Origin: an uncultured cyanobacterium | Lineage (GTDB): Bacteria > Cyanobacteriota > Cyanobacteriia > Cyanobacteriales > CAWUOF01 | NCBI GenBank assembly: GCA_963744145.1 | Contig: CAVUSO010000001.1 | Coordinates: forward strand, 3,296,001 to 3,360,000 | Direction of reading: 5' to 3' | DNA length: 64,000 nt | Shown: positions 1-64,000 of the stretch, in pieces | Layout of the letters: each line of letters starts with the position of its first letter | Position numbering within the stretch: the stretch's first letter is position 1 | Translations under genes and position numbers: made by a program | Notes under the pieces: generated by a model | What the model saw: the letters and a program-made list of their open reading frames with translations, nothing else | Told to the model about the DNA's origin: nothing | Database searches by the model: none

Positions 1-211
1 TCAACTTTGAAGAACGATTAAAATACATAAAAATATGGTTCAGCCCCCTAGTAAATGTCGGAGAAATAGCGGAGATGGATGCGGTTACATTCGTTTACAT
101 CCCATCGTTAAAAAGCGATCGCTCATAACATCTTTTTTTTATTCTAGCATTGTTTTTTGAATTTGGTATAATTAACTCTGTTTTAGAATCAGGAGAAATA
201 TTCATATAAAT

Positions 212-855
212 TTACCAATCTTTGAGCAAGAGAGAACCTTTGTAAAGTAAGTAGAAAGCTGCCATAAAAATAATGTGGGACAAATCATTATAGTTAAAAT
301 TTTCAGCAAATATAAAGTCACTTTGCTGAACACCAGCACCAATAAAAGAAACTAGAACTCCTAATATAATCCAAATGGCTGACTTGTCTTGACGACGATA
401 GAAATTCCAGCATTGAAATATAAGTATCACAACCATTGCCGAGAGATAATCTGCAATAACATATTTGAAATCATCTTTGTTTGCTGATAAATAAAGATAG
501 ATTAGTGATTTTATGCTGATGATAATAAATAACAATTTATGCCACCGATCATTTAAGGAATTAATGACAGTTGCTTGGAGCATTAATAAGCTGGATAAAC
601 TGAGGAAATAAACTACAGGCATCCACAGAATTATGTTAGTGTTTTCATCAAAATAAAGAGTAAATCCATGACAAGTTCCTCCAAAAATTGCCGCTATTGC
701 GATAGTAAGAAATGCTGCTGCCCAAAAGCAAATAGAAATTTGTTTCCGATCTTGATGAACACGAAATAACAAGACAGCAAAAATTAGGGTTTCTACTGCG
801 ATTATATAGTCAGTAAGTCAGTAAGCATTGTCATAGGTTCTGTGATAGTAAGCAT
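212..855 (-). pseudogene. Multi-TM membrane protein (DUF6962-like), frameshifted by an 8-bp tandem duplication
   Basis: ATG at 855 gives MLTITEPMTMLTD; removing one copy of GTCAGTAA (809-824) restores YIIAVETLIFAVLLFRVH in frame with ORF 212..772. Confidence 0.7.
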
Positions 856-1010
856 AAGGAAATTCAATAATTTTTATTTATCACCACAAGTACGGGAGAG
901 CCTTAGTTTTTTGGCGAAAAAGCTAACGACAGCATAAGTATTTGATCGGGATCTTGTAGTTTTTTACATATATTCTGAGATAGTTAGGGAATATGTAGGG
1001 TAATAAGCTG

Positions 1011-3083
1011 ATGTTCTTCAAGCAGCATTTTTGGGATTCTATTTACATCGTCAGTGCAGTGATGCTTCTGTATGCAGCTTGGATACTCTTTCGCTTGGTA
1101 ATTTTTCGCCCAGTGATTTCTCCAAAAACGGTGAGTGCAACAGACCGACAAAGAGCGCAAAATATTGTGAAAGAGTATGGGCATTCTGCTCTAGCGCGGA
1201 TAACACTATTAGAGGATAAGTCTTACTATTTCAGTCCTTCAGGACAGACAGTAATTGCCTACGTCCAAGCAGGTCGTGGGGTAATCGCCTTGGGAGATCC
1301 CATTGGCCCTCTCCCCGATCAAAGAGAATCCCTGATCGGCTTTCAGGAATTTTGTGCTAAGAACGGTTGGTTTCCTGCCTTTTACCAAACACTTCCCGAC
1401 TATCTGACACTATACCAATCTCTGGGTTTTCACACCATCAAAATTGGCGAAGACGCGATCGCAGATTTGCCTCAGTTCACTCTGAAGGGAAAATCTGGGC
1501 GTAATCTCCGTCCTGCCCTTAATAAGTTCAACAAGCAAGGCTACCGCATAGAGTACTATGCTCCCCCGATTTGTGATGACTTAATAGCTGAGTTGAAGTC
1601 CATTAGTGACGAATGGCTAGATTTAGTCGAGGGAGCAGAAAAAAAGTTTTCCATGGGCTGGTTTGACCGAGACTACTTGCGTGACTGTGAGATTGCAGTA
1701 ATGGAGGATGCTGTCGGAAACGCGGTTGCTTTTGCCAATATCATCCCTGAATACCAGAACAACGAAGCTACGATTGACTTGATCCGCCACCGTAGAAACA
1801 TTGAAAGTGGAATGATGGACTTTTTTTGGGTCTCAATGATTCAGGAATTCAAAGACCGCCATTATAATGGCTTTAACCTAGGTTTAGTGATATCAAACAT
1901 TGATGAAAATCCTAATGATCCTAGATTGAACAAGGGAATAATTCACTATTATAACAAGTTCCTAATCCAATTTTACAATTTTGAAGGATTGCGAGCCTAC
2001 AAGAAAAAATTTCATCCCGATTGGGAACCTCGCTATTTCGTTTATTCCCAAATAGCGGTATTGCCTCATGTGATTGCGACAATGGCATTTGCTCATGCTG
2101 ACACTGATAATCTCAGGCAAAACAAATTCATTACTCAATTTTTAGGTACTTTACTGAGGAATGGAATCAAGCAAATCTCTCGATTTCTCCCAAGTTTGTT
2201 TAGCATTGGGCTATTTGGTTTGTCAATTTGGACAATTACTAGCGAGTTGCACAAGTACAAGCTTCAAGATATTCTCATCGGCATTGCAACTATCCCTAGC
2301 TGGAAGTTGTTATTGGCAGTTGTTTTAACTATACTGAACTATGTTTTTCTCACAGGGTATGATGTTCTGGCAATTAAGTTGATCCCCTATCCACTACCCT
2401 ATCAAAAGGCTGCTTTAGTTGCTGTAATTAGTCATGCTATCGGCAATAGTGTTGGCTGTTCCTTGCTCAGCAGTAGTGCCATTCGCTTCCGTTTCTACAG
2501 TAATTGGGGCTTGCCATCTGGCAAAATTGCTCAAATAATCGTTTTTACTAACTTCAGTTTTTGGATTGGCTTATTAACGATGAGTGGAATCATGTTTGCG
2601 ATTGCCCCTCTCGATCTTCCATTTGTTAACGTACATTTACTAGGCTTGATTTGCCTCGCAGTTATTATTGTATATCTTATGCTCAGTAGCATTAAAAGTC
2701 GTTCTGTAAAGGTTGGAAGTTTGGTGATACCTCGGTTGCCACTAAGAATGACATTAGCTCAAATTTTTGTCTCTTCATGCGATTGGGCATTGGCAGCAGC
2801 AGTACTTTATGTTTTGCTACCCACAACTTCCGATTTCAACTATTTCATCTTGTGTGGCAGCTACCTGTTAGCTCAGTTTCTAGGAATAGTTAGCAACGTC
2901 CCAAGCGGATTAGGAGTATTTGAAACCGTGTTGCTTTTTTTGCTTTCGCCTCGCATTGCATCGGATCTGCTCATAGAAGTACTGTTATTATACCGAACAA
3001 TCTATTATTTCCTTCCACTGATAATTTCGTTACTCTTGCTAGCTGTTTATGAAATTAGAAATTTCATAAACAAAGGTCGTTGA
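1011..3083 (+). CDS. MprF-like aminoacyl-phosphatidylglycerol synthase: transferase (DUF2156) domain first, flippase-type TM domain second
   Basis: ALGDPIGP, EKKFSMG and FYNFEGLRAYKKKFHPDWEPRY motifs, followed by LTGYD, RFRFYS and VPSGLGVFE of the LPG synthase TM domain. Confidence 0.8.
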   Translation: MFFKQHFWDSIYIVSAVMLLYAAWILFRLVIFRPVISPKTVSATDRQRAQNIVKEYGHSALARITLLEDKSYYFSPSGQTVIAYVQAGRGVIALGDPIGPLPDQRESLIGFQEFCAKNGWFPAFYQTLPDYLTLYQSLGFHTIKIGEDAIADLPQFTLKGKSGRNLRPALNKFNKQGYRIEYYAPPICDDLIAELKSISDEWLDLVEGAEKKFSMGWFDRDYLRDCEIAVMEDAVGNAVAFANIIPEYQNNEATIDLIRHRRNIESGMMDFFWVSMIQEFKDRHYNGFNLGLVISNIDENPNDPRLNKGIIHYYNKFLIQFYNFEGLRAYKKKFHPDWEPRYFVYSQIAVLPHVIATMAFAHADTDNLRQNKFITQFLGTLLRNGIKQISRFLPSLFSIGLFGLSIWTITSELHKYKLQDILIGIATIPSWKLLLAVVLTILNYVFLTGYDVLAIKLIPYPLPYQKAALVAVISHAIGNSVGCSLLSSSAIRFRFYSNWGLPSGKIAQIIVFTNFSFWIGLLTMSGIMFAIAPLDLPFVNVHLLGLICLAVIIVYLMLSSIKSRSVKVGSLVIPRLPLRMTLAQIFVSSCDWALAAAVLYVLLPTTSDFNYFILCGSYLLAQFLGIVSNVPSGLGVFETVLLFLLSPRIASDLLIEVLLLYRTIYYFLPLIISLLLLAVYEIRNFINKGR

Positions 3084-3261
3084 TTAAAATTTCATTTTAG
3101 CTGAATAGGTGCTAGCTCCGATAATTCTTATTTTAATTGCGTTCATGTAGTGTATTTTAATCAAACGGATGCAAAGCTTGAAAACGTTAGCTATAAATAA
3201 TTACAGCGATTGAATCCGTTTGGTTAGTTTTTTTATTTTAGCCGATTGTCCGAGTTCCACG

Positions 3262-3974
3262 CTACGCGATTACATAAGGTACACGCTAGTGAACGCAAAT
3301 AAAAGTTTCTGCTATCTATAAGTCCTCAAAAAGCGCATCGACTCTAATCGCTATGTCCGGAAATGAAAGAGGTGAGATACTTTCACCACGTCTAAATTGT
3401 TTGATACTTTTATACCCATTAGCCCCTGGGTCGCGATACACCTCAACTAATTCAGCATTTAGATCTACAATCCAAAGTTCAATAATTCCTGCTTGACTGT
3501 AGAGGACTGACTTCACATTACGGTCATCGTCAATAGTGGTGTCTGCTACTTCAATCAATAAATATACGTCTTGGGGTTGTGGATGGGCTCCTCGATAGGA
3601 ACCCTTGCGACGTTTCAAAATTGATAGATCTGGCTGTGGCTCTAATTTTCCATTTAGCCTAATTGGGGCTTGCGATCGGATTTTGATCCGCTTACCCAAA
3701 GCATCAGAGAAAATTTCTGCCAAGCCATCAACACAACTTGCATGACGAGTCCCAATCGGTGCCATAAGAATAATATCCCCATCAATTAGTTCTGTCTTAC
3801 CATCCCCAAGCATCCCCAATTCACCCAGCTTGTAATATTCCTCTACCGTGAATTGCTTTCTTGTTGGTTTTGTTACTACTGCGGTCATCTTTCTCACCAT
3901 CCCCTTTACTGACTAGCTCGGATAATTCTCATTTTAATTGCGTTCACTAGCTTGTACCTTATGTAATCATGTAG
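3262..3974. repeat. 43-bp imperfect inverted repeats (3262-3304 / 3932-3974) flanking the Uma2 gene; a related direct copy at 3112-3151
   Basis: TTTTA(T/A)TTGCGTTCACTAGC(G/T)TGTACCTTATGTAATC in opposite orientations, 4 mismatches. Confidence 0.8.
3316..3900 (-). CDS. Uma2 (DUF820) family PD-(D/E)XK endonuclease
   Basis: FTVEEY, ELIDG, EPQPD, LLIEVAD, YSQAGIIELWIVDL. Confidence 0.9.
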   Translation of the reverse strand: MVRKMTAVVTKPTRKQFTVEEYYKLGELGMLGDGKTELIDGDIILMAPIGTRHASCVDGLAEIFSDALGKRIKIRSQAPIRLNGKLEPQPDLSILKRRKGSYRGAHPQPQDVYLLIEVADTTIDDDRNVKSVLYSQAGIIELWIVDLNAELVEVYRDPGANGYKSIKQFRRGESISPLSFPDIAIRVDALFEDL

Positions 3975-4106
3975 TCATTATATGACAATGGCAAAAACAC
4001 GCTCAACTGGAGCATGAAACACCTATTTTTTCGCTATCTGAGCGATCGGGAAAGCAAATATGAAATGCACCCTAATAAATAGCAATTTTATGGCTTATAT
4101 TTTAAT

Positions 4107-5735
4107 TTAATTTGGCTCTAAAATTGCCATTACTTTAACATCAAATTCTGCTTCAAATACCCCTTTTTTGTAATCCAAGCTCCACCGTTCTAAAGTACAT
4201 TCATCACCTAAACGAACTGGTTGCAATTTTAAATAAAGTTCTCTTGTATTGGGGCGATAATCACATTGAAATTTGGCAATAACACCTATTTGTCTGCGAT
4301 CCAATGCTACTGCTAATCGTAAGATTGCACTCAACTGAGAAACCATTTGTCGATCGGTTTTATTAGTTAAGTTGCGGTAGTTTTCATGTTTCTTTTTCGG
4401 GGGACTTTTGCGATGATAACGGGCTAAATTAGCAATAATTTCAATTTCCGTTTCTGTGTAACCAAGTAATTCACCATTACGAATTAGGTAATAAGAATGT
4501 TTATGGTGACAGGAATGGCTAATATGATGACCACAATTGTGTAAAATTGTCGCAGCCCATAAAAGTTCTCTTTCTGCTGAACCCCAATTATGTAAAATTC
4601 CCTGGAGTTGATCAAATAAACTTAAGGCAAAATTTGCTACTCGTTGAGAATAGGGAAGATTAACCTGATATTTCTGGGCAATTTTTAAGGTACTACGTTC
4701 GCGCACCGAACTTTGATATCGGAGTCGATCTTCAATTAAACCGTGAAAGAGCATCCAGTCAACGACTATACCTTCTCGTAAACTGCGCTCACACAAAGTT
4801 AAAGAATCCGCACCAAGCAAGATCATGGCTTCTTGTAAAATTAAAGCCCCAGGAATAATAATTTCCGATCGCTTGTCGGTCATTCCGGGAATCATCGCTC
4901 GTTCTGAGTAGGAAAGTTTCCGCAGACGATTGACTAATTCTTTTAATTCTTTCAGTGTCAATTGATATCCCGTGAAAGGATTGGGTACAATCCCAAATTT
5001 TTCGCGAGCTTGAATTGTAGCTAAAGTTTCGATCGTCCCGGAAGTACCGATTAAACGTGGTTTTTCTCCCGGATTGAGTTTACTGCGTAATTCCTCTACG
5101 GGTCTTTCCAGCATCCCCCGGATATATGCTTGGACATATTGAAATTCGGTGTTGCTAATTGGATCAGTGCGAATAAAGTCAGAAGTGAGACGAACTGCTC
5201 CAATTTTGGTGCTACTCAAAGAACGTGGATCACGACCATCCCCCAAAATTAATTCGGTGGAACCACCACCGATATCAATGATGATATGGGGTTGGTTGTT
5301 AAATTCCATCCCCGATAGTACACCCAAATAGATCCGTCTAGCTTCTTCTTGACCAGAAATTAAGTTAACATGAAGCTCTAATTCGGTGGCAATTTCTTGT
5401 AAAAAATCTCGTCCATTGGGAGCTTCCCGCACCGCACTGGTCGCGACTGCGACAATTTGTTCCACATTGAGACTTTTGGCAATTTCTTGGAAACGTCGCA
5501 TCGTCCCGATCGCACGTTTCATCACCTCTGGTTTTAATTCTCCAGTTTGCGGACAGCGATCGCCCAATCTGACGGTTTCTTTTTCTCTAGAAATAATTGT
5601 AAAGGAAGGTAGTTTCGGCTCAATCCGTACTATTACCATGTGAATAGAGTTTGTCCCCATATCAATGGCTGCGAGAATACGGTTTTTTTCATCTGATGCC
5701 ACAGAAATTTTTGTTAAAGGCACTGTATTGATCAT
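4107..5735 (-). CDS. ppx: Exopolyphosphatase Ppx/GppA
   Basis: AAIDMGTNSIH, ATSAVREA, DIGGGSTE, LREG and C-terminal HD-like domain. Confidence 0.95.
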   Translation of the reverse strand: MINTVPLTKISVASDEKNRILAAIDMGTNSIHMVIVRIEPKLPSFTIISREKETVRLGDRCPQTGELKPEVMKRAIGTMRRFQEIAKSLNVEQIVAVATSAVREAPNGRDFLQEIATELELHVNLISGQEEARRIYLGVLSGMEFNNQPHIIIDIGGGSTELILGDGRDPRSLSSTKIGAVRLTSDFIRTDPISNTEFQYVQAYIRGMLERPVEELRSKLNPGEKPRLIGTSGTIETLATIQAREKFGIVPNPFTGYQLTLKELKELVNRLRKLSYSERAMIPGMTDKRSEIIIPGALILQEAMILLGADSLTLCERSLREGIVVDWMLFHGLIEDRLRYQSSVRERSTLKIAQKYQVNLPYSQRVANFALSLFDQLQGILHNWGSAERELLWAATILHNCGHHISHSCHHKHSYYLIRNGELLGYTETEIEIIANLARYHRKSPPKKKHENYRNLTNKTDRQMVSQLSAILRLAVALDRRQIGVIAKFQCDYRPNTRELYLKLQPVRLGDECTLERWSLDYKKGVFEAEFDVKVMAILEPN

Positions 5736-5822
5736 TCCATTTATCTAGGATAAAACTCCCAGTGAAAACCTCAAGGATCAGGATATCTTAAAAATATAAT
5801 TTGTTGCTAAGTAGGGAGTTAT

Positions 5823-6710
5823 TTGATGTTAACTGAGTCTCAAGCACAGCCCGAACCAATTTGGTTAAAGATTATCCGTCTGTTGCGCTGGAATAAACCT
5901 GCTGGTCGTCTGATTTTGATGATCCCAGCTCTGTGGGCAGTTTTTTTAGCAGCTCGGGGAATACCTCCTTTACCTTTAGTTGGAGTCATTATTGTTGGGA
6001 CTCTCGCTACTAGTGCTTTAGGTTGTGTGGTGAATGACTTATGGGATCGGGATATTGATCCTGAAGTGGAACGAACTCGCTCCCGACCCCTAGCAGCAAG
6101 AACTTTGTCTATTCGGACTGGAATTGTGGTGGCTGTGGTTGCTTGTTTGTGTGCTGGGATTTTAGCTTTATATCTAAATCCCCTGACTTTTACCCTCTGT
6201 GTTGCAGCTGTACCTGTAATTATTCTTTATCCTTTAGCTAAAAGAGTGTTTCCGATCCCCCAATTGGTACTAGCGATCGCTTGGGGTTTTGGTGTATTAA
6301 TTAGTTGGAGTGCGGTAACAGCTAATTTAGGATTAGCAACCTGGTTACTTTGGGGAGCAACAGTTTTTTGGACTTTGGGATTTGATACGGTTTATGCAAT
6401 GAGCGATCGGGAAGATGATCACCGTCTGGGAATTAATTCTAGTGCTTTATTTTTTGGCGATCGCGCGGCTGAATTTGTAGGGATTTTCTTTGGGATTACT
6501 GCTGGTTTTCTAGGGATATTAGGTAATCTTTTAAATTTACATCTGTGGTTTTGGTTATCTTTATTAATTGCAGTAATTGCTTGGTTTTGGCAATATTTAA
6601 AACTCCGTCAAATCGATTTACCTAGACCATTTTACCATCAAATTTTTGCGGAAAATGTTTGGATTGGCTTTGTTTTGTTAGCCGGAATGATTTTTGGTAG
6701 TATTTGGTAA
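5823..6710 (+). CDS. ubiA: 4-hydroxybenzoate solanesyltransferase (UbiA/PlqA)
   Basis: NDLWDRDID..RTRSRP and DTVYAMSDREDD motifs; adjacent to ppx as in other cyanobacteria. Confidence 0.92.
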   Translation: MMLTESQAQPEPIWLKIIRLLRWNKPAGRLILMIPALWAVFLAARGIPPLPLVGVIIVGTLATSALGCVVNDLWDRDIDPEVERTRSRPLAARTLSIRTGIVVAVVACLCAGILALYLNPLTFTLCVAAVPVIILYPLAKRVFPIPQLVLAIAWGFGVLISWSAVTANLGLATWLLWGATVFWTLGFDTVYAMSDREDDHRLGINSSALFFGDRAAEFVGIFFGITAGFLGILGNLLNLHLWFWLSLLIAVIAWFWQYLKLRQIDLPRPFYHQIFAENVWIGFVLLAGMIFGSIW

Positions 6711-6720
6711 GCAGTAGAAG

Positions 6721-7203
6721 ATGAGAACAAAAATTATTGGCATTATGGGTCCTGGTGTCGGTGCTACTGCTCAAGACTGTGAAAATGCTTATCAACTTGG
6801 ACAACTGATTGCTCTAGCTGGTTGGGTATTATTAACTGGGGGTAGAAATGTCGGTGTGATGGATGCTGCTGCTCAAGGTGCCAAACAAGAAAATGGTTTG
6901 ACGATTGGCATTTTACCAACTGATGACCCCAATACTATTTCGATGGCTATCGATATCCCTATTATAACTAATATGGGTAATGCTCGTAATCAGATTAATG
7001 TGTTATCTTCTGATGTGGTGATTGCTTGTGGAATGGGAACTGGGACTGCTTCTGAAATTGCTCTAGCACTGAAAGCTGAGAAAAAAGTAATTTTGTTAAG
7101 TAATCATAAAGAAAGTAAAGTTTTCTTTCAAAATCTAGCCCCAACAAATATTTTGATTGCTGAAAGTCCCCAAATTGCGATTAATTTGATCAAAAATTTG
7201 TAG
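6721..7203 (+). CDS. LOG/SLOG family Rossmann protein (TIGR00725-like)
   Basis: LLTGGRNVGVMDA, TIGILP, ARNQIN, GTASE. Confidence 0.8.
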   Translation: MRTKIIGIMGPGVGATAQDCENAYQLGQLIALAGWVLLTGGRNVGVMDAAAQGAKQENGLTIGILPTDDPNTISMAIDIPIITNMGNARNQINVLSSDVVIACGMGTGTASEIALALKAEKKVILLSNHKESKVFFQNLAPTNILIAESPQIAINLIKNL

Positions 7204-7345
7204 TTATTTAAACAAATAAACATAAAAGTAAACAATGTGCAGCTAGGCAATTTTATTGGCGTAATTTTGGCGATCATCATTAACAGCTTGTTCAGTTATA
7301 ATTAAAGATAGAAAGTCTGGTAAATTATTACATCCCAGACTGGGG

Positions 7346-7864
7346 GTGTTTATGCACAGCCGTCCTAATTTTGCCCAATTAATTGCCACACTCGCTAAAG
7401 CTACTTGGATTACCACATTGACCCTCACATTAGGGGGATTAATTTCTATTGCTAAACCTGCGATCGGTGTACCAAATCTAGCTCTAGCAGAGAGTTCAGT
7501 TACAGATAAACAAATATCAGCCACGATCTATTTACTAGATCCACAAACTCTGGAACTTGTACCTCGTTTAGTCAGTTTACCCGCAGATAGTCCTGTTACT
7601 AGTGCTGTCAAACAGATTATGGCAGCTTATCATGGACAAGATATTGGGATCAAAGATTGTGAAGTGAAAGTCAATCCAAATACTCAGGAAGCAATTATTA
7701 ACTTTAAGCTTGATAATCCCCAGGGAGCAGATGCTTTTCACACTTTAAGTAGTGCTAATCAACTTGCTTTAATTGAATCTATGCGGGAGACCCTCTTAAA
7801 TCATCCCATTTACAATATTAAGAATGTGATTTTTACTGCTAACGATGTGCAGATAGAAATCTAG
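7346..7864 (+). CDS. Secreted GerMN-like domain protein
   Basis: Signal-like N-terminus; LSSANQLALIESMRETL..IKNVIFT. Confidence 0.6.
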   Translation: MFMHSRPNFAQLIATLAKATWITTLTLTLGGLISIAKPAIGVPNLALAESSVTDKQISATIYLLDPQTLELVPRLVSLPADSPVTSAVKQIMAAYHGQDIGIKDCEVKVNPNTQEAIINFKLDNPQGADAFHTLSSANQLALIESMRETLLNHPIYNIKNVIFTANDVQIEI

Positions 7865-7880
7865 AGATCTCGGTGCAAAA

Positions 7881-7959
7881 GCAGAAGAAGGGTGAAGCAT
7901 TCGGATATAATATTACTCGTTTGATCGCTCAATTGTCGCCCGAATGCTTCACCCCTACA
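7881..7959. repeat. REP/MITE-like palindrome GGGTGAAGCATTCGG...CCGAATGCTTCACCCCTAC; second copy at 17759-17838
   Basis: 15-bp perfect inverted arms ending in CTAC; near-identical copy 10 kb away. Confidence 0.8.
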
Positions 7960-7961
7960 GG

Positions 7962-9068
7962 TTACTGGCAATAATTTTTGACAATTTCTAAAATTCGTTC
8001 GGAAGCGTGTCCATCTCCAAAGGGATTGGCAATAGTTGCCATTGTATTATATGCAGCAGCATTACTTAATAATTCTGACGCAGTTGCCAAAATTTGAGCG
8101 GGATTAGTGCCTACTAGTTTAGCAGTTCCTGCCGCGATCGCTTCTTGTCGTTCGGTGGTGTCACGTAACACTAAAACTGGTTTACCTAAACTGGGTGCTT
8201 CTTCTTGCAATCCCCCGGAATCAGTTAAAATTAAATAACATCGATCGATCGCTCCGACTAATTCACCATAATCAAGGGGTTCTGTTAAAAATACTCGCGG
8301 ATGTTTCAATAAAGATTCCTGTAAAGGATTTCTGACGGTGGGATTACGATGGAGAGGTAAGAGTAAAGCTGTATCGGGAAAAGCATCTAAAATTTGCTGA
8401 AAACCTTGGATAATTCCTTGAATTGGTTCTCCCCAATTTTCTCGACGATGGACAGTTGCTAAAATTGTCCGATATTTAGTCCAATCTAGTCCTGGTATAT
8501 GACATTCAGGTTTGTTTTTAGCGACTGATAATAAAGCATCAATCACTGTATTCCCAGTCTGATGAATTTTCCCAGTAGCTCCAAACCGTTGTAAATGTTC
8601 GACAGCTAAAGCGGTTGGGGCAAAATTTAATTGCGCTAGTTGGGTAACTAAACGTCGATTAGCTTCCTCTGGATAGGGATTAAATAAATCATCCGTTCGT
8701 AAACCAGCTTCAACGTGACCAATGGGAATTTTTTGGTAAAATGCAGCTAAAGCAGCAGCAAATGCTGTAGTTGTATCTCCTTGGACTAAGACAATTTGTG
8801 GTTGTAATTGTTTAAATAATTGTTCTAGTCCTGCTAAACTACGGCAGGTAATATCTGTTAAAGTTTGGTTAGCCTGCATAATCGCTAAATCGTGATCCGC
8901 AGTTAAATTGAACAGTTTCATTACTTGATCTACCATCTCTCGATGTTGACCAGTTAAGACAACTTGGGTATCAAAAGATGGAGATTGCTTGAAGATTTGA
9001 ATCACCGGGGCTAATTTAATTGCCTCGGGACGGGTTCCTAATATGATACAAACTCGAATGGGTGACAT
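7962..9068 (-). CDS. wecB: UDP-N-acetylglucosamine 2-epimerase (non-hydrolysing)
   Basis: GTRPEAIK, VQGDTTT, HVEAGLR, TDSGGLQEE. Confidence 0.96.
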   Translation of the reverse strand: MSPIRVCIILGTRPEAIKLAPVIQIFKQSPSFDTQVVLTGQHREMVDQVMKLFNLTADHDLAIMQANQTLTDITCRSLAGLEQLFKQLQPQIVLVQGDTTTAFAAALAAFYQKIPIGHVEAGLRTDDLFNPYPEEANRRLVTQLAQLNFAPTALAVEHLQRFGATGKIHQTGNTVIDALLSVAKNKPECHIPGLDWTKYRTILATVHRRENWGEPIQGIIQGFQQILDAFPDTALLLPLHRNPTVRNPLQESLLKHPRVFLTEPLDYGELVGAIDRCYLILTDSGGLQEEAPSLGKPVLVLRDTTERQEAIAAGTAKLVGTNPAQILATASELLSNAAAYNTMATIANPFGDGHASERILEIVKNYCQ

Positions 9069-9173
9069 TAATTTTCAAGAAAATTATAAAAATCTTTCCC
9101 TATTATAGGCGATCAGATGTATGGATTTTGTTAAGGATCGATTCAAGTCAGTTAAAGAAATTCAGGTAAAAGG

Positions 9174-9252
9174 CTAAGAATTTAAACAGTGATTTATCAC
9201 TATTCGAGCCGCTTTGTTGATAGCGTCCCTCATCTGTCTATTCCGTTTCTCA
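9174..9252 (-). mobile_element. Internal fragment of an IS200/IS605 TnpB
   Basis: Translates as EKRNRQMRDAINKAARIVINHCL. Confidence 0.65.
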
Positions 9253-9501
9253 GTCATATTCATGCACCAAAATATCCTTGATTCCTGCAATTGATTTCCA
9301 AGGTAGATCAGGATAACATTCACGCCGATCGCTAGGAATTTTTTTAGCGGCTTCACCAATAATTTCTAATAATTTCACTACTGCTAAAGTTTTCTCTCTA
9401 TTTGATACAAAGGCATCAAAACTAACACCAATAACAAAAAGTTCAATTTCTGTAATAGCATCAAGGATATCTTGCAAAAATTCCTTGTAACTTCTTTTCA
9501 T
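9250..9501 (-). pseudogene. HepT/DUF86 HEPN ribonuclease toxin, C-terminally truncated
   Basis: LEIIGEA, PWKSIAGIKDILVHEY; stops at the TnpB fragment junction. Confidence 0.8.
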
Positions 9502-9792
9502 ATATAAATTGCCTCAGCTAAAACGCGATCGCGAATTCGACTCTTCAGGCCATTTTTAGTAACAACATCTACTTTCAATCCAAACAGGTCACTTAAATAA
9601 TCCCTAAGTTCTATCAACATAATCAAAGTCGGCGCTATTTCGTAATCAACCAAAATATCAATATCACTTGCTTCTGTCTGCTCACCTCTTGCATAAGAGC
9701 CAAATATACCCAGTTCAGTAATTTGATATTTTTCACACAAAGTTTTTTTTTTGAACTGCTAAAGTTTGCTTAATTTCAGGAAGAGTTCTCAT
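9498..9792 (-). pseudogene. MntA nucleotidyltransferase antitoxin with +1 frameshift in an A10 run
   Basis: GIFGSYARG..SDIDILVD; ATG at 9792 joins in frame only if the T10 tract (9743-9752) is T9. Confidence 0.8.
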
Positions 9793-9929
9793 AGTTTATT
9801 TTCAATTAACTGGCAGAAGTATCACCAATTATATCAGATGTTTTTAATTCTGCCAATCAAATCTCAATTATTCTTGGTCTAGTTCTGTGCTTCTCAAACT
9901 ACCTCCCATCGAAAATGATTATTTAAAAA

Positions 9930-10040
9930 CCAATCAACACTCGCGATCGCGGAAATTAAAGACCCCAGGTAAGCCAAGCCGTTGTGGACAAGATAACGCC
10001 CAAAGCTTGTTTGACTTGACGCAAATTCCCACCAAGCGGA
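9930..10040 (+). mobile_element. Degenerate, internally deleted ISNCY-type transposase remnant
   Basis: AIAEIKDPR* and SRCGQDNAQSLFDLTQIPT resemble the N-terminus of cyanobacterial ISNCY transposases (from memory). Confidence 0.45.
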
Positions 10041-10187
10041 TTATTTCGGGTATTTACCTGGGTTTACCAGACATTGCAACGGGATGGATACGTGAGTGTG
10101 ACCATATATGGTATCCTTTGATGGGTATAAGTTTCTATTATTATGGTTGAGCCATGACTAAAGAATGTATTAATCGATCACGTAATA

Positions 10188-10260
10188 TGGGCAGTACCGG
10201 ACTCGAACCGATGACATCTTGCTTGTAAGGCAAGCGCTCTACCAACTGAGCTAACCGCCC
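10188..10260 (-). tRNA. trnV: tRNA-Val(TAC)
   Basis: GGGCGGTTAGCTCAGTTGGTAGAGCGCTTGCCTTACAAGCAAGATGTCATCGGTTCGAGTCCGGTACTGCCCA cloverleaf. Confidence 0.97.
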
Positions 10261-10333
10261 TTGGTTTTTTTCCATAGAGTTATACTCTAACACAACTCTC
10301 AAAAATACACAAGTAGAAATTCAAAATTTTTTA

Positions 10334-10921
10334 ATGCCTGCTGGTCACACCCACGATCGCATCACCCTCTGGACTTTGCCCCTGGTCGCGGGCTTAACTT
10401 TTGGACAAACCCACAATGGTAATCTGACTTTATTGGTGTCCGGTGGTTTTTTATTTGGTGGGCTGATGTTTGGACCGGACTTGGATATTTACTCCCGTCA
10501 ATATCAACGTTGGGGTTGGTTGCGTTGGCTCTGGTTACCTTATCAAAAAAGTCTACGTCATCGCTCCTATTTATCTCATGGGCCATTAATTGGGACTGGG
10601 TTACGAGTGATTTATTTGGTGATGTGGATCGGCATTTTTGTCAGTTTGGGGTTAGTTCTGAGCAAACTGTTTGGGGATATCCATTGGACTTGGCTAAACA
10701 TTGGACAAATAATTGGGCGATCGCTGGTTCAACATTATCCGGAATATTTGGCTCTATATATTGGTCTAGAGATAGGAGCGATGAGTCATTCTGTCAGTGA
10801 TTGGAGTAGTTCAGCTTATAAACGTTGGAAAAAAAAAGGAATCAAAGCTTTTTTTCTGCCGACTAAGAAAACTGTTAAGCATAAACGAAAATCTTCTCAG
10901 CGCAATAGTCGTCAGCGTTGA
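10334..10921 (+). CDS. DUF2227 metal-binding membrane protein
   Basis: MPAGHTHD, GPDLD, HRSYLSHG, SHSVSD. Confidence 0.85.
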   Translation: MPAGHTHDRITLWTLPLVAGLTFGQTHNGNLTLLVSGGFLFGGLMFGPDLDIYSRQYQRWGWLRWLWLPYQKSLRHRSYLSHGPLIGTGLRVIYLVMWIGIFVSLGLVLSKLFGDIHWTWLNIGQIIGRSLVQHYPEYLALYIGLEIGAMSHSVSDWSSSAYKRWKKKGIKAFFLPTKKTVKHKRKSSQRNSRQR

Positions 10922-11030
10922 AAAATTTCTGGTTGTTAACCCCATAGTGCCGATGGTCAAAATAACTAATGAACTTGCTCATTCCAGACTATAGTTCAAC
11001 TAACTTTAGTCCAATCTAGGGTTACCCAAT

Positions 11031-11498
11031 TCAAAACAGAAGCCGCTCTTGCCAAATTTCGCTTTTATAATGGCGTAAGCTGGAGCGAACTTCCATTAAA
11101 ATCTCTCCTAAATAATTCTTGCCACTACCATCTTTACCATAGCCCCAATAGTAGTCATGAAGATCTTTTTGCACGATCTTTTCCTCCTCTGTCGCGAGGA
11201 GAATTTGGCGAATACTGGCATGAGTTTTAAATTTATGGAGTACAGCTTGTCGCATCACATCATATTTGATTTGTTTCCAGTCGTGGCGGTGAGGAAGAAC
11301 GTGACCCAGTTTAGCTGCTTCGTCGGGAGATTGAGCCAAACGAATTTTTTCAGCATGGACAGTGCCAGCAAATTTCATCGCTTGATAATAGTGTTCTGAG
11401 GTCGATCACCAGACGGTATTTAGTTCAAAACCATGGGGCGAAAAATTACAAAAACAACCGTAGGGTTTTTCCTCTGCGCTAAAAAAATAAATTGTCAT
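11031..11498 (-). pseudogene. NADAR/YbiA family N-glycosidase with internal nonsense codon
   Basis: MTIYFFS..YGCFCNFSPH..VW*STSEHYYQAMKF..YWGYGKDGSGKNYLG; TGA at 11406-11408 in frame. Confidence 0.85.
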
Positions 11499-11750
11499 AA
11501 TTAGATTTAGCTATGGCGAAAAGACTATAGAAATTTTATTAAAGATTTTGGGGATAGGCAATATCTAAAATCAATTGCGATCGATTTACTTGTAATTAAA
11601 CTTAACCATAATCCGAACAGTTTTGAGCTCATAGCCTGAAACCCTTAATTTTTTATTAACAGAGTCAGAGCCATAGTTGATGAAACCTTATTCTATTGTT
11701 AGCCATCAAAAACTGTCCGAAGTATTGCCAAGTATAGCTAGGAGGTATTT

Positions 11751-12495
11751 ATGTCAAATACTTTAACAAGATCAGATCCTGCTTTAGCCATGATCGAAGC
11801 TGCTTTACCGAATCGATCCACAACCATATAAGGTAGAAAATCCATCCACTGGATTAATCGTCGTAGATGTAGTCAACGGGTCTTGTAGCGTTGGGTATAG
11901 TCCCTTAGCCCCAGCAGAACCCGACGAACAAATTGCCACTATGCTTGCTGAAAGTAACCGTTTAGCCAAAGCTTTCGCTACTCAAGATCGACCTGTGTTA
12001 GTATTTCTTGATGCTCACCAACCTGGTAAACTAGAAGGAAGCTATCCTACCCATTGCGAGAAAGGTTCTGGAGAAGAAAAACTCGTTCCAGAACTGGAAT
12101 GGTTAGAAACTTATTCCCAAGCTACCTTAATTGAAAAAGACTGTATTAACGGTTTTATTGGTGCTATTAATTTAAAAACAGGCAATAATGCTCTCCTGCA
12201 ATGGATTCACCAACACCAACTAGAAGCTTTGGTGGTAGTAGGAATTTGCACCGATATCTGTGTGATGGACTTGGTAATCACCATGCTATCGGCACGTAAC
12301 CATGATATGTTATCGATCTTAAAAGATCTTGTCGTATATACCAAAGGTTGTGCTACATATAACTTAACTCCAGAAATAGCAACCAAATTAGGGCTACCAA
12401 AAACAGCTCTTCATCCCCAGAAAATTTCCCATCATATCGGTTTATACACAATGGCGGAAAGAGGAGCATTTATTGGTTCTGAGATTGTTATATGA
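11751..12495 (+). pseudogene. Nicotinamidase/isochorismatase family hydrolase, +1 frameshift near 11811
   Basis: MSNTLTRS..ALP, then GLIVVDVVNG in a shifted frame continuous with FLDAH, YPTHC, EKDCING and VVGICTDICV. Confidence 0.8.
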
Positions 12496-12551
12496 ATATC
12501 GGCTATATTTTACTATAATTAGATTGTTGTTACTATTTAGGTCTAGCTCTC

Positions 12552-13391
12552 ATGATGTCAGATCCCACAACTTCTCTATCCCCGACTTTAGTGGCATTAC
12601 AACAATTAATTACGGTTGTGGCTAAATTGCGATCGCCTGAGGGTGGTTGTCCCTGGGATTTAGCGCAAACTTCGGAAACCTTGATTCCTTATATCATTGA
12701 AGAAGCTTATGAAGTAGTAAATGCGATTCAATCTGGAGATCAAAACGCCATTATTGAAGAGCTAGGTGATCTACTATTACAAGTGATTTTACAATCTCAA
12801 GTTGCTAGGGACAACGACAAATTTACTCTGACGGAAGTAGCTACAGGAATCAGTGAAAAACTAATTCAACGTCATCCTCATGTTTTTGGTAGTGTGACGG
12901 TTGAAAATGTTGAAGAAGTCCGGGCTAACTGGGAACGAATTAAAGCTACTGAAAAAGGAGAAAGTCACCAAAAATCTGCCCAACTTAGCTCGAAACTTAG
13001 TCGCTATGCTCGCACATTACCTCCATTAATGGCAGGAATGAAAATATCTGAAAAAGCAGCTTCAGCAGGATTTGAATGGGATAATGTGGCTGGAGTTTGG
13101 GCTAAGTTTGATGAAGAATTAGCCGAATTTAAACAAGCTCTTGCATATGAAGATAAAAATGCTCAACAAGCTGAGTTAGGGGATTTATTTTTTGTGCTAA
13201 TTAGTCTGGCACGTTGGTATAATTTAGATCCCGCGACTGCTTTGCAAGAAACCAATTCTAAATTTATCCAGCGATTAGCTCAAGTAGAAGTTTATGCTGA
13301 TCGACCACTCACAGATTACTCCTTAGAAGAGTTAGATGTACTTTGGACAAAAGCTAAAGCCCAAATAGCTCAACAAAAGCAACACAGTTGA
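12552..13391 (+). CDS. mazG: Nucleoside triphosphate pyrophosphohydrolase MazG
   Basis: GCPWD, IEEAYE, EELGDLL, RHPHVF, GFEW; tandem MazG domains. Confidence 0.95.
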   Translation: MMSDPTTSLSPTLVALQQLITVVAKLRSPEGGCPWDLAQTSETLIPYIIEEAYEVVNAIQSGDQNAIIEELGDLLLQVILQSQVARDNDKFTLTEVATGISEKLIQRHPHVFGSVTVENVEEVRANWERIKATEKGESHQKSAQLSSKLSRYARTLPPLMAGMKISEKAASAGFEWDNVAGVWAKFDEELAEFKQALAYEDKNAQQAELGDLFFVLISLARWYNLDPATALQETNSKFIQRLAQVEVYADRPLTDYSLEELDVLWTKAKAQIAQQKQHS

Positions 13392-13540
13392 TGATGTTTT
13401 TGAATAAATGGGGGATTCCATCAAATATTTACTGGTTGGGATGAGAATTTCTGGGAGTTGGCAAAAGAGCAGTTATTTACTACTATATATATATCCTGAT
13501 TTATAGATCAGGATAATTCCATGAGTTCGGTAGAATATTT

Positions 13541-14173
13541 ATGAATCTATGTCTAAACCCTGATGGTCAGAATATTAATCCGTCTAGCACCAAGTTTTGT
13601 CAGCCATGTGAGAATGAGTGGTTACTAGGCGATCGCGATCAGTCTACTTGTGAAGTATTGTCAGCACTTAATCCTCAATCAATACCTACACAAATTCAAA
13701 TTACTCTGACAAGTGAAAAAGGAATCGATTACAGTCATCTCCAGGAACTATTAGCTGCTAGAAAATGGCAAGAAGCGGATCAGGAAACTTATCGACTTGT
13801 GCTCAAAGTTGCTAATCGTGAAAAAGAAGAATATCTCACAGTTGATAATTGGTTAAACTTTCCCTGTAAAGACCTTCACACTATAGATCAGTTATGGGTG
13901 CAATACTCTTATGGTCGTTTTGGGTTTAGTGTCCAAAAAGAAATCTGGGAGAGTAAAGATGTGGGAGGTCATCCCGAGGCAAATTATGAGATAAGATATA
14001 AATTTGCTAATACTGTAGGATGGAGAAAAGAAGGAAACTGGTTAGCTTATAGCGACTTAACCTTTAATATCAATGCACCAATAGGTCATCTTCCAGTTTG
14101 TGATATTTGGTTAGGGGGATGTTATATATCCGTGTTGGGGTTATTTTCTAGTGCAAAGACTTGTAACCTATAA
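13541..14173 (+). CDS. GUN4 domain protein carrying a vestigial Ser/Thr kinase N-terminus
   Basis: SEKGIDY..WQEADQET..FPCKDLHTIDQLW..GRFGFSVQ..GHLP. Confidence 0.85.
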   Translation: MNLCLNPDGQNINPSSTKFCQPCENEWLLGDRDQSTCEVLSALNPQSIPTQIQITLTSEKGIDYSHLQELLAARKWQEADQETYRLVLKVANREKEEYLTVDNWLNFPCKDLHTIDQLWVQYSYGRFGFSVQKEIWESKDVGGHPEANYEIRYKFANTVGWRKEGNWLAYSDLTFNINAPIGHLPVCDIWLGGCYISVLGLFSSAKTCNL

Positions 14174-14255
14174 GATATTAAGAATTTTAGGCTATTTGTT
14201 AAGCATAATTTTGATACTTATTTCTCTGATTTACTTGGTAGATGGAGTAATTTGC

Positions 14256-15425
14256 CTAGTGCTGAGAAACAGGATTGAGATTCTGATGAGATGAATTACC
14301 TACTGGTAATAGAACTGTAACTTTCGTACCAACTCCTACCTGACTTTCTATATAAATATTTCCTCCACATAAATCAACACAACGCTTCACGATCGCTAAA
14401 CCTAGTCCAGTACCTTGAATTTTGCCAACATTACTGCAACGACTAAAGGTTTCAAATAAACGATGCTGATCCGCTTCAGGAATCCCAATCCCGCGATCGA
14501 CAATGCAAAATTTTACAGTATGATTTTGGTAACTGACTTCTAAGCGAACTTCATGACCAGATGGAGAATATTTAAGGGCGTTGGAAATCAGATTAACTAG
14601 AATATGTTTTAATCGATGAGGATCTAGTTCCAAGTAATCGAAATCTGACTGATATTGAGTCATTATGGGATGTTGATGATTGTCACTCAAGGCTAATGAA
14701 GCGATTAATTCATCACAAAACTCTGGTAATTGCAGAGATATTAATTCAATCTCAAAATTACCAGTATCAACTTTTCCTAATAGAATTACTTCATCCAAAA
14801 TTTGACACATATGAGCGATGGTTTCTTTAATTTTTTCAACATAAGTTGCTTTTTTTTCTAAGGTTAACTTATTCTCAAAATTCAAAACAATATCACTCAT
14901 AGCTTGCAACACAGTCAAGGGATTGCGAAATTCATGGGAAACCATGGAAACAAAATAGGATTTGAGCTGATTTAATTCCTGTTCTTTCTGCAAAGCTACT
15001 AAAGTAGCACGTTCACTATTTCTGAGTTGTTGCAAAATTTGCGATCGCTCAATCGTATATCGAATGCTACGTCTGAGTAATTGAACCGTTACTTGATCCT
15101 TAACTAGATAATCCTGGGCCCCTTGTGCCATTGCTTGGAGGGCTAATTCCTCATCATCAAAAACTGTCAGAATAATCACCGGAACATCAGGAACTGCTTG
15201 ATTAAACTGAGCGATAGTCTCTACTCCATCCGAGTCGGGTAGACGTAGATCAAGTAAAGCCAGATTAAAGGATTGAACTCGACAAAAATCGATCGCGTCA
15301 CTCAATCTTTCAGCATGAACTAGGTGCCAATTTCCACTTGATGCCCGCAAAAATACATGCTCAAATAACTGAGCATCAGTTGGACTATCTTCCACCAATA
15401 AAACTCGCAGAGATTCTTGATTCAT
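14256..15425 (-). CDS. Hybrid histidine kinase (REC-HisKA-HATPase)
   Basis: LLVEDS, LLDLRLP, SHEFRNPL, NALKYS, GTGLGL. Confidence 0.92.
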   Translation of the reverse strand: MNQESLRVLLVEDSPTDAQLFEHVFLRASSGNWHLVHAERLSDAIDFCRVQSFNLALLDLRLPDSDGVETIAQFNQAVPDVPVIILTVFDDEELALQAMAQGAQDYLVKDQVTVQLLRRSIRYTIERSQILQQLRNSERATLVALQKEQELNQLKSYFVSMVSHEFRNPLTVLQAMSDIVLNFENKLTLEKKATYVEKIKETIAHMCQILDEVILLGKVDTGNFEIELISLQLPEFCDELIASLALSDNHQHPIMTQYQSDFDYLELDPHRLKHILVNLISNALKYSPSGHEVRLEVSYQNHTVKFCIVDRGIGIPEADQHRLFETFSRCSNVGKIQGTGLGLAIVKRCVDLCGGNIYIESQVGVGTKVTVLLPVGNSSHQNLNPVSQH

Positions 15426-15522
15426 CGGAAATTACCTACTTCCAATAGGAATATTTGAGATTAAAGGCAATTGATTAGTTCCCTAAAATTTTTTAATTTT
15501 TGATTAAATATTTGGGACAAAT

Positions 15523-15969
15523 TTATTCCCCAGGTAATTTAACAGATGCTAACCAGAATTCATTAATTAATTGGACTAAATAAATGAATTGATGAATATC
15601 AATTGGTTTATTTAGATAGCAATTGGCATAGAGATTGTAAGAATGTAAAATATCTTCTTCATTGGTTGAAGTCGTGAAAATAACAACCGGAATCCGTTTT
15701 AATTCCTGATCAGTTTTAACTTCTGCTAAAACTTCGTGTCCGTCCATACCCGGTAAATTCAGATCCAGCAAAATTAAGTCAGGACGGGTCGCATCCGCAA
15801 ACTCTCCCTGACAACGGAGATAGTCCATTGCTGCTTCTCCATCCTCAACCCAATGCAAATTATTCGCAATTTTGGCTTTACTAAACTCACGAATCGTCAA
15901 ATTTGCATCACTGGGAGAATCTTCAACTAAGAGAATTTCAATTGGGCGAAAGGGGAAATTATTATTCAT
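15523..15969 (-). CDS. Single-domain response regulator (Rcp1-like)
   Basis: ILLVEDS, PDLILLDLNLP, ANCYLNKP. Confidence 0.92.
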   Translation of the reverse strand: MNNNFPFRPIEILLVEDSPSDANLTIREFSKAKIANNLHWVEDGEAAMDYLRCQGEFADATRPDLILLDLNLPGMDGHEVLAEVKTDQELKRIPVVIFTTSTNEEDILHSYNLYANCYLNKPIDIHQFIYLVQLINEFWLASVKLPGE

Positions 15970-17724
15970 AGATGACGGGAAATAGTAAAAAAGAAAGTAG
16001 TACCAATACTAGGAGTGGATTCTGCCCAAATTTCTCCCCCATGTCGAGCTACAATTTTCTTACAAATTGCCAATCCAATTCCAGTACCGGGATATTCTCG
16101 ACGAGTGTGAAGTCGTTTAAATAAATCAAAGATCCGATCTAAATATTGAGGTTTAATCCCAATTCCATTATCTTCTACTTGAAAAAGAAAATCTGTTTCT
16201 CGTTGAGTGACACGAATTGAAATATGGGGATAATCCTGGTGACAAAATTTGATCGCATTACCAATCAGATTTTGAAACAGTTGGACTAATTGACTTTGAT
16301 CTGCTTTCAGAGTTGGGAGTGGCTCAACCTTAATCAAGGCTTGACTTTGAGCGATCGCCATATGTAAATTCCGGAGGACCTCTTTGATCACAATATTACC
16401 ATCAATCAGGGTAAATTCCTTCCCACGAGTACCCACCCGCGAATACCTCAGCAAATCCTGGATTAATTGCTGCATCCGCTGGGCACCATCAATAATAAAA
16501 TCTGCATAGGACTGGGCAGTTTGATCAAAGCGATCGCCATACTCACTCATTAATAACTGAGTGTAACCCGTAATTGCCCGTAATGGTTCCTGTAAATCAT
16601 GGGATGCCACATAAGCAAACTGCTCCAAAGACTGATTTGATCGTTGTAACTCCTGATTCAACATTTGTAACTGTTCAGTTGCTTGAGTCAGTTCACCAGT
16701 TCGTGCTAGTACCCGTTTTTCTAATTCTTCGTTAAGTCGTAAAATTATCAATTCTGCCCTTCTCCGTTCTGTAATATTATCAATCACAGATAGAACACAG
16801 AGCTGGTCTTCAACTTGGATTATTTGGGCAGAAATACAACCAATAATTTTTTCATGATCATAGTTTTGCAACTGCACTTCATAGTCCTTAAGATGCCCCT
16901 GGGATTGCAACTGTTCCAGCATCTGCTGAAAATCGGCTATGTTCTGCCAAATCTTACTTTTTAATTCCCTTGACTTTAACAATTCCTCACGACTATATCC
17001 AAATAACTGCTGAAAACTATGGTTTACATCCACATAGTCTGCTTCAGCCAAGGTAATAATACTTTTCGCGATCGGGCTATGATAAAAAGCTTTAGAAAAC
17101 TTATCTTCTGACAATTTCAGCGCGGATTCTGCCTGCTGACGTTCTTTTTTCACCCGTAATGCTATAATTCCAAAACTTAAGCTATCAGTTAGTTCGGTGA
17201 ACAAAGCAAATTCTCTTGGATTAAACGCATCAACTTCCACTGAGTAAATATTTAGAGTCCCAAAAACTTCTTCCCCGTCCTTTAAAGGTAACACCATATA
17301 TGATTGATAGCCCCTTTGCTGTGCAGCTTCACAGCCAGGGAGCAAAACTAGGGTCTTGCAGCATATTTTGACAAGCTATTGGTTGACCCGAACGAATTAC
17401 CCTCCCCGTCGGTCCTCTTCCTCGTTCTGTATCTGCCCAAGTGATCTGTACTGTCTGTAAATATCCAGCTTCATATCCTGCCCAAGCCATGGGTTTAACA
17501 GTTTTGTCTGCATCGTGACACAGATAACCAACCCATGTCATCTGGTAAGCTGCTTCTTCTGTAATCAGTTGACATAGGGTTTGGAGCAATATCTGTTCAT
17601 CGGTTGCTCGAATTACAGCCTGGGTACAGGCACTTAATACTCGTAGTGCCCGATTGACAACCTGAAAATCGCGCTTCAGTTCTTTAGGATTGTCTTGATG
17701 TAAATTCTGCATACTATAATCCAA
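15966..17724 (-). pseudogene. GAF-PAS histidine kinase split by a +1 frameshift near 17335
   Basis: GAF (GRGPTG..DPSFAPW) continues as EAAQQRGY in the next frame; ASHDLQEPLR and GTGIGL. Confidence 0.8.
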
Positions 17725-18013
17725 TACCGTTCAGTTAAGGATATTTTTGGGGATCTCGGCAGAAGAAGGGTGAAGCATTCGGATCTAATATTACTAGTTT
17801 GATTGTTTAATTGTCGCTAAACATGCTTCACCCCTACACTTAATCAAGGTCGGAGTATTTCTATTAACCCAGATGAGTCTTTATTGCAGCAATCGGCGCG
17901 AACGTCAAACTACTTCATCGGGTCGGCAGGAATTAAGAAAACCTATCAGTTTTGAACATAGTTGAGCTACTATTGGTCATTTCATCGGCATCTCTATCAA
18001 TAAACGTGAGGCC

Positions 18014-18102
18014 CCATAACAGCTAAGTTGAGCGGCGGCTAGTATCCTTTACATCCTCGCCCAGATTTTTTTTAGCCCGTCCGCTCCAACGTGTTGTTAG
18101 AC
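18014..18102 (-). other. Integron attC recombination site
   Basis: GTCTAAC-5bp-GTTGGAGCGG...CCGCTCAAC-6bp-GTTATGG, with an extrahelical G in the L'' box. Confidence 0.85.
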
Positions 18103-18253
18103 CAGGCTTTCGCGACAAATTCACAACTTGTCTGCCGCTTTCTGCTTCCTTTTTGCGTAGGTCTGCGAATATTGCGTCCAAATCGTAGTTGAAAGACTTG
18201 GCATACTTTTCACGGATTCGGTGGATCTCTTCAACAATTTCATCTGTCCACAT
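18023..18253 (-). CDS. Small antitoxin partner of the PIN toxin; reads into attC
   Basis: MWTDEIVEEIHRIRE..FNYDLDAIFADL, 3 nt downstream of the PIN gene. Confidence 0.7.
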   Translation of the reverse strand: MWTDEIVEEIHRIREKYAKSFNYDLDAIFADLRKKEAESGRQVVNLSRKPGLTTRWSGRAKKNLGEDVKDTSRRST

Positions 18254-18256
18254 GAC

Positions 18257-18730
18257 CTAATCTCCCATGAGTTCGTTGGGTGTGCAAAGGATAGGCAGTA
18301 CATAGCCGAAATCTAGACTAATCTCCGCCAACTTTCCCTGGATTTGAGCATTGGCGATATGTTTGCAATTCCAGGTTAGCAGATAATCCATGCTGTGTAC
18401 GGTTGCGGCGGCAATGTGAACCGCGTCCACCTTCGCCTTTGGAGGCATGCTACTTCGGGCTAGAAATTGTGCAGCTAAACCTTGTACCGCTTGGTTCAAT
18501 GCTAGCAAGGGAAAATCACGCAGAATCTCCAGTCGTTGAGCGGCAATTTCCGCGTCCCCTTGCGCTACTTCGTCTATTACGACCTCTGAAGTGTAGAGAA
18601 TGAAGGCATTCCGACGGAATTCCCACCAGTCTTTTGTGATCTCCATATTTGCAGCCAGGATCAGATTCTTGGTTGATCTAGCTGTGAGATAGCCCACGAT
18701 GCTGGTTTCGATGTAGACAGTTTCACTCAT
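18257..18730 (-). CDS. PIN domain (VapC-like) toxin
   Basis: VYIETS, SEVVIDE, DAVHIAAA, YLLTWNCKHIAN. Confidence 0.9.
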   Translation of the reverse strand: MSETVYIETSIVGYLTARSTKNLILAANMEITKDWWEFRRNAFILYTSEVVIDEVAQGDAEIAAQRLEILRDFPLLALNQAVQGLAAQFLARSSMPPKAKVDAVHIAAATVHSMDYLLTWNCKHIANAQIQGKLAEISLDFGYVLPILCTPNELMGD

Positions 18731-18773
18731 CTGGAATAGGTTTAAAGTCTTCCCATTTTACTACTCAATTATT

Positions 18774-19152
18774 TTAACTTTTCCATAATTGCCAGAGATG
18801 ACTACTTTCAAGCATCAGAGTTACAGCCCACACAAAGATACTGATCCCCGTTGCTGCTGCGGCAATATCTTTAATCACCCCAATCTGAACATCTTCTCTT
18901 GGTTCGATAAAATCACATAAGATTTCGATCGCACTATTAAATAGTTCAGCAGACAACATGATTCCTGTCGCTAGCAAAATCAAAGTCACATCAATCCATT
19001 GTCGAAAAATAAACGACAAGACCATAACTACAACGGACAGAACAAGTTTGTAAGCAACACTAAAATCAGAGATTACAGCAACATAAAGACCTCGGAAAAT
19101 CACCCTCAATTTGCGAATGTGGCTATATCCTGGCGGATGTTTTTTTACTCAT
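18774..19152 (-). CDS. dgkA: Prokaryotic diacylglycerol kinase family protein; possible +1 slip in an A7 run near the start
   Basis: ELFNSAIE..D, IKDIAAAA; the ATG at 19152 is out of frame by one base with the ORF at 19109. Confidence 0.75.
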
Positions 19153-19445
19153 TTTGCTGTTCTTGAAAAGGTACAATCATACAGGTTAACCTAAATTATC
19201 TTTTTTATTTATCCACCTACAATTGATTTAATCAATAGCCTTGTTATTGCATAGGCATCAGCATTCGTATCTACTATTAACCGATAATTAAGGTAAGATG
19301 GTAATAATTATGATTCTTTATGACTAGCAGCAATTTTACTAACTGTCTGAGATTAACAATATTAAATTAGTGATTAAGTTTTTAGCTCTCTCCCATGAGC
19401 GATACTAGCATGGAGATCAAATAGCGATCGCCAACTTTACCAAAT

Positions 19446-19468
19446 AAAAAACCCTCCTGGTGGAGGGT
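19446..19468 (-). terminator. Intrinsic terminator after ctaE
   Basis: ACCCTCC-N4-GGAGGGT hairpin followed by a T run on the minus strand. Confidence 0.7.
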
Positions 19469-19499
19469 AAATTTGTTCATTAAGCGGAGAACAAACTGA

Positions 19500-20126
19500 T
19501 TAGAGGATATAGAGTAGCAAAAACAGAACAATCCAGACAACATCGACAAAATGCCAGTAAAGTTCTGCTGCTTCTACCCCGAAATGATGGTGATTTGAGT
19601 AATGGCTACTTTTGAGCGATCGCCACAAAACAGCCAAGATTAGCACCAAACCAAAGCAAACGTGCATCCCGTGGAACCCAGTTAGCACATAAAATGTGCT
19701 AGCAAACAGGTTAGTTTTTAGGCCAAATTCGAGATGAGCGTACTCATACAACTGACCACCAAGGAAAATTACTCCCATGATAGCAGTGATGGCGAACCAT
19801 AACCGCAGACCAGATACATCATTTTTTTTGATCGCAGTATCTGCGTTATGGATGACAAAACTACTAGAAATTAGAATGAGGGTATTAATTCCTGGTAACA
19901 ATAGCTCTCGTTCAGGTGTTCCTTCAGGTGGCCAAACTGGATTTACCGCCCGAAAAGTCAAATAAGCAGCGAACAAACCTAGGAAAATCATCCCTTCCGC
20001 AATCAGAAACAAAACAATACCAAAAATACGGTGATCGGGATGTTCGACATGATGACCTGCTGTCGCTCCAGTTTCAGCATGGTAACTTAGGACAGACTGA
20101 GACTCGTCAATTGTGGAACCTTGCAT
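19500..20126 (-). CDS. ctaE: Cytochrome c oxidase subunit III
   Basis: MQGSTID start; FLIAEGMIF, TGFHGMHV, YWHFVDVVW. Confidence 0.95.
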   Translation of the reverse strand: MQGSTIDESQSVLSYHAETGATAGHHVEHPDHRIFGIVLFLIAEGMIFLGLFAAYLTFRAVNPVWPPEGTPERELLLPGINTLILISSSFVIHNADTAIKKNDVSGLRLWFAITAIMGVIFLGGQLYEYAHLEFGLKTNLFASTFYVLTGFHGMHVCFGLVLILAVLWRSLKSSHYSNHHHFGVEAAELYWHFVDVVWIVLFLLLYIL

Positions 20127-20193
20127 AGTTCTCCCATCATTACCAAATAATAAGTTGATTTGCTCACCTCTAAAGGTGAGCAAAAATGAATCA

Positions 20194-21876
20194 TCACACA
20201 GGATTATTGACCCCAGCTACGGAACGTCCTTGACCAGTTCTTGGTAAGTCCTCAGTAGCTTCACCCAGACCATAATCATAAGGTCCACTAGTCAAGACCG
20301 GTTCACCAAAGAAATTTTCGACAGGTGGTGGTGATGTAGTTTGCCATTCCAAAGTCAAACTTTTCCAAGGATTGTTGACTGCTTTCGGTCCAGCAATCCA
20401 ACTCCAAACTGCATTGATGATGAAAGGAATGGTAGAAACAGCTAGTAGATAGGCTCCGACTGTCGCGACCACATTCAAATCCGTAAATTGGGGGTCATAC
20501 TGAGCCACCCGACGGGGCATACCTTCCATCCCCAATTTGTGCATGGGCATAAAGCAGATATTAAAGCCAATTAAAGTCAGGGCAAAATGAATTCGACCTA
20601 AATTTTCATTCATCATCCTTCCTGTCATTTTGGGGAACCAGTGATAAATGCCTGCAAATAAGCCAAATACACTACCCCCAAACAAGACATAGTGGAGATG
20701 GGCAACTACAAAATAGGTATCGTGAACGTGAATATCAAAAGGCACCGCAGCGACCATAATGCCACTTAGTCCACCAATCACGAACATACCCACAAAACCC
20801 ATCGCAAAGAGCATGGCACTGTTTAAACGCAGTTTGCCACCCCAGATCGTCGCTAACCAACTGAAAACCTTGATCCCCGTCGGTACAGCAATAATCATCG
20901 TTGCGATCATAAAGAACATCCGCAACCAGGCAGGAGTGCCGCTAGTAAACATATGGTGTGCCCAAACAATTAAGCCTAAGAAGCTAATCGCTAAACTCGA
21001 ATAAGCGATCGCTAAATAGCCAAAAATTGGTTTCCGAGCATGAGTGGGCAAAATTTCGGAAATCATTCCAAAAATCGGCAGAATCATAATGTAAACTGCC
21101 GGATGGGAATAAAACCAAAACATATGTTGATAAACCACCGGATCGCCACCACCCATTGGATTAAAAAAGGCAGTGCCAGCAATCAAGTCAAAAGCTAGTA
21201 AAATCAGTGCTCCTGCTAATACTGGGGTGGAAATCAAAATTAGCCCAGACGCAGATAGCATGGCCCAGCAAAAGAGGGGCATTTGATTCAGACTCATTCC
21301 GGGCATCCGCATTTTCAGGATGGTGGTCATAAAGTTAACCGCACCCAAAATTGAGGAAGTTCCCAGCAATAAGACGCTGATAATCCAAATCATTTCCCCA
21401 GCTTGACCAATGTTTAAACTCAGAGGTGGATAAGAAGTCCATCCAGCTCCAGCCGCACCGACAAAGAAACTGCTTAACAGTAAAATTCCACCAGGGATAA
21501 TCATCCAAAATGCGACTGCGTTCAACCGGGGAAAGGCCATATCCCTTGCCCCAATCATCAGTGGGATGAGATAATTGCCAAATGCCCCTGTGCCCGCAGG
21601 AACAATCCACAGAAAAATCATTACTGTGGCATGGATGGTAAATAAGCCGTTATAAACCTCCCCACTAAACACATCTGGATCTGGGGTAGCTAGTTCAGTT
21701 CGTACAGCTTCAGCTAAAAGTCCACCAATCAGATAGAAAATAAAAGTGGTGACCAGGTATTGAATCCCAATTACCTTATGGTCAGTGCTAAAACTAAAGT
21801 ATTTGCGCCAATTGTTGTCACCCTGATCTGAATGGGCTGACTGATTGACATCGGCTGGATTTTCTAAGGTTGTCAT
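20194..21876 (-). CDS. ctaD: Cytochrome c oxidase subunit I
   Basis: STDHKVIG, WFYSHPAVY, WAHHM, HDTYFVVAHLHY. Confidence 0.97.
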   Translation of the reverse strand: MTTLENPADVNQSAHSDQGDNNWRKYFSFSTDHKVIGIQYLVTTFIFYLIGGLLAEAVRTELATPDPDVFSGEVYNGLFTIHATVMIFLWIVPAGTGAFGNYLIPLMIGARDMAFPRLNAVAFWMIIPGGILLLSSFFVGAAGAGWTSYPPLSLNIGQAGEMIWIISVLLLGTSSILGAVNFMTTILKMRMPGMSLNQMPLFCWAMLSASGLILISTPVLAGALILLAFDLIAGTAFFNPMGGGDPVVYQHMFWFYSHPAVYIMILPIFGMISEILPTHARKPIFGYLAIAYSSLAISFLGLIVWAHHMFTSGTPAWLRMFFMIATMIIAVPTGIKVFSWLATIWGGKLRLNSAMLFAMGFVGMFVIGGLSGIMVAAVPFDIHVHDTYFVVAHLHYVLFGGSVFGLFAGIYHWFPKMTGRMMNENLGRIHFALTLIGFNICFMPMHKLGMEGMPRRVAQYDPQFTDLNVVATVGAYLLAVSTIPFIINAVWSWIAGPKAVNNPWKSLTLEWQTTSPPPVENFFGEPVLTSGPYDYGLGEATEDLPRTGQGRSVAGVNNPV

Positions 21877-21879
21877 AAG

Positions 21880-22812
21880 CTAATTGTGGCTTTGGTTGAG
21901 GGCGATCGCCTGATCAATATTTTGATTGTTTGCCTCAGCATTTGCCTCCGCGACTTGACTTGCGACCCAAGCCTCAAAATCTGCTGGGGTATGGACAATC
22001 ACTTGTGTTCTCATCCCACCATGATAAGCACCACAAAGTTCAGCACAAACTACTGGGTATGTACCGACCCGTTTGGGAGTGAAGCGTATTTCTGCCGGAG
22101 TACCGGGAATGGCATCTTGTTTTAACCGAAATTCTGGCATCCAGAACGAGTGGATCACATCGGTCGCTGAAATTTTCAGCTGGATATCTCCACCTACGGG
22201 AATATGTAATTCCCCCGATGTAATATCTTTGTCTGGATAGTTAAAAATCCAGGCATATTGTAAACCTGTGACATTTACCACTACGTCTGGTGTTTTACCT
22301 ACTAAAGCGGGAGCTGCACCTAGTCCCAAGGCAATTTTCGTTTCCGAATTGTTGACTAGGGTTGTTTCTGCTGTAGTCGGGATGGTCGCGGCGATCGCTG
22401 TTCCAGGTGTTTTCGTCATCTGGTGATGGCTCATTTCCTGGGCTGTCATCGGATCAAGACCACCCATGCTGTTGTAAACCTCGAAACTATAGACAGCAAT
22501 TACCAAAACTAAAATAGCGGGAATACCTGTCCAGAGAATTTCTAGGGGAATATTGCCGCGAATCGGGGGACCGTCAGTCTCATCCCCTGGACGTTGGCGA
22601 TACTTAACCGCAGCAAAAATGAGAATTCCTTGCACCAAGAGAAATAACCCCATGGCAATCGTCATCATGGTGTTAAATAGACCATCAACCATGAGAGCTT
22701 CATCTGATGCCGCTATGGGTAGAAGACCATGGTTTTGACCATACCAAAGACTGATGACTGTCAGTCCAATACCAGCTAGCATAGTGAGGATAGAATTTGG
22801 GATTTTCTCCAC
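21880..22812 (-). CDS. ctaC: Cytochrome c oxidase subunit II
   Basis: DVIHSFW, CuA motif CAELCGAYHGGM. Confidence 0.96.
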   Translation of the reverse strand: MEKIPNSILTMLAGIGLTVISLWYGQNHGLLPIAASDEALMVDGLFNTMMTIAMGLFLLVQGILIFAAVKYRQRPGDETDGPPIRGNIPLEILWTGIPAILVLVIAVYSFEVYNSMGGLDPMTAQEMSHHQMTKTPGTAIAATIPTTAETTLVNNSETKIALGLGAAPALVGKTPDVVVNVTGLQYAWIFNYPDKDITSGELHIPVGGDIQLKISATDVIHSFWMPEFRLKQDAIPGTPAEIRFTPKRVGTYPVVCAELCGAYHGGMRTQVIVHTPADFEAWVASQVAEANAEANNQNIDQAIALNQSHN

Positions 22813-23191
22813 TGAAGACCTCCTTTTTTATTAATTATTTTCCTGATTGTCGTTTTTACCACGGTAAATCAGGCTCTCTGTCTGCGATCGGATTTTGGCA
22901 AATCTTTATATATTTATTGGGATCGCAGCGATGCAAATGATTAATATTCCCATTGCTGGTCTATCTGCTCCAAAAATACTAGATTTTTTTAATTTTTGCC
23001 AAATTTAATCAATTTTGCCTCAAGACAGAAAGACAATTGGAAAAAATCATAAAACTTTCCCAGCATTAGTCTGAGCTGATTATTCTAGAAGCTAGTAAAA
23101 AAAAATTGACAAAATCTGCAATTAAAGATCCAATAGACAAATAATCAGATTTTGCTGAATTTTTGTTGAGAACCAAGCTGAGGTACAGCCA

Positions 23192-24136
23192 ATGGCCAAT
23201 GTAGTTCTGGATCGGTCTACAGGCACAGAGGAGAGAAAATCATCCTCGCAAGATCACATCCGTCGGCTAGTATGGAAATTAGCGATCGCGACGCTCCTAT
23301 TGATGGCGATCGGTAGTGCTACTAGAGTAATGAATGCTGGATTAGCCTGCCCCGACTGGCCACTGTGTTACGGTGCCTTGGTGCCCTGGCGGCAAATGAA
23401 TTTTCAGGTGTTTCTAGAATGGTTTCATCGTCTAGATGCAGGCTTAATTGGTTGCGGTGCGATCGCTCTGGTAGTCTTATCTTGGTGGCATCGACACAAT
23501 CTCCCCACCTGGCTGCCCAAAGCATCGATTTTGGCGTTGACTCTGATTATTTTCCAAGCAGTTTTAGGTGGGCTAACCGTTACAGAACTGCTTCGTTTTG
23601 ATATAGTCACAGCTCACCTGGGAGCAGCTTTGCTATTTTTTATCACTTTACTGGTGATCGGATTTACCTTGATGCCCTATCAAGCTACAGGTACTACTGG
23701 TCAGTTAGGCTGGATCGGACTAATAGCTGCACTTCTCACCTACTGCCAAAGTCTTCTCGGCGGACTGGTTGCTTCCCAATGGGCACTACACCAATGCTTT
23801 GGCTATGAGCAACTGTGCGTAATTATGAATACACATATCTGGGGAGTTCTTCCCGCTAGTATGGCGATTCTGACTCTGGTAATTCTAGTCTGGCGCACTG
23901 CTACACTTGCTCCTATCCTCCGTCGATTAGCAAACTGGGCAGGGAGCTTACTGATATTGCAAATAATTTTAGGTGTGGCAACTTTTCGCTTACATCTCCA
24001 AGTAGAACCTCTAACGGTTGCTCACCAGTCGATCGGTGCGGCTTTGCTAGGAAGTTTAGTCGCTTTTACTGTTTTAGCAATTCGCGATGTCAAGGAATCT
24101 TTACAAACAGTTTCCCAACCGATCGTGACTAACTAA
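23192..24136 (+). CDS. ctaA: Heme A synthase (COX15/CtaA)
   Basis: AGLACPDWPLC, EWFHR, VTAH. Confidence 0.92.
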   Translation: MANVVLDRSTGTEERKSSSQDHIRRLVWKLAIATLLLMAIGSATRVMNAGLACPDWPLCYGALVPWRQMNFQVFLEWFHRLDAGLIGCGAIALVVLSWWHRHNLPTWLPKASILALTLIIFQAVLGGLTVTELLRFDIVTAHLGAALLFFITLLVIGFTLMPYQATGTTGQLGWIGLIAALLTYCQSLLGGLVASQWALHQCFGYEQLCVIMNTHIWGVLPASMAILTLVILVWRTATLAPILRRLANWAGSLLILQIILGVATFRLHLQVEPLTVAHQSIGAALLGSLVAFTVLAIRDVKESLQTVSQPIVTN

Positions 24137-24194
24137 AGTGTGCTACCCAATTGGTAATTACTGATTAGCAGTTAAGAAAGGAAAAATAAAATTC

Positions 24195-25145
24195 ATGCAA
24201 GAACTGATTGGAACTGATTTACGTCGCCACCAAAATTTTTTACAAGTCATTCAAAGCTACTATCAGCTCACTAAACCTCGCATTATCCTGTTGTTACTAA
24301 TTACCACAGCTGCGGGAATGTGGGTAGCAGCGCAAGGAGAGGTTGATCCGAGTTTGCTTTTGATCACACTCACTGGCGGGGCTTTAGCTTCTGGTGCTGC
24401 AAATACGATTAATTGTCTTTACGATCAAGACATTGATTATATTATGGAGCGAACTCGCTGGCGTCCGATTCCTTCTGGTCGTGTTAAACCTCGTGATGCT
24501 TTATTATTTGCGATCATTCTTGCTAGTCTTTCTTTCATCTTATTAACTCTGTGCGCTAATTTGTTAGCAGCACTGCTCTCCATGGCTGGAATTGTTTTTT
24601 ATGTGGGGGTATACACCCATTGGCTCAAGCGTCATAGTGTCCAAAATATTGTGATTGGTGGTGCTGCGGGAGCCATTCCTCCTCTAGTGGGATGGGCTGC
24701 TTGTACAGGGAATTTAACCTGGGCACCTTGGGTGATGTTTCTGATTATCTTTTTGTGGACTCCTCCCCATTTCTGGGCTTTGGCTATGATGATTCGTGAT
24801 GATTATGCCGCAGTTGGTGTACCCATGTTGCCCGTGATTGAGGGAGATCAAGTTACCGCACGTCAGATTTTCTTATATACTTTGCTCCTGTTTCCCGTGA
24901 CATTGTTGTTAGTTTATCCCCTTCATGTTAGCGGTGCTGTTTATTTAGCGATCGCGGTTTTTTTGGGAATTTTGTTCATCAGGAAAGCTTGGCAATTGTT
25001 GCAATTATCTAGCGATCGGCAAGTGGCGCGATCGCTCTTTAAATATTCGATTCTGTATCTGATGTTACTCTGTGCCGGTCTGGTAGTTGATAGTTTACCG
25101 ATCACCCATCATTTGATGATGGTTTTGGGCGAAAGATTCTCATAA
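24195..25145 (+). CDS. ctaB: Protoheme IX farnesyltransferase (heme O synthase)
   Basis: [30 protein letters not shown]. Confidence 0.95.
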
Positions 25146-25300
25146 AAATAACCCGGTAAGTCGAAGCTAGGTTCTTGTTAACCGTTCGACTCCGCTCACA
25201 GCGAGCCTGGGAGGGAAACGCAGAGAGCGGTTTTAACCGCCTGTAAATATTTTTATTCTTTCGTTAATTACGAAAGAATTGTGTTAGATTGAATTAACAA

Positions 25301-25505
25301 CCGTAGGGGCGTATTGCAATACGCCCGTACAGTGAAATACCCGACAGTTGTTAAAAAACTAAGTAGCGGTGGATCTTAGGCTTGTCCTAAGTGAAATCAG
25401 TAGAGGTGGCTTGTACACGCCTTTGAAGGGGCGTATTGCAATACGCCCGTACAAATTCTCTGAACTATTCAAGAATCTCAGGGTCTTTAGACCTGATAGT
25501 ATCAA
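25301..25505 (+). mobile_element. IS200/IS605 tnpB 3'-end and right-end remnant carrying two GGGGCGTATTGCAATACGCCC palindromes
   Basis: LGLVLSEISRGGLYTPLK-like TnpB tail; TCAAGAATCTCAGGGTCTTTAGACCTGATAGTATCAA end hairpin. Confidence 0.55.
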
Positions 25506-25805
25506 CAATATTTAGTTAGTTTTCACCCTTTGTCTGATCTAGACAATTATCTGAATTAGTAGCGGGCATTTTGCCCGCTATTTTATGCAGCAGTTGGGGT
25601 AATTCCTTAATTGTCGCGACCAAGTAGGAGTAAGCTTGGGTCATTAATTCCAGATTTAGGATGGGATTAATCTAAAATTTGACCCCCAAAAAAATTCATC
25701 CTCACCTAGATAATCAAAATTTAAAGTCTTTTCTGAGACAACATTTTAAGATCAAACATGATAGTGTCAAAACAACTTTCCCAAAACTACTAGGATCAAA
25801 CATAT

Positions 25806-28079
25806 ATGTATCGGTTCCAAATAAGTGCTTATACGCAGAGCGGAGAATCTATAGTAATCCTGGGTTCAACTCCTGAGTTAGGACAGTGGGACCTAAGTAA
25901 ATGTATCCATCTCCATACTAATGCTGATTCCTACCCTTTATGGTGGGTAGATATCGATATTAAAATTCCTCAATCTTGGGACTCATCAAATCAACAAAAA
26001 ATCGAATACAAATATTTACGAATTGGTATAGATCAAGAGATAAAGTGGGAATCGCAAGGACCAAATCGTTGGATACCCATGGAATCTCAACCGCCACAAT
26101 CAACTATTATTGTTGAGGATCTTGCTTTCGGTGATGTGCAACCTTTTCCCTACGGATATTTTAAAACTCCTATTCCAAATCCACCCCGAGAAAAAGGGTC
26201 TCAAGGTTTAAAAATTGTAGTTATTGGTAGTTCTGTCGCTTTAGGATGTAGTTCTTGGTTGTTAAAAGGTTGGACTTGGCATTTAGCTAAAGAATTACAT
26301 GAAAAATATGGGCATCAAGTGATCAATGTATCTGAACTTGGTGCTAACGTCAGCTCCACAATTAATCGGTTTCCTTCAGTAGTTGCTCCCATCCGACCAG
26401 ATATGGTGATCATTGCCCTTTCTTTAGGTAATGAGGGATTAGCAAACTGTCCACCTTACCAACGACGAGCGGTACAAAGACGTTTTGAAAGTGGATTACA
26501 GCAACTGGTAAAAATGACTAAAGAATTAGGAGCGCTTCCTATTCTTGGGGGATTATATCCGAATGGTAATTACTCACCAGAACATAATTGGTTACTCAAA
26601 GATACTCATTACCGAATGTTAAATTGGGATATTCCCATCTTAAATTGGCTTGATGTTCTTGATAACGGAGCTGGACAGTGGAAAGCAGGAACATCTTTTG
26701 ATCCAGGGCACCCTAATGGTTTTGGTCATCGTCTGATGTATGAAGCGATCGATATTCGTCTGTTCCAAACTACCTATGACGCGATCGCCAAAGCTAAACT
26801 CCAAGCTCAACAGAAAAATGATATATTAATCTATCGCGATCCGCCAGGTTTTCAGGTATTTGCCTGTAAAAATGATAAAAGTTTGCGTGTAATGAATCGG
26901 TCGAAATATACTTATACGATCGCTAATTATTGGCTGGAATTACAAACCGCAATTCAGACAAAAGCTGGGTTGATGCCCGGAATTTATATAGCTAAAAATG
27001 CTCAAAAAGGAACACTACCATTTTTGGCAGTAAGAGAAGATGGTACGATCGAAACTACGGTAGATGTTCCCCCAGGAACTGACCTAGAATATAGTGCAGC
27101 GTTTCACTTTTTTTCACCCAAAATCTCCCAAATTTTATTTTATGATGGCTCCCTGGGAATCTTGAAAGAAAGTGAATATTTTATTCGTGTCATTAATGAA
27201 ACTGATCACGAATATAATATCCATCCGATGTGGAAGGAAATTCGTGTAGCATTGAAAGGAATGTTACCTGGTGTTTATGAAGATTTGCTTTATAATGATG
27301 TACCGTTTCGGACAATGATGATTGGTAAAGATGGTTTAGAAAGTCGTGTGAAAGTGCCACCAAAATCATCTGTACTGTTCCAATATAAATGTAAATTATC
27401 AGAAATTAAACGGATTGCGATTATTCCGATCGGCGATCGCTGTGCGATGCGAATGTTGCTCTACAAAATGCAATATGATGGACCAGCTTTTCCCTTTGAT
27501 CTAACTAGAAGTAGTAATCTAGGGGATGTGGCTGATATGATTGCCAATGATTTTTCTGATATGTGGAACCCTAATTTATTACACTACAACCATTCTGAAA
27601 AAAGAATCTATCATACTAAGTGGACAGGTTTGTCTTTTGCCCATGAAGTAGAAGATACAGACAATCCTCTGCAAAATATGGGTGCTATATATGAGCGGAT
27701 GCGTACTCGTTACTCAGCTAGAGCTAAAAGGTTTGCTTACACTGTCAAAAATTGTAATGAAGCAATTTTTGTGCGTACAGGTATTACAGAGAGAGGTTAT
27801 GTCATTGATCTGGTAGAAAAACTAAAAGTCAAATGTCAAGAAAAACCCTTCCTTGTCTTGATCATTTCCCGACAACCTTCTAGTGAATTCGCAGAGATCC
27901 CCCATGTCTTACATTATGACTTAGAGTTCAATCCCGATCGAATGTATGACGATATAGGTTATTGGCTTTATTGTACAGATACCATGCAAGAAATTCTCGA
28001 ATCTTTGGGAGTATCCAGTAAAAATCTATTTTGGTGTCCACCCAATGTGCCAAAAGATGAAGTGAAAATGTCGAATTAA
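25806..28079 (+). CDS. CBM20 + SGNH/GDSL hydrolase + DUF1796 (papain-like) multidomain protein
   Basis: LGSTPELGQWD..YPLW..EYKY; GSSVALG, GNE, DPGHPN; PIGDRC..PFD. Confidence 0.75.
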   Translation: MYRFQISAYTQSGESIVILGSTPELGQWDLSKCIHLHTNADSYPLWWVDIDIKIPQSWDSSNQQKIEYKYLRIGIDQEIKWESQGPNRWIPMESQPPQSTIIVEDLAFGDVQPFPYGYFKTPIPNPPREKGSQGLKIVVIGSSVALGCSSWLLKGWTWHLAKELHEKYGHQVINVSELGANVSSTINRFPSVVAPIRPDMVIIALSLGNEGLANCPPYQRRAVQRRFESGLQQLVKMTKELGALPILGGLYPNGNYSPEHNWLLKDTHYRMLNWDIPILNWLDVLDNGAGQWKAGTSFDPGHPNGFGHRLMYEAIDIRLFQTTYDAIAKAKLQAQQKNDILIYRDPPGFQVFACKNDKSLRVMNRSKYTYTIANYWLELQTAIQTKAGLMPGIYIAKNAQKGTLPFLAVREDGTIETTVDVPPGTDLEYSAAFHFFSPKISQILFYDGSLGILKESEYFIRVINETDHEYNIHPMWKEIRVALKGMLPGVYEDLLYNDVPFRTMMIGKDGLESRVKVPPKSSVLFQYKCKLSEIKRIAIIPIGDRCAMRMLLYKMQYDGPAFPFDLTRSSNLGDVADMIANDFSDMWNPNLLHYNHSEKRIYHTKWTGLSFAHEVEDTDNPLQNMGAIYERMRTRYSARAKRFAYTVKNCNEAIFVRTGITERGYVIDLVEKLKVKCQEKPFLVLIISRQPSSEFAEIPHVLHYDLEFNPDRMYDDIGYWLYCTDTMQEILESLGVSSKNLFWCPPNVPKDEVKMSN

Positions 28080-28089
28080 TCATCGTTCA

Positions 28090-28362
28090 TCATTTGGAAT
28101 GTTCGGATAGATGATTAAAAATAGCGGTGATTTTATCGACGGAGGTGAGCCATTGTTTTGTTGCGACTTTCCAAACGACTATAAATTGCTGGGAAGAGAG
28201 GGTGCATAATGCGGTAGTTTCACCATCTTCGTTGCTAAATTCAACTTCAAAATGGTCGCTGTCATAGCATTCAACAATGGTTCCTTGAGCGCCAATAAAC
28301 TGGTTATGTTCTGGTAGATTAACAAGGATTTATACGAGATCTAATAATTTTGGTTTAATCAT
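28090..28362 (-). pseudogene. DUF4926 domain protein with in-frame TAA
   Basis: MIKPKLLDLV*ILVNLPE..GAQGTIVECY..FEVEFSNEDGET. Confidence 0.7.
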
Positions 28363-28380
28363 GATCTTTTAGGATCTGAC

Positions 28381-28707
28381 AAAAACTCTAATACTAAAGC
28401 CGGAATTTCGCCCTGAAGTCGAGGGGTGTAACTACGAACAACTTCTGAACGGTCTACAGCGATCGGATAAATGTACGCCCAATCAGGAGCTTTCACCACT
28501 GTCTTCCCATTAATAGTGGCACAAATACCATAGTTGGTGGGAGTAAGGGCATTCGGGTAACTTTTCCCAGGTAATCTTGTAAGTGGGGGTGGTAGCTAAC
28601 ATGATGTTTTGTGTAGAGATAGTAAATTAACGTTATTTATTTTATCATCATTCCAGGCAAGGTCGCATTGTTCGTAGTAGGGGCTGTCTTCCCCATTGAA
28701 TTATTGT
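28381..28707 (-). pseudogene. Partial, internally deleted duplicate of the Uma2 gene and upstream region at 34880-35307
   Basis: Near-identical DNA (GCCGGAATTTCGCC...GGTAGCTAACATGATG...CCCCATTGAATTATTGT). Confidence 0.85.
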
Positions 28708-28741
28708 GTCGATCGAAGTATTGAATCTAGATGGTGATTTT

Positions 28742-29230
28742 TTAAACTGTATCCAAGGGTATTTCTAGCATTTCTGCTATTTCTTCATTAGTTAATCCAA
28801 GCGATCGCAATCTTTCAATTTTAGCTTGATTCTTGCTGGGCTGAGGATGAGGATTTTTGGGCGGATCTTGATCTGAAATAGTATTGGATTGTTCAGGAAC
28901 AAATTGAATGCAACCAATGATATTATTGTTGATAGTATTAATCCTACTTGTATCAAAAGAAATATTCAGTTCACATTGTCGTTCTATAACAGATTTAAGA
29001 TTATTTTTATCAACTGATTCACCAAAAACATTAGATAATATCTGCAAAAGTTCATAACCGACATCTTTAGCATGACCAGCACTACAACCATATGTTGCTG
29101 CAATATCAGCATATTTTTATCGATTTAGTATTCCTTCAATTATGCCATGCTGCAAGTCATTGAGATGTTTACCAGTTTTGGTATAGATGACCTCATCTAC
29201 CAATTGCAGGACTTCGTTAGTGTTCATCAT
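28742..29230 (-). pseudogene. N-terminal HTH protein of the type found on cyanobacterial NB-ARC/vWA-MoxR-associated proteins; in-frame TAA
   Basis: MNTNEVLQLVDEV..GKHLNDLQ..R*KYADIA..HAKDVGYELLQILS..VDKNN. Confidence 0.65.
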
Positions 29231-29329
29231 TGAGGGAGATAGTTAGGATAAATGAGAGAATTATAGCAGACTTTTTCCGTCTTTTTCCGTATGGCATTAA
29301 AAAATTTATAAATCATCGAATATAGACTT

Positions 29330-31605
29330 AAAGTTGTAGGCGACCAAATCAATATTTTTGTAATTGGTTCTATCTCGGGTGGTACTGGGAGTGGAATGCT
29401 GATTGATTTGGGATACTCGTTGCATCATTGGTTTGACGGAGAACCGGGATTAAAAACTACGGCTATAATTCCTTTGCCTGATGCCTTTAGTGGAGTAAAT
29501 GCTAATTCAAGGGTTAAGGAAAATGGTTACGCTGCTTTAATGGAATTGAACTATTTTTCAGATACAAAAAATACCTTTAGTGTTCGTTACAGTTCTGAGG
29601 AAAAAGACCGGGTCGAATCAAAAAGAGAGCCCTATGACTATATCTACATTGTTGGCACTCAGAATGACCAAGGAGTAGCAATAGAACTAAATGATCTTCG
29701 AGAGATGATCGCTCAAAATATTTTCCTGGACTTAGTATCTGAATATGCTCCTTACAAACGTTCTATTCGGGATAATACTAAAAGAGAAATCGCAGGAACA
29801 AATGACTGACCTCTTCAAGGGGATCGCAGCTATCCCCGTAAATTTATGAGTTTTGGGTTAGCAACTATAGAAATTCCCATTCATTATATATGTACATCAC
29901 TTTCATTCCGAGTAGCTGCGGACTTGTTGAAGTGGTGGCAAAATTCTGATATCCAATTACCTCATGATCCTCAAAAGGTGGTTGAAAATGACTTGAGGGA
30001 AATGAAACTGCTAGATGTAGAGCTGCTGAAGGCTATTTCCAATGCAGGCGATCGCCCCTACAAAGATGTTATTTTTTCCTGGAAGAAGCATACTCAACAG
30101 GAAATTGTTGATAAAAACCTTCTTCAGTGTACTGCTCAGATGCCGAATCTTCCTTTCACTAAAGAAACCGGAAAAATCCTAACTTTTGTTGATAGTTTTC
30201 TCGAACCTGAAGTTAAAAAATATAGAACTGAGCATTTTCGAGATGATAGTCCTGATCGAAGAGCACATGGTGATTTTTTGCTCAGAATGTACGATAACCA
30301 GGATCAATTGGTAAATCAGGCTACTAATCAACTTCTGGATCAGGTGTACATAGATCTGGTTGATCGCGATCGAGGACCGAAATTTTTGGAAACCATGCTC
30401 GATCTGGTGGAACGAATCTTTAATACACAAATTGAGCGACTTGATCGTGAAGCCCAAGGAACATGGCAACGTGCGAGAGATGATAGTTTCAAAGAATATG
30501 ATTCGGCAATTTCACGGATCAATGAGTTGAGGAAGCAGTGGAGACCCACAAAACAAGACCAAATTAATCAAGACTGTGATTCTGCTTTAGGATTAGCGGG
30601 ACAGGCTTTTCAAGCAATTTTAGAACAGAAATCACGAGTTATTGCAGCTGAGGGGCTGCGTCGGATTAAACTCTTTATTGGTCAACTGAAGAGACAACTT
30701 CAAGAATGGAAACAGCGGGTTGCTCAATCTGAGGTACAATTTCGCTACTCCGCAAAAGAAGAGATAAACAAGGCAGATGCTTTGAAAATTGTTGGTGTTA
30801 AGCTATTCAATCGAGAGGAATTTAACGATCTTTATGAAGACTTTTTAGCTCATAAGCAAGGGATTAGTTCTCTCTGCCAACAATTAACAGAACAAGTATT
30901 AGAGCAGAGTAATACTGCATGGAGAGATGTTCTAAGTGATAGGGCTAGATTCCGTCTGTTGGATATCGGAAAAATTCCCTCAATCCAGTATCATGATTTT
31001 GAGAAAATTGTATTAAAAATGTCCGACAAATCGATTAACGCAGCTCCTTCTGGCAGTAAGCTAGTCTTGGATCTAGATGCTTGCACTCGCTTTATGAGGC
31101 TATATCCAAACGAACGGGATCGTCAATCTCGGATTGAACTGCTATTTAACAGGTCAAAACCATTGGTTCGTCTCGATCCAGTCCCACCACTAAGTTCCAG
31201 ATTTAGTTACATTGATGTTTCTCAAGCGGGATTGATCGGTGGAAATGATACGACAGATCCAGCAGCGCAACGACAAGTAGTAATTTTGAAGAAATACTTT
31301 ACTAAAGAGGACGCGATCGCACCCTTAACTGAGCGGGAAAGGCACAAAATTCTGGCTATCCACGAAGTTGGGGGATTCTCTCTACGGTGTATATTGGGTA
31401 TTAACCAGCTCCGTCAATCTTACCAAACATGGCGAGGGCAAAGGGTGAAAGCTGAACGAGACAGACTTCAAGGACTTTCAGTAGATAATCAAATTGGGGG
31501 GGTTCACAAAATACTTTTATTTCAGCAGCTCAAGAAAAAGCTTTAGAAATGAAGTTAGATGGGGTAGTAGCAGAATCAATTTGGAGGAAGTTTCTTAATC
31601 AATAG
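29330..31605 (+). pseudogene. Tubulin-like (Tubulin_2) GTPase, 5'-truncated, nonsense at 29807-29809, 3' end disrupted
   Basis: IFVIGSISGGTGSGMLIDLGY signature; ENGYAALMELNY; ORFs 29396 and 29846 are in the same frame. Confidence 0.75.
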
Positions 31606-31702
31606 AAATAGACATTTTATCAGCTAAGATATTTTTCTATAAGGTCACTCAATGGACAACAGCGATCGCTTCTTCCCTCACTCAATCCCCAAACCTTCTT
31701 CC

Positions 31703-32086
31703 TTAGCTAACCCGATTCAACAGAAACACAATGTACTGATTCAAACTAACGTTTTCTCTTTCAGCTTCTTCAACTAAACGACGATGTAGTGATTTTGGCA
31801 TCTGCAAAAGCACTTTACCAGTGTAGCTGTCTTGAATAATGGGTAAAGGAATATCATCCCCAGATTCATAAGCAGTTTCAATCCACAACTCTCTTGCTTC
31901 ATTGATATTGATTACTGTTTCATCCAGGGTTTCACCTTGAGTTAGACATCCGGGTAATTCTTTAATTTGGGCTACATATCCCCCTGCTGGATCAGAGTAA
32001 AGTATCACTGGATATTGAAGATTCAAATAGTATTCCAATGGCGGTTTTTCAAGTTCCGGATTCTTCTGATTCAATGTTTTCATCAT
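31703..32086 (-). CDS. hicB: HicB antitoxin
   Basis: ELPGCLTQGET; C-terminal RHH MPKSLHRRL..VSLNQY. Confidence 0.92.
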   Translation of the reverse strand: MMKTLNQKNPELEKPPLEYYLNLQYPVILYSDPAGGYVAQIKELPGCLTQGETLDETVININEARELWIETAYESGDDIPLPIIQDSYTGKVLLQMPKSLHRRLVEEAERENVSLNQYIVFLLNRVS

Positions 32087-32324
32087 TCCATTCTTCCAAT
32101 TTCAATAGTTCAACTATTTGCTGTACGTAAACTCCCTTAACTTTCTGTCCACCTTTTTTGGGGATAGTAATCTTTCTTCCCTGGGAGTCTCGGAAACTGT
32201 GATGACTACCCTTAGACCTTTTTTCTTGAAATCCAAAAGCTAACAAAATATACACTACATCCTCAAAGCGCACTTCTGGTGGTTGATTGAGGAATTGCTC
32301 GACTAATTTTTTTAATTTGCCCAT
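32049..32324 (-). CDS. hicA: HicA toxin
   Basis: GFQEKRSKGSHHSF..ITIP. Confidence 0.9.
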   Translation of the reverse strand: MGKLKKLVEQFLNQPPEVRFEDVVYILLAFGFQEKRSKGSHHSFRDSQGRKITIPKKGGQKVKGVYVQQIVELLKLEEWNDENIESEESGT

Positions 32325-32985
32325 GAAAGCAAGGTAAAGCGATCGCAGTATTGATCATAATTGATAATTGACAATTAATACCAATTCACCATGAAGATAC
32401 ATTGATGTATATTGATCTGTGGGTGAGGGTGGGTTTTGATGATTAGTAGGTAAATGTCAAACATCTCGGTGAACCCGGGCGGGTTTTTCTAATTAATTGG
32501 TAAATTTCAAAAATCTGGGCGAACCCGCCCCTACTACAGAAATCCGCAAATTGAGGATAAAATTGGTAGATACTGTCTTGATTTGTCAATGGGTAGCGAT
32601 CGCCAAATTGCCTAATTAGGGTCAAAGAGTTTAGCAGATTTGAAAATCGCCAAAATATGGTTAGGGATTTTACCATTAAAGCACTAATCTCCTGGATTTT
32701 TACCTGACCCACGCAGCCATCATCTCTCACTCATTAATGGGAGTAATGAGTGGTGAAGCATCGTGACTGTGGGCAGAAAGGCGAGCATTTTTGGCACTGG
32801 AAACCCGACGGATTGACCCTAACTATAGAGCCACCGTTTGTTCACCCAGACTGGGAATAGAAGTCAACCAGTTCCGTAGTTGTTTAAGCGAGATCCTCTC
32901 GATGCACAGTCGTCAGTTTCGTCTGTTCATCTTGGTTGAGGGATGAACATGTTCTGGTGGCGAGATTTCGCCCGCCAGATCCCGT

Positions 32986-33972
32986 CTAGACGGGTAAAGG
33001 GGTAGCGCTCGCGTAATTGGGGTCAAAAGGTGTTTGGGATTTTAAAATCCCAAACGCCAAATGTAGGAGTTTTCGCATCAGGGCTCCAACCACCTGCATT
33101 TTTACCTTCCCACGCTCCAATAATCGCTCACTCATTGCCTTGAGTAATGGGTTATGACTCATCGCTACTACGGCGGGCATATACAGCGCTTTTCGCAGTC
33201 GAGTATTGCCTATACAAGACAAGCGAGTTTTACCATGAACTGAAGTTCCTGAACTCCGCTCGCAGGGATTTAACCCAACATAAGCAACTAATTGGCGGGC
33301 ATTTTTATAATCGGTAATCCGACCAATTTCAGCTAACAATACAGCCGCAGTTTGTTCGCCAATTCCCGGAATTGAAGTCAACAGCTCACGTTGTTTTTTC
33401 AAATGGGGATGTTGGTCAAAATGGTCGCGAATTAATTGTTTGATCTCGGCTTGTTGTTGGGCGAGATATTCTAGATGCTTTCTCGTTATCAGCGCGACAG
33501 ATTCGCTCTCGGTTTCGAGCCGATTCTGCTCCTGTTGCGCGATTTCGATGAAGGATTCTAGTCGTCTGAGTAGGGCTTGTAATTCCTTAACTTCCGGTGC
33601 TGTTGGTTTCCAAAATGACGGCTTCATCGCCACACAAAAACGCGCAATTAAGCCTGCATCTACCGCGTCGGTTTTCGTTCGCAGGAGTTCACTTTTGGCA
33701 AATCCTTTGATCCGCGCTGGATTAACGATACTTACCTGATAACCAGCTTGGTAGAGGAATTCAGCTAATGCTTCCCCATAAATACTGGTCGCTTCTAAGC
33801 AAGCATGAAGTTCTACCACACCTTGACATTTGAGCCATTGTGCTAAACTTTCAAACCCTTCTAGATCATTAGTAAACTTTTTTGGTTTTGGCTTTTTCCC
33901 ACAGTCCAGTTTCAATAAAACGACATGAAAGTCTTTTTTACTGATGTCTATTCCTAAGACTGTAGATGTCAT
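32986..33972 (-). CDS. IS110 DEDD recombinase/transposase, apparently intact
   Basis: GIDISK, LEATS, KTDAVDA, SIPGIG, RSSGTS. Confidence 0.95.
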   Translation of the reverse strand: MTSTVLGIDISKKDFHVVLLKLDCGKKPKPKKFTNDLEGFESLAQWLKCQGVVELHACLEATSIYGEALAEFLYQAGYQVSIVNPARIKGFAKSELLRTKTDAVDAGLIARFCVAMKPSFWKPTAPEVKELQALLRRLESFIEIAQQEQNRLETESESVALITRKHLEYLAQQQAEIKQLIRDHFDQHPHLKKQRELLTSIPGIGEQTAAVLLAEIGRITDYKNARQLVAYVGLNPCERSSGTSVHGKTRLSCIGNTRLRKALYMPAVVAMSHNPLLKAMSERLLERGKVKMQVVGALMRKLLHLAFGILKSQTPFDPNYASATPLPV

Positions 33973-34008
33973 AAGTTTCGACCGATGTCGAGTTGATGGG
34001 TGAGAACT

Positions 34009-34285
34009 TGACAGACATTAAACTAACCTTGTTAATACAGGCTATCTCGTGACCACGAGTGCCTTAGATACTGTCGAGTTTTCTGTGCGTCTGTCATCAG
34101 CGACTGGGAGCTTATCTACAAAACAGACTTATGAGGTCTGAGGGGCGGGCCAACTTCACCACTTGCTGATGTTCTTCAGCACACTTTCTCATCTCTACTG
34201 AGCTGAGGTCGAAAACTTTTCTAGTTTCTTTAGATTTCTCACTAATCCTTGATGTACCTGCATCTTGGTAGTCCAATTATCTGTA
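34009..34285 (-). ncRNA. IS110 bridge RNA with target- and donor-binding loops (5' end approximate)
   Basis: Guides CCCGCCCCT and GTAG match the target; GACAGTATCT and ACAAG match the circle junction; closing stems CATCAGC/GCTGATG and TGACAGAC/GTCTGTCA. Confidence 0.8.
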
Positions 34286-34452
34286 TCCTTTAAAGATACA
34301 AGGGGCAGGTTCACCAGTCAATTTTGCCACCAACAGATCACCATTATAAACCTGCCCTGACCTAACAGATCAACCTCAGATTAAGTGCAATTTCATAGTT
34401 AATTGGTATAACCCGAACTCGGATTAATTGTCTTCTTCCTCACAATCTGTTC

Positions 34453-35202
34453 CTAAACTTCTGGCTCAATTCCAGCAGCGCGAAGTTGGGCTGCTAATTT
34501 TTCAGTGCGAATCCGTTCCTGTTCAGCGCGAATCCGTTCCTGTTCAGTTCGTTGACGTTCTTGGGCCATTTGCTCGGTAGCCCACAACAATAAATTCCCC
34601 AACTCATCCCACCAGCGTAGCCAATAACCCTGACGGTTTTCTCGATTTCCCTCCCATACCCCTAAAAAAAGTTGCATTTCCGGTATCCAAAACCGTTTTT
34701 GTTCTGATGCTGTCTCTAATCGATACTGTTTTGCCTCACTAAAACGATATAGTTCTAATGTGCCTGTTCTTGGCTCAAAAATGCCATAATTGGGCACTTG
34801 CAAAATCTGTTCGTAGTAGAAGAATTTTCCTGGAGGGTAAGTTTCTTTGATCGAATACTCTCCTCCTCCTGTATCTGATAAAAACTCTAATACTAAAGCC
34901 GGAATTTCGCCTTGAAGTCGAGGGGTATAACTACGAACAACTTCTGAACGGTCTACAGCGATCGGATAAATGTACGCCCAATCAGGAGCTTTCACCACTG
35001 TCTTCCCATTAATAGTGGCACAAATACCATAGTTGGTGGGAGTAAGGGCATTTTCTGGTAGTTTACCAGCCAATAGTAAGCTTTCAGTTAATGCCGCAGC
35101 CAGTGCCGGTTGATTAATATTATCCACAGGATCATCAGGTAATACAAAATCATCGGGTAACTTTTCCCAGGTAACCGTGTAAGTGGGGGTGGTAGCTAAC
35201 AT
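34453..35202 (-). CDS. Uma2 (DUF820) endonuclease with C-terminal coiled-coil repeats
   Basis: WEKLPDDF, APDW, LEFLS, YYEQILQVPNY, WLRWWD, AEQER repeats. Confidence 0.9.
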   Translation of the reverse strand: MLATTPTYTVTWEKLPDDFVLPDDPVDNINQPALAAALTESLLLAGKLPENALTPTNYGICATINGKTVVKAPDWAYIYPIAVDRSEVVRSYTPRLQGEIPALVLEFLSDTGGGEYSIKETYPPGKFFYYEQILQVPNYGIFEPRTGTLELYRFSEAKQYRLETASEQKRFWIPEMQLFLGVWEGNRENRQGYWLRWWDELGNLLLWATEQMAQERQRTEQERIRAEQERIRTEKLAAQLRAAGIEPEV

Positions 35203-35285
35203 GATGTTTTGTGTAGAGATAGTAAATTAACGTTATTTATTTTATCATCATTCCAGGTAAGGTCGCATCGTTCGTAGTCAGGGCT

Positions 35286-35624
35286 TTAGCCCCATTGAAT
35301 TATTGTAAAGTTTAGGACATAGATAATTTGTGCTGATTCCAAAATGTTTTTACGTCTCAACCAGTTTTGACTTCGTTCGATCGCTGCTTTAACAATGAGG
35401 TCTACTTTTCGCTCAAAGATAGCTTGAAGTTCATCACGCATTTGTAGTGTTTCAGTTAAACCACGTTGGGCAGTTGGGGCAAAAGTTAGCAATACATCAA
35501 TATCGCTATCAGGATTAAAATCATCTCTGAGAATAGAGCCGAATAGCGCCAATTCGGTAATTTGCCATTTGTGACAGAATTCAGCAATTTTTTCCATTGG
35601 TAAAGCGATCGCAGTATTAATCAT
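35286..35624 (-). CDS. MNT nucleotidyltransferase antitoxin with no HEPN partner downstream
   Basis: ALFGSILRDDF.PDSDIDVL, RKVDL. Confidence 0.85.
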   Translation of the reverse strand: MINTAIALPMEKIAEFCHKWQITELALFGSILRDDFNPDSDIDVLLTFAPTAQRGLTETLQMRDELQAIFERKVDLIVKAAIERSQNWLRRKNILESAQIIYVLNFTIIQWG

Positions 35625-35658
35625 AATTGATCATTGACAATTGATATTGTCATTAATT

Positions 35659-36267
35659 TTATTCCCCATTTTCGGCAAAATTAACTTTTTTATACAGTTG
35701 GCTTAAAGAAACTTCTAGATTAATTGATGGGAGAATTAACACTTGATCTTTTAACTCATATTCGGTCAAAATCCATTGATTTTCAGAAGTTTTGACATAT
35801 TGCATTATATAATATTTAGTTTGGTCAATCAGAAGATATTCTTTAAATTCTGGAATTGAGCGATAATAGAGAAATTTATCACCTCGATCGTAATCTTTAG
35901 TAGATTTCGATAAAACTTCTGCAATAAACACAGGATTGGTAACTGTTGTGGTATTTGTCCCGTAATAAATCGGTTGATGTTGAATTACCATGACATCAGG
36001 ATAAGTAAATTCCCGATAGTGAGGTATCCACAATTTCACATCCCCAATATAAACTTCATAGTCTTGATCGTTTAATGCTATGTTTAAACAAGTTGCTAAA
36101 TTCAAAGCCAGTTTATTATGATTGGTAGTACCCCCAGTCATGGGGATAATTTCTCCATCGTGATACTCGTTTTTATGATCGGTTTTTTCTTCCAGTTCTA
36201 AATATTCTTCTGGGGTATAGTAAGCTTTCAGCGTTTTGATCTCAAAAGTAGTAGTTTGCAGTTTCAT
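35659..36267 (-). CDS. Uma2 (DUF820) endonuclease
   Basis: YTPEEYL, YPDV, EVLSKST..DRGDKF, EYLLIDQ. Confidence 0.92.
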   Translation of the reverse strand: MKLQTTTFEIKTLKAYYTPEEYLELEEKTDHKNEYHDGEIIPMTGGTTNHNKLALNLATCLNIALNDQDYEVYIGDVKLWIPHYREFTYPDVMVIQHQPIYYGTNTTTVTNPVFIAEVLSKSTKDYDRGDKFLYYRSIPEFKEYLLIDQTKYYIMQYVKTSENQWILTEYELKDQVLILPSINLEVSLSQLYKKVNFAENGE

Positions 36268-36308
36268 TAGTTTGGCAAAATTTATTGTATTCGATCGAAC
36301 AGTGCAGA

Positions 36309-36372
36309 GGACAGGTAAGATACCTGTCCCACCAAAAAAAATACTTTTGTGGGACAGACATCTTGCTTGTCC
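36309..36372. repeat. Paired REP palindromes GGACAGG(C/T)AAGAT(G/A)CCTGTCCCAC; second pair at 61914-61977
   Basis: Two inverted hairpin units per locus, the same family at both loci. Confidence 0.8.
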
Positions 36373-36400
36373 TAGTTATTTTATAGCAAAAACACCCAAA

Positions 36401-36982
36401 TTAAAATTCTTCCAACCGGGAAATTACTCTTTCAAGTTCTAGATTAAGGAAATCAGAACCGCGTTGTTGATAAACTTCCAGTAATTTATGATAAAACCAT
36501 AAAGTGTCTTCTTTTCCACCATTAAATTTCTGCCAAACTGCATCACCTTCTCGATCGCAATCCGCTAAGATGGAACGAGCATTATGTAGTTTATCTGCAA
36601 TGGATACTCGTAACACCGAGGGGGAAGCATGACGCATTTGTTCAATATATTGTAACTTGCGATCGCGCCAAGGTAATCTAGGTACAGTGAATGGTTCTGT
36701 ACAACCATCGACAATTTCCACAACTCGCTCACCAAATTGCTTCAGAATTGCTGCTCGTGTTTCTGCTCCTCCTTGATCTTCCACTGCATCATGTAAAAGA
36801 GCTGCGATCGCTTCATCTTCATCCCCATCATTTTCTAATACTAATGCGGTCACACTCAAGAGATGACTAATATAAGGAATATTGCCACTTTTTCTCACTT
36901 GTTTAGCGTGTAATTGTGCAGCATAGACTAAAGCTTGTTCAAAGCGAATGGAAAGTTTTGGATTTTCAGTAGTTTTAGCCAT
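36401..36982 (-). CDS. Stand-alone HD hydrolase (Mesh1/SpoT-like)
   Basis: H..QVRKSGNIPYISHL, ALLHDAVED, ADKLHNAR. Confidence 0.85.
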   Translation of the reverse strand: MAKTTENPKLSIRFEQALVYAAQLHAKQVRKSGNIPYISHLLSVTALVLENDGDEDEAIAALLHDAVEDQGGAETRAAILKQFGERVVEIVDGCTEPFTVPRLPWRDRKLQYIEQMRHASPSVLRVSIADKLHNARSILADCDREGDAVWQKFNGGKEDTLWFYHKLLEVYQQRGSDFLNLELERVISRLEEF

Positions 36983-37003
36983 AAGGTTTTTCTTGATTGT
37001 TTT

Positions 37004-38166
37004 TCAATTATGATAAAGATGGTAATTATCTTCAATTTCTTTAGCCATCAGCGATCGCAATTCCCAAGGTAAAAATACTTCTACCATAGCACCCCACGCT
37101 CTCAATGACAAATCTGTTCAGAGAAATCGGCAATTTTAACTTGATCCCAGGTTAGTTGTTCTAATTTCTGTATCCGGTCTAATCGATAATCATACCAGCC
37201 AATTTTACCTTTATTTACAGGATCTTGACCAAAGCTAAATAAATAAGGTGCGCGATGGGAATAATAGATGCAAACTGGATAAACAATATATTCTTCTCCT
37301 TCATCTTGATAGCTTTGATAATTTCTAGCACTGATATAGGTTATTTTTATTGGTGGCACTATTGATTGCTGCCAAACTTCCTTCAGTTGTTGTCTGATGG
37401 TGTTAATTTGCTCTGAAAAATTTGCAGGAACAATATACTCAATATCTAAAAAGAAGCGCTGTTTACCATTAATTTCACCTCCGAAATCATTAAAAAAATC
37501 AGCCAGGTCATTTTGAATAACATTACTGACTTTAATTTCCGATTGAGCAATAGGAGGATTGGGATAAATACCAAGATTAGGAAAATCTTCTACGCGACAA
37601 TAGAGAGTTTTACATCTTTTACTATTACAACTTGTTATTTTCTGAATTTTTAGCCATCCCATTTCCACCAATGCTCCAAAATCATATTGAATATTTTTAC
37701 TCGTGATCGCAAATAAACGACCACCTGGTAGGGGTGTTTGCTTGTTGGAATTTTCTCCATTTTTATTGATGATTCCCGATAACAGCAAGCTATCTAATTC
37801 AGATTGAGACATAGAATAAAGTTGTAAGAATGAATGTTGCCATGTTGTAGCTTCACAACCCATATTAGAATCGAATAACCAATCACTAATTGTTTTAGCG
37901 CAGGGACAATTAGGATCGTGATCAGTCGGAATCTTGTAATCTTTATGTTCATGATTGGTTAGATTAAAAAATAGTTTGTTCCACTCACTGTAAGTAAAAT
38001 TTCCACCCAGATCCAACCGCATGGGATCGGATTCATCCCCGTACAGCGATCGCAATAAGACCCATACCCGCACTGCTTTTGGTAAATTTTGTCTCAAAGA
38101 ACCTCTTGCTAGCACTTGTAACAGGTCCACACTGGGACACAAATCAAAGGTTTTACCAAACATCAT
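37004..38166 (-). pseudogene. TIGR03985-like CRISPR-associated WYL protein with internal deletion
   Basis: QNLPKAVRVWVLLRSLYG, VYPVCIYYSHRAPYL, WYDYRLDRI; the WCX-like tail LRAWGAMVEVFLPWELR follows out of frame. Confidence 0.75.
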
Positions 38167-38186
38167 GTTAATCTCTCTCAGTTCCT

Positions 38187-38211
38187 TTTCCAAATTAACA
38201 GGCTTTGGAAA
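38187..38211. promoter_or_regulatory. Perfect 8-bp inverted repeat TTTCCAAA-N9-TTTGGAAA in the divergent promoter
   Basis: Lies in the roughly 105-bp gap between the WYL and csx3 starts. Confidence 0.5.
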
Positions 38212-38272
38212 CCTCCATTTCCATAGGGATGAGAGAATAAACCTCATCACTTATGCACAGGACATCAGAGCT

Positions 38273-39608
38273 ATGAATACCGGAATAACCAAGACTAGCT
38301 ATCAAATTCGGTTAGAAGGGGATACCTTAAAAGTAGATTTTGCTAAAAATGCAAAGGGAGAACCAATTCCCGCTGATGGAGACCAAATTGTGCGGGATCT
38401 AGCAACGCAACTGCGGGACATGATTGCTGCTGAGGAAATTAAAGGTGGAAATTTACTGAAAATTAATGGCAGAATTTCGGTGCTAGGTGGTTATACCTTC
38501 GCTCATGAGTTGGCTCATTTGTATCGTGCGATCGCTGTTTCAGATACTCGTTTAGGTGCATACGTGGTTGTGATCAGGTACTGCTACCGAGTATCCTGTT
38601 GGTAGTCGGATTGACATGATTACCGACGAAGTTAAACAAGTTCCTTCTATTTCTAGGGATTTCCCCTCTTTTGTCATCTATTGGGAAGAGGATGTTCTAA
38701 TTGCCAAAATTAACAATGGGATTAAAGTTGATGGTGACCAAATCCTCCGAGATGCAGAAGCAGAATTAGATCAATTAATTAATTCAGGACAACTACCTGG
38801 GGGTAAAGGACTGCTAAAAATTAATGGCAGGTCAACAGTTCTGGCTAGTTTTGTGATCGCTAATAAAGTGGCGCATCTGTATAGCAGTGTAGCAGTTTTT
38901 GATCCTAAACAGGGAGATAAAGGATCAGATCGATATGTGGTAGTAATGAGTCATGGTAAAGACTATCAAGTTGGGGAAACTTTTGATATTAATTATGATC
39001 CACAACCTACAGTTAAAGTCGTCTTATGTGGACCACCGAATACCGGAAAAACTGTAATGAGAGACGGATTAAAGACAGCAATTTTAAATTTAGACAATGC
39101 TCCTGATGATTTTTATACTGTCTCTGGTTGTCCCGATGGTGATGGATCTTGGTACTCAGAAACAGTTGCTAATTATCCTAATTTAGCTCGAAAACTAAAA
39201 GATGAATATAAGGCAAAATTTACCCCCGAATTCGCTAAAGCAAAAACCCGAGAGCTTAAGGTAATTAAAAACTCTCTGTTACTGTTTGATGTGGGTGGTA
39301 AAATTCCCATCTATGAGGATAAAGACATTATGTCTCAAGCTACTCATGCAGTTATTTTAGCGAAAACTGAAGCTGATGTAGCTGCATGGAAAGAACTTTG
39401 TGAAAAAAATCTTGCTCAACCTGTACAAATCATTGCAATTATTTATAGTGATTTCAACGGTAAAAATGACGAAATTACCAGTGAATATCCTATGTTGACA
39501 GGTAAAGTTCATCATTTGGAACGGGGAGAAGATGTTTCTAATCGCCCAATAGTAAAAGCTTTGGCTAAACTTTTAGTCAATTTAACGCCTAAGCTTTTTG
39601 ATAGATAA
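38273..39608 (+). pseudogene. csx3: Csx3-Csx3-P-loop NTPase fusion (Crn3 ring-nuclease-like), +1 frameshift near 38578
   Basis: Two LLKINGR..AHLY..AV.D...YVVV repeats, then CGPPNTGKT and CPDGDG; removing one base gives STATEYPVGSRIDMITDE. Confidence 0.75.
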
Positions 39609-40126
39609 AACTCAAACTTTTGATTTCCGTTAAAAGTGGATAAGTTTTGCTGTGGCGATCGCGCGATCGCCATACCTTTATCCAACACCCAATACAATTC
39701 AGTTAACCGTAGGGGATGGGAGCATTTCGACTGATCAATACAGCAGATGACCCATTGAGCAAGTACAGTAAAATTATGGGACAACGTCAGTTTGACGGAC
39801 TAGACAAAGCTGAAAAAAAGGCTGAGACTAGATTTGAAGAATTTGGTCTCAGCCATGCTTCACATGATTATCACGCCGAACTATCACCCAAATATTTGGT
39901 GATCTGGACGATTTTTGTACATATTTTGAGCGCTATTGGCAAACACAGCCCGAACTGACCGCTTTTTCCGGCGAGCGGCCCAGCAGTTCTCGGATGCGTT
40001 TAAGTAGAGGCGCAAGAGCTATACGGTTAACTGAACTGTACTGAATTATAACTTTTCAATCCCTAGATTAGAACAGAGCAAAAATTTATGTTGGAAATCC
40101 TAAGACCCACGAAAATACCCAAAAAT

Positions 40127-40396
40127 TCAAATTGCTTGAATCCATTCCTTAATTTCGTATTCAGTCCAAATCCCATTTTGCCAATAAGGATCGTTTTCAA
40201 TGAGCTGACGAACAATAGTTTCGTTTTCTGCTTCGTAGATCCCAAATACTTTAGTTACGTCTTTAGTTGGACCGATGGTAATTAAAACCCCATCTTCTTT
40301 TTGTTTCGTCAGTCTATCCAGATGTGCTTGTCGGTAGGGTGTACGTTTTTCTAAAACATCATCGCAGTAGGTTCCCCAAAGGACGTATTTTGGCAT
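40127..40396 (-). CDS. YciI family protein
   Basis: R.PYRQAHL, IGPT, ENDPYW. Confidence 0.85.
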   Translation of the reverse strand: MPKYVLWGTYCDDVLEKRTPYRQAHLDRLTKQKEDGVLITIGPTKDVTKVFGIYEAENETIVRQLIENDPYWQNGIWTEYEIKEWIQAI

Positions 40397-40560
40397 ATTG
40401 TTATGACTTTAGTAAATTTTCTGATCTAGTAGCAATATATCGGATTTCTCGTAAATTTGTGATGAGAACCACTAATTGATTATATATTATTTATTTATAC
40501 TTCGTGAAAAATCAACAATCAATGTAGGGGTCAACAGATATTGACCCCCTAATTAGCAAT

Positions 40561-41634
40561 CTAGCGTACAGTTCCTCTGAGTGCTTCAGCATCAATCCCT
40601 TTAGTTAGATAAATCCGCGCTAAATGACCGACAATTGATAGCTGGAGTGGTAATTTCCGCAATGCTTTTACCCATTTAGGTTGATCAGTCTGATCAATCT
40701 GAGACATAGCCAAATTCAGATCGGAGCACTGATGCAAGCGATCGTAAAATTCGGGATGTTCCGTATCAAGAACTGAAGGAAAAGCACGAGCTGCGGTTTC
40801 ATTAGTTTTGCGAATTACTTCTCGATCGAATTCACTTGCATCGATACCTAGTACATCATAAAAACCAGTACGTTCGTGAACAGTGAGGGTATGGGTAGCA
40901 AAAACAGTCAGTAAGAAAAAGCGACTCCATAAACTAGATTGCCAAGTTTTCCATAACTTGGGCTGCGATCGCAATAGGGCTTTAAAAATATCCCCGTGAC
41001 GATTTTCATCCTGACACCAGCTTTCAAAGTAGCGGAACAAAGGATAAAACTGATTTTCCGGATGTTCTTTTAAATGGTTATATATGATAATATAACGCCA
41101 ATAGCCAATTTTTTCTGATAGATAGACTGTATAAATTACCCATTCGATCGGGAAGAAGGTATAAACCCGATTCTGGGTCAGTTGACCTAAATCTAAGGTA
41201 CAACCAAAATCTGCCATCGCTTTATTCAAAAATCCGGCATGACGAGCTTCATCTCTTGCCATTAAACTAAACATTTCCGAGAGGAGGGGACTACGGTCTT
41301 TGAGTTTGCGGGATAGTTCCTTAAATAGCAAAAAGCCAGAAAATTCCGAAACACAAGACCTTTCTAAATAATCGATAAATGCTTGTCGCGCTTTACCAGT
41401 GACATTGTCCCAGGATTGATTAAACGCTTCATCCCGGACAAAATGGTGACGGTTATAGTCGGCCCGCATTTCTGCTAACATTGCTTCTAATTCTTCTTCC
41501 TGTGCCGATAAGTCCATCTTTGCTGCTGTTTCAAAGTCGGTTGTGTAAAATCGGGGCGTCAGGATATTTTCTTTAATTCCCTTGATTTTGGTCGCAGATC
41601 CATTTAGAGATGGCCGTGGAAGTGAAGTAACCAT
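40561..41634 (-). CDS. acsF: Mg-protoporphyrin IX monomethyl ester oxidative cyclase (low-O2 paralog)
   Basis: LTPRFYTTDF, EFSGFLL, DEARHAG, DENRHGD. Confidence 0.95.
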   Translation of the reverse strand: MVTSLPRPSLNGSATKIKGIKENILTPRFYTTDFETAAKMDLSAQEEELEAMLAEMRADYNRHHFVRDEAFNQSWDNVTGKARQAFIDYLERSCVSEFSGFLLFKELSRKLKDRSPLLSEMFSLMARDEARHAGFLNKAMADFGCTLDLGQLTQNRVYTFFPIEWVIYTVYLSEKIGYWRYIIIYNHLKEHPENQFYPLFRYFESWCQDENRHGDIFKALLRSQPKLWKTWQSSLWSRFFLLTVFATHTLTVHERTGFYDVLGIDASEFDREVIRKTNETAARAFPSVLDTEHPEFYDRLHQCSDLNLAMSQIDQTDQPKWVKALRKLPLQLSIVGHLARIYLTKGIDAEALRGTVR

Positions 41635-42055
41635 AGTGTTTAGGTCGTCAACTATAACTCAATGGCTTTTAAGTTATAGTATTTTTTGCTGGTTGAAAAG
41701 ATTGATTGCCAAAAAGGTAATAAAGATTTACCTAATCTGACTTTTATTAATTTATGTAAACTTATTTTTTTCCATCCGCTTGAACCAATTGCTGCTAGTA
41801 TCCTTGATTTAATGTAGATTTATAGTTATGCTTTAGCTGAATTACGGGTTCATCTGGGATAAAAAAAACTTGTAAGTTGTTTATTAAATTTTGTAATCAA
41901 TTAATCTTTTAGTGCTGCATCGCTATAGAGTGATGCAAGATTAAAAAAATTGCTCAAGCAGCGATGGGCTGAAGATCAGCAAGTATCCTGTCCATCACCC
42001 AGGCTGAGTAATTCTTACTAACAGTTAGACCCAAATATTTGATGAGGTATTCTGT

Positions 42056-42808
42056 ATGACTTTAGAGCTAGCAACCTTGTTACGGGAAGGAACCAAACAT
42101 TCCCATACAGCAGCAGAAAATACAGCTTTTATGAAGTGTTTCCTCAAGGGAATAGTGGAATGGGAACCCTTTCGCAAACTGATCGCTGATTTATATTATG
42201 TATACCATACTCTAGAAGCAGCAATTCGTGATCACCGAGATCATCCTGTAGTGGGTTTAATCTATTTTCCAGAATTAGAACGCGAACAGAAATTAGAGCA
42301 AGACTTAGAATTTTATTATGGTGAAAACTGGCGCGATCAGATTAGTGCTTCTCCTGAAGGAGTTAAGTATGTAGAGCATATCCAGGAAATATCTAATCGT
42401 AATCCAGCTCTGCTAGTAGCTCATTCTTATGTGCGTTATATGGGCGATCTTTCCGGGGGTCAAAGCTTGAAAAATATTATTCGTTCTGCTTTGAAATTAC
42501 CAGACGATCGCGGTACTGGATTGCATGAATTTGACCAAATTCCAACTCCAGTTGAGAAACGAGCATTTAAAGAAAAATATCGGGATGTCTTGAATGCTTT
42601 ACCAGTTGATCAGGAATTAGCTACCCAAATTGTCGCTGAAGCTAACTATGCTTTTGAACTCAACCGTAATGTGTTACATGAATTAGAAGCAGATGTCAAA
42701 ATAGCCGTTGGTGACCATGTTTTTGATTTACTTACTCGTCAAGATAAACCTGGTAGCACAGAACGTGATCCTGGTAATACATCAGTTGAACTAATTAGCG
42801 CTCAATAG
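42056..42808 (+). CDS. ho2: Heme oxygenase (HO2-type)
   Basis: LREGTKHSHTAAEN, HSYVRYMGDLSGGQ. Confidence 0.9.
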   Translation: MTLELATLLREGTKHSHTAAENTAFMKCFLKGIVEWEPFRKLIADLYYVYHTLEAAIRDHRDHPVVGLIYFPELEREQKLEQDLEFYYGENWRDQISASPEGVKYVEHIQEISNRNPALLVAHSYVRYMGDLSGGQSLKNIIRSALKLPDDRGTGLHEFDQIPTPVEKRAFKEKYRDVLNALPVDQELATQIVAEANYAFELNRNVLHELEADVKIAVGDHVFDLLTRQDKPGSTERDPGNTSVELISAQ

Positions 42809-42931
42809 TTTGAGGGAGAGCTGGTAATTGGTTAATCAGCGATCGAACTACATCAATTACCAATTACCAAAACTAGAAATTTCTCATTAAGCACCAGTCC
42901 ATTAATTCAGAATTAGAACTTAGCAGAGACT

Positions 42932-44329
42932 ATGAAATTAGTATCCCAAACCGTTGAATTTGACTTAAATTTGCTCAGAAAATATGATCGTCCCGTACCA
43001 CGATATACCAGTTATCCACCCGCAACGGAACTGAAGGAAGAATTTGATCTCATCGATTTTCAGACAGCGATCGCAGTCAGTAATTATAAGAAAACTCCTT
43101 TATCGCTTTATTGTCATATTCCCTTTTGCGAAACTCCCTGCTATTTCTGTGGTTGTAATACAATTATTACCCCAAGGAAAGACTTAGCTGCTCCTTATTT
43201 GGATTATCTTGAACGTGATCTTGAGCAGATGGCTGAATTAATCGATCGCGATCGTCAAGTCCATCAACTTCATTGGGGAGGTGGTACACCTAATTATTTA
43301 TCTCCAGCACAGGTAGAAAGACTGTGGAATAAGATTAACCATCATTTTCACTTTGCTCCTGAAGCGGAAATTTCTATCGAAGTAAATCCCAGATTTTTGG
43401 ATAAGAATTACATTTTCTTTTTGCGCGATTTAGGATTTAAACGGATTAGTTTCGGAATTCAGGATTTCGATCCAAAAGTCCAAGAAGCTGTGAATCGTAT
43501 TCAGCCCGAATCAATGTTATTTTCGGCAATAGAGTGGATTCGAGACGCAGGATTTGAAAGTGTTAATGTTGATTTAATTTATGGATTACCCTATCAAGAT
43601 TTAGATACTTTCAAACGGACAATTCAGAAAACTATTAAACTAAATCCCGATCGCATTGCTGTGTTCAATTTTGCTTATGTTCCTTGGTTAAAACCAATTC
43701 AAAAACGCATTCCTCAATCAGCACTACCACCAGCTTCAGAAAAACTTAGGATCATGCAAATGACGATTGAGGAATTAAGTAGCAATGGTTATGTATTTAT
43801 TGGGATGGATCATTTTGCTAAACCTAATGATGAACTAGCGATCGCCCAAAGGGAAGGAGAATTGCACCGAAATTTCCAAGGATATACCACCCAACCGGAA
43901 TCTGATTTGCTAAGTTTTGGAATGACTTCTATTAGTATGTTACATGATGTTTATGTGCAAAACCATAAACGGCTAAAAACTTACTATAAATCTATCGATC
44001 GGAGAGAATTACCAATAGAACGAGGTGTTAAACTGAGCAAAGATGATATCATCAGACGCACGATAATTATGGAGTTAATGTGTGAGTTTCAACTGGACAA
44101 AGATGAGATTGAAGAAAAATATCATCTTAGCTTCGATCAGGATTTTGAAGAATATTTTGCTCAAGAAAAATATGAATTGAGATTACTCGAAATCGATGGT
44201 TTAATCCAGCTTTCTCCTAACCATATTCAAGTCACACCCACGGGACGATTACTGATTAGAAATATTGCCGCAGCTTTTGATACATATTTGAAAAAACACC
44301 AGGTTGAAAAATTTTCTAAAGCTGTGTAA
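42932..44329 (+). CDS. hemN: Oxygen-independent coproporphyrinogen III oxidase
   Basis: PRYTSYP, HIPFCETPCYFCGC, HWGGGTP, RNFQGY. Confidence 0.96.
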   Translation: MKLVSQTVEFDLNLLRKYDRPVPRYTSYPPATELKEEFDLIDFQTAIAVSNYKKTPLSLYCHIPFCETPCYFCGCNTIITPRKDLAAPYLDYLERDLEQMAELIDRDRQVHQLHWGGGTPNYLSPAQVERLWNKINHHFHFAPEAEISIEVNPRFLDKNYIFFLRDLGFKRISFGIQDFDPKVQEAVNRIQPESMLFSAIEWIRDAGFESVNVDLIYGLPYQDLDTFKRTIQKTIKLNPDRIAVFNFAYVPWLKPIQKRIPQSALPPASEKLRIMQMTIEELSSNGYVFIGMDHFAKPNDELAIAQREGELHRNFQGYTTQPESDLLSFGMTSISMLHDVYVQNHKRLKTYYKSIDRRELPIERGVKLSKDDIIRRTIIMELMCEFQLDKDEIEEKYHLSFDQDFEEYFAQEKYELRLLEIDGLIQLSPNHIQVTPTGRLLIRNIAAAFDTYLKKHQVEKFSKAV

Positions 44330-44376
44330 TTAGTAAATACCAATATAACTCAATACGGTTCAGTATTGAGTTATAA

Positions 44377-45705
44377 TTAATTCTTTACTGAAGAAGAATG
44401 GTGCTGCCGAAGAGGAATTTCAATGATAAATTCTGTTCCTTGACCTGGAGTAGAATGACAATAAATCTTACCATGGTGTTTTTCAACTATGATTTGGTGA
44501 CTAATAGAAAGTCCTAACCCAGTTCCTTTACCAATAGGTTTAGTTGTGAAAAATGGTTCAAATAGTCTAATGGCGATCGCTTGATCAAAGCCTATTCCGT
44601 TATCTGCAATGCAAATCTTAACCCAGCTATCAGATATTACATCGGTGGAAATCTTAAGGAGAGAAGGTGAATTTTGACTATTAATACCATTGGAGTTTTT
44701 ACTGCGTTCTTCTAAAGCATCAATAGCATTACTAAAAATATTCATAAATACCTGGTTTAAGTGACTAGGATAACATTCCACAACTGGAATTTTTCCGTAA
44801 TTCTTAATAACTTGAATGCCAAGAGAATCAGAATTAGGTTTAAGACGATGTTGCAAGATTAACAGAGTAGTTTCAATTCCTGTCTGGAGATCAACTGTTT
44901 GTAATCCAGTTTCATCTGTACGGGTAAAATTACGCAGTGACAGCACAATATCACGAATACGATCAGTGCCGATTTGCATCGACTCCAAAATTTTAATTAA
45001 GTCTTCCTGTAGGAATTCTAGCTCGATTTCCTCTGCTTTTGCTTGAATTTCAGGTATGGGATTAGGATAGTGTTTTTGATATAGTTGGAGAAACTCAAGT
45101 AAATTTTGAGTATAGCTTTTCAAATGGGAGAGATTGCCATAAATAAAACTAACTGGGTTATTAATTTCATGGGCAACACCTGCTACTAGCTGTCCTAGTG
45201 ATGACATTTTTTCATTTTTGACAAGCTTTACTTGAGTGGACTTCAAATGATTGAGCGCTTCGGTTAGTTCATTGGTTCTTTCAACTACCTTTTGTTCTAA
45301 TGTCTTTCTCATCGCTTGAAGTTCTAATTGTACTCGAATCCGTGACAACACTTCTTCATGTTGAATTGGCTTAGTAATGTAATCCACTGCTCCTAAATTT
45401 AGCCCTTTAACTTTATCAACAGGATCAGCCAGAGCAGTCATAAATATCACTGGAATTCCTTGAGTCTGCTCAGAAGCTTTCAGTTGACGACAGGTTTCAA
45501 ATCCATCAATTCCTGGCATCATTACATCCAATAAAATTAGGTCTGGTGTATAGGATTGTAGCCTTTGCAGAGCATTTTCACCGCTTTTGGCGATCGCTAC
45601 CCGATAACCGGTCTCATTCAAAAGATCGAATAGTACCTGAATATTAGTAGGATTATCGTCAACTACTAAAATCGTGCCTTGTTGTATGGTTGTTTCAATT
45701 TTCAT
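44377..45705 (-). CDS. Hybrid histidine kinase (REC-HisKA-HATPase)
   Basis: LVVDDN, LLDVMMP, AHEINNP, FFTTK..GTGLGL. Confidence 0.92.
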   Translation of the reverse strand: MKIETTIQQGTILVVDDNPTNIQVLFDLLNETGYRVAIAKSGENALQRLQSYTPDLILLDVMMPGIDGFETCRQLKASEQTQGIPVIFMTALADPVDKVKGLNLGAVDYITKPIQHEEVLSRIRVQLELQAMRKTLEQKVVERTNELTEALNHLKSTQVKLVKNEKMSSLGQLVAGVAHEINNPVSFIYGNLSHLKSYTQNLLEFLQLYQKHYPNPIPEIQAKAEEIELEFLQEDLIKILESMQIGTDRIRDIVLSLRNFTRTDETGLQTVDLQTGIETTLLILQHRLKPNSDSLGIQVIKNYGKIPVVECYPSHLNQVFMNIFSNAIDALEERSKNSNGINSQNSPSLLKISTDVISDSWVKICIADNGIGFDQAIAIRLFEPFFTTKPIGKGTGLGLSISHQIIVEKHHGKIYCHSTPGQGTEFIIEIPLRQHHSSSVKN

Positions 45706-45716
45706 AATTTGAGTTA

Positions 45717-47874
45717 CTAGAGGTACTGCTGCAATAAATTTAAAATGGCGATATCATCAAATTGCCGACTGAATTCCAAAAGTTTATTGGCAAATGGAAC
45801 ATATTTAGGATCAAGAAGTTTCAGACGATTTGCTTCCTGCTGAATATCACTAATAAAACCAACTTGGGCTGCTTTATATAAAGCATCTAGTTCGGCTGCG
45901 GGTGGTGCAATCAATTCCTGTGGTGACTCCAAAGTAGACACTTGCTGCACAGTTTCTTTTGTTTCATAAACCCAAGTTATATTCAAAAATCGCTGCAACT
46001 GTCCTAATAAACCTTCAAATTCAATCGGTTTGGGAAAGAAACTGTCGCATCCTGCATCAATGCTTTCCTGGCGATCGACATGGGATAGACTAGCTGGAGA
46101 CGCAATAATGGGGACTGTGGCAAATTGTGGGATCTGACGTAACTGACGAGTCATTTCTAAACCATCCATCACAGGCATCAATATATCAGTAATAATCAAG
46201 TGTGGGTGCATCTGAATGATATAATCAAAACCTTCCTGTCCATTTTTTGCTTCCAAAACTTTAAATCCTAGAGGTTCTAACAAATTTACTATGATTGAAC
46301 GATTTTCAGGATGGTCATCTATAACTAGAATTTTACAGCGTTCTCCTTGATAGCCGATCACCTTTAATGTTGAATTTTGTGCCTGTCCAATCCAATCGGA
46401 GGCGCGTCATTAAATCCAGATCAAACCAAAATAGAGTTCCTTTACCAACAACACTATTGACGCGAATTTTACTGCCCATCTTTTGAATAATTTCCTGACT
46501 GATTGCCAAACCTAATCCAGTTCCTTCCGAATTGCGATCGCGCTTTCCAGCTTGTTCAAATGGTAGAAAAATCGAGTCTAATTTATTAGCCGGAATACCA
46601 ATTCCTGTATCTTCAATTTGAAAGCGAATTTTATAGGTGGGAATTGTAAGCTTTGAATTTGATTCTCTCAAAGAAATATCATCTTTTGTACCTTCTTTCT
46701 GTTCAAGTAGATCAATTTTAAAAGTAACACTGCCAAAATCAGTAAACTTTACTGCATTGCTGAGTAAATTGAGCAATACTTGCCGTAAGCGTTTGTCATC
46801 AGCATAAATTGCTACAGGCAATTGATCGGATGGTTGATATTGAAATGCTATGCCTTTTTGGTCTGCTTTAATCCGACACATTTCAGCCGTATTACTAAGG
46901 AAATTCGAGAAATGGAAATCTTGAGGATAGAGTTCCATTTTGCGCGACTCCAGTTTAGCTAGATCTAGCACATCGTTGATCATGGTTAGCAAATGAGAGC
47001 CACATTGATGAATAATATTTAAACCTTGGAGTTGTTTTGGTGTGATTTCTGGATCGCGCTCGAGAATTTGGGTATAACCCAGAACACCATTAAGAGGAGT
47101 TCTTAGCTCGTGGTTCATATTTGCTAGAAACTCGGTTTTGGTTCTGTTAGCAACTTCAGCAGCTTCTTTAGCAATATTTAGTTCGGTCAGTTTGATTTCT
47201 AATTCTTCATTCAATTGTTGCAGCTTATTTTCCGCATAATTTCTTTCTATTACTTCACTACGAATTAGCTTGTAGAGCCATAAAACAATAGTTATATTAA
47301 GAATAATTCCAGCTAAAAACGTGACTATACACTGAATTACAGTAATTTTAACTGCTTGCTCTTTCAGAAGTATTCCTCCCTGTTCTCTAGCTTTCATCTC
47401 TCGCACAATTCCCTGGATATAATTAAGATTAATTTCCTGTGTGCTAATAATTGCCGCTATATTAAGATGATTATCTTGATGGGATTCAATTCCTTGCTTA
47501 AATAACTTTAAGCAATCCTTAATCAAGGATTTTAATTGTTGTAAACTTGCTGTTTGTATCAAGTTACTAGCAACCAGTTTTTGTAACCGTCGCAATTCCT
47601 GATCAACGTTTAATAAAGCAATACCATAGCGATCTAAAGCTACATTATTATTCTGAATTAACAAATAACTCTGTTGTCCTACCTCTGCATCTTTTAAACT
47701 ATTTACCAACAATCCAAGACTTTCCATAATTTCCAAATGCTGGGCAATTTTGTGATTTGTTTCCAGAGTTTCTTGTGCGCTCCAAAATGCTATTCCATTA
47801 ACGAGTAGTGACAGGACTATTGCTAATCCTAATCCTCTAGCTATCCGTTGTAAAAATTTTGTGGATTGTTTCAT
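45717..47874 (-). pseudogene. CHASE3 hybrid histidine kinase split by a frameshift near 46400
   Basis: TM-LKDAEVGQQSYLL (CHASE3)-TM, NHELRTPLN, HATPase; linker ASDWIGQ..VIGYQG and REC continue in another frame. Confidence 0.75.
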
Positions 47875-47920
47875 CAGTATTTTCCCAACCGTGAAGGATA
47901 GTTAAATTGATATTTTGTGA

Positions 47921-48706
47921 TTACAGTAGCTTAATTCCAAACTGTTTAAAAACCGTTACGGATTGAGGGGTAGTTAAAAAATTTAGGAATGCGGTTGCTT
48001 CCTTAACGTGGGTAGATCCCTGACGAATTGCTGCTACACCAGTGATCGGTTGATACAAGTCTAAACTTGCGATCGCAGCTATTTTAACGGCAGAGGATAA
48101 CTTGGCTTCTGACAAAAAGGTAATTCCTGCATCTACCTCACCATTTTCAACAGCTATTAAAATCTCTCGGACATCGAAATTTGCCCAGATTGCTTTAGGC
48201 TGAATTTGTTCATAAATTCCCAAATTAGTCAGAATTTCTTTTGTATAATTCCCAATCCCAAGACGGTTAGTACCGATCGCAATCTTTCGGATACGACCAC
48301 TAGTTAAATCTTTAAAATCAGAAATTGATAAAGTGGAAGTTGCTGGTACAATAATAACGACATCTGTAGTCAGTAAATTTCTGCGGCTTTTTGGCACAAT
48401 TAGTCCATCTAATTGCAACTGATCAATCGGTAGAGCTGAAGCAGATAGTAAAAGATCAAATGATTCTCCCCGTTTGACAGCATTCTGTAACACCCGATCG
48501 CCTGCAAATGTGTAGCTGACAACAATGTTTGGTTTTTCCTGTTGATAAATACTATTAATTTCCTCTAAGGGACTTCTGACCATCCCCGCTGCTCCCACAT
48601 TTAACGCGATTGATTCGGATGCTTGTGGAGAAAAACTTTTTATCCAGAGACAGAGAGCAAATGTGGTAACTAATAGTATAATGTATGAAAATATTTTCAT
48701 AAACAT
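47921..48706 (-). CDS. Divergent ModA-like periplasmic anion-binding protein
   Basis: FDLLLSAS, KIAIG, DVREIL.AVENGEVDAG, AFLNFL; no modB/modC adjacent. Confidence 0.75.
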   Translation of the reverse strand: MFMKIFSYIILLVTTFALCLWIKSFSPQASESIALNVGAAGMVRSPLEEINSIYQQEKPNIVVSYTFAGDRVLQNAVKRGESFDLLLSASALPIDQLQLDGLIVPKSRRNLLTTDVVIIVPATSTLSISDFKDLTSGRIRKIAIGTNRLGIGNYTKEILTNLGIYEQIQPKAIWANFDVREILIAVENGEVDAGITFLSEAKLSSAVKIAAIASLDLYQPITGVAAIRQGSTHVKEATAFLNFLTTPQSVTVFKQFGIKLL

Positions 48707-48779
48707 TTATCCTCAATAAGCGATAAAACCTAATTTAGCATAATACAAAGCTTTAAGAAGAGCTAAATGAATTATAACT

Positions 48780-48902
48780 CAATCCGGTTCAGTTAGGAAT
48801 ATTTTGGAATATCTCGGAGAACAAGGACGAAGAAGCATTTAACCCTAATATTAATTCCCATCTGTGAGCGGATCAACTCAGAGCATTAACTGAACCCTAT
48901 TG
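48780..48902. mobile_element. Roughly 120-bp MITE-like element with CAAT.CGGTTCAGTTA terminal inverted repeats; related ends at 17721, 40021 and 44351
   Basis: CAATCCGGTTCAGTTA ... TAACTGAACCCTATTG. Confidence 0.55.
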
Positions 48903-49068
48903 CAATATAACCGGGTCAGCTAAGATATTTCTGTACCCTAAGTACCCTTTGACTCTACTCAAGGGGGACTCGATCGCATCACCATCTTCCCAGCAGTGAT
49001 CCAAAACACAGGCAAAGCTAAAATCTAAGTGTTACTCTATTAAAAAACTGATCAGGAGCATTAACAAT

Positions 49069-49653
49069 ATGCACAGAGTAATACCATCAATTTTAACCAT
49101 TAGTTTACTTTTAACTGAATGCTATATTCAACCAGCGATCGCAGAAACACCAAATCAAGCTACTCAATCAACTTGGAAAAAATTTGTTTCTCAAGAATAT
49201 GGATTTAATATATTAATGCTCGGAGAGCCTCATAGTTCAAAAGCTAATGATTTTTCCTTTAAGGATGGGAAAAAGATTAATTTTCAAACATTTTCTAGTT
49301 ATCAAAATCATCTTCAAGCTGTATATGGAATCTCAATTACTGACGTTGATAATCAACTGAAAGATCGGCAAGGGCAATTAAGTTTCTTCACGACATTTTT
49401 AAATAGTATTTTATCCGATCAAAATTATACAGCAACTTTAATTTATCAAAAAGACATTACCATTAATAACTATCCAGGTAAAGAATTTAAAGTTAATCTC
49501 CTGATTAACAATAAGAAAGTTTTAGCTATCCATCGATTATATTTTATCAATCAACGTGCTTATATAATTGGTGTTATAGCAGCTGATAATTTGCCGAGTG
49601 ATATTGCTGTTAATAGTCGAAATTTTCTAGACTCTTTCCAATTAAACCCTTAA
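49069..49653 (+). CDS. Secreted hypothetical protein
   Basis: Signal peptide; WKKF.S..GF, YPGKEF, FLDSFQL. Confidence 0.6.
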   Translation: MHRVIPSILTISLLLTECYIQPAIAETPNQATQSTWKKFVSQEYGFNILMLGEPHSSKANDFSFKDGKKINFQTFSSYQNHLQAVYGISITDVDNQLKDRQGQLSFFTTFLNSILSDQNYTATLIYQKDITINNYPGKEFKVNLLINNKKVLAIHRLYFINQRAYIIGVIAADNLPSDIAVNSRNFLDSFQLNP

Positions 49654-49850
49654 TCTAGTTTTGATCGCGTTTAACTAGATCAGCATATTCATTATACATT
49701 ATAATTATAGGCGTAACTTGCTGATATTCATCCTGATTGTCCTCAAATCACCTAGAGTGATTAGTTGCCAATCCGAATTCCTCCCGCTAATATAATCAGC
49801 TAGATGATCAAGCGATCGACATTAATAATCTGAATCAGGAGTAATTTAAT

Positions 49851-51497
49851 ATGCAAACCATTTCCTCTAGTTCATCGGCTTGGCAAAAACTCAGAAACCG
49901 GGAAATTACCTGTGAAGAAGCACTAGCTTTATTAATAGATGCCAAAGGAATTGTGAATCTAAAACTAGTTGACAAAGAAGTAAGTTATCGCTTTTATCGC
50001 GAATTTCCAGATCAGAATTCTTTACCACCAATTATTCCTTTACTATTATGGCGAAACTGCTACTATTTAGGTTGTCCAGTAGAAATATCCCCTGAAGATA
50101 TCCGCAAACTCAGCGATCGCACTTTCACCGAAATCAAAATTATCCCTATTGCGGATAAAAGCTATCGTGCTTGGTATCACTCAGAAAAGCTTGATCCAAA
50201 CCGGATCAGTTCCGCACCATTATTAGATCCACTCACTGGACTAACAAGCAAAGAAGATATTAGCGAAACTACGGAACTATATCTCGCGAAAGCAGTTGAT
50301 CAAATTGGACGGATTAAAACCCTAATTTCTGGTGCTTTGCGTAATCGAGCTAGTGATATCCATTTAGAACCAACCATAGAAGGATTAAGAGTTCGCTATC
50401 GGATTGACGGGGTACTACGAGAGATAACTACTCTACCCGTTGACATTAGTCGTCGAGTAGTTGTTGCTCTGAAAGTGATGTCAAAAATGGATATTTCCGA
50501 AAGTCGTCGTCCCCAAGATGGACGGATTGGAGATAACTATGCGATCGATCAAACTACTCAAGCTTCCTTAGATATGAGAGTGAGTACCCTCCCTTGTGTA
50601 GTTGGGGAAAAAGCAGTGATTCGTTTACTACCCCAGGAAAATCCTTTTTCCGATCTCAACAGTTTAGGATTTTCACCCAAAACCTTAGAAACTTACAAAA
50701 CTTGGTTGAGCCAACCCCAAGGAATGATCATTCTCACCGGACCGACTGGTTCAGGAAAAACCAGCACTCTTTACACCAGTTTACAAGCAGTTGCCACAGA
50801 ACAAGTTAACGTTGTAACCGTAGAAGATCCGGTGGAATATGTTTTATCTAATATCACTCAAACCCAAGTTCATGAACGTGCTGGAATGACTTTTGCGGCT
50901 GGATTAAGAGCAATTTTACGTCAAGATCCAGATATTGTCATGGTCGGGGAAATTCGGGATAGTGAAACCGCAGAAACCGCAGTCCGAGCAGCTTTAACAG
51001 GACATTTAGTATTTACTACTTTACACACTAACGACGCCGTCGGTGCCATTCCCCGGTTAAAAGATATTGGTCCTGATCCTGGTTTAATTAGTGATGCGTT
51101 ATTAGGAATTCTAGCCCAGCGTTTAGTCCGCAAAGTTTGTGATGCTTGTGCCGAACCTTATACACCAACAGATGAGGATTTAAGAGTATTAGGAATTACC
51201 AGAGACGCAGCTAATCCTGATGCGTGGCGTCGGGGACGAGGTTGTTCTCATTGTTTAAATTCTGGCTATAAAGGACGGGAAGCCATTGTGGAAATTTTGG
51301 ATGTCGATGAAAGAGTCCAAGAGCTAATTTATGAAGGGACAATGATGCAAATGCACCGCTATTTGAGTCAAACTGGTTTTGCTTCTTTTCGAGTCGCAGC
51401 GATCGAGAAAGTGACAAGCGGGATCACCACTATCCCCGAACTACTGCGAGTTTTGCATCGTAGTGCTTTGCGACGCAAATCTTATATGACTGAATAA
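49851..51497 (+). CDS. GspE/PilB family secretion ATPase
   Basis: ASDIHLEP, PQDGR, GPTGSGKT, LRQDPD, GEIRD, CxxC pairs. Confidence 0.92.
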   Translation: MQTISSSSSAWQKLRNREITCEEALALLIDAKGIVNLKLVDKEVSYRFYREFPDQNSLPPIIPLLLWRNCYYLGCPVEISPEDIRKLSDRTFTEIKIIPIADKSYRAWYHSEKLDPNRISSAPLLDPLTGLTSKEDISETTELYLAKAVDQIGRIKTLISGALRNRASDIHLEPTIEGLRVRYRIDGVLREITTLPVDISRRVVVALKVMSKMDISESRRPQDGRIGDNYAIDQTTQASLDMRVSTLPCVVGEKAVIRLLPQENPFSDLNSLGFSPKTLETYKTWLSQPQGMIILTGPTGSGKTSTLYTSLQAVATEQVNVVTVEDPVEYVLSNITQTQVHERAGMTFAAGLRAILRQDPDIVMVGEIRDSETAETAVRAALTGHLVFTTLHTNDAVGAIPRLKDIGPDPGLISDALLGILAQRLVRKVCDACAEPYTPTDEDLRVLGITRDAANPDAWRRGRGCSHCLNSGYKGREAIVEILDVDERVQELIYEGTMMQMHRYLSQTGFASFRVAAIEKVTSGITTIPELLRVLHRSALRRKSYMTE

Positions 51498-51575
51498 TTT
51501 TACGATTTTTTTTAGATTTTCGGAAAATCAATTTATGATTTTAGCATGGGTTTTTCAGTCATCAAGGAGACAATA

Positions 51576-52577
51576 ATGAAAGCAGTAGTAATGATTACAC
51601 CAGGTCATCCCGAGGTTCTGCAAGTTCAAGAAGTACCAACACCTACCATTAAAACCGATACAGAAATTTTAGTTAGACTTCGTGCCGCAGGAGTTAACCC
51701 CATTGATACTAAACTCCGTAAACGAGGTAATTTTTACCCCCAGGAAATTCCCGGAATTTTAGGATGTGATGGTGCTGGTATTGTAGCAGCAGTAGGAACA
51801 AAAGTTGAAAATTTTCAAGTTGGAGATGAAGTCTATTATTGTCAAGGGGGATTAGGTGGTCCCCAGGGAAATTATGCTGAATTTGCCGTAGTTGATGCCC
51901 GTTTTGTGGCGAAAAAACCTGCTAATTTGAGCTTTACTGAAGCCGCAGCTGCACCTCTAGTTTTAATTACTGCTTGGGAAGCACTATACGATCGCGGTCG
52001 TTTACAAGCTGGACAAACAGCTTTAATTCATGCTGGTGCTGGTGGTGTTGGTCATGTGGCAATTCAACTGGCTAAACTTCAAGGTGCTACTGTTTGTACT
52101 ACTGTTAGCTCCCCAGAAAAAGCTGACTTTGTACGTCAATTAGGCGCTGATTATCCGATTTTATATAAACAAAATGATTTTGTCAAAGCTGTTTTAGAAT
52201 GGACTAATGGTGAAGGAGTTGATCTGGCTTTTGATACCATTGGAGGATATTTATTAACCCAAACATTTCCGGCTGTGAAAGTTTATGGAGATCTAGTAAC
52301 CATTCTCGAACCTGACCAAAATACTAATTGGAAAGTAGCTCGCAATCGCAATCAACGTATTAGTATGGAGTTAATGTTAACACCAATACTGCAAAAAATG
52401 GTAACAGAACAGCAACAACAAGCGAAAATCTTACAGCAATGTGCCCGTTTAATTGAACAGGGTAATCTGAAAATTCATGTTGGTCAAACTTTCCCCCTCA
52501 CCGAAGCGATCGCTGCTCATCGTTTACAAGAAACTGGTTCAATGACTGGTAAAATTGTTTTGCTCATTGGCGATTAA
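51576..52577 (+). CDS. MDR family NADPH:quinone oxidoreductase
   Basis: MKAVV, GVNPID, HAGAGGVG, GKIVL. Confidence 0.88.
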   Translation: MKAVVMITPGHPEVLQVQEVPTPTIKTDTEILVRLRAAGVNPIDTKLRKRGNFYPQEIPGILGCDGAGIVAAVGTKVENFQVGDEVYYCQGGLGGPQGNYAEFAVVDARFVAKKPANLSFTEAAAAPLVLITAWEALYDRGRLQAGQTALIHAGAGGVGHVAIQLAKLQGATVCTTVSSPEKADFVRQLGADYPILYKQNDFVKAVLEWTNGEGVDLAFDTIGGYLLTQTFPAVKVYGDLVTILEPDQNTNWKVARNRNQRISMELMLTPILQKMVTEQQQQAKILQQCARLIEQGNLKIHVGQTFPLTEAIAAHRLQETGSMTGKIVLLIGD

Positions 52578-52752
52578 TCGAATTGGCCAAATTGTTAGAT
52601 TAACTTGACAAAAAACCAGAAAGATGATCTCGGTAGATAGCAAAAACCCGAAATAACACGATTATTTCTAGAGCAACTCTAATTAAAACATGGAACTTTT
52701 TCAGAGAACATCTTGTCTAAACTTGCAAATCAAGAAAAAAGGAATAGACATT

Positions 52753-53280
52753 ATGTCTCTGAACGGCTATAAATTTGCTTCTAGAGGTATTCTGACAGCT
52801 TTGCTGACACTAGGAATCGGCTCGATCGCTTTAGCTGATGCTCCAGGTAATCATCCCCGTTATATTCATGCTCGCAGTGACTTACAGAAAGCAAGTATTT
52901 TATTACATATAAGGGAAGAAGACTCTAGATTTAGGGATCAAGGAGGAGCAGATAATGAGGTCAGAGCTGCAATTAGAGAAATCGATCACGCTGCATTTCT
53001 TGATCAGAAAAATTTAGATGATCATCCAAATGTAGATGTTTCTCTCAGAGGGACCAATCGACTCCACGAAATTTCTCGACTGCTCCAGAGTGCTAAAGGA
53101 GATATCAGACAAGAAGAGGATAATCCCGATGCTAGAGCTTGGCGTAACCGAGCTGAATCTCATATTGATCGAGCCATGAATTGGATTGCACAAGTTCTTA
53201 ATAATCGAGACAATAATTACGATAGTAATCATAATTATCCCCGTGATGCCTATCCCAGAAATTACTATCCCAGATATTAA
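52753..53280 (+). CDS. Secreted helical hypothetical protein with YPR repeats
   Basis: Signal peptide ending ALA; HPRYIHARSDL. Confidence 0.55.
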   Translation: MSLNGYKFASRGILTALLTLGIGSIALADAPGNHPRYIHARSDLQKASILLHIREEDSRFRDQGGADNEVRAAIREIDHAAFLDQKNLDDHPNVDVSLRGTNRLHEISRLLQSAKGDIRQEEDNPDARAWRNRAESHIDRAMNWIAQVLNNRDNNYDSNHNYPRDAYPRNYYPRY

Positions 53281-53471
53281 TCACCCGGAGAAATGGCGAT
53301 CGCTTGTCTCTCAAGGGAATAGTTAAAGCCAAGTTTTTTTAATCCCAGTATGAATGGGTGATGAACAGTAGCTTATTCAAATTTCTGTTAATATTTCTTT
53401 ATCCTATCATCAAGAAACCCAGTTTCTAGTCTGGAGTGCGTAAGTTCTGATCTATACAGGAAAATAGCAAA

Positions 53472-54218
53472 ATGAATAAGCTGCCACAAATCACAGTATT
53501 ATTTTGGGTGATGAAAATCTGTGCTACTACCTTGGGAGAAACTGGGGAAGATCTTTTATCGATGACGTTAAATATAGGCTATGAGTTTAGTTCGCTGATC
53601 TTAATTAGCATATTTTTAGCTACCCTGGTAACTCAATTAATTTGGAAAAGCTATAACCCATTACTTTATTGGACTGTGATCCTTTCCACTAGCACAGCTG
53701 GGACAACAATGTCAGATTTTATGGATCGGACTTTAGGACTGGGCTACGCTACGGGATCAACAATTTTACTCAGCTTACTCTTAGGGATTTTAGCATTCTG
53801 GCGATTCAGCGTTGGGTCTCTATCTGTTAATCGAGTGGAAACACCAAAAGTGGAACTACTTTATTGGATTACCATCCTAGTTTCTAATACTTTGGGTACT
53901 GCTTTAGGAGACTTTCTCGCTGATTCTTCTGGACTTGGATTTGTCGGAGGAGCGCTGCTAATTTCTGGTTTACTCGCTCTAGTATTAGCAGCATATTATT
54001 TTACTCCAATTTCGACTGTGATGTTGTTTTGGATTGCCTTTGTTTTAACCCGACCATTTGGTGCAACTTTGGGAGATGTTCTGACCAAAGCACATCAACA
54101 AGGTGGTCTAGGTTTTGGAACGATTGGCTCATCAATAGTTCTTTTATCAATCCTGGTAGTCTGTATTATATTCGTTACTTTAAGGGAGAGAAATATTGCC
54201 AGACTCGATCAGAATTAA
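53472..54218 (+). CDS. COG4705/DUF347 membrane protein
   Basis: FWVMKICATTLGET, YW..NTLGTALGD, FW.AFVLTRPFGATLGD. Confidence 0.85.
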   Translation: MNKLPQITVLFWVMKICATTLGETGEDLLSMTLNIGYEFSSLILISIFLATLVTQLIWKSYNPLLYWTVILSTSTAGTTMSDFMDRTLGLGYATGSTILLSLLLGILAFWRFSVGSLSVNRVETPKVELLYWITILVSNTLGTALGDFLADSSGLGFVGGALLISGLLALVLAAYYFTPISTVMLFWIAFVLTRPFGATLGDVLTKAHQQGGLGFGTIGSSIVLLSILVVCIIFVTLRERNIARLDQN

Positions 54219-54279
54219 TCTGTTTTTTATTCTGGTCATTCGGAGCGCGATCGCGCTCCTGTAATCGATTAGCTTAGAT

Positions 54280-55473
54280 AATAGAGAAATTAAATGCCCA
54301 CACTGTAATAAGATTATAACCGAACTACATCAAAACCGACCAATTCTAATTAGAGATTTATCAGTTTTTGGTAAACCAGTATATTTGAAAGTACCACGGC
54401 GTCGATTCTATTGTCGTAAATGTCAACGTTATTCAACCGAAAAGCTGGATTGGTTAGATTGGGGACGCCGACATACTCAAAGATATGAAGCTAATATTTT
54501 TGAGAGAGTTAAAGGAGCAAGTATTTCTAGAGTAGCGTCGGAAGAAGGACTAAGTTTTGATGAAATTGAAGGGATATTTAAACAGGTCAGTAAAGCGAAA
54601 ATAAAACCAGACTGGGAACCAGTAAACCGAATCAGCATAGATGAAATTGCCATGCGGAAAGGGCAGAAAAGTTTTCAAACAGTAGTCAGTAATTTAGAAA
54701 GAGGAAAACTGAGCCGTAGGGGCGTATTGCAATACGCCCCTACTGATGGTCATAATCAAGAATCAATTGTTGAAAAGCTGATGCAGCAATCATTAGAGAT
54801 TAGAGAAATGGTGAAGGGGCGTATTGCAATACGCCCGTACATAGATATGTGGGGAGGATTTGCAAAAATTATCCCACAAATCTGCCCAAATGCTCGAATA
54901 GTTACTGATAGATTTCATGTCATGAAACCATTAATTAATGAACTCAAAAGAATTGCTAATCAGGTGGGAATTAAAACCTGGAAAGAGCTAGCATTAATTC
55001 TCAAAAATAACGAGCAATTAAACGCAAGAGAACTAGAAGAATTAGAGAAACTATTAAAGAAATCAAAACCTCTGAGAATAGCTTATGATTATAAAGAGGA
55101 ATTTCGTCAAAAATAGGTCGATACTAAAACGGTGGAAAAGGGGAAAGAGTTATTTACTAAATGGTTAGAAAAAGCATCTTGTATCTATGGACAAGTAATC
55201 CAAACAATTCAAAATTATTTAGATACAATTTGCAATTATTTTCTGAGCCGTAGTAGTAGTGGAGTGAGGTCAGGAATCAATAACAAAATCAAACAAATAA
55301 AACGTCAAGCCTACGGATTTACTAATTTTGATAATTTTCGTCTCCGACTTTTAGCTGGTTTTATTGATTAAAAAAAGTTTCAATTAGTAAAATATTCAGG
55401 AGCTTGGAGATTTTTTAAATAGTTAGTTTTGTTTGGTATTACATAATTTTATCACCATTAAACCATAAGACCC
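54280..55473 (+). mobile_element. ISL3-family element remnant: 5'-truncated transposase with in-frame TAG, right end intact
   Basis: CPHC zinc finger, SIDEIA, DMWGGF, DRFHV, INNKIK.IKRQAYGF; terminal AAGACCC at 55467-55473. Confidence 0.85.
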
Positions 55474-55610
55474 GTGCAAACTTTAGTTTATAATAATATC
55501 TTTTTGTATCAACATGGGTGTTTAGGGAAAATGATATAATTGCTAGACAATGCTATTATATTAATTTAGTTCTGTGCGATCGCACTTAACAATACCACAA
55601 ATCAAGCTTT

Positions 55611-55790
55611 TTATTCGTCCGTTTCTGGTTTCTTTTCTATCACTTGCATAGAATTGGTCTCGGCTCTTGCTTCTTCTAAGCTTAATCCTGTTCTGATGAA
55701 ATATAGTTCTAGAGGAGCATTCTTACTATTAGCCATAATTTCCACATATTCTGTATCTAACAAATCAATCTTTTCTATTTGCGCTGCCAT
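55611..55790 (-). CDS. Small hypothetical protein
   Basis: Short ORF MAAQIEKID; no motif recognised. Confidence 0.35.
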   Translation of the reverse strand: MAAQIEKIDLLDTEYVEIMANSKNAPLELYFIRTGLSLEEARAETNSMQVIEKKPETDE

Positions 55791-55902
55791 TAGATTTTCT
55801 CCAAATATCAAGCTTTCTTCTCAAATTCTTGCTCAAGCTATTTATAATCTCTGCAATCCTATCAAGCATCTCAAAACAGTCGGCGGGCATGCAACAGGAT
55901 TG

Positions 55903-56448
55903 TTAGACCATTGTATTTAGAGCAGGTAGCCAGGGAATATCTGTAACACCTGGTTCATAGCCAAGTTGTTTGATCAGTGTTGTGATCTGTCCTCGATGAT
56001 GGGTTTGATGATTGAACATATGTGTCACCAAAATCCAAGTAGGTAGGACTCGGCGTTTTCCATCTACATTGCTTGTGTACTCAAATGGTTGTCTGAGCCA
56101 CACAGGATCGAGCTTCAGAGACCATTCTAAAATTTGCTGATCTATCTTCTCTCGCTCTACTCTTAGCTCTTCAAAATTCGTATATAGCTCCTGCCCGATC
56201 GCTGCAACGGAGAATGGGTTGTTGGTAAAACGTCCCATCCATGCTTTATCGCCATAAAGTATGTGATTCAATGTTTCATGAATAGACTTAAAGAAGGCAC
56301 CAATATCTTGCTTACGTTTTTCGTTAGGAATTTTTGAACAAACCAAGTATAGATTCTGGTTCATCCAGCAATTGTACTCAGCCATTAGTTGGTAGTAACT
56401 GCCATCATACATACTCATTGCTATTATCCCAAAACTTTTTATCATCAA
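55903..56448 (-). CDS. DinB family protein
   Basis: YNCWMN, FFKSIHETLNH, HMFNHQTHHRGQ. Confidence 0.9.
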   Translation of the reverse strand: MMIKSFGIIAMSMYDGSYYQLMAEYNCWMNQNLYLVCSKIPNEKRKQDIGAFFKSIHETLNHILYGDKAWMGRFTNNPFSVAAIGQELYTNFEELRVEREKIDQQILEWSLKLDPVWLRQPFEYTSNVDGKRRVLPTWILVTHMFNHQTHHRGQITTLIKQLGYEPGVTDIPWLPALNTMV

Positions 56449-56462
56449 GTTTAAAGTTTAAC

Positions 56463-57060
56463 GGGAGCATCCCACTTTTACAATAAGTATTTTTACTTAT
56501 TGTAATGAATAATTAAATACAGGACAATAGAAAAGTACAACAACCAATTAATTGACACCAAAAAATGACACCAGAAGAACAAATGATTATTGAAAAAAAT
56601 TTAGTAGAAGTAGCCGCGATTCTATATAGCTATACACTAGCTGAGGAATTAAGTGACTTTGAACAAGTAGAATTGAGTGTGATCAAACAAATATTGGAAC
56701 AAATAGCACCTCAAATTGGTAATTTTTTTGGCTCTCCTAGACTGAGTATGAAAAATAATGGCTGAAACCTATATATAGCGTAAGATTCACGGCAAAAAGA
56801 ATAGAATTTGATAAATTTATCAAATGTTTTGCGTCAATCTTTTACGTGTAAGTCTTTCAGCTATTTTTAGGGCTAGTTTACCATACCAAGTCTAGGAGAG
56901 CCTTTTTTTTAAACGCAGCAGGAGGGAAGAAAGCCGGACGTTTAAGAACCATTAAAAGTTGTGTAGGGGAAATCTCATTATCAACTCTCACAAGCACAAA
57001 GACTGAAATTAAAGAAAAAAACTCGTTTAAGTCCAGTCTTAGAAAAAAGTTCTTTAATCT
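56463..57060 (+). mobile_element. ISKra4-type transposase remnant (left end GGGAGCATCCCA) interrupted by a MITE
   Basis: MTPEEQ..VAAILY..PQIGNFF, resuming after the MITE with AGRLRTIKSCVGE..RLSPVLEK. Confidence 0.7.
56730..56902. mobile_element. 173-bp MITE with GGCTCTCCTAGACT terminal inverted repeats, inserted in a poly-T run
   Basis: 21-bp TIRs with 2 mismatches; T7 and T8 flanks. Confidence 0.85.
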
Positions 57061-57157
57061 TAATCAGCTTTAGAATCATTTATGATGGAAATCAGATAGT
57101 TAAATGATCAAAATATTTGCTATCCTTTATCCCCGACAGGAGAAAATCTCAAATCTT

Positions 57158-58081
57158 ATGACCCGGTTTCCCCACGACCAATTTGCGAAAGAATACCTGA
57201 AAGAATTATTAACCTCATTAGGACAAGTAGAAACCAGCCGTAAAGTAGCTGGAGAAGTCAGGGAAATCGATGTATGGTTTACTCCATCATCAACAACGAA
57301 CCAGGAAGCCCAAACCTTGGGATTACTAGCAAAAATTGCTACCACTCCCGCCATATTTGAACCATTTCGCCATGCAGTCACCAGTCGGCAAATTCGCAGT
57401 TGTATGGGTAAACTGTTTGCGGTGGAAGCCGAACTAGAACGTCAGGCGAAACGAGAAATTACTACTTTTAACGAATCGGCATTACCCAAATTATGGATTT
57501 TCACCCCCACCGCCTCACCACTGTTATTGGAGCAGTTCAGAGCCATTGCCGCTCCGGAAAACTGGCTAGCTGGAGTTTATTTGTTAGCAGAGGGTTTAAA
57601 AACGGCGATCGTCGCCATCCATCAGTTACCACGTACTCCTGAAACCCTATGGCTGAGAATTCTGGGCAAGGGAACAGTGCAAAAACAAGCGATTGAGGAA
57701 TTGACGGCACTGCCAGCAGATAACCGATGGCGAGTAAATACGCTAGAATTATTATACAATCTGCGAGTTATTCTAGAGGCCAATCAAAATTTAGAGCCAG
57801 AAGACAGGGAGTTAATCATGGAATTATCACCACTTTATTTAGAAAGACTTGATACAGCTTTACAATCAGGAATTCAACAAGGAATTCAACAAGGAATTAA
57901 ACAAGGGATTCAACAAGGAGAACGGATTGTGGTGGAAAACTTATTGAGGATTCGCTTTGGTAACTTGGATGATGAATTACAGGGAATTATGGAACCATTG
58001 CTAAAATTAACACCAGAAGAATTCACTCGATTACTGTTGCAATTATCCCGCGATGAACTATTAGCTAGGTTGAGGAGATAG
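57158..58081 (+). CDS. Rpn/YhgA-like PD-(D/E)XK protein with QQGI repeats (copy 1)
   Basis: MTRFPHDQFAK, REIDVWF, FEPFR, TLWLRILG, QGIQQG, RFG. Confidence 0.8.
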   Translation: MTRFPHDQFAKEYLKELLTSLGQVETSRKVAGEVREIDVWFTPSSTTNQEAQTLGLLAKIATTPAIFEPFRHAVTSRQIRSCMGKLFAVEAELERQAKREITTFNESALPKLWIFTPTASPLLLEQFRAIAAPENWLAGVYLLAEGLKTAIVAIHQLPRTPETLWLRILGKGTVQKQAIEELTALPADNRWRVNTLELLYNLRVILEANQNLEPEDRELIMELSPLYLERLDTALQSGIQQGIQQGIKQGIQQGERIVVENLLRIRFGNLDDELQGIMEPLLKLTPEEFTRLLLQLSRDELLARLRR

Positions 58082-58328
58082 CATCAGAAGTGATTTGATT
58101 AATAATTGTTTTATTCTGACCAGCGCGATCGCCCCTCCATTCACCAACCCGGTGGTTCTAGACAACCGGGTTCTTTAGTGAGTGCGCTCATCCTGAGCAA
58201 GCAATTATCTCAGGTGCGATCGAACTTTTCATCCCTGTGTATCCGATCAGAAAGAGCGATCGCCTGAAATCGTTACAGCAATTACCTTATGATTGGTCTG
58301 GTAATCGTGTTAGGCTGATGAAAGACTG

Positions 58329-58772
58329 ATGGTAAAACTCTATTATCGAGGCATGGTAGAAGAAAACGGTAAACCTAAAATGGGACGCAGCGCGAGGCTA
58401 CTGGGAGTCAGACCTGGTATTGACATTGATGTTGAGCAAGTACCTAAAGACTGGTTGGATGAACAAGGTTATCTACGACCCGAAGCAGAACGGAAATCTT
58501 CGGAGGAGTCTGTTACTTTAGTCATTAGAAACAAGAAAGGAATGTCGGTGTCTCTTTCGATCGAAGCCTTGCCAGTATTCCGCAAACCCACAAAATTTGG
58601 TGGTATAGGGAAAGATCCTCTTTGGCAGATTGACGCCATAAAGATCGTCGGAGATATTGAAGCTGTGCAGGATAGTCCAACTCATGTCAGTATTTTGCCA
58701 AGTGCTACAATGCTTTTAGAGAAATATGAAGCAGCACTAGCAAAAACACAGCAGGAATGGGAGAAAGTTTGA
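58329..58772 (+). CDS. Tse2-like ADP-ribosyltransferase-fold toxin
   Basis: YYRG, KGMSVS, THVSILP..M.LEKYEAAL. Confidence 0.6.
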   Translation: MVKLYYRGMVEENGKPKMGRSARLLGVRPGIDIDVEQVPKDWLDEQGYLRPEAERKSSEESVTLVIRNKKGMSVSLSIEALPVFRKPTKFGGIGKDPLWQIDAIKIVGDIEAVQDSPTHVSILPSATMLLEKYEAALAKTQQEWEKV

Positions 58773-58802
58773 TAGTTTAATTTAGTTAACTGGAGAACCG
58801 CA

Positions 58803-59327
58803 ATGGCATGGGTGTTTAGCTTATCGGCAGAATGTGGGACAAAGCTATTTGAAGCAGAACAATTTGCTCAATATTTCAATGAAATTTCCTGGGTTCTTTC
58901 AAATGGTATACACTCCCAATGTCGGGCTGCAATTTTCCAGGATCTAGAAGAAAATTGGTGGTGTCGAGTTTGTCCAAGTGGCATTAGTGAGATTGGGATT
59001 GACCAGACCGAAAGTGCTGATTTAATGACAGAAATAGGTATCTTTTTATATCAGGCTTTGCGTTTGGCTCCACGGTTTCGGTATGCTTTAGTTGGTATAG
59101 AAGTAGATGAGTTTAGAACCTACAGCGAATTGATTGAAGACTCTACTTTGGTTTTCCCAGGATTAGTTTTGAGTGAAAATGTTTGGCAAGCAACTGGATC
59201 ATCTTCAGTTTTTCACTCATTTAGTCTTGGATATGTTTGGAAACCATATCAAGGTGAAGTTGATCGACCACTAATTGCATCACCCGAGCTAAAGAGCAAG
59301 CTTGATGAATTACTGAGTGTGGGGTAA
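58803..59327 (+). CDS. Hypothetical protein, candidate immunity protein
   Basis: Acidic 174-aa ORF 30 bp downstream of the toxin-like gene. Confidence 0.5.
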   Translation: MAWVFSLSAECGTKLFEAEQFAQYFNEISWVLSNGIHSQCRAAIFQDLEENWWCRVCPSGISEIGIDQTESADLMTEIGIFLYQALRLAPRFRYALVGIEVDEFRTYSELIEDSTLVFPGLVLSENVWQATGSSSVFHSFSLGYVWKPYQGEVDRPLIASPELKSKLDELLSVG

Positions 59328-59433
59328 ATCTCTTCATTCATGCGATCGCTCTAGGCTATGATGGAGATCAGATAGTTAAATGATCAAAATATTTGCTATC
59401 CTTTATACCCGACAAGAGAAAATCTCAAATCTT

Positions 59434-60369
59434 ATGACCCGGTTTCCCCATGACCAATTTGCGAAAGAATACCTGAAAGAATTATTAACCTCATTAGGAC
59501 AAGTAGAAACCAGCCGTAAAGTAGCTGGAGAAGTCAGGGAAATCGATGTATGGTTTACTCCATCATCAACAACAAACCAGGAAGCCCAAACCTTGGGATT
59601 ACTAGCAAAAATTGCTACCACTCCCGCCATATTTGAACCATTTCGCCATGCAGTCACCAGTCGGCAAATTCGCAGCTGTATGGGTAAACTGTTTGCGGTG
59701 GAAGCCGAACTAGAACGTCAGGCGAAACGAGAAATTACTACTTTTAACGAATCGGCATTACCCAAATTATGGATTTTCACCCCCACCGCCTCACCACTGT
59801 TATTGGAGCAGTTCAGAGCCATTGCCGCTCCGGAAAACTGGCTAGCTGGAGTTTACTTGTTAGCAGAGGGTTTAAAAACGGCGATCGTCGCCATCCATCA
59901 GTTACCACGTACTCCTGAAACCCTATGGCTGAGAATTCTGGGCAAGGGAACAGTGCAAAAACAAGCGATTGAGGAGTTGACGGCACTGCCAGCAGATAAC
60001 CAATGGCGAGTAAATGCGCTAGAGTTATTATACAATCTGCGAATCATTCTAGAAGCCAATCAAAATTTAGAGCCAGAAGACAGGGAGTTAATTATGGAAT
60101 TATCACCACTTTATTTAGAAAGACTTGATACAGCTTTACAATCAGGAATTCAACAAGGAATTCAACAAGGAGTTCAACAAGGAATTCAACAAGGAATTCA
60201 ACAAGGAGAACGGCTTGTGGTGGAAAACTTATTGAGGATTCGCTTTGGTAACTTGGATGATGAATTAGAGGGAATTATGGAACCATTGCTAAAATTAACA
60301 CCAGAGGAATTCACTCGATTGCTGTTGCAATTATCCCGGGATGAACTATTAGCTAGATTTAGCAGATAG
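59434..60369 (+). CDS. Rpn/YhgA-like PD-(D/E)XK protein with QQGI repeats (copy 2)
   Basis: Near-identical to copy 1, with one extra 12-bp repeat unit. Confidence 0.8.
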   Translation: MTRFPHDQFAKEYLKELLTSLGQVETSRKVAGEVREIDVWFTPSSTTNQEAQTLGLLAKIATTPAIFEPFRHAVTSRQIRSCMGKLFAVEAELERQAKREITTFNESALPKLWIFTPTASPLLLEQFRAIAAPENWLAGVYLLAEGLKTAIVAIHQLPRTPETLWLRILGKGTVQKQAIEELTALPADNQWRVNALELLYNLRIILEANQNLEPEDRELIMELSPLYLERLDTALQSGIQQGIQQGVQQGIQQGIQQGERLVVENLLRIRFGNLDDELEGIMEPLLKLTPEEFTRLLLQLSRDELLARFSR

Positions 60370-60570
60370 CATCAGAAGTGATTTGATTAATAATTGTTTT
60401 TTATTCTGACAGGCGCGATCGCCCCTCCATTCACCAACCCGGTGGTTCTAGACAACCGGGTTCTTTAGTGGAGTCCTGTATTAATCAATACTCTCAAACT
60501 TTAGAAGTCAAACTCAATAGCAATCATGCCAAAATAGGAATAACATTAAATCTAAATAGGGGAGAAAAAC

Positions 60571-61842
60571 TTGAAATTACTTTGTATTAGTAATGGTCAT
60601 GGAGAAGATGCGATCGCGATTCGGATTTTGCGGGCACTCCAGCAACAACCAAATCCACCAGAACTAGCAGCTTTACCTATTGTAGGGGAAGGAAGAGCTT
60701 ATGCACAATTAACCAATGTACCGATTATTGGTCCAGTCAGAAAAATGCCTTCTGGTGGATTTATTTATATGGATACAAGTCAGTTGCTCCGAGATGTGCA
60801 AGGAGGTTTATTACAACTCACCTTAGCGCAATTTCGAGTCACACGCAACTGGGTCAAAAATGGTGGAGTGATTTTAGCAGTAGGTGATATTGTCCCCTTA
60901 TTGTTTGCTTGGTTGAGCGGTGCCCGTTATGTTTTTGTGGGTACAGCTAAATCAGAATATTATTTACGAGATGAAGCTGGTAAACTTCCACGTAAATCAG
61001 AAAGAGAAAATTTTGAAGGATGGTCTGGATCGGTTTATTTACCCTGGGAGCGTTGTTTAATGGGTAGTAACCGCTGTCAAGCTGTTTTTCCCAGAGATCG
61101 CTTAACCACGGAAACTTTACAAAAATTCTCGATTCGAGCATTTGATCTGGGCAATCCCATGATGGATGATCTGGGAATAGAAAAGTCTCTGTTCGTTGAC
61201 AAAGACATCGAAAAGAAAGAAAATGTGCGACCGCTAACTGTCACCTTAATTCCTGGTTCCCGGGCACCGGAAGCTTATCAAAATTGGCAACAAATTATCC
61301 GCGCAGTATCTAATTTAATTGAAAATTATACTTCCCCAAATTATCAGGTCAATCCTAGACTATTGTTTTTAGGCGCGATCGCCCCAGGTTTAAGTTTTGA
61401 GCCTCTCTGTCAACAATTAGAACTCTATGATTGGCGAAAATTAGAAAATCCTGACGATTTAATCTTTACTTATAAAAATGCTACTTTAATTCTTAGCCAA
61501 AATCATTTTAGTGAATATTTACAGCGCGGAGATGTCGCGATCGCGATGGCTGGGACAGCGACAGAACAATTTGTGGGTTTGGGTAAACCAGCGATCGCTT
61601 TACCGGGTATGGGACCTCAATTTACTCCTGCATTTGCTGAAGCTCAAAGTCGTCTGCTCGGACCATCTTTAATTCTAGTGGAGCGACCTACCCAAGTTGG
61701 TCAAGTCGTGCAAAGATTATTTAGTGATCCTGATTGGTTATATTTAATCGCTGAAAATGGCTATCGACGGATGGGAACACCGGGAGCATCGGTGCGGATT
61801 GCTAAAAGTATTATGGAAAAATTAGGTGAGATGGTTTGTTGA
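60571..61842 (+). CDS. Lipid-A-disaccharide synthase-related protein (TIGR03492-like)
   Basis: SNGHGED, MPSGGF, GNPMMD, PGSR, AGTATEQ..GLGKP. Confidence 0.85.
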   Translation: MKLLCISNGHGEDAIAIRILRALQQQPNPPELAALPIVGEGRAYAQLTNVPIIGPVRKMPSGGFIYMDTSQLLRDVQGGLLQLTLAQFRVTRNWVKNGGVILAVGDIVPLLFAWLSGARYVFVGTAKSEYYLRDEAGKLPRKSERENFEGWSGSVYLPWERCLMGSNRCQAVFPRDRLTTETLQKFSIRAFDLGNPMMDDLGIEKSLFVDKDIEKKENVRPLTVTLIPGSRAPEAYQNWQQIIRAVSNLIENYTSPNYQVNPRLLFLGAIAPGLSFEPLCQQLELYDWRKLENPDDLIFTYKNATLILSQNHFSEYLQRGDVAIAMAGTATEQFVGLGKPAIALPGMGPQFTPAFAEAQSRLLGPSLILVERPTQVGQVVQRLFSDPDWLYLIAENGYRRMGTPGASVRIAKSIMEKLGEMVC

Positions 61843-62049
61843 CACTCTCAGGTCTAAAGACACGCTCGATGCTGCGATTCAATCAGTAATAGACAAGAAA
61901 GCAAAAATAAATAGGACAGGCAAGATGCCTGTCCCACCAGAATAAATAACTTTTGTGGGACAGGCATCTTGCCTGTCAATAACATAGATCAATAAGGACT
62001 TTTGCTTTCTTGTCTAATACTTCAGGAATTTCCGTAGCTAAAGCTTTCA

Positions 62050-63843
62050 TCAATTCTTGATTTGTTGACTGCCCCTTAGTGGAAAAGCTGTTCCTGTTTC
62101 AGTATCAAAAGCCCAAGCTTTGATATTTACCAATCCTTTTGGTAATTTACTAGCAGAAAAAGACTTTTGCCATCCAGCCATCAAGTATACTTGGTTTTTC
62201 GTTGCATTGACAACATCTGGCCTTTCCACTCTGGCATCAGAAATAGCGAAGATTATATCATAACCTTTCTCTTTTTCATAAGTTAACAACACTGCGTCTG
62301 CTGGTTGTTTTTTTTCTGGTAATCTCGCCCATCCTCCAGCCACATATAAATCTTTGACTTGACTAACTTGATCAAACCAACCATAACCTAAACCATCATT
62401 AATAACAGTATTTGTTCCCTGGATATCTTGGACTTTATTAGAATAGATAAACTTAGCATTGATTAAGTTTTTGTTATGAAATAATTTAGCTCGTTTTTTC
62501 ACAGTTATAAGTCTAGGATATACCTTCTCTGTCAAACATTTTTCATCTACCATTACATTGACAAATGCGAGACAGGTTTTTGCGTTTAAACGTTCCAGTT
62601 TTGTCCAATACATTTGGTTAATTGCAAATACACTTGTGAGGATATGTAAAATTAAAAAGCTTACTAATAACACCCCCACCATAGTTTGAGTAATTACTTT
62701 TTTATTTTTGACTAAATAACCTCTATTTTTTGCATCATCAAAAATAATTGCTATCAATCCAACTAAAGCTAAAGGCAAATATACAGAAAAAGTCATGTAT
62801 CTTGATACAATAGAAGTTTCCACACCAAAACCTACCCTTCCTAAGGAAGTAATTATCCCACTAATGACTGTATAAGAGCCAATTACCAACCAACCACTCA
62901 TGCGATAAATTAAGCTGGATTCCTTAATGTGTTTCAGTAAATAAAAGTAAGATACACAAAATACAATTATTAATACTGTCCCAATTATAATATTAATTAT
63001 TATATCGACTTGCCCATCAAAACTATTTATTCCCCCAGCCAAAGGTGAACCCAAGAAAGAAAGGAAGTAGCGAATTGTGTCAATTGGATTTAATAATGCC
63101 ACTAAAAAACTTGGATGATGGGGAGGTTTTTGGTAATTATAAAAGTATACAGCCATGTTAGCTGTAAATGTAGCAATCCAAGGTATATACAACCATTTTT
63201 CTTTAAGATCTTGCCATCGCCAAGTTTTTGATATAGCTAACAGGGGGAAAATGATTAGCCAACTTAACATTCCATTAGCATAAGAAAAGGTACTAATAGT
63301 ACATAAAATCAAGCATAAAATCACCTTAATTATTATATTAATTTCGGAATAAATAACCATCAAACAAGTTGTAATACAAGCAATTGGCATAAAGACGATT
63401 AATTGAACTCCCCATAACCAGTTGTCATATTGGATTGGGGAAAAAATTAATGAATTACAGATAATTGCTATAAATATTACCTTGATTAAACTATCGTTTA
63501 TTGTCCATTTAATTAATTGAAATACATTAATTGAAACTAGACAAGCTAAAGCTAGACTAACCCACATTTGATATCGTACATCCCATTTCCAATTGTTCAG
63601 AGCAGCCAAACCAACGAAAATAAATTTGGGGAATAGATATCTAGTTTCATTTGCTTGGGCTAGCCAATTTTCTAAAGTTAATCTATATTCAGGATAGGCT
63701 TGATTTAAAAATGAGCCAATCTCCCAATCATCCATAAAAGGGATATTCACGCCATTTTGATAAATTAATATTCCAATTAAAAATGCCGGGATGATTGTCA
63801 ATATAAGCCCTGTAAAAAGCCAGATTTTATGATGCTTATTCAT
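62050..63843 (-). CDS. Multi-TM GT-C-like membrane protein with C-terminal soluble domain
   Basis: NIPFMDDW, NETR, FSPIQYDNWLWG, SRY, GWA..RPDV. Confidence 0.65.
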   Translation of the reverse strand: MNKHHKIWLFTGLILTIIPAFLIGILIYQNGVNIPFMDDWEIGSFLNQAYPEYRLTLENWLAQANETRYLFPKFIFVGLAALNNWKWDVRYQMWVSLALACLVSINVFQLIKWTINDSLIKVIFIAIICNSLIFSPIQYDNWLWGVQLIVFMPIACITTCLMVIYSEINIIIKVILCLILCTISTFSYANGMLSWLIIFPLLAISKTWRWQDLKEKWLYIPWIATFTANMAVYFYNYQKPPHHPSFLVALLNPIDTIRYFLSFLGSPLAGGINSFDGQVDIIINIIIGTVLIIVFCVSYFYLLKHIKESSLIYRMSGWLVIGSYTVISGIITSLGRVGFGVETSIVSRYMTFSVYLPLALVGLIAIIFDDAKNRGYLVKNKKVITQTMVGVLLVSFLILHILTSVFAINQMYWTKLERLNAKTCLAFVNVMVDEKCLTEKVYPRLITVKKRAKLFHNKNLINAKFIYSNKVQDIQGTNTVINDGLGYGWFDQVSQVKDLYVAGGWARLPEKKQPADAVLLTYEKEKGYDIIFAISDARVERPDVVNATKNQVYLMAGWQKSFSASKLPKGLVNIKAWAFDTETGTAFPLRGSQQIKN

Positions 63844-64000
63844 AGTTGTTCCTGTTAATCTCACCGTTTAGCCAATTTTTTGCCAAATTCCGAAAATCGA
63901 TTTTCCTAAGAAATATTGTAATATTGGTTCATTTCCCAGGTAAGAGTAGTTTGTTTTGGTCATAATTTAGGAAAAACTTGTTGAATTCCCATGATAAAAT

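Follow-up and report, generated by a model that had tools for sequence, protein, structure and literature searches.

The closest described system to the locus reported here is the insertion sequence IS621 of Escherichia coli, an element for which RNA guidance was shown experimentally (PMC11208160; PMC11208158). According to these reports, the 3' side of the IS621 bridge RNA is complementary to the top strand and the CT core takes part in all four pairings, ATCAGGCCTAC serves as the natural target, and REPs contain 144 of the 173 insertion sites that were mapped; the catalytic DEDD and Ser residues are named in the second report (PMC11208158). Next to IS621, two IS110-family elements of Pseudomonas putida, ISPpu9 and ISPpu10, are described as inserting into intergenic palindromes, either REP or conserved, that are present in multiple copies (PMC12288879; 10.64898/2026.03.19.712850). 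The element described below resembles them in this respect and differs in host and target, as far as these sources go.

The window, i.e., the whole stretch of 64,000 nucleotides of cyanobacterial DNA that was analyzed, contains an element that is very probably an IS621-like member of the IS110 family, whose own bridge RNA would guide insertion into the GTAG end of the host REP (Table 1). It is a new example of a known mechanism and not a new kind of system, and the known mechanism is left unchanged. The recombinase, described in the earlier note as an intact DEDD/Ser enzyme, matches PF01548 in its N-terminal part (5.1e-26) and PF02371 in its C-terminal part (7.6e-30) and scores 242 bits against the NCBIfam model NF033542 "IS110 family RNA-guided transposase" (cut-off 140). 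The homology to IS621 spans the full length of the protein: residues 6-319 align with the IS621 structure 8wt6 (E 4.6e-74) and with ISCro4 9t56 (1.3e-73). The residues D9, E60, D102 and D105 align with D11, E60, D102 and D105 of IS621, allowing for a 2-residue offset of the PDB chain, and S241-G242 aligns with S241-G242, i.e., all five catalytic residues occupy the positions known from IS621.

Table 1. Features of the element, its predicted bridge RNA and its host repeat (positions in the window).
Feature	Position	Strand	Remarks
Whole IS element (copy A)	32568..34302	minus	1,735 bp, CT core counted at both ends
Left junction, CCTGCCC-CT-TGTATC	34302-34301 (CT)	minus	
Right junction, GACAGTAT-CT-ACC	32569-32568 (CT)	minus	
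Host repeat, left part	34303..34409	minus	~300-bp MITE with ATACCAATT terminal inverted repeats
Host repeat, right part	32376..32567	minus	ACC at its start, forming the target's right half
Empty perfect guide match, CCCGCCCCTAC	32524..32534	plus	34 bp from the right end of the element; other, inverted REP arm of the host repeat
Putative hybrid sigma-70-like promoter	34293..34321	minus	TTGACT (host repeat) and TATCTT (left-end tip), 17 nt apart; 9/12 consensus matches
-35 box TTGACA in the right end	32590-32585	minus	16 nt from the right end
Non-coding left end	33973..34300	minus	328 nt; tip palindrome TGTATC...GATACA, ~110-nt leader, then bridge RNA
Target-binding domain of the predicted bridge RNA	34096..34170	minus	basal stem AUCAG/CUGAU
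Left target guide, CCCGCCCCT	34149-34141	minus	9 nt; covaries with the flank in relatives
Hairpin CAGAC/GUCUG	34140-34124	minus	between the two target guides
Right target guide, GTAG	34119-34116	minus	GUAG in RNA
Donor-binding domain of the predicted bridge RNA	34010..34095	minus	basal stem GACAGAC/GUCUGUC
Left donor guide, GACAGTATCT	34075-34066	minus	GACAGUAUCU in RNA; same as the right end of the element
Stems AGGC/GCCU and CUCG/CGAG		minus	between the two donor guides
Right donor guide, ACAAG	34032-34028	minus	complement of the left-end tip
Recombinase gene	32986..33972	minus	328 aa; RuvC-like DEDD domain, coiled coil, Tnp domain with catalytic Ser
3' tail	32568..32985	minus	418 nt; decayed partial copy of the 3' half of the recombinase gene, then functional right end
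Canonical right end as terminus of the tail, GACAGTATCT	32577-32568	minus	

A search of the genome with the element resulted in the identification of four full-length copies, A-D, with 100, 99, 99 and 93% identity. All four share the ends CT-TGTATC... and ...GACAGTAT-CT, and the CT core dinucleotide, which is also the core of IS621, is present at both junctions of each copy. These two ends are not inverted repeats of one another, i.e., terminal inverted repeats are absent.

As in IS621, the left end of the element, upstream of the recombinase gene, encodes a predicted bridge RNA, here of ~180 nt with two internal loops. By its sequence, the first loop (CCCGCCCCU ... GUAG) would specify the 11-bp target CCCGCCC-CT-AC, and the second loop (GACAGUAUCU ... 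ACAAG) would specify the junction formed by the right and left ends of the element itself; in the sequence matches the CT core falls within all four guide pairings. The earlier note had listed the junctions and had assigned the guide-like strings, each loop closed by a stem, to an IS621-type layout of target and donor guides. Every coordinate was found to be correct on the minus strand, all of these stems are present, and the guides have the same order and strand as in IS621. The 9-nt left target guide, the 4-nt right target guide GUAG and an 11-bp target whose last bases, CCTAC, are the GTAG end of the REP, are common to this element and IS621, and in both one mismatch between the guide and the natural site is tolerated. 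The 328-nt left end was shuffled 200,000 times keeping the base composition. The flank 9-mer with at most one mismatch was recovered in 2,140 shuffles, and in 320 together with GTAG no more than 45 nt downstream; the exact right-end 10-mer was recovered in 58, and in one together with ACAAG no more than 55 nt downstream. The target pair and the donor pair occurred jointly in none of the 200,000 shuffles.

The fold of the predicted RNA is supported by covariation, the check suggested along with the original reading. In an alignment of 38 sequences, 95.7% of the cells of 25 proposed pairs can pair compared to 22.6-34.3% with the partners slid, a count that uses a hand-specified structure and leans towards the proposed model. 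Changes on both sides were observed at five pairs, a number that none of 500 shuffles reached, with compensatory changes in helices 3, 4 and 5. The RNAalifold consensus recovered the two basal stems and the stems of the donor loop; the partner it assigned to GUCUG was part of the right target guide and not CAGAC. This right guide, GTAG, is intact in 37 of the 38 rows, the exception being L057. Two further pairings were considered and rejected. An extension of the left guide to RNA GGUGAAG, located 5 bases upstream of the guide and resembling the GGTGAA that directly precedes the target in the REP, is not a requirement, since the bases upstream of the target vary at the sites of relatives (gtgaa, gcgaa, taaaa, ataaa, ctaca). 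The second, in which the AAGCUCCC segment would pair to the target loop on its 5' side, was discarded because six relatives (L018, L027, L033, L034, L049 and L051) have CGGAC in place of this segment without compensation. A search of Rfam 15 with E up to 1 matched no family to the RNA of the element; a SNORD82 match outside the element, with 24 bits against a cut-off of 43, was dismissed as chance.

The REP of the host, a short GC-rich palindromic repeat in many copies with GTAG at its 5' end, contains the predicted target at this GTAG end. A multicopy REP had been proposed as the landing site before, and the genome bears this out: CCCGCCCCTAC occurs 119 times compared to 0.63 expected occurrences, its CCT variant occurs 96 times, palindromic repeats contain the 11-mer at their GTAG end, and GTAGGGGCGGGTTCACC occurs with inverted partners. 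Moreover, the 11-mer (positions 6661502-6662857) is contained in 303-nt inverted repeats, 99% complementary, that flank a RAYT-like ORF (L064:1248-1808), which scores 79.4 bits against NF047646, just below the cut-off of 80 bits; another locus reaches 100.3 bits. Mapping of all copies and their flanks placed the four full copies and both end remnants, one right-end and one left-end, at CC(C/T)GC(C/T)C-CT-AC sites inside REP-type repeats, and none at unrelated sites. Copies A, B and C are inserted at CCTGCCC-CT-ACC, and copy D at CCCGCCC-CT-ACAG in another repeat family; the right-end remnant belongs to the A/B/C family and the left-end remnant is located at CCCGCTC-CT in a third one. For copy A, the REP arm GGTGAACCTGCCC at the end of the left part of the host MITE provides the left half of the occupied target. 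Both the occupied site with one mismatch and the perfect empty site nearby, as pointed out before, are present. The copy number of the element in the genome is low.

Relatives of the element were collected from Microcoleus, Tychonema, Kamptonema and Chamaesiphon genomes (49 loci, 54-82% protein identity), and 41 of the 49 were used for the targeting counts. They share the architecture of the bridge RNA, the donor ends CTTGTATC... and ...GACAGTATCT, and in most cases the target CCCGCCC-CT-AC. For the 30 loci in which the left junction could be located and the 9-nt guide has no gap, the guide matches the flank perfectly in 26 and with one mismatch in four, and none has more mismatches. CTAC is present in all 34 right junctions, and at a distance of 16-17 nt from the right end TTGAC is conserved in 35 of 35. 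Mismatching variants are mostly compatible with wobble pairing, as in RNA GGCGG facing DNA GACAG, RNA AUAAG facing DNA CTTGT, and RNA CUC or CCU facing DNA CCC. In six copies from Chamaesiphon, with at least five different right flanks, the guide AUUGCCCCU occurs together with the flank ATTGCCC-CT; judging from these sequences, this lineage has changed guide and target jointly from CCC to ATT, with ATTGCCC-CT-AC as its predicted target. The relatives differ from the window element in their right end, which follows ~14 nt past the ORF without a tail, and several have tandem repeats in the left-end leader (a 20-nt unit x 11.9 at the locus that was checked, L016), whereas the window element has none.

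Judging from its homology to IS621, the element would excise as a circle in which the RE-LE junction would join the conserved -35 box TTGACA of the right end to a -10 box, TATCTT, in the left-end tip and thereby drive expression of both the bridge RNA and the recombinase. A tetramer of the recombinase with one bridge RNA would then pair the circle junction with the REP target, and the strands would be exchanged at CT via a phosphoserine intermediate. A right-end -35 box that would give such a junction promoter is likewise described for IS621; the promoters predicted here were assigned from consensus matches only. Moreover, the host repeat supplies a TTGACT box at a distance of 17 nt, so copy A may be transcribed while it is integrated. 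The junction 16-mer of the circle is absent from the assembly, which is expected as the circle is the transient form. Contigs from four DNA runs contained no RE-to-LE joint. Contig joints that skip 1,733 and 1,730 nt were rejected as excision at the copy A locus, since their probable source is the host repeat, which has many empty copies elsewhere.

There are several differences to IS621. The present host is a cyanobacterium with a REP CCCGCCC instead of ATCAGGC, the left end of 328 nt has a ~110-nt leader before the RNA whereas the ~177-nt transcript of IS621 starts at its promoter, and the mismatch is rC:dA at position 3 compared to rG:dT at position 4 in IS621. Another difference is found in the right end, where a partial duplication of the gene has given rise to a tail of 418 nt. 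For the IS110 group short right ends are described, making a right non-coding end of 418 nt atypical; the 328-nt left end fits the long left end of the group.

The distribution of the copies allows for a second route into the repeats, which we regard as a possible though tentative explanation: a single guided entry into the MITE family, after which copies A, B and C and the right-end remnant spread by homologous recombination or gene conversion via the 107-bp and 192-bp flanks, the element perhaps being no longer mobile in this host. All young copies (A, B and C) are located at the same position of one family of 51 MITE copies, 41 of which are empty with CCTGCCCCTAC and three of which are occupied; at this site, shared with one remnant, the guide has the rC:dA mismatch at position 3 and extended right-guide pairing is missing, although 119 perfect sites exist in the genome, none of which holds a copy with the A/B/C guide. 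This restriction of the young copies to a one-mismatch site of one MITE family suggests that they may have spread by homologous recombination. Copies B and C show no difference over 1,736 positions of the element and yet four differences in their host repeats. The nearest differences in the flanks, at distances of 28 nt from the left end of the element and ~176 nt from its right end, leave room for a conversion tract. Their identity at two loci implies a very recent copying event, and due to a shared frameshift, which removes the last ~66 residues of the recombinase, an own full-length enzyme cannot come from either copy. However, copy D and the left-end remnant represent insertions in two other REP families, and in the relatives, insertions with perfectly matching guides are spread over many unrelated loci. 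The window copy retains an intact gene along with a conserved RNA, and it has a plausible, putative promoter; the natural target of IS621 has one mismatch as well, and frameshifted copies such as B and C, which would need the recombinase in trans, could be mobilized in this way. A related idea, that perfect sites are unstable and only mismatched copies survive, was rejected as a general rule because 26 of the 30 scorable relatives are found at perfect sites.

Guided insertion by an IS621-like element remains the preferred reading, and it could be extended by two features beyond the IS621 model, i.e., two guide alleles jointly covering both major REP alleles (119 CCC, 96 CCT) and a functional 418-nt tail; taken together this extension is unlikely. 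Copies A, B and C carry CCC in the guide and copy D carries CCU, which is one of three differences between A and D in 186 positions of the bridge RNA, compared to ten in the 110 positions of the leader. Copy D has the guide CCUGCCCCU, yet it is located at a CCCGCCC site. The tail has 71-72% nucleotide identity to the recombinase gene, contains stops and is common to all four copies; between A and D it differs at 17 of 418 positions (~4%) without indels. In this extended reading it would be functional, given this low divergence compared to a dS of 0.29 for the gene, and it may be a cis-acting or RNA module, e.g., a regulator of recombinase expression, and not junk. A coding function was rejected, as its small frames change non-synonymously between A and D, and a folding z-score of -2.37 is not decisive for a strongly structured RNA. 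A search of 300 genomes sampled from the order did not recover the first ~220 nt of the tail. The extra small-RNA gene downstream of the transposase gene in ISPpu9 copies is a loose parallel.

It is quite unlikely that all copies are inactive relics, the guide-like matches being historical and the element immobile. The frameshift in copies B and C, i.e., in half of the full copies, as well as the two end remnants, the low copy number and the lack of an RE-to-LE joint in the contigs from the four DNA runs would fit decay. Against this, the recombinase genes of A and D, which are intact full-length ORFs with all catalytic residues, show a dN/dS of 0.13, the bridge RNA changes far slower than synonymous sites, and the identity of B and C points to very recent copying. 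From these sequences we infer that the element may be active in its host. It is highly improbable that the protein or the REP hairpin alone picks the target and that the RNA-like matches in the left end are incidental, for although the target lies in a palindromic repeat and a target stem-loop is reported as an extra specificity determinant for ISPpu10 in a preprint, the four matches are never reproduced by shuffling, a changed guide goes with a changed target in the Chamaesiphon lineage, most of the mismatching variants are compatible with wobble pairing, and the protein is a close homologue of IS621, with its experimentally shown RNA guidance.

The element and its relatives offer an apparently intact natural pair of bridge recombinase and predicted bridge RNA from a filamentous soil cyanobacterium, with a defined landing site in ~100-200 copies, and might be a starting point for RNA-programmed insertion tools in cyanobacteria. 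The association of IS110 elements with REPs, known in E. coli and Pseudomonas, is extended to cyanobacterial REPs. Moreover, two guide alleles and two target alleles in one genome, a mismatched site that is repeatedly occupied, a putative promoter supplied by the host repeat and a tail-less relative for comparison make this a useful locus and a compact natural system in which to study the influence of mismatches, expression and homologous recombination on where such elements accumulate. Within the part of the supplementary data of Durrant et al. that was searched, the RNA string of this clade was not found, and the target 11-mer is present twice, with unrelated bridge RNAs.

The element, an IS110-family insertion sequence, starts with CT-TGTATC and finishes with GACAGTAT-CT in all four full copies of the 1,735-bp unit present in the host genome (copy A, which is the window copy, and copies B, C and D), which fixes its ends where the earlier note had placed them. 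The coordinates proposed for the junctions, the guides and the CCCGCCCCTAC site were all found to be correct on the minus-strand reading of 32400-34500. When the 328-nt left end was randomised 200,000 times, the flank 9-mer (at most one mismatch) together with a nearby GTAG was obtained 320 times, the right-end 10-mer together with a nearby ACAAG once, and the target-guide and donor-guide pairs jointly not a single time.

Features of the element and its surroundings in the window
Feature	Position	Strand	Remark
Left junction CCTGCCC-CT-TGTATC	CT at 34302-34301	minus	sequence reading of 32400-34500
Right junction GACAGTAT-CT-ACC	CT at 32569-32568	minus	sequence reading
Left target guide CCCGCCCCT	34149-34141	minus	non-coding, upstream of gene
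Hairpin CAGAC/GUCUG	34140-34124	minus	between target guides
Right target guide GTAG	34119-34116	minus	non-coding, upstream of gene
Left donor guide GACAGTATCT	34075-34066	minus	followed by stems AGGC/GCCU and CUCG/CGAG
Right donor guide ACAAG	34032-34028	minus	3' of these two stems
Recombinase ORF, 328 aa	33972-32986	minus	PF01548 and PF02371
3' tail, 418 nt	32568-32985	minus	between stop codon and right end; decayed copy of the gene's 3' half
GTCTAGACGGGATCT	32977-32991	minus	directly past intact ORF
TTGACA	32590-32585	minus	16 nt ahead of right end
CCCGCCCCTAC, perfect target match	32524-32534	plus	34 bp from right end
Host MITE, ~300 bp	32376-32567 and 34303-34409		ATACCAATT terminal inverted repeats; 51 copies genome-wide
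HicA/HicB toxin-antitoxin pair	31703-32324	minus	downstream
Uma2-family putative endonuclease gene	34453-35202	minus	upstream

The recombinase reaches 242 bits against the NCBIfam model NF033542, 'IS110 family RNA-guided transposase' (cut-off 140), and its residues 6-319 align with the solved recombinase of IS621 (8wt6, E 4.6e-74) and also with ISCro4 (9t56). Allowing for two extra residues in the PDB chain, D9, E60, D102, D105 and S241-G242 align with D11, E60, D102, D105 and S241-G242 of IS621, described as its composite active site (PMC11208158). The ORF of copy A is whole, in keeping with the intact DEDD/Ser recombinase proposed in the earlier note. A fifth, distant match to the IS110-family DEDD domain (37.8 bits), in a 442-aa open frame of the host genome (G000:C1:4052920-4053402), is unrelated to copies A-D.

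For the bridge RNA, five helices were specified, i.e., a basal and an apical stem in the target loop and a basal and two inner stems in the donor loop. Counted on 38 distinct sequences, from one of which the structure was drawn, a bias in its favor, 95.7% of the pairing cells were paired, vs. 22.6-34.3% with the 3' partners shifted by 1-3 columns; five pairs carry changes on both sides, and the observed values were reached in 0/500 shuffles. RNAalifold recovered four of the five helices unaided, and the single-sequence fold likewise shows two domains, at a weak z-score of -1.5. Between copies A and D, only 3/186 positions differ in the bridge-RNA part, one of them being guide position 3, compared to 10/110 in the leader and 17/42 aligned columns in the spacer ahead of the start codon (gene: dN/dS 0.13, dS 0.29); conservation within the element is thus highest in the bridge RNA.

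A scan of genome contigs yielded relatives at 49 loci (54-82% protein identity), mostly from Microcoleus and otherwise from Tychonema, Kamptonema and Chamaesiphon. Of these, 41 were analyzed, and the bridge-RNA region is alignable throughout; eight (L020, L042, L047, L052, L055, L056, L058 and L059) were dropped as truncated, unalignable upstream or weakly matching. At 30 loci, the left junction could be located and the 9-nt guide was free of gaps; at 26 of these, the guide is identical to flank plus core, and at the other four it is one base off. The right junction reads CTAC in 34/34 relatives. The guide is CCCGCCCCT in 20 of the 26 perfect cases. The remaining six belong to Chamaesiphon, where the copies have no fewer than five distinct right flanks and the guide AUUGCCCCU matches the flank ATTGCCC-CT, showing that guide and target changed together. 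Guide variants that deviate from their DNA are mostly transitions preserving a wobble pair, such as RNA GGCGG against right-end GACAG (eight loci), RNA AUAAG against CTTGT (four loci), CUCGCCCCU against CCCGCCC (one locus) and, in copy D, CCUGCCCCU against CCCGCCC. Such variation is consistent with pairing of RNA and DNA on the strands reported for IS621. In several relatives, including other Microcoleus loci, the stretch from the left-end tip to the bridge RNA contains tandem repeats (at L016:979-1216, the only locus checked, 11.9 units of the 20-nt CCGACAATCAGGCGATCGAG); none is present there in the window element.

The host genome (7.7 Mb, 39.4% G+C) contains CCCGCCCCTAC 119 times, vs. 0.63 expected, nearly always as ggtgaaCCCGCCCCTAC, and CCTGCCCCTAC 96 times. 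HIP1, a cyanobacterial octamer, is also abundant (7,811 copies vs. 41 expected). The CCCGCCCCTAC motif forms the GTAG end of palindromic repeats, and a 186-aa ORF (G000:C1:6661747-6662307; L064:1248-1808) has two copies of it on the upstream side and four, in inverted orientation, on the downstream side. This ORF scores 79.4 bits against the model of REP-associated tyrosine transposases (RAYT), just below the 80-bit cut-off, and is enclosed by 303-nt inverted repeats with 99% complementarity. The copy number, the position at the palindrome ends and the RAYT-like ORF within inverted arrays justify naming the target the host's GTAG REP repeat, as the earlier note had done. The 303-nt repeats consist of 172-192-nt units with the same 11-mer as the target of the element. 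The best RAYT match of the genome (100.3 bits, G000:C1:6349143-6349550) sits in a 1,237-aa open frame, far exceeding the usual RAYT length, which points to a fusion or to mis-joining of frames.

Copies A, B and C share a left flank of ~107 bp and a right flank of 192 bp, which belong to the MITE. The junction is covered by 51 MITE copies; the element is present in three of them, and 41 are empty with exact CCTGCCCCTAC. Within the MITE, a single REP-type hairpin provides both the occupied site and, as its other, inverted arm, the perfect site 34 bp off. The element and its MITE occupy the intergenic space between the HicA/HicB pair and the Uma2-family gene. Mapping of all copies and flanks placed copy D (93% identity to copy A, ORF intact) at a perfect site, gaaCCCGCCC-CT-ACag, in a different repeat family, a 33-bp left-end remnant at a CCCGCTC-CT site in a third family, and a 40-bp right-end remnant in another copy of the A/B/C MITE family.

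The ancestral guide CCC, common to most relatives, does not fully match the CCT site at which A, B, C and the right-end remnant sit; the single mismatch noticed at the occupied site is rC:dA at guide position 3. Copies B and C do not differ across 1,736 bp and share a one-base insertion cutting the ORF to 273 aa, past the catalytic Ser, yet four differences separate their MITE flanks, which shows that the element passed from one MITE copy to another that already existed. This movement may have occurred by guided insertion in trans or by gene conversion or recombination through the flanking homology. For the spread of the A/B/C type we consider the latter route a tentative possibility, held with limited confidence. 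The CCT site lacks extended pairing for the right guide, and none of the copies with a CCC guide occupies one of the 119 perfect sites. A natural precedent for a mismatch is reported for IS621, which is mostly found at ATCAGGCCTAC though its guide is perfect for ATCGGGCCTAC.

By the tests applied, the element is an IS621-like IS110 member, its long right non-coding end excepted; protein family, catalytic residues, matches of guides with flank and ends, covariation and RNA conservation are shown at the level of sequence. The 3' tail is present in all four copies and retains 71-72% nucleotide identity to the gene's 3' half, with stops and an internal gap. Relatives lack the tail, and their right end lies ~14 nt past the ORF. 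A contig from a related organism, in which 33014 is connected to 32604 and 409 nt are left out (sequence in between marked as not known), looks like a tail-less form. A search of 300 sampled genomes of the order gave no match to the first ~220 nt of the tail. Copies A and D differ in the tail at 17 positions (~4%) without indels, i.e., ~seven times slower than at synonymous sites. A search for a conserved reading frame in the tail found none, and its fold signal is only moderate. A perfect 9-bp hairpin, CACUCAUUA/UAAUGAGUG, lies within the tail. By eye, GTCTAGACGGGATCT equals the canonical right end ATCAAGACAGTATCT at 11/15 positions, which suggests a disabled inner right end, as if a copy had become fused to what was left of another.

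TTGAC is present at the position equivalent to the right-end TTGACA in 35/35 relatives. Joined to the left-end tip, the latter would give TTGACA-18 nt-TATCTT, a consensus match that resembles the junction promoter in circles of IS621. As integrated in the window, the element has a MITE-derived TTGACT at a distance of 17 nt from this TATCTT, likewise judged by consensus match, so that MITE and element tip form a promoter-like site. By homology with IS621, the element would be excised as a circle, whose junction promoter would drive transcription of bridge RNA and recombinase; the donor loop would hold the RE-CT-LE junction (right end, core, left end) and the target loop CCCGCCC-CT-AC in the REP, and a recombinase tetramer would catalyze strand exchange at CT.

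Both bridge RNAs and the landing of IS110 elements in REPs are already established, and NF033542 already calls such proteins RNA-guided. No cyanobacterial case of a bridge-RNA IS110 in REPs was found in a literature search judged from its listings, and the RNA string of this clade was not found in the searched part of the supplements of Durrant et al. (PMC11208160). Supplementary file 4 of that study contains two unrelated GC-rich IS110 elements whose targets include CCCGCCCCTAC adjoining a GGGCGGG...CCCGCCC palindrome, so that REP ends of this kind may serve as targets of IS110 elements in other phyla as well.
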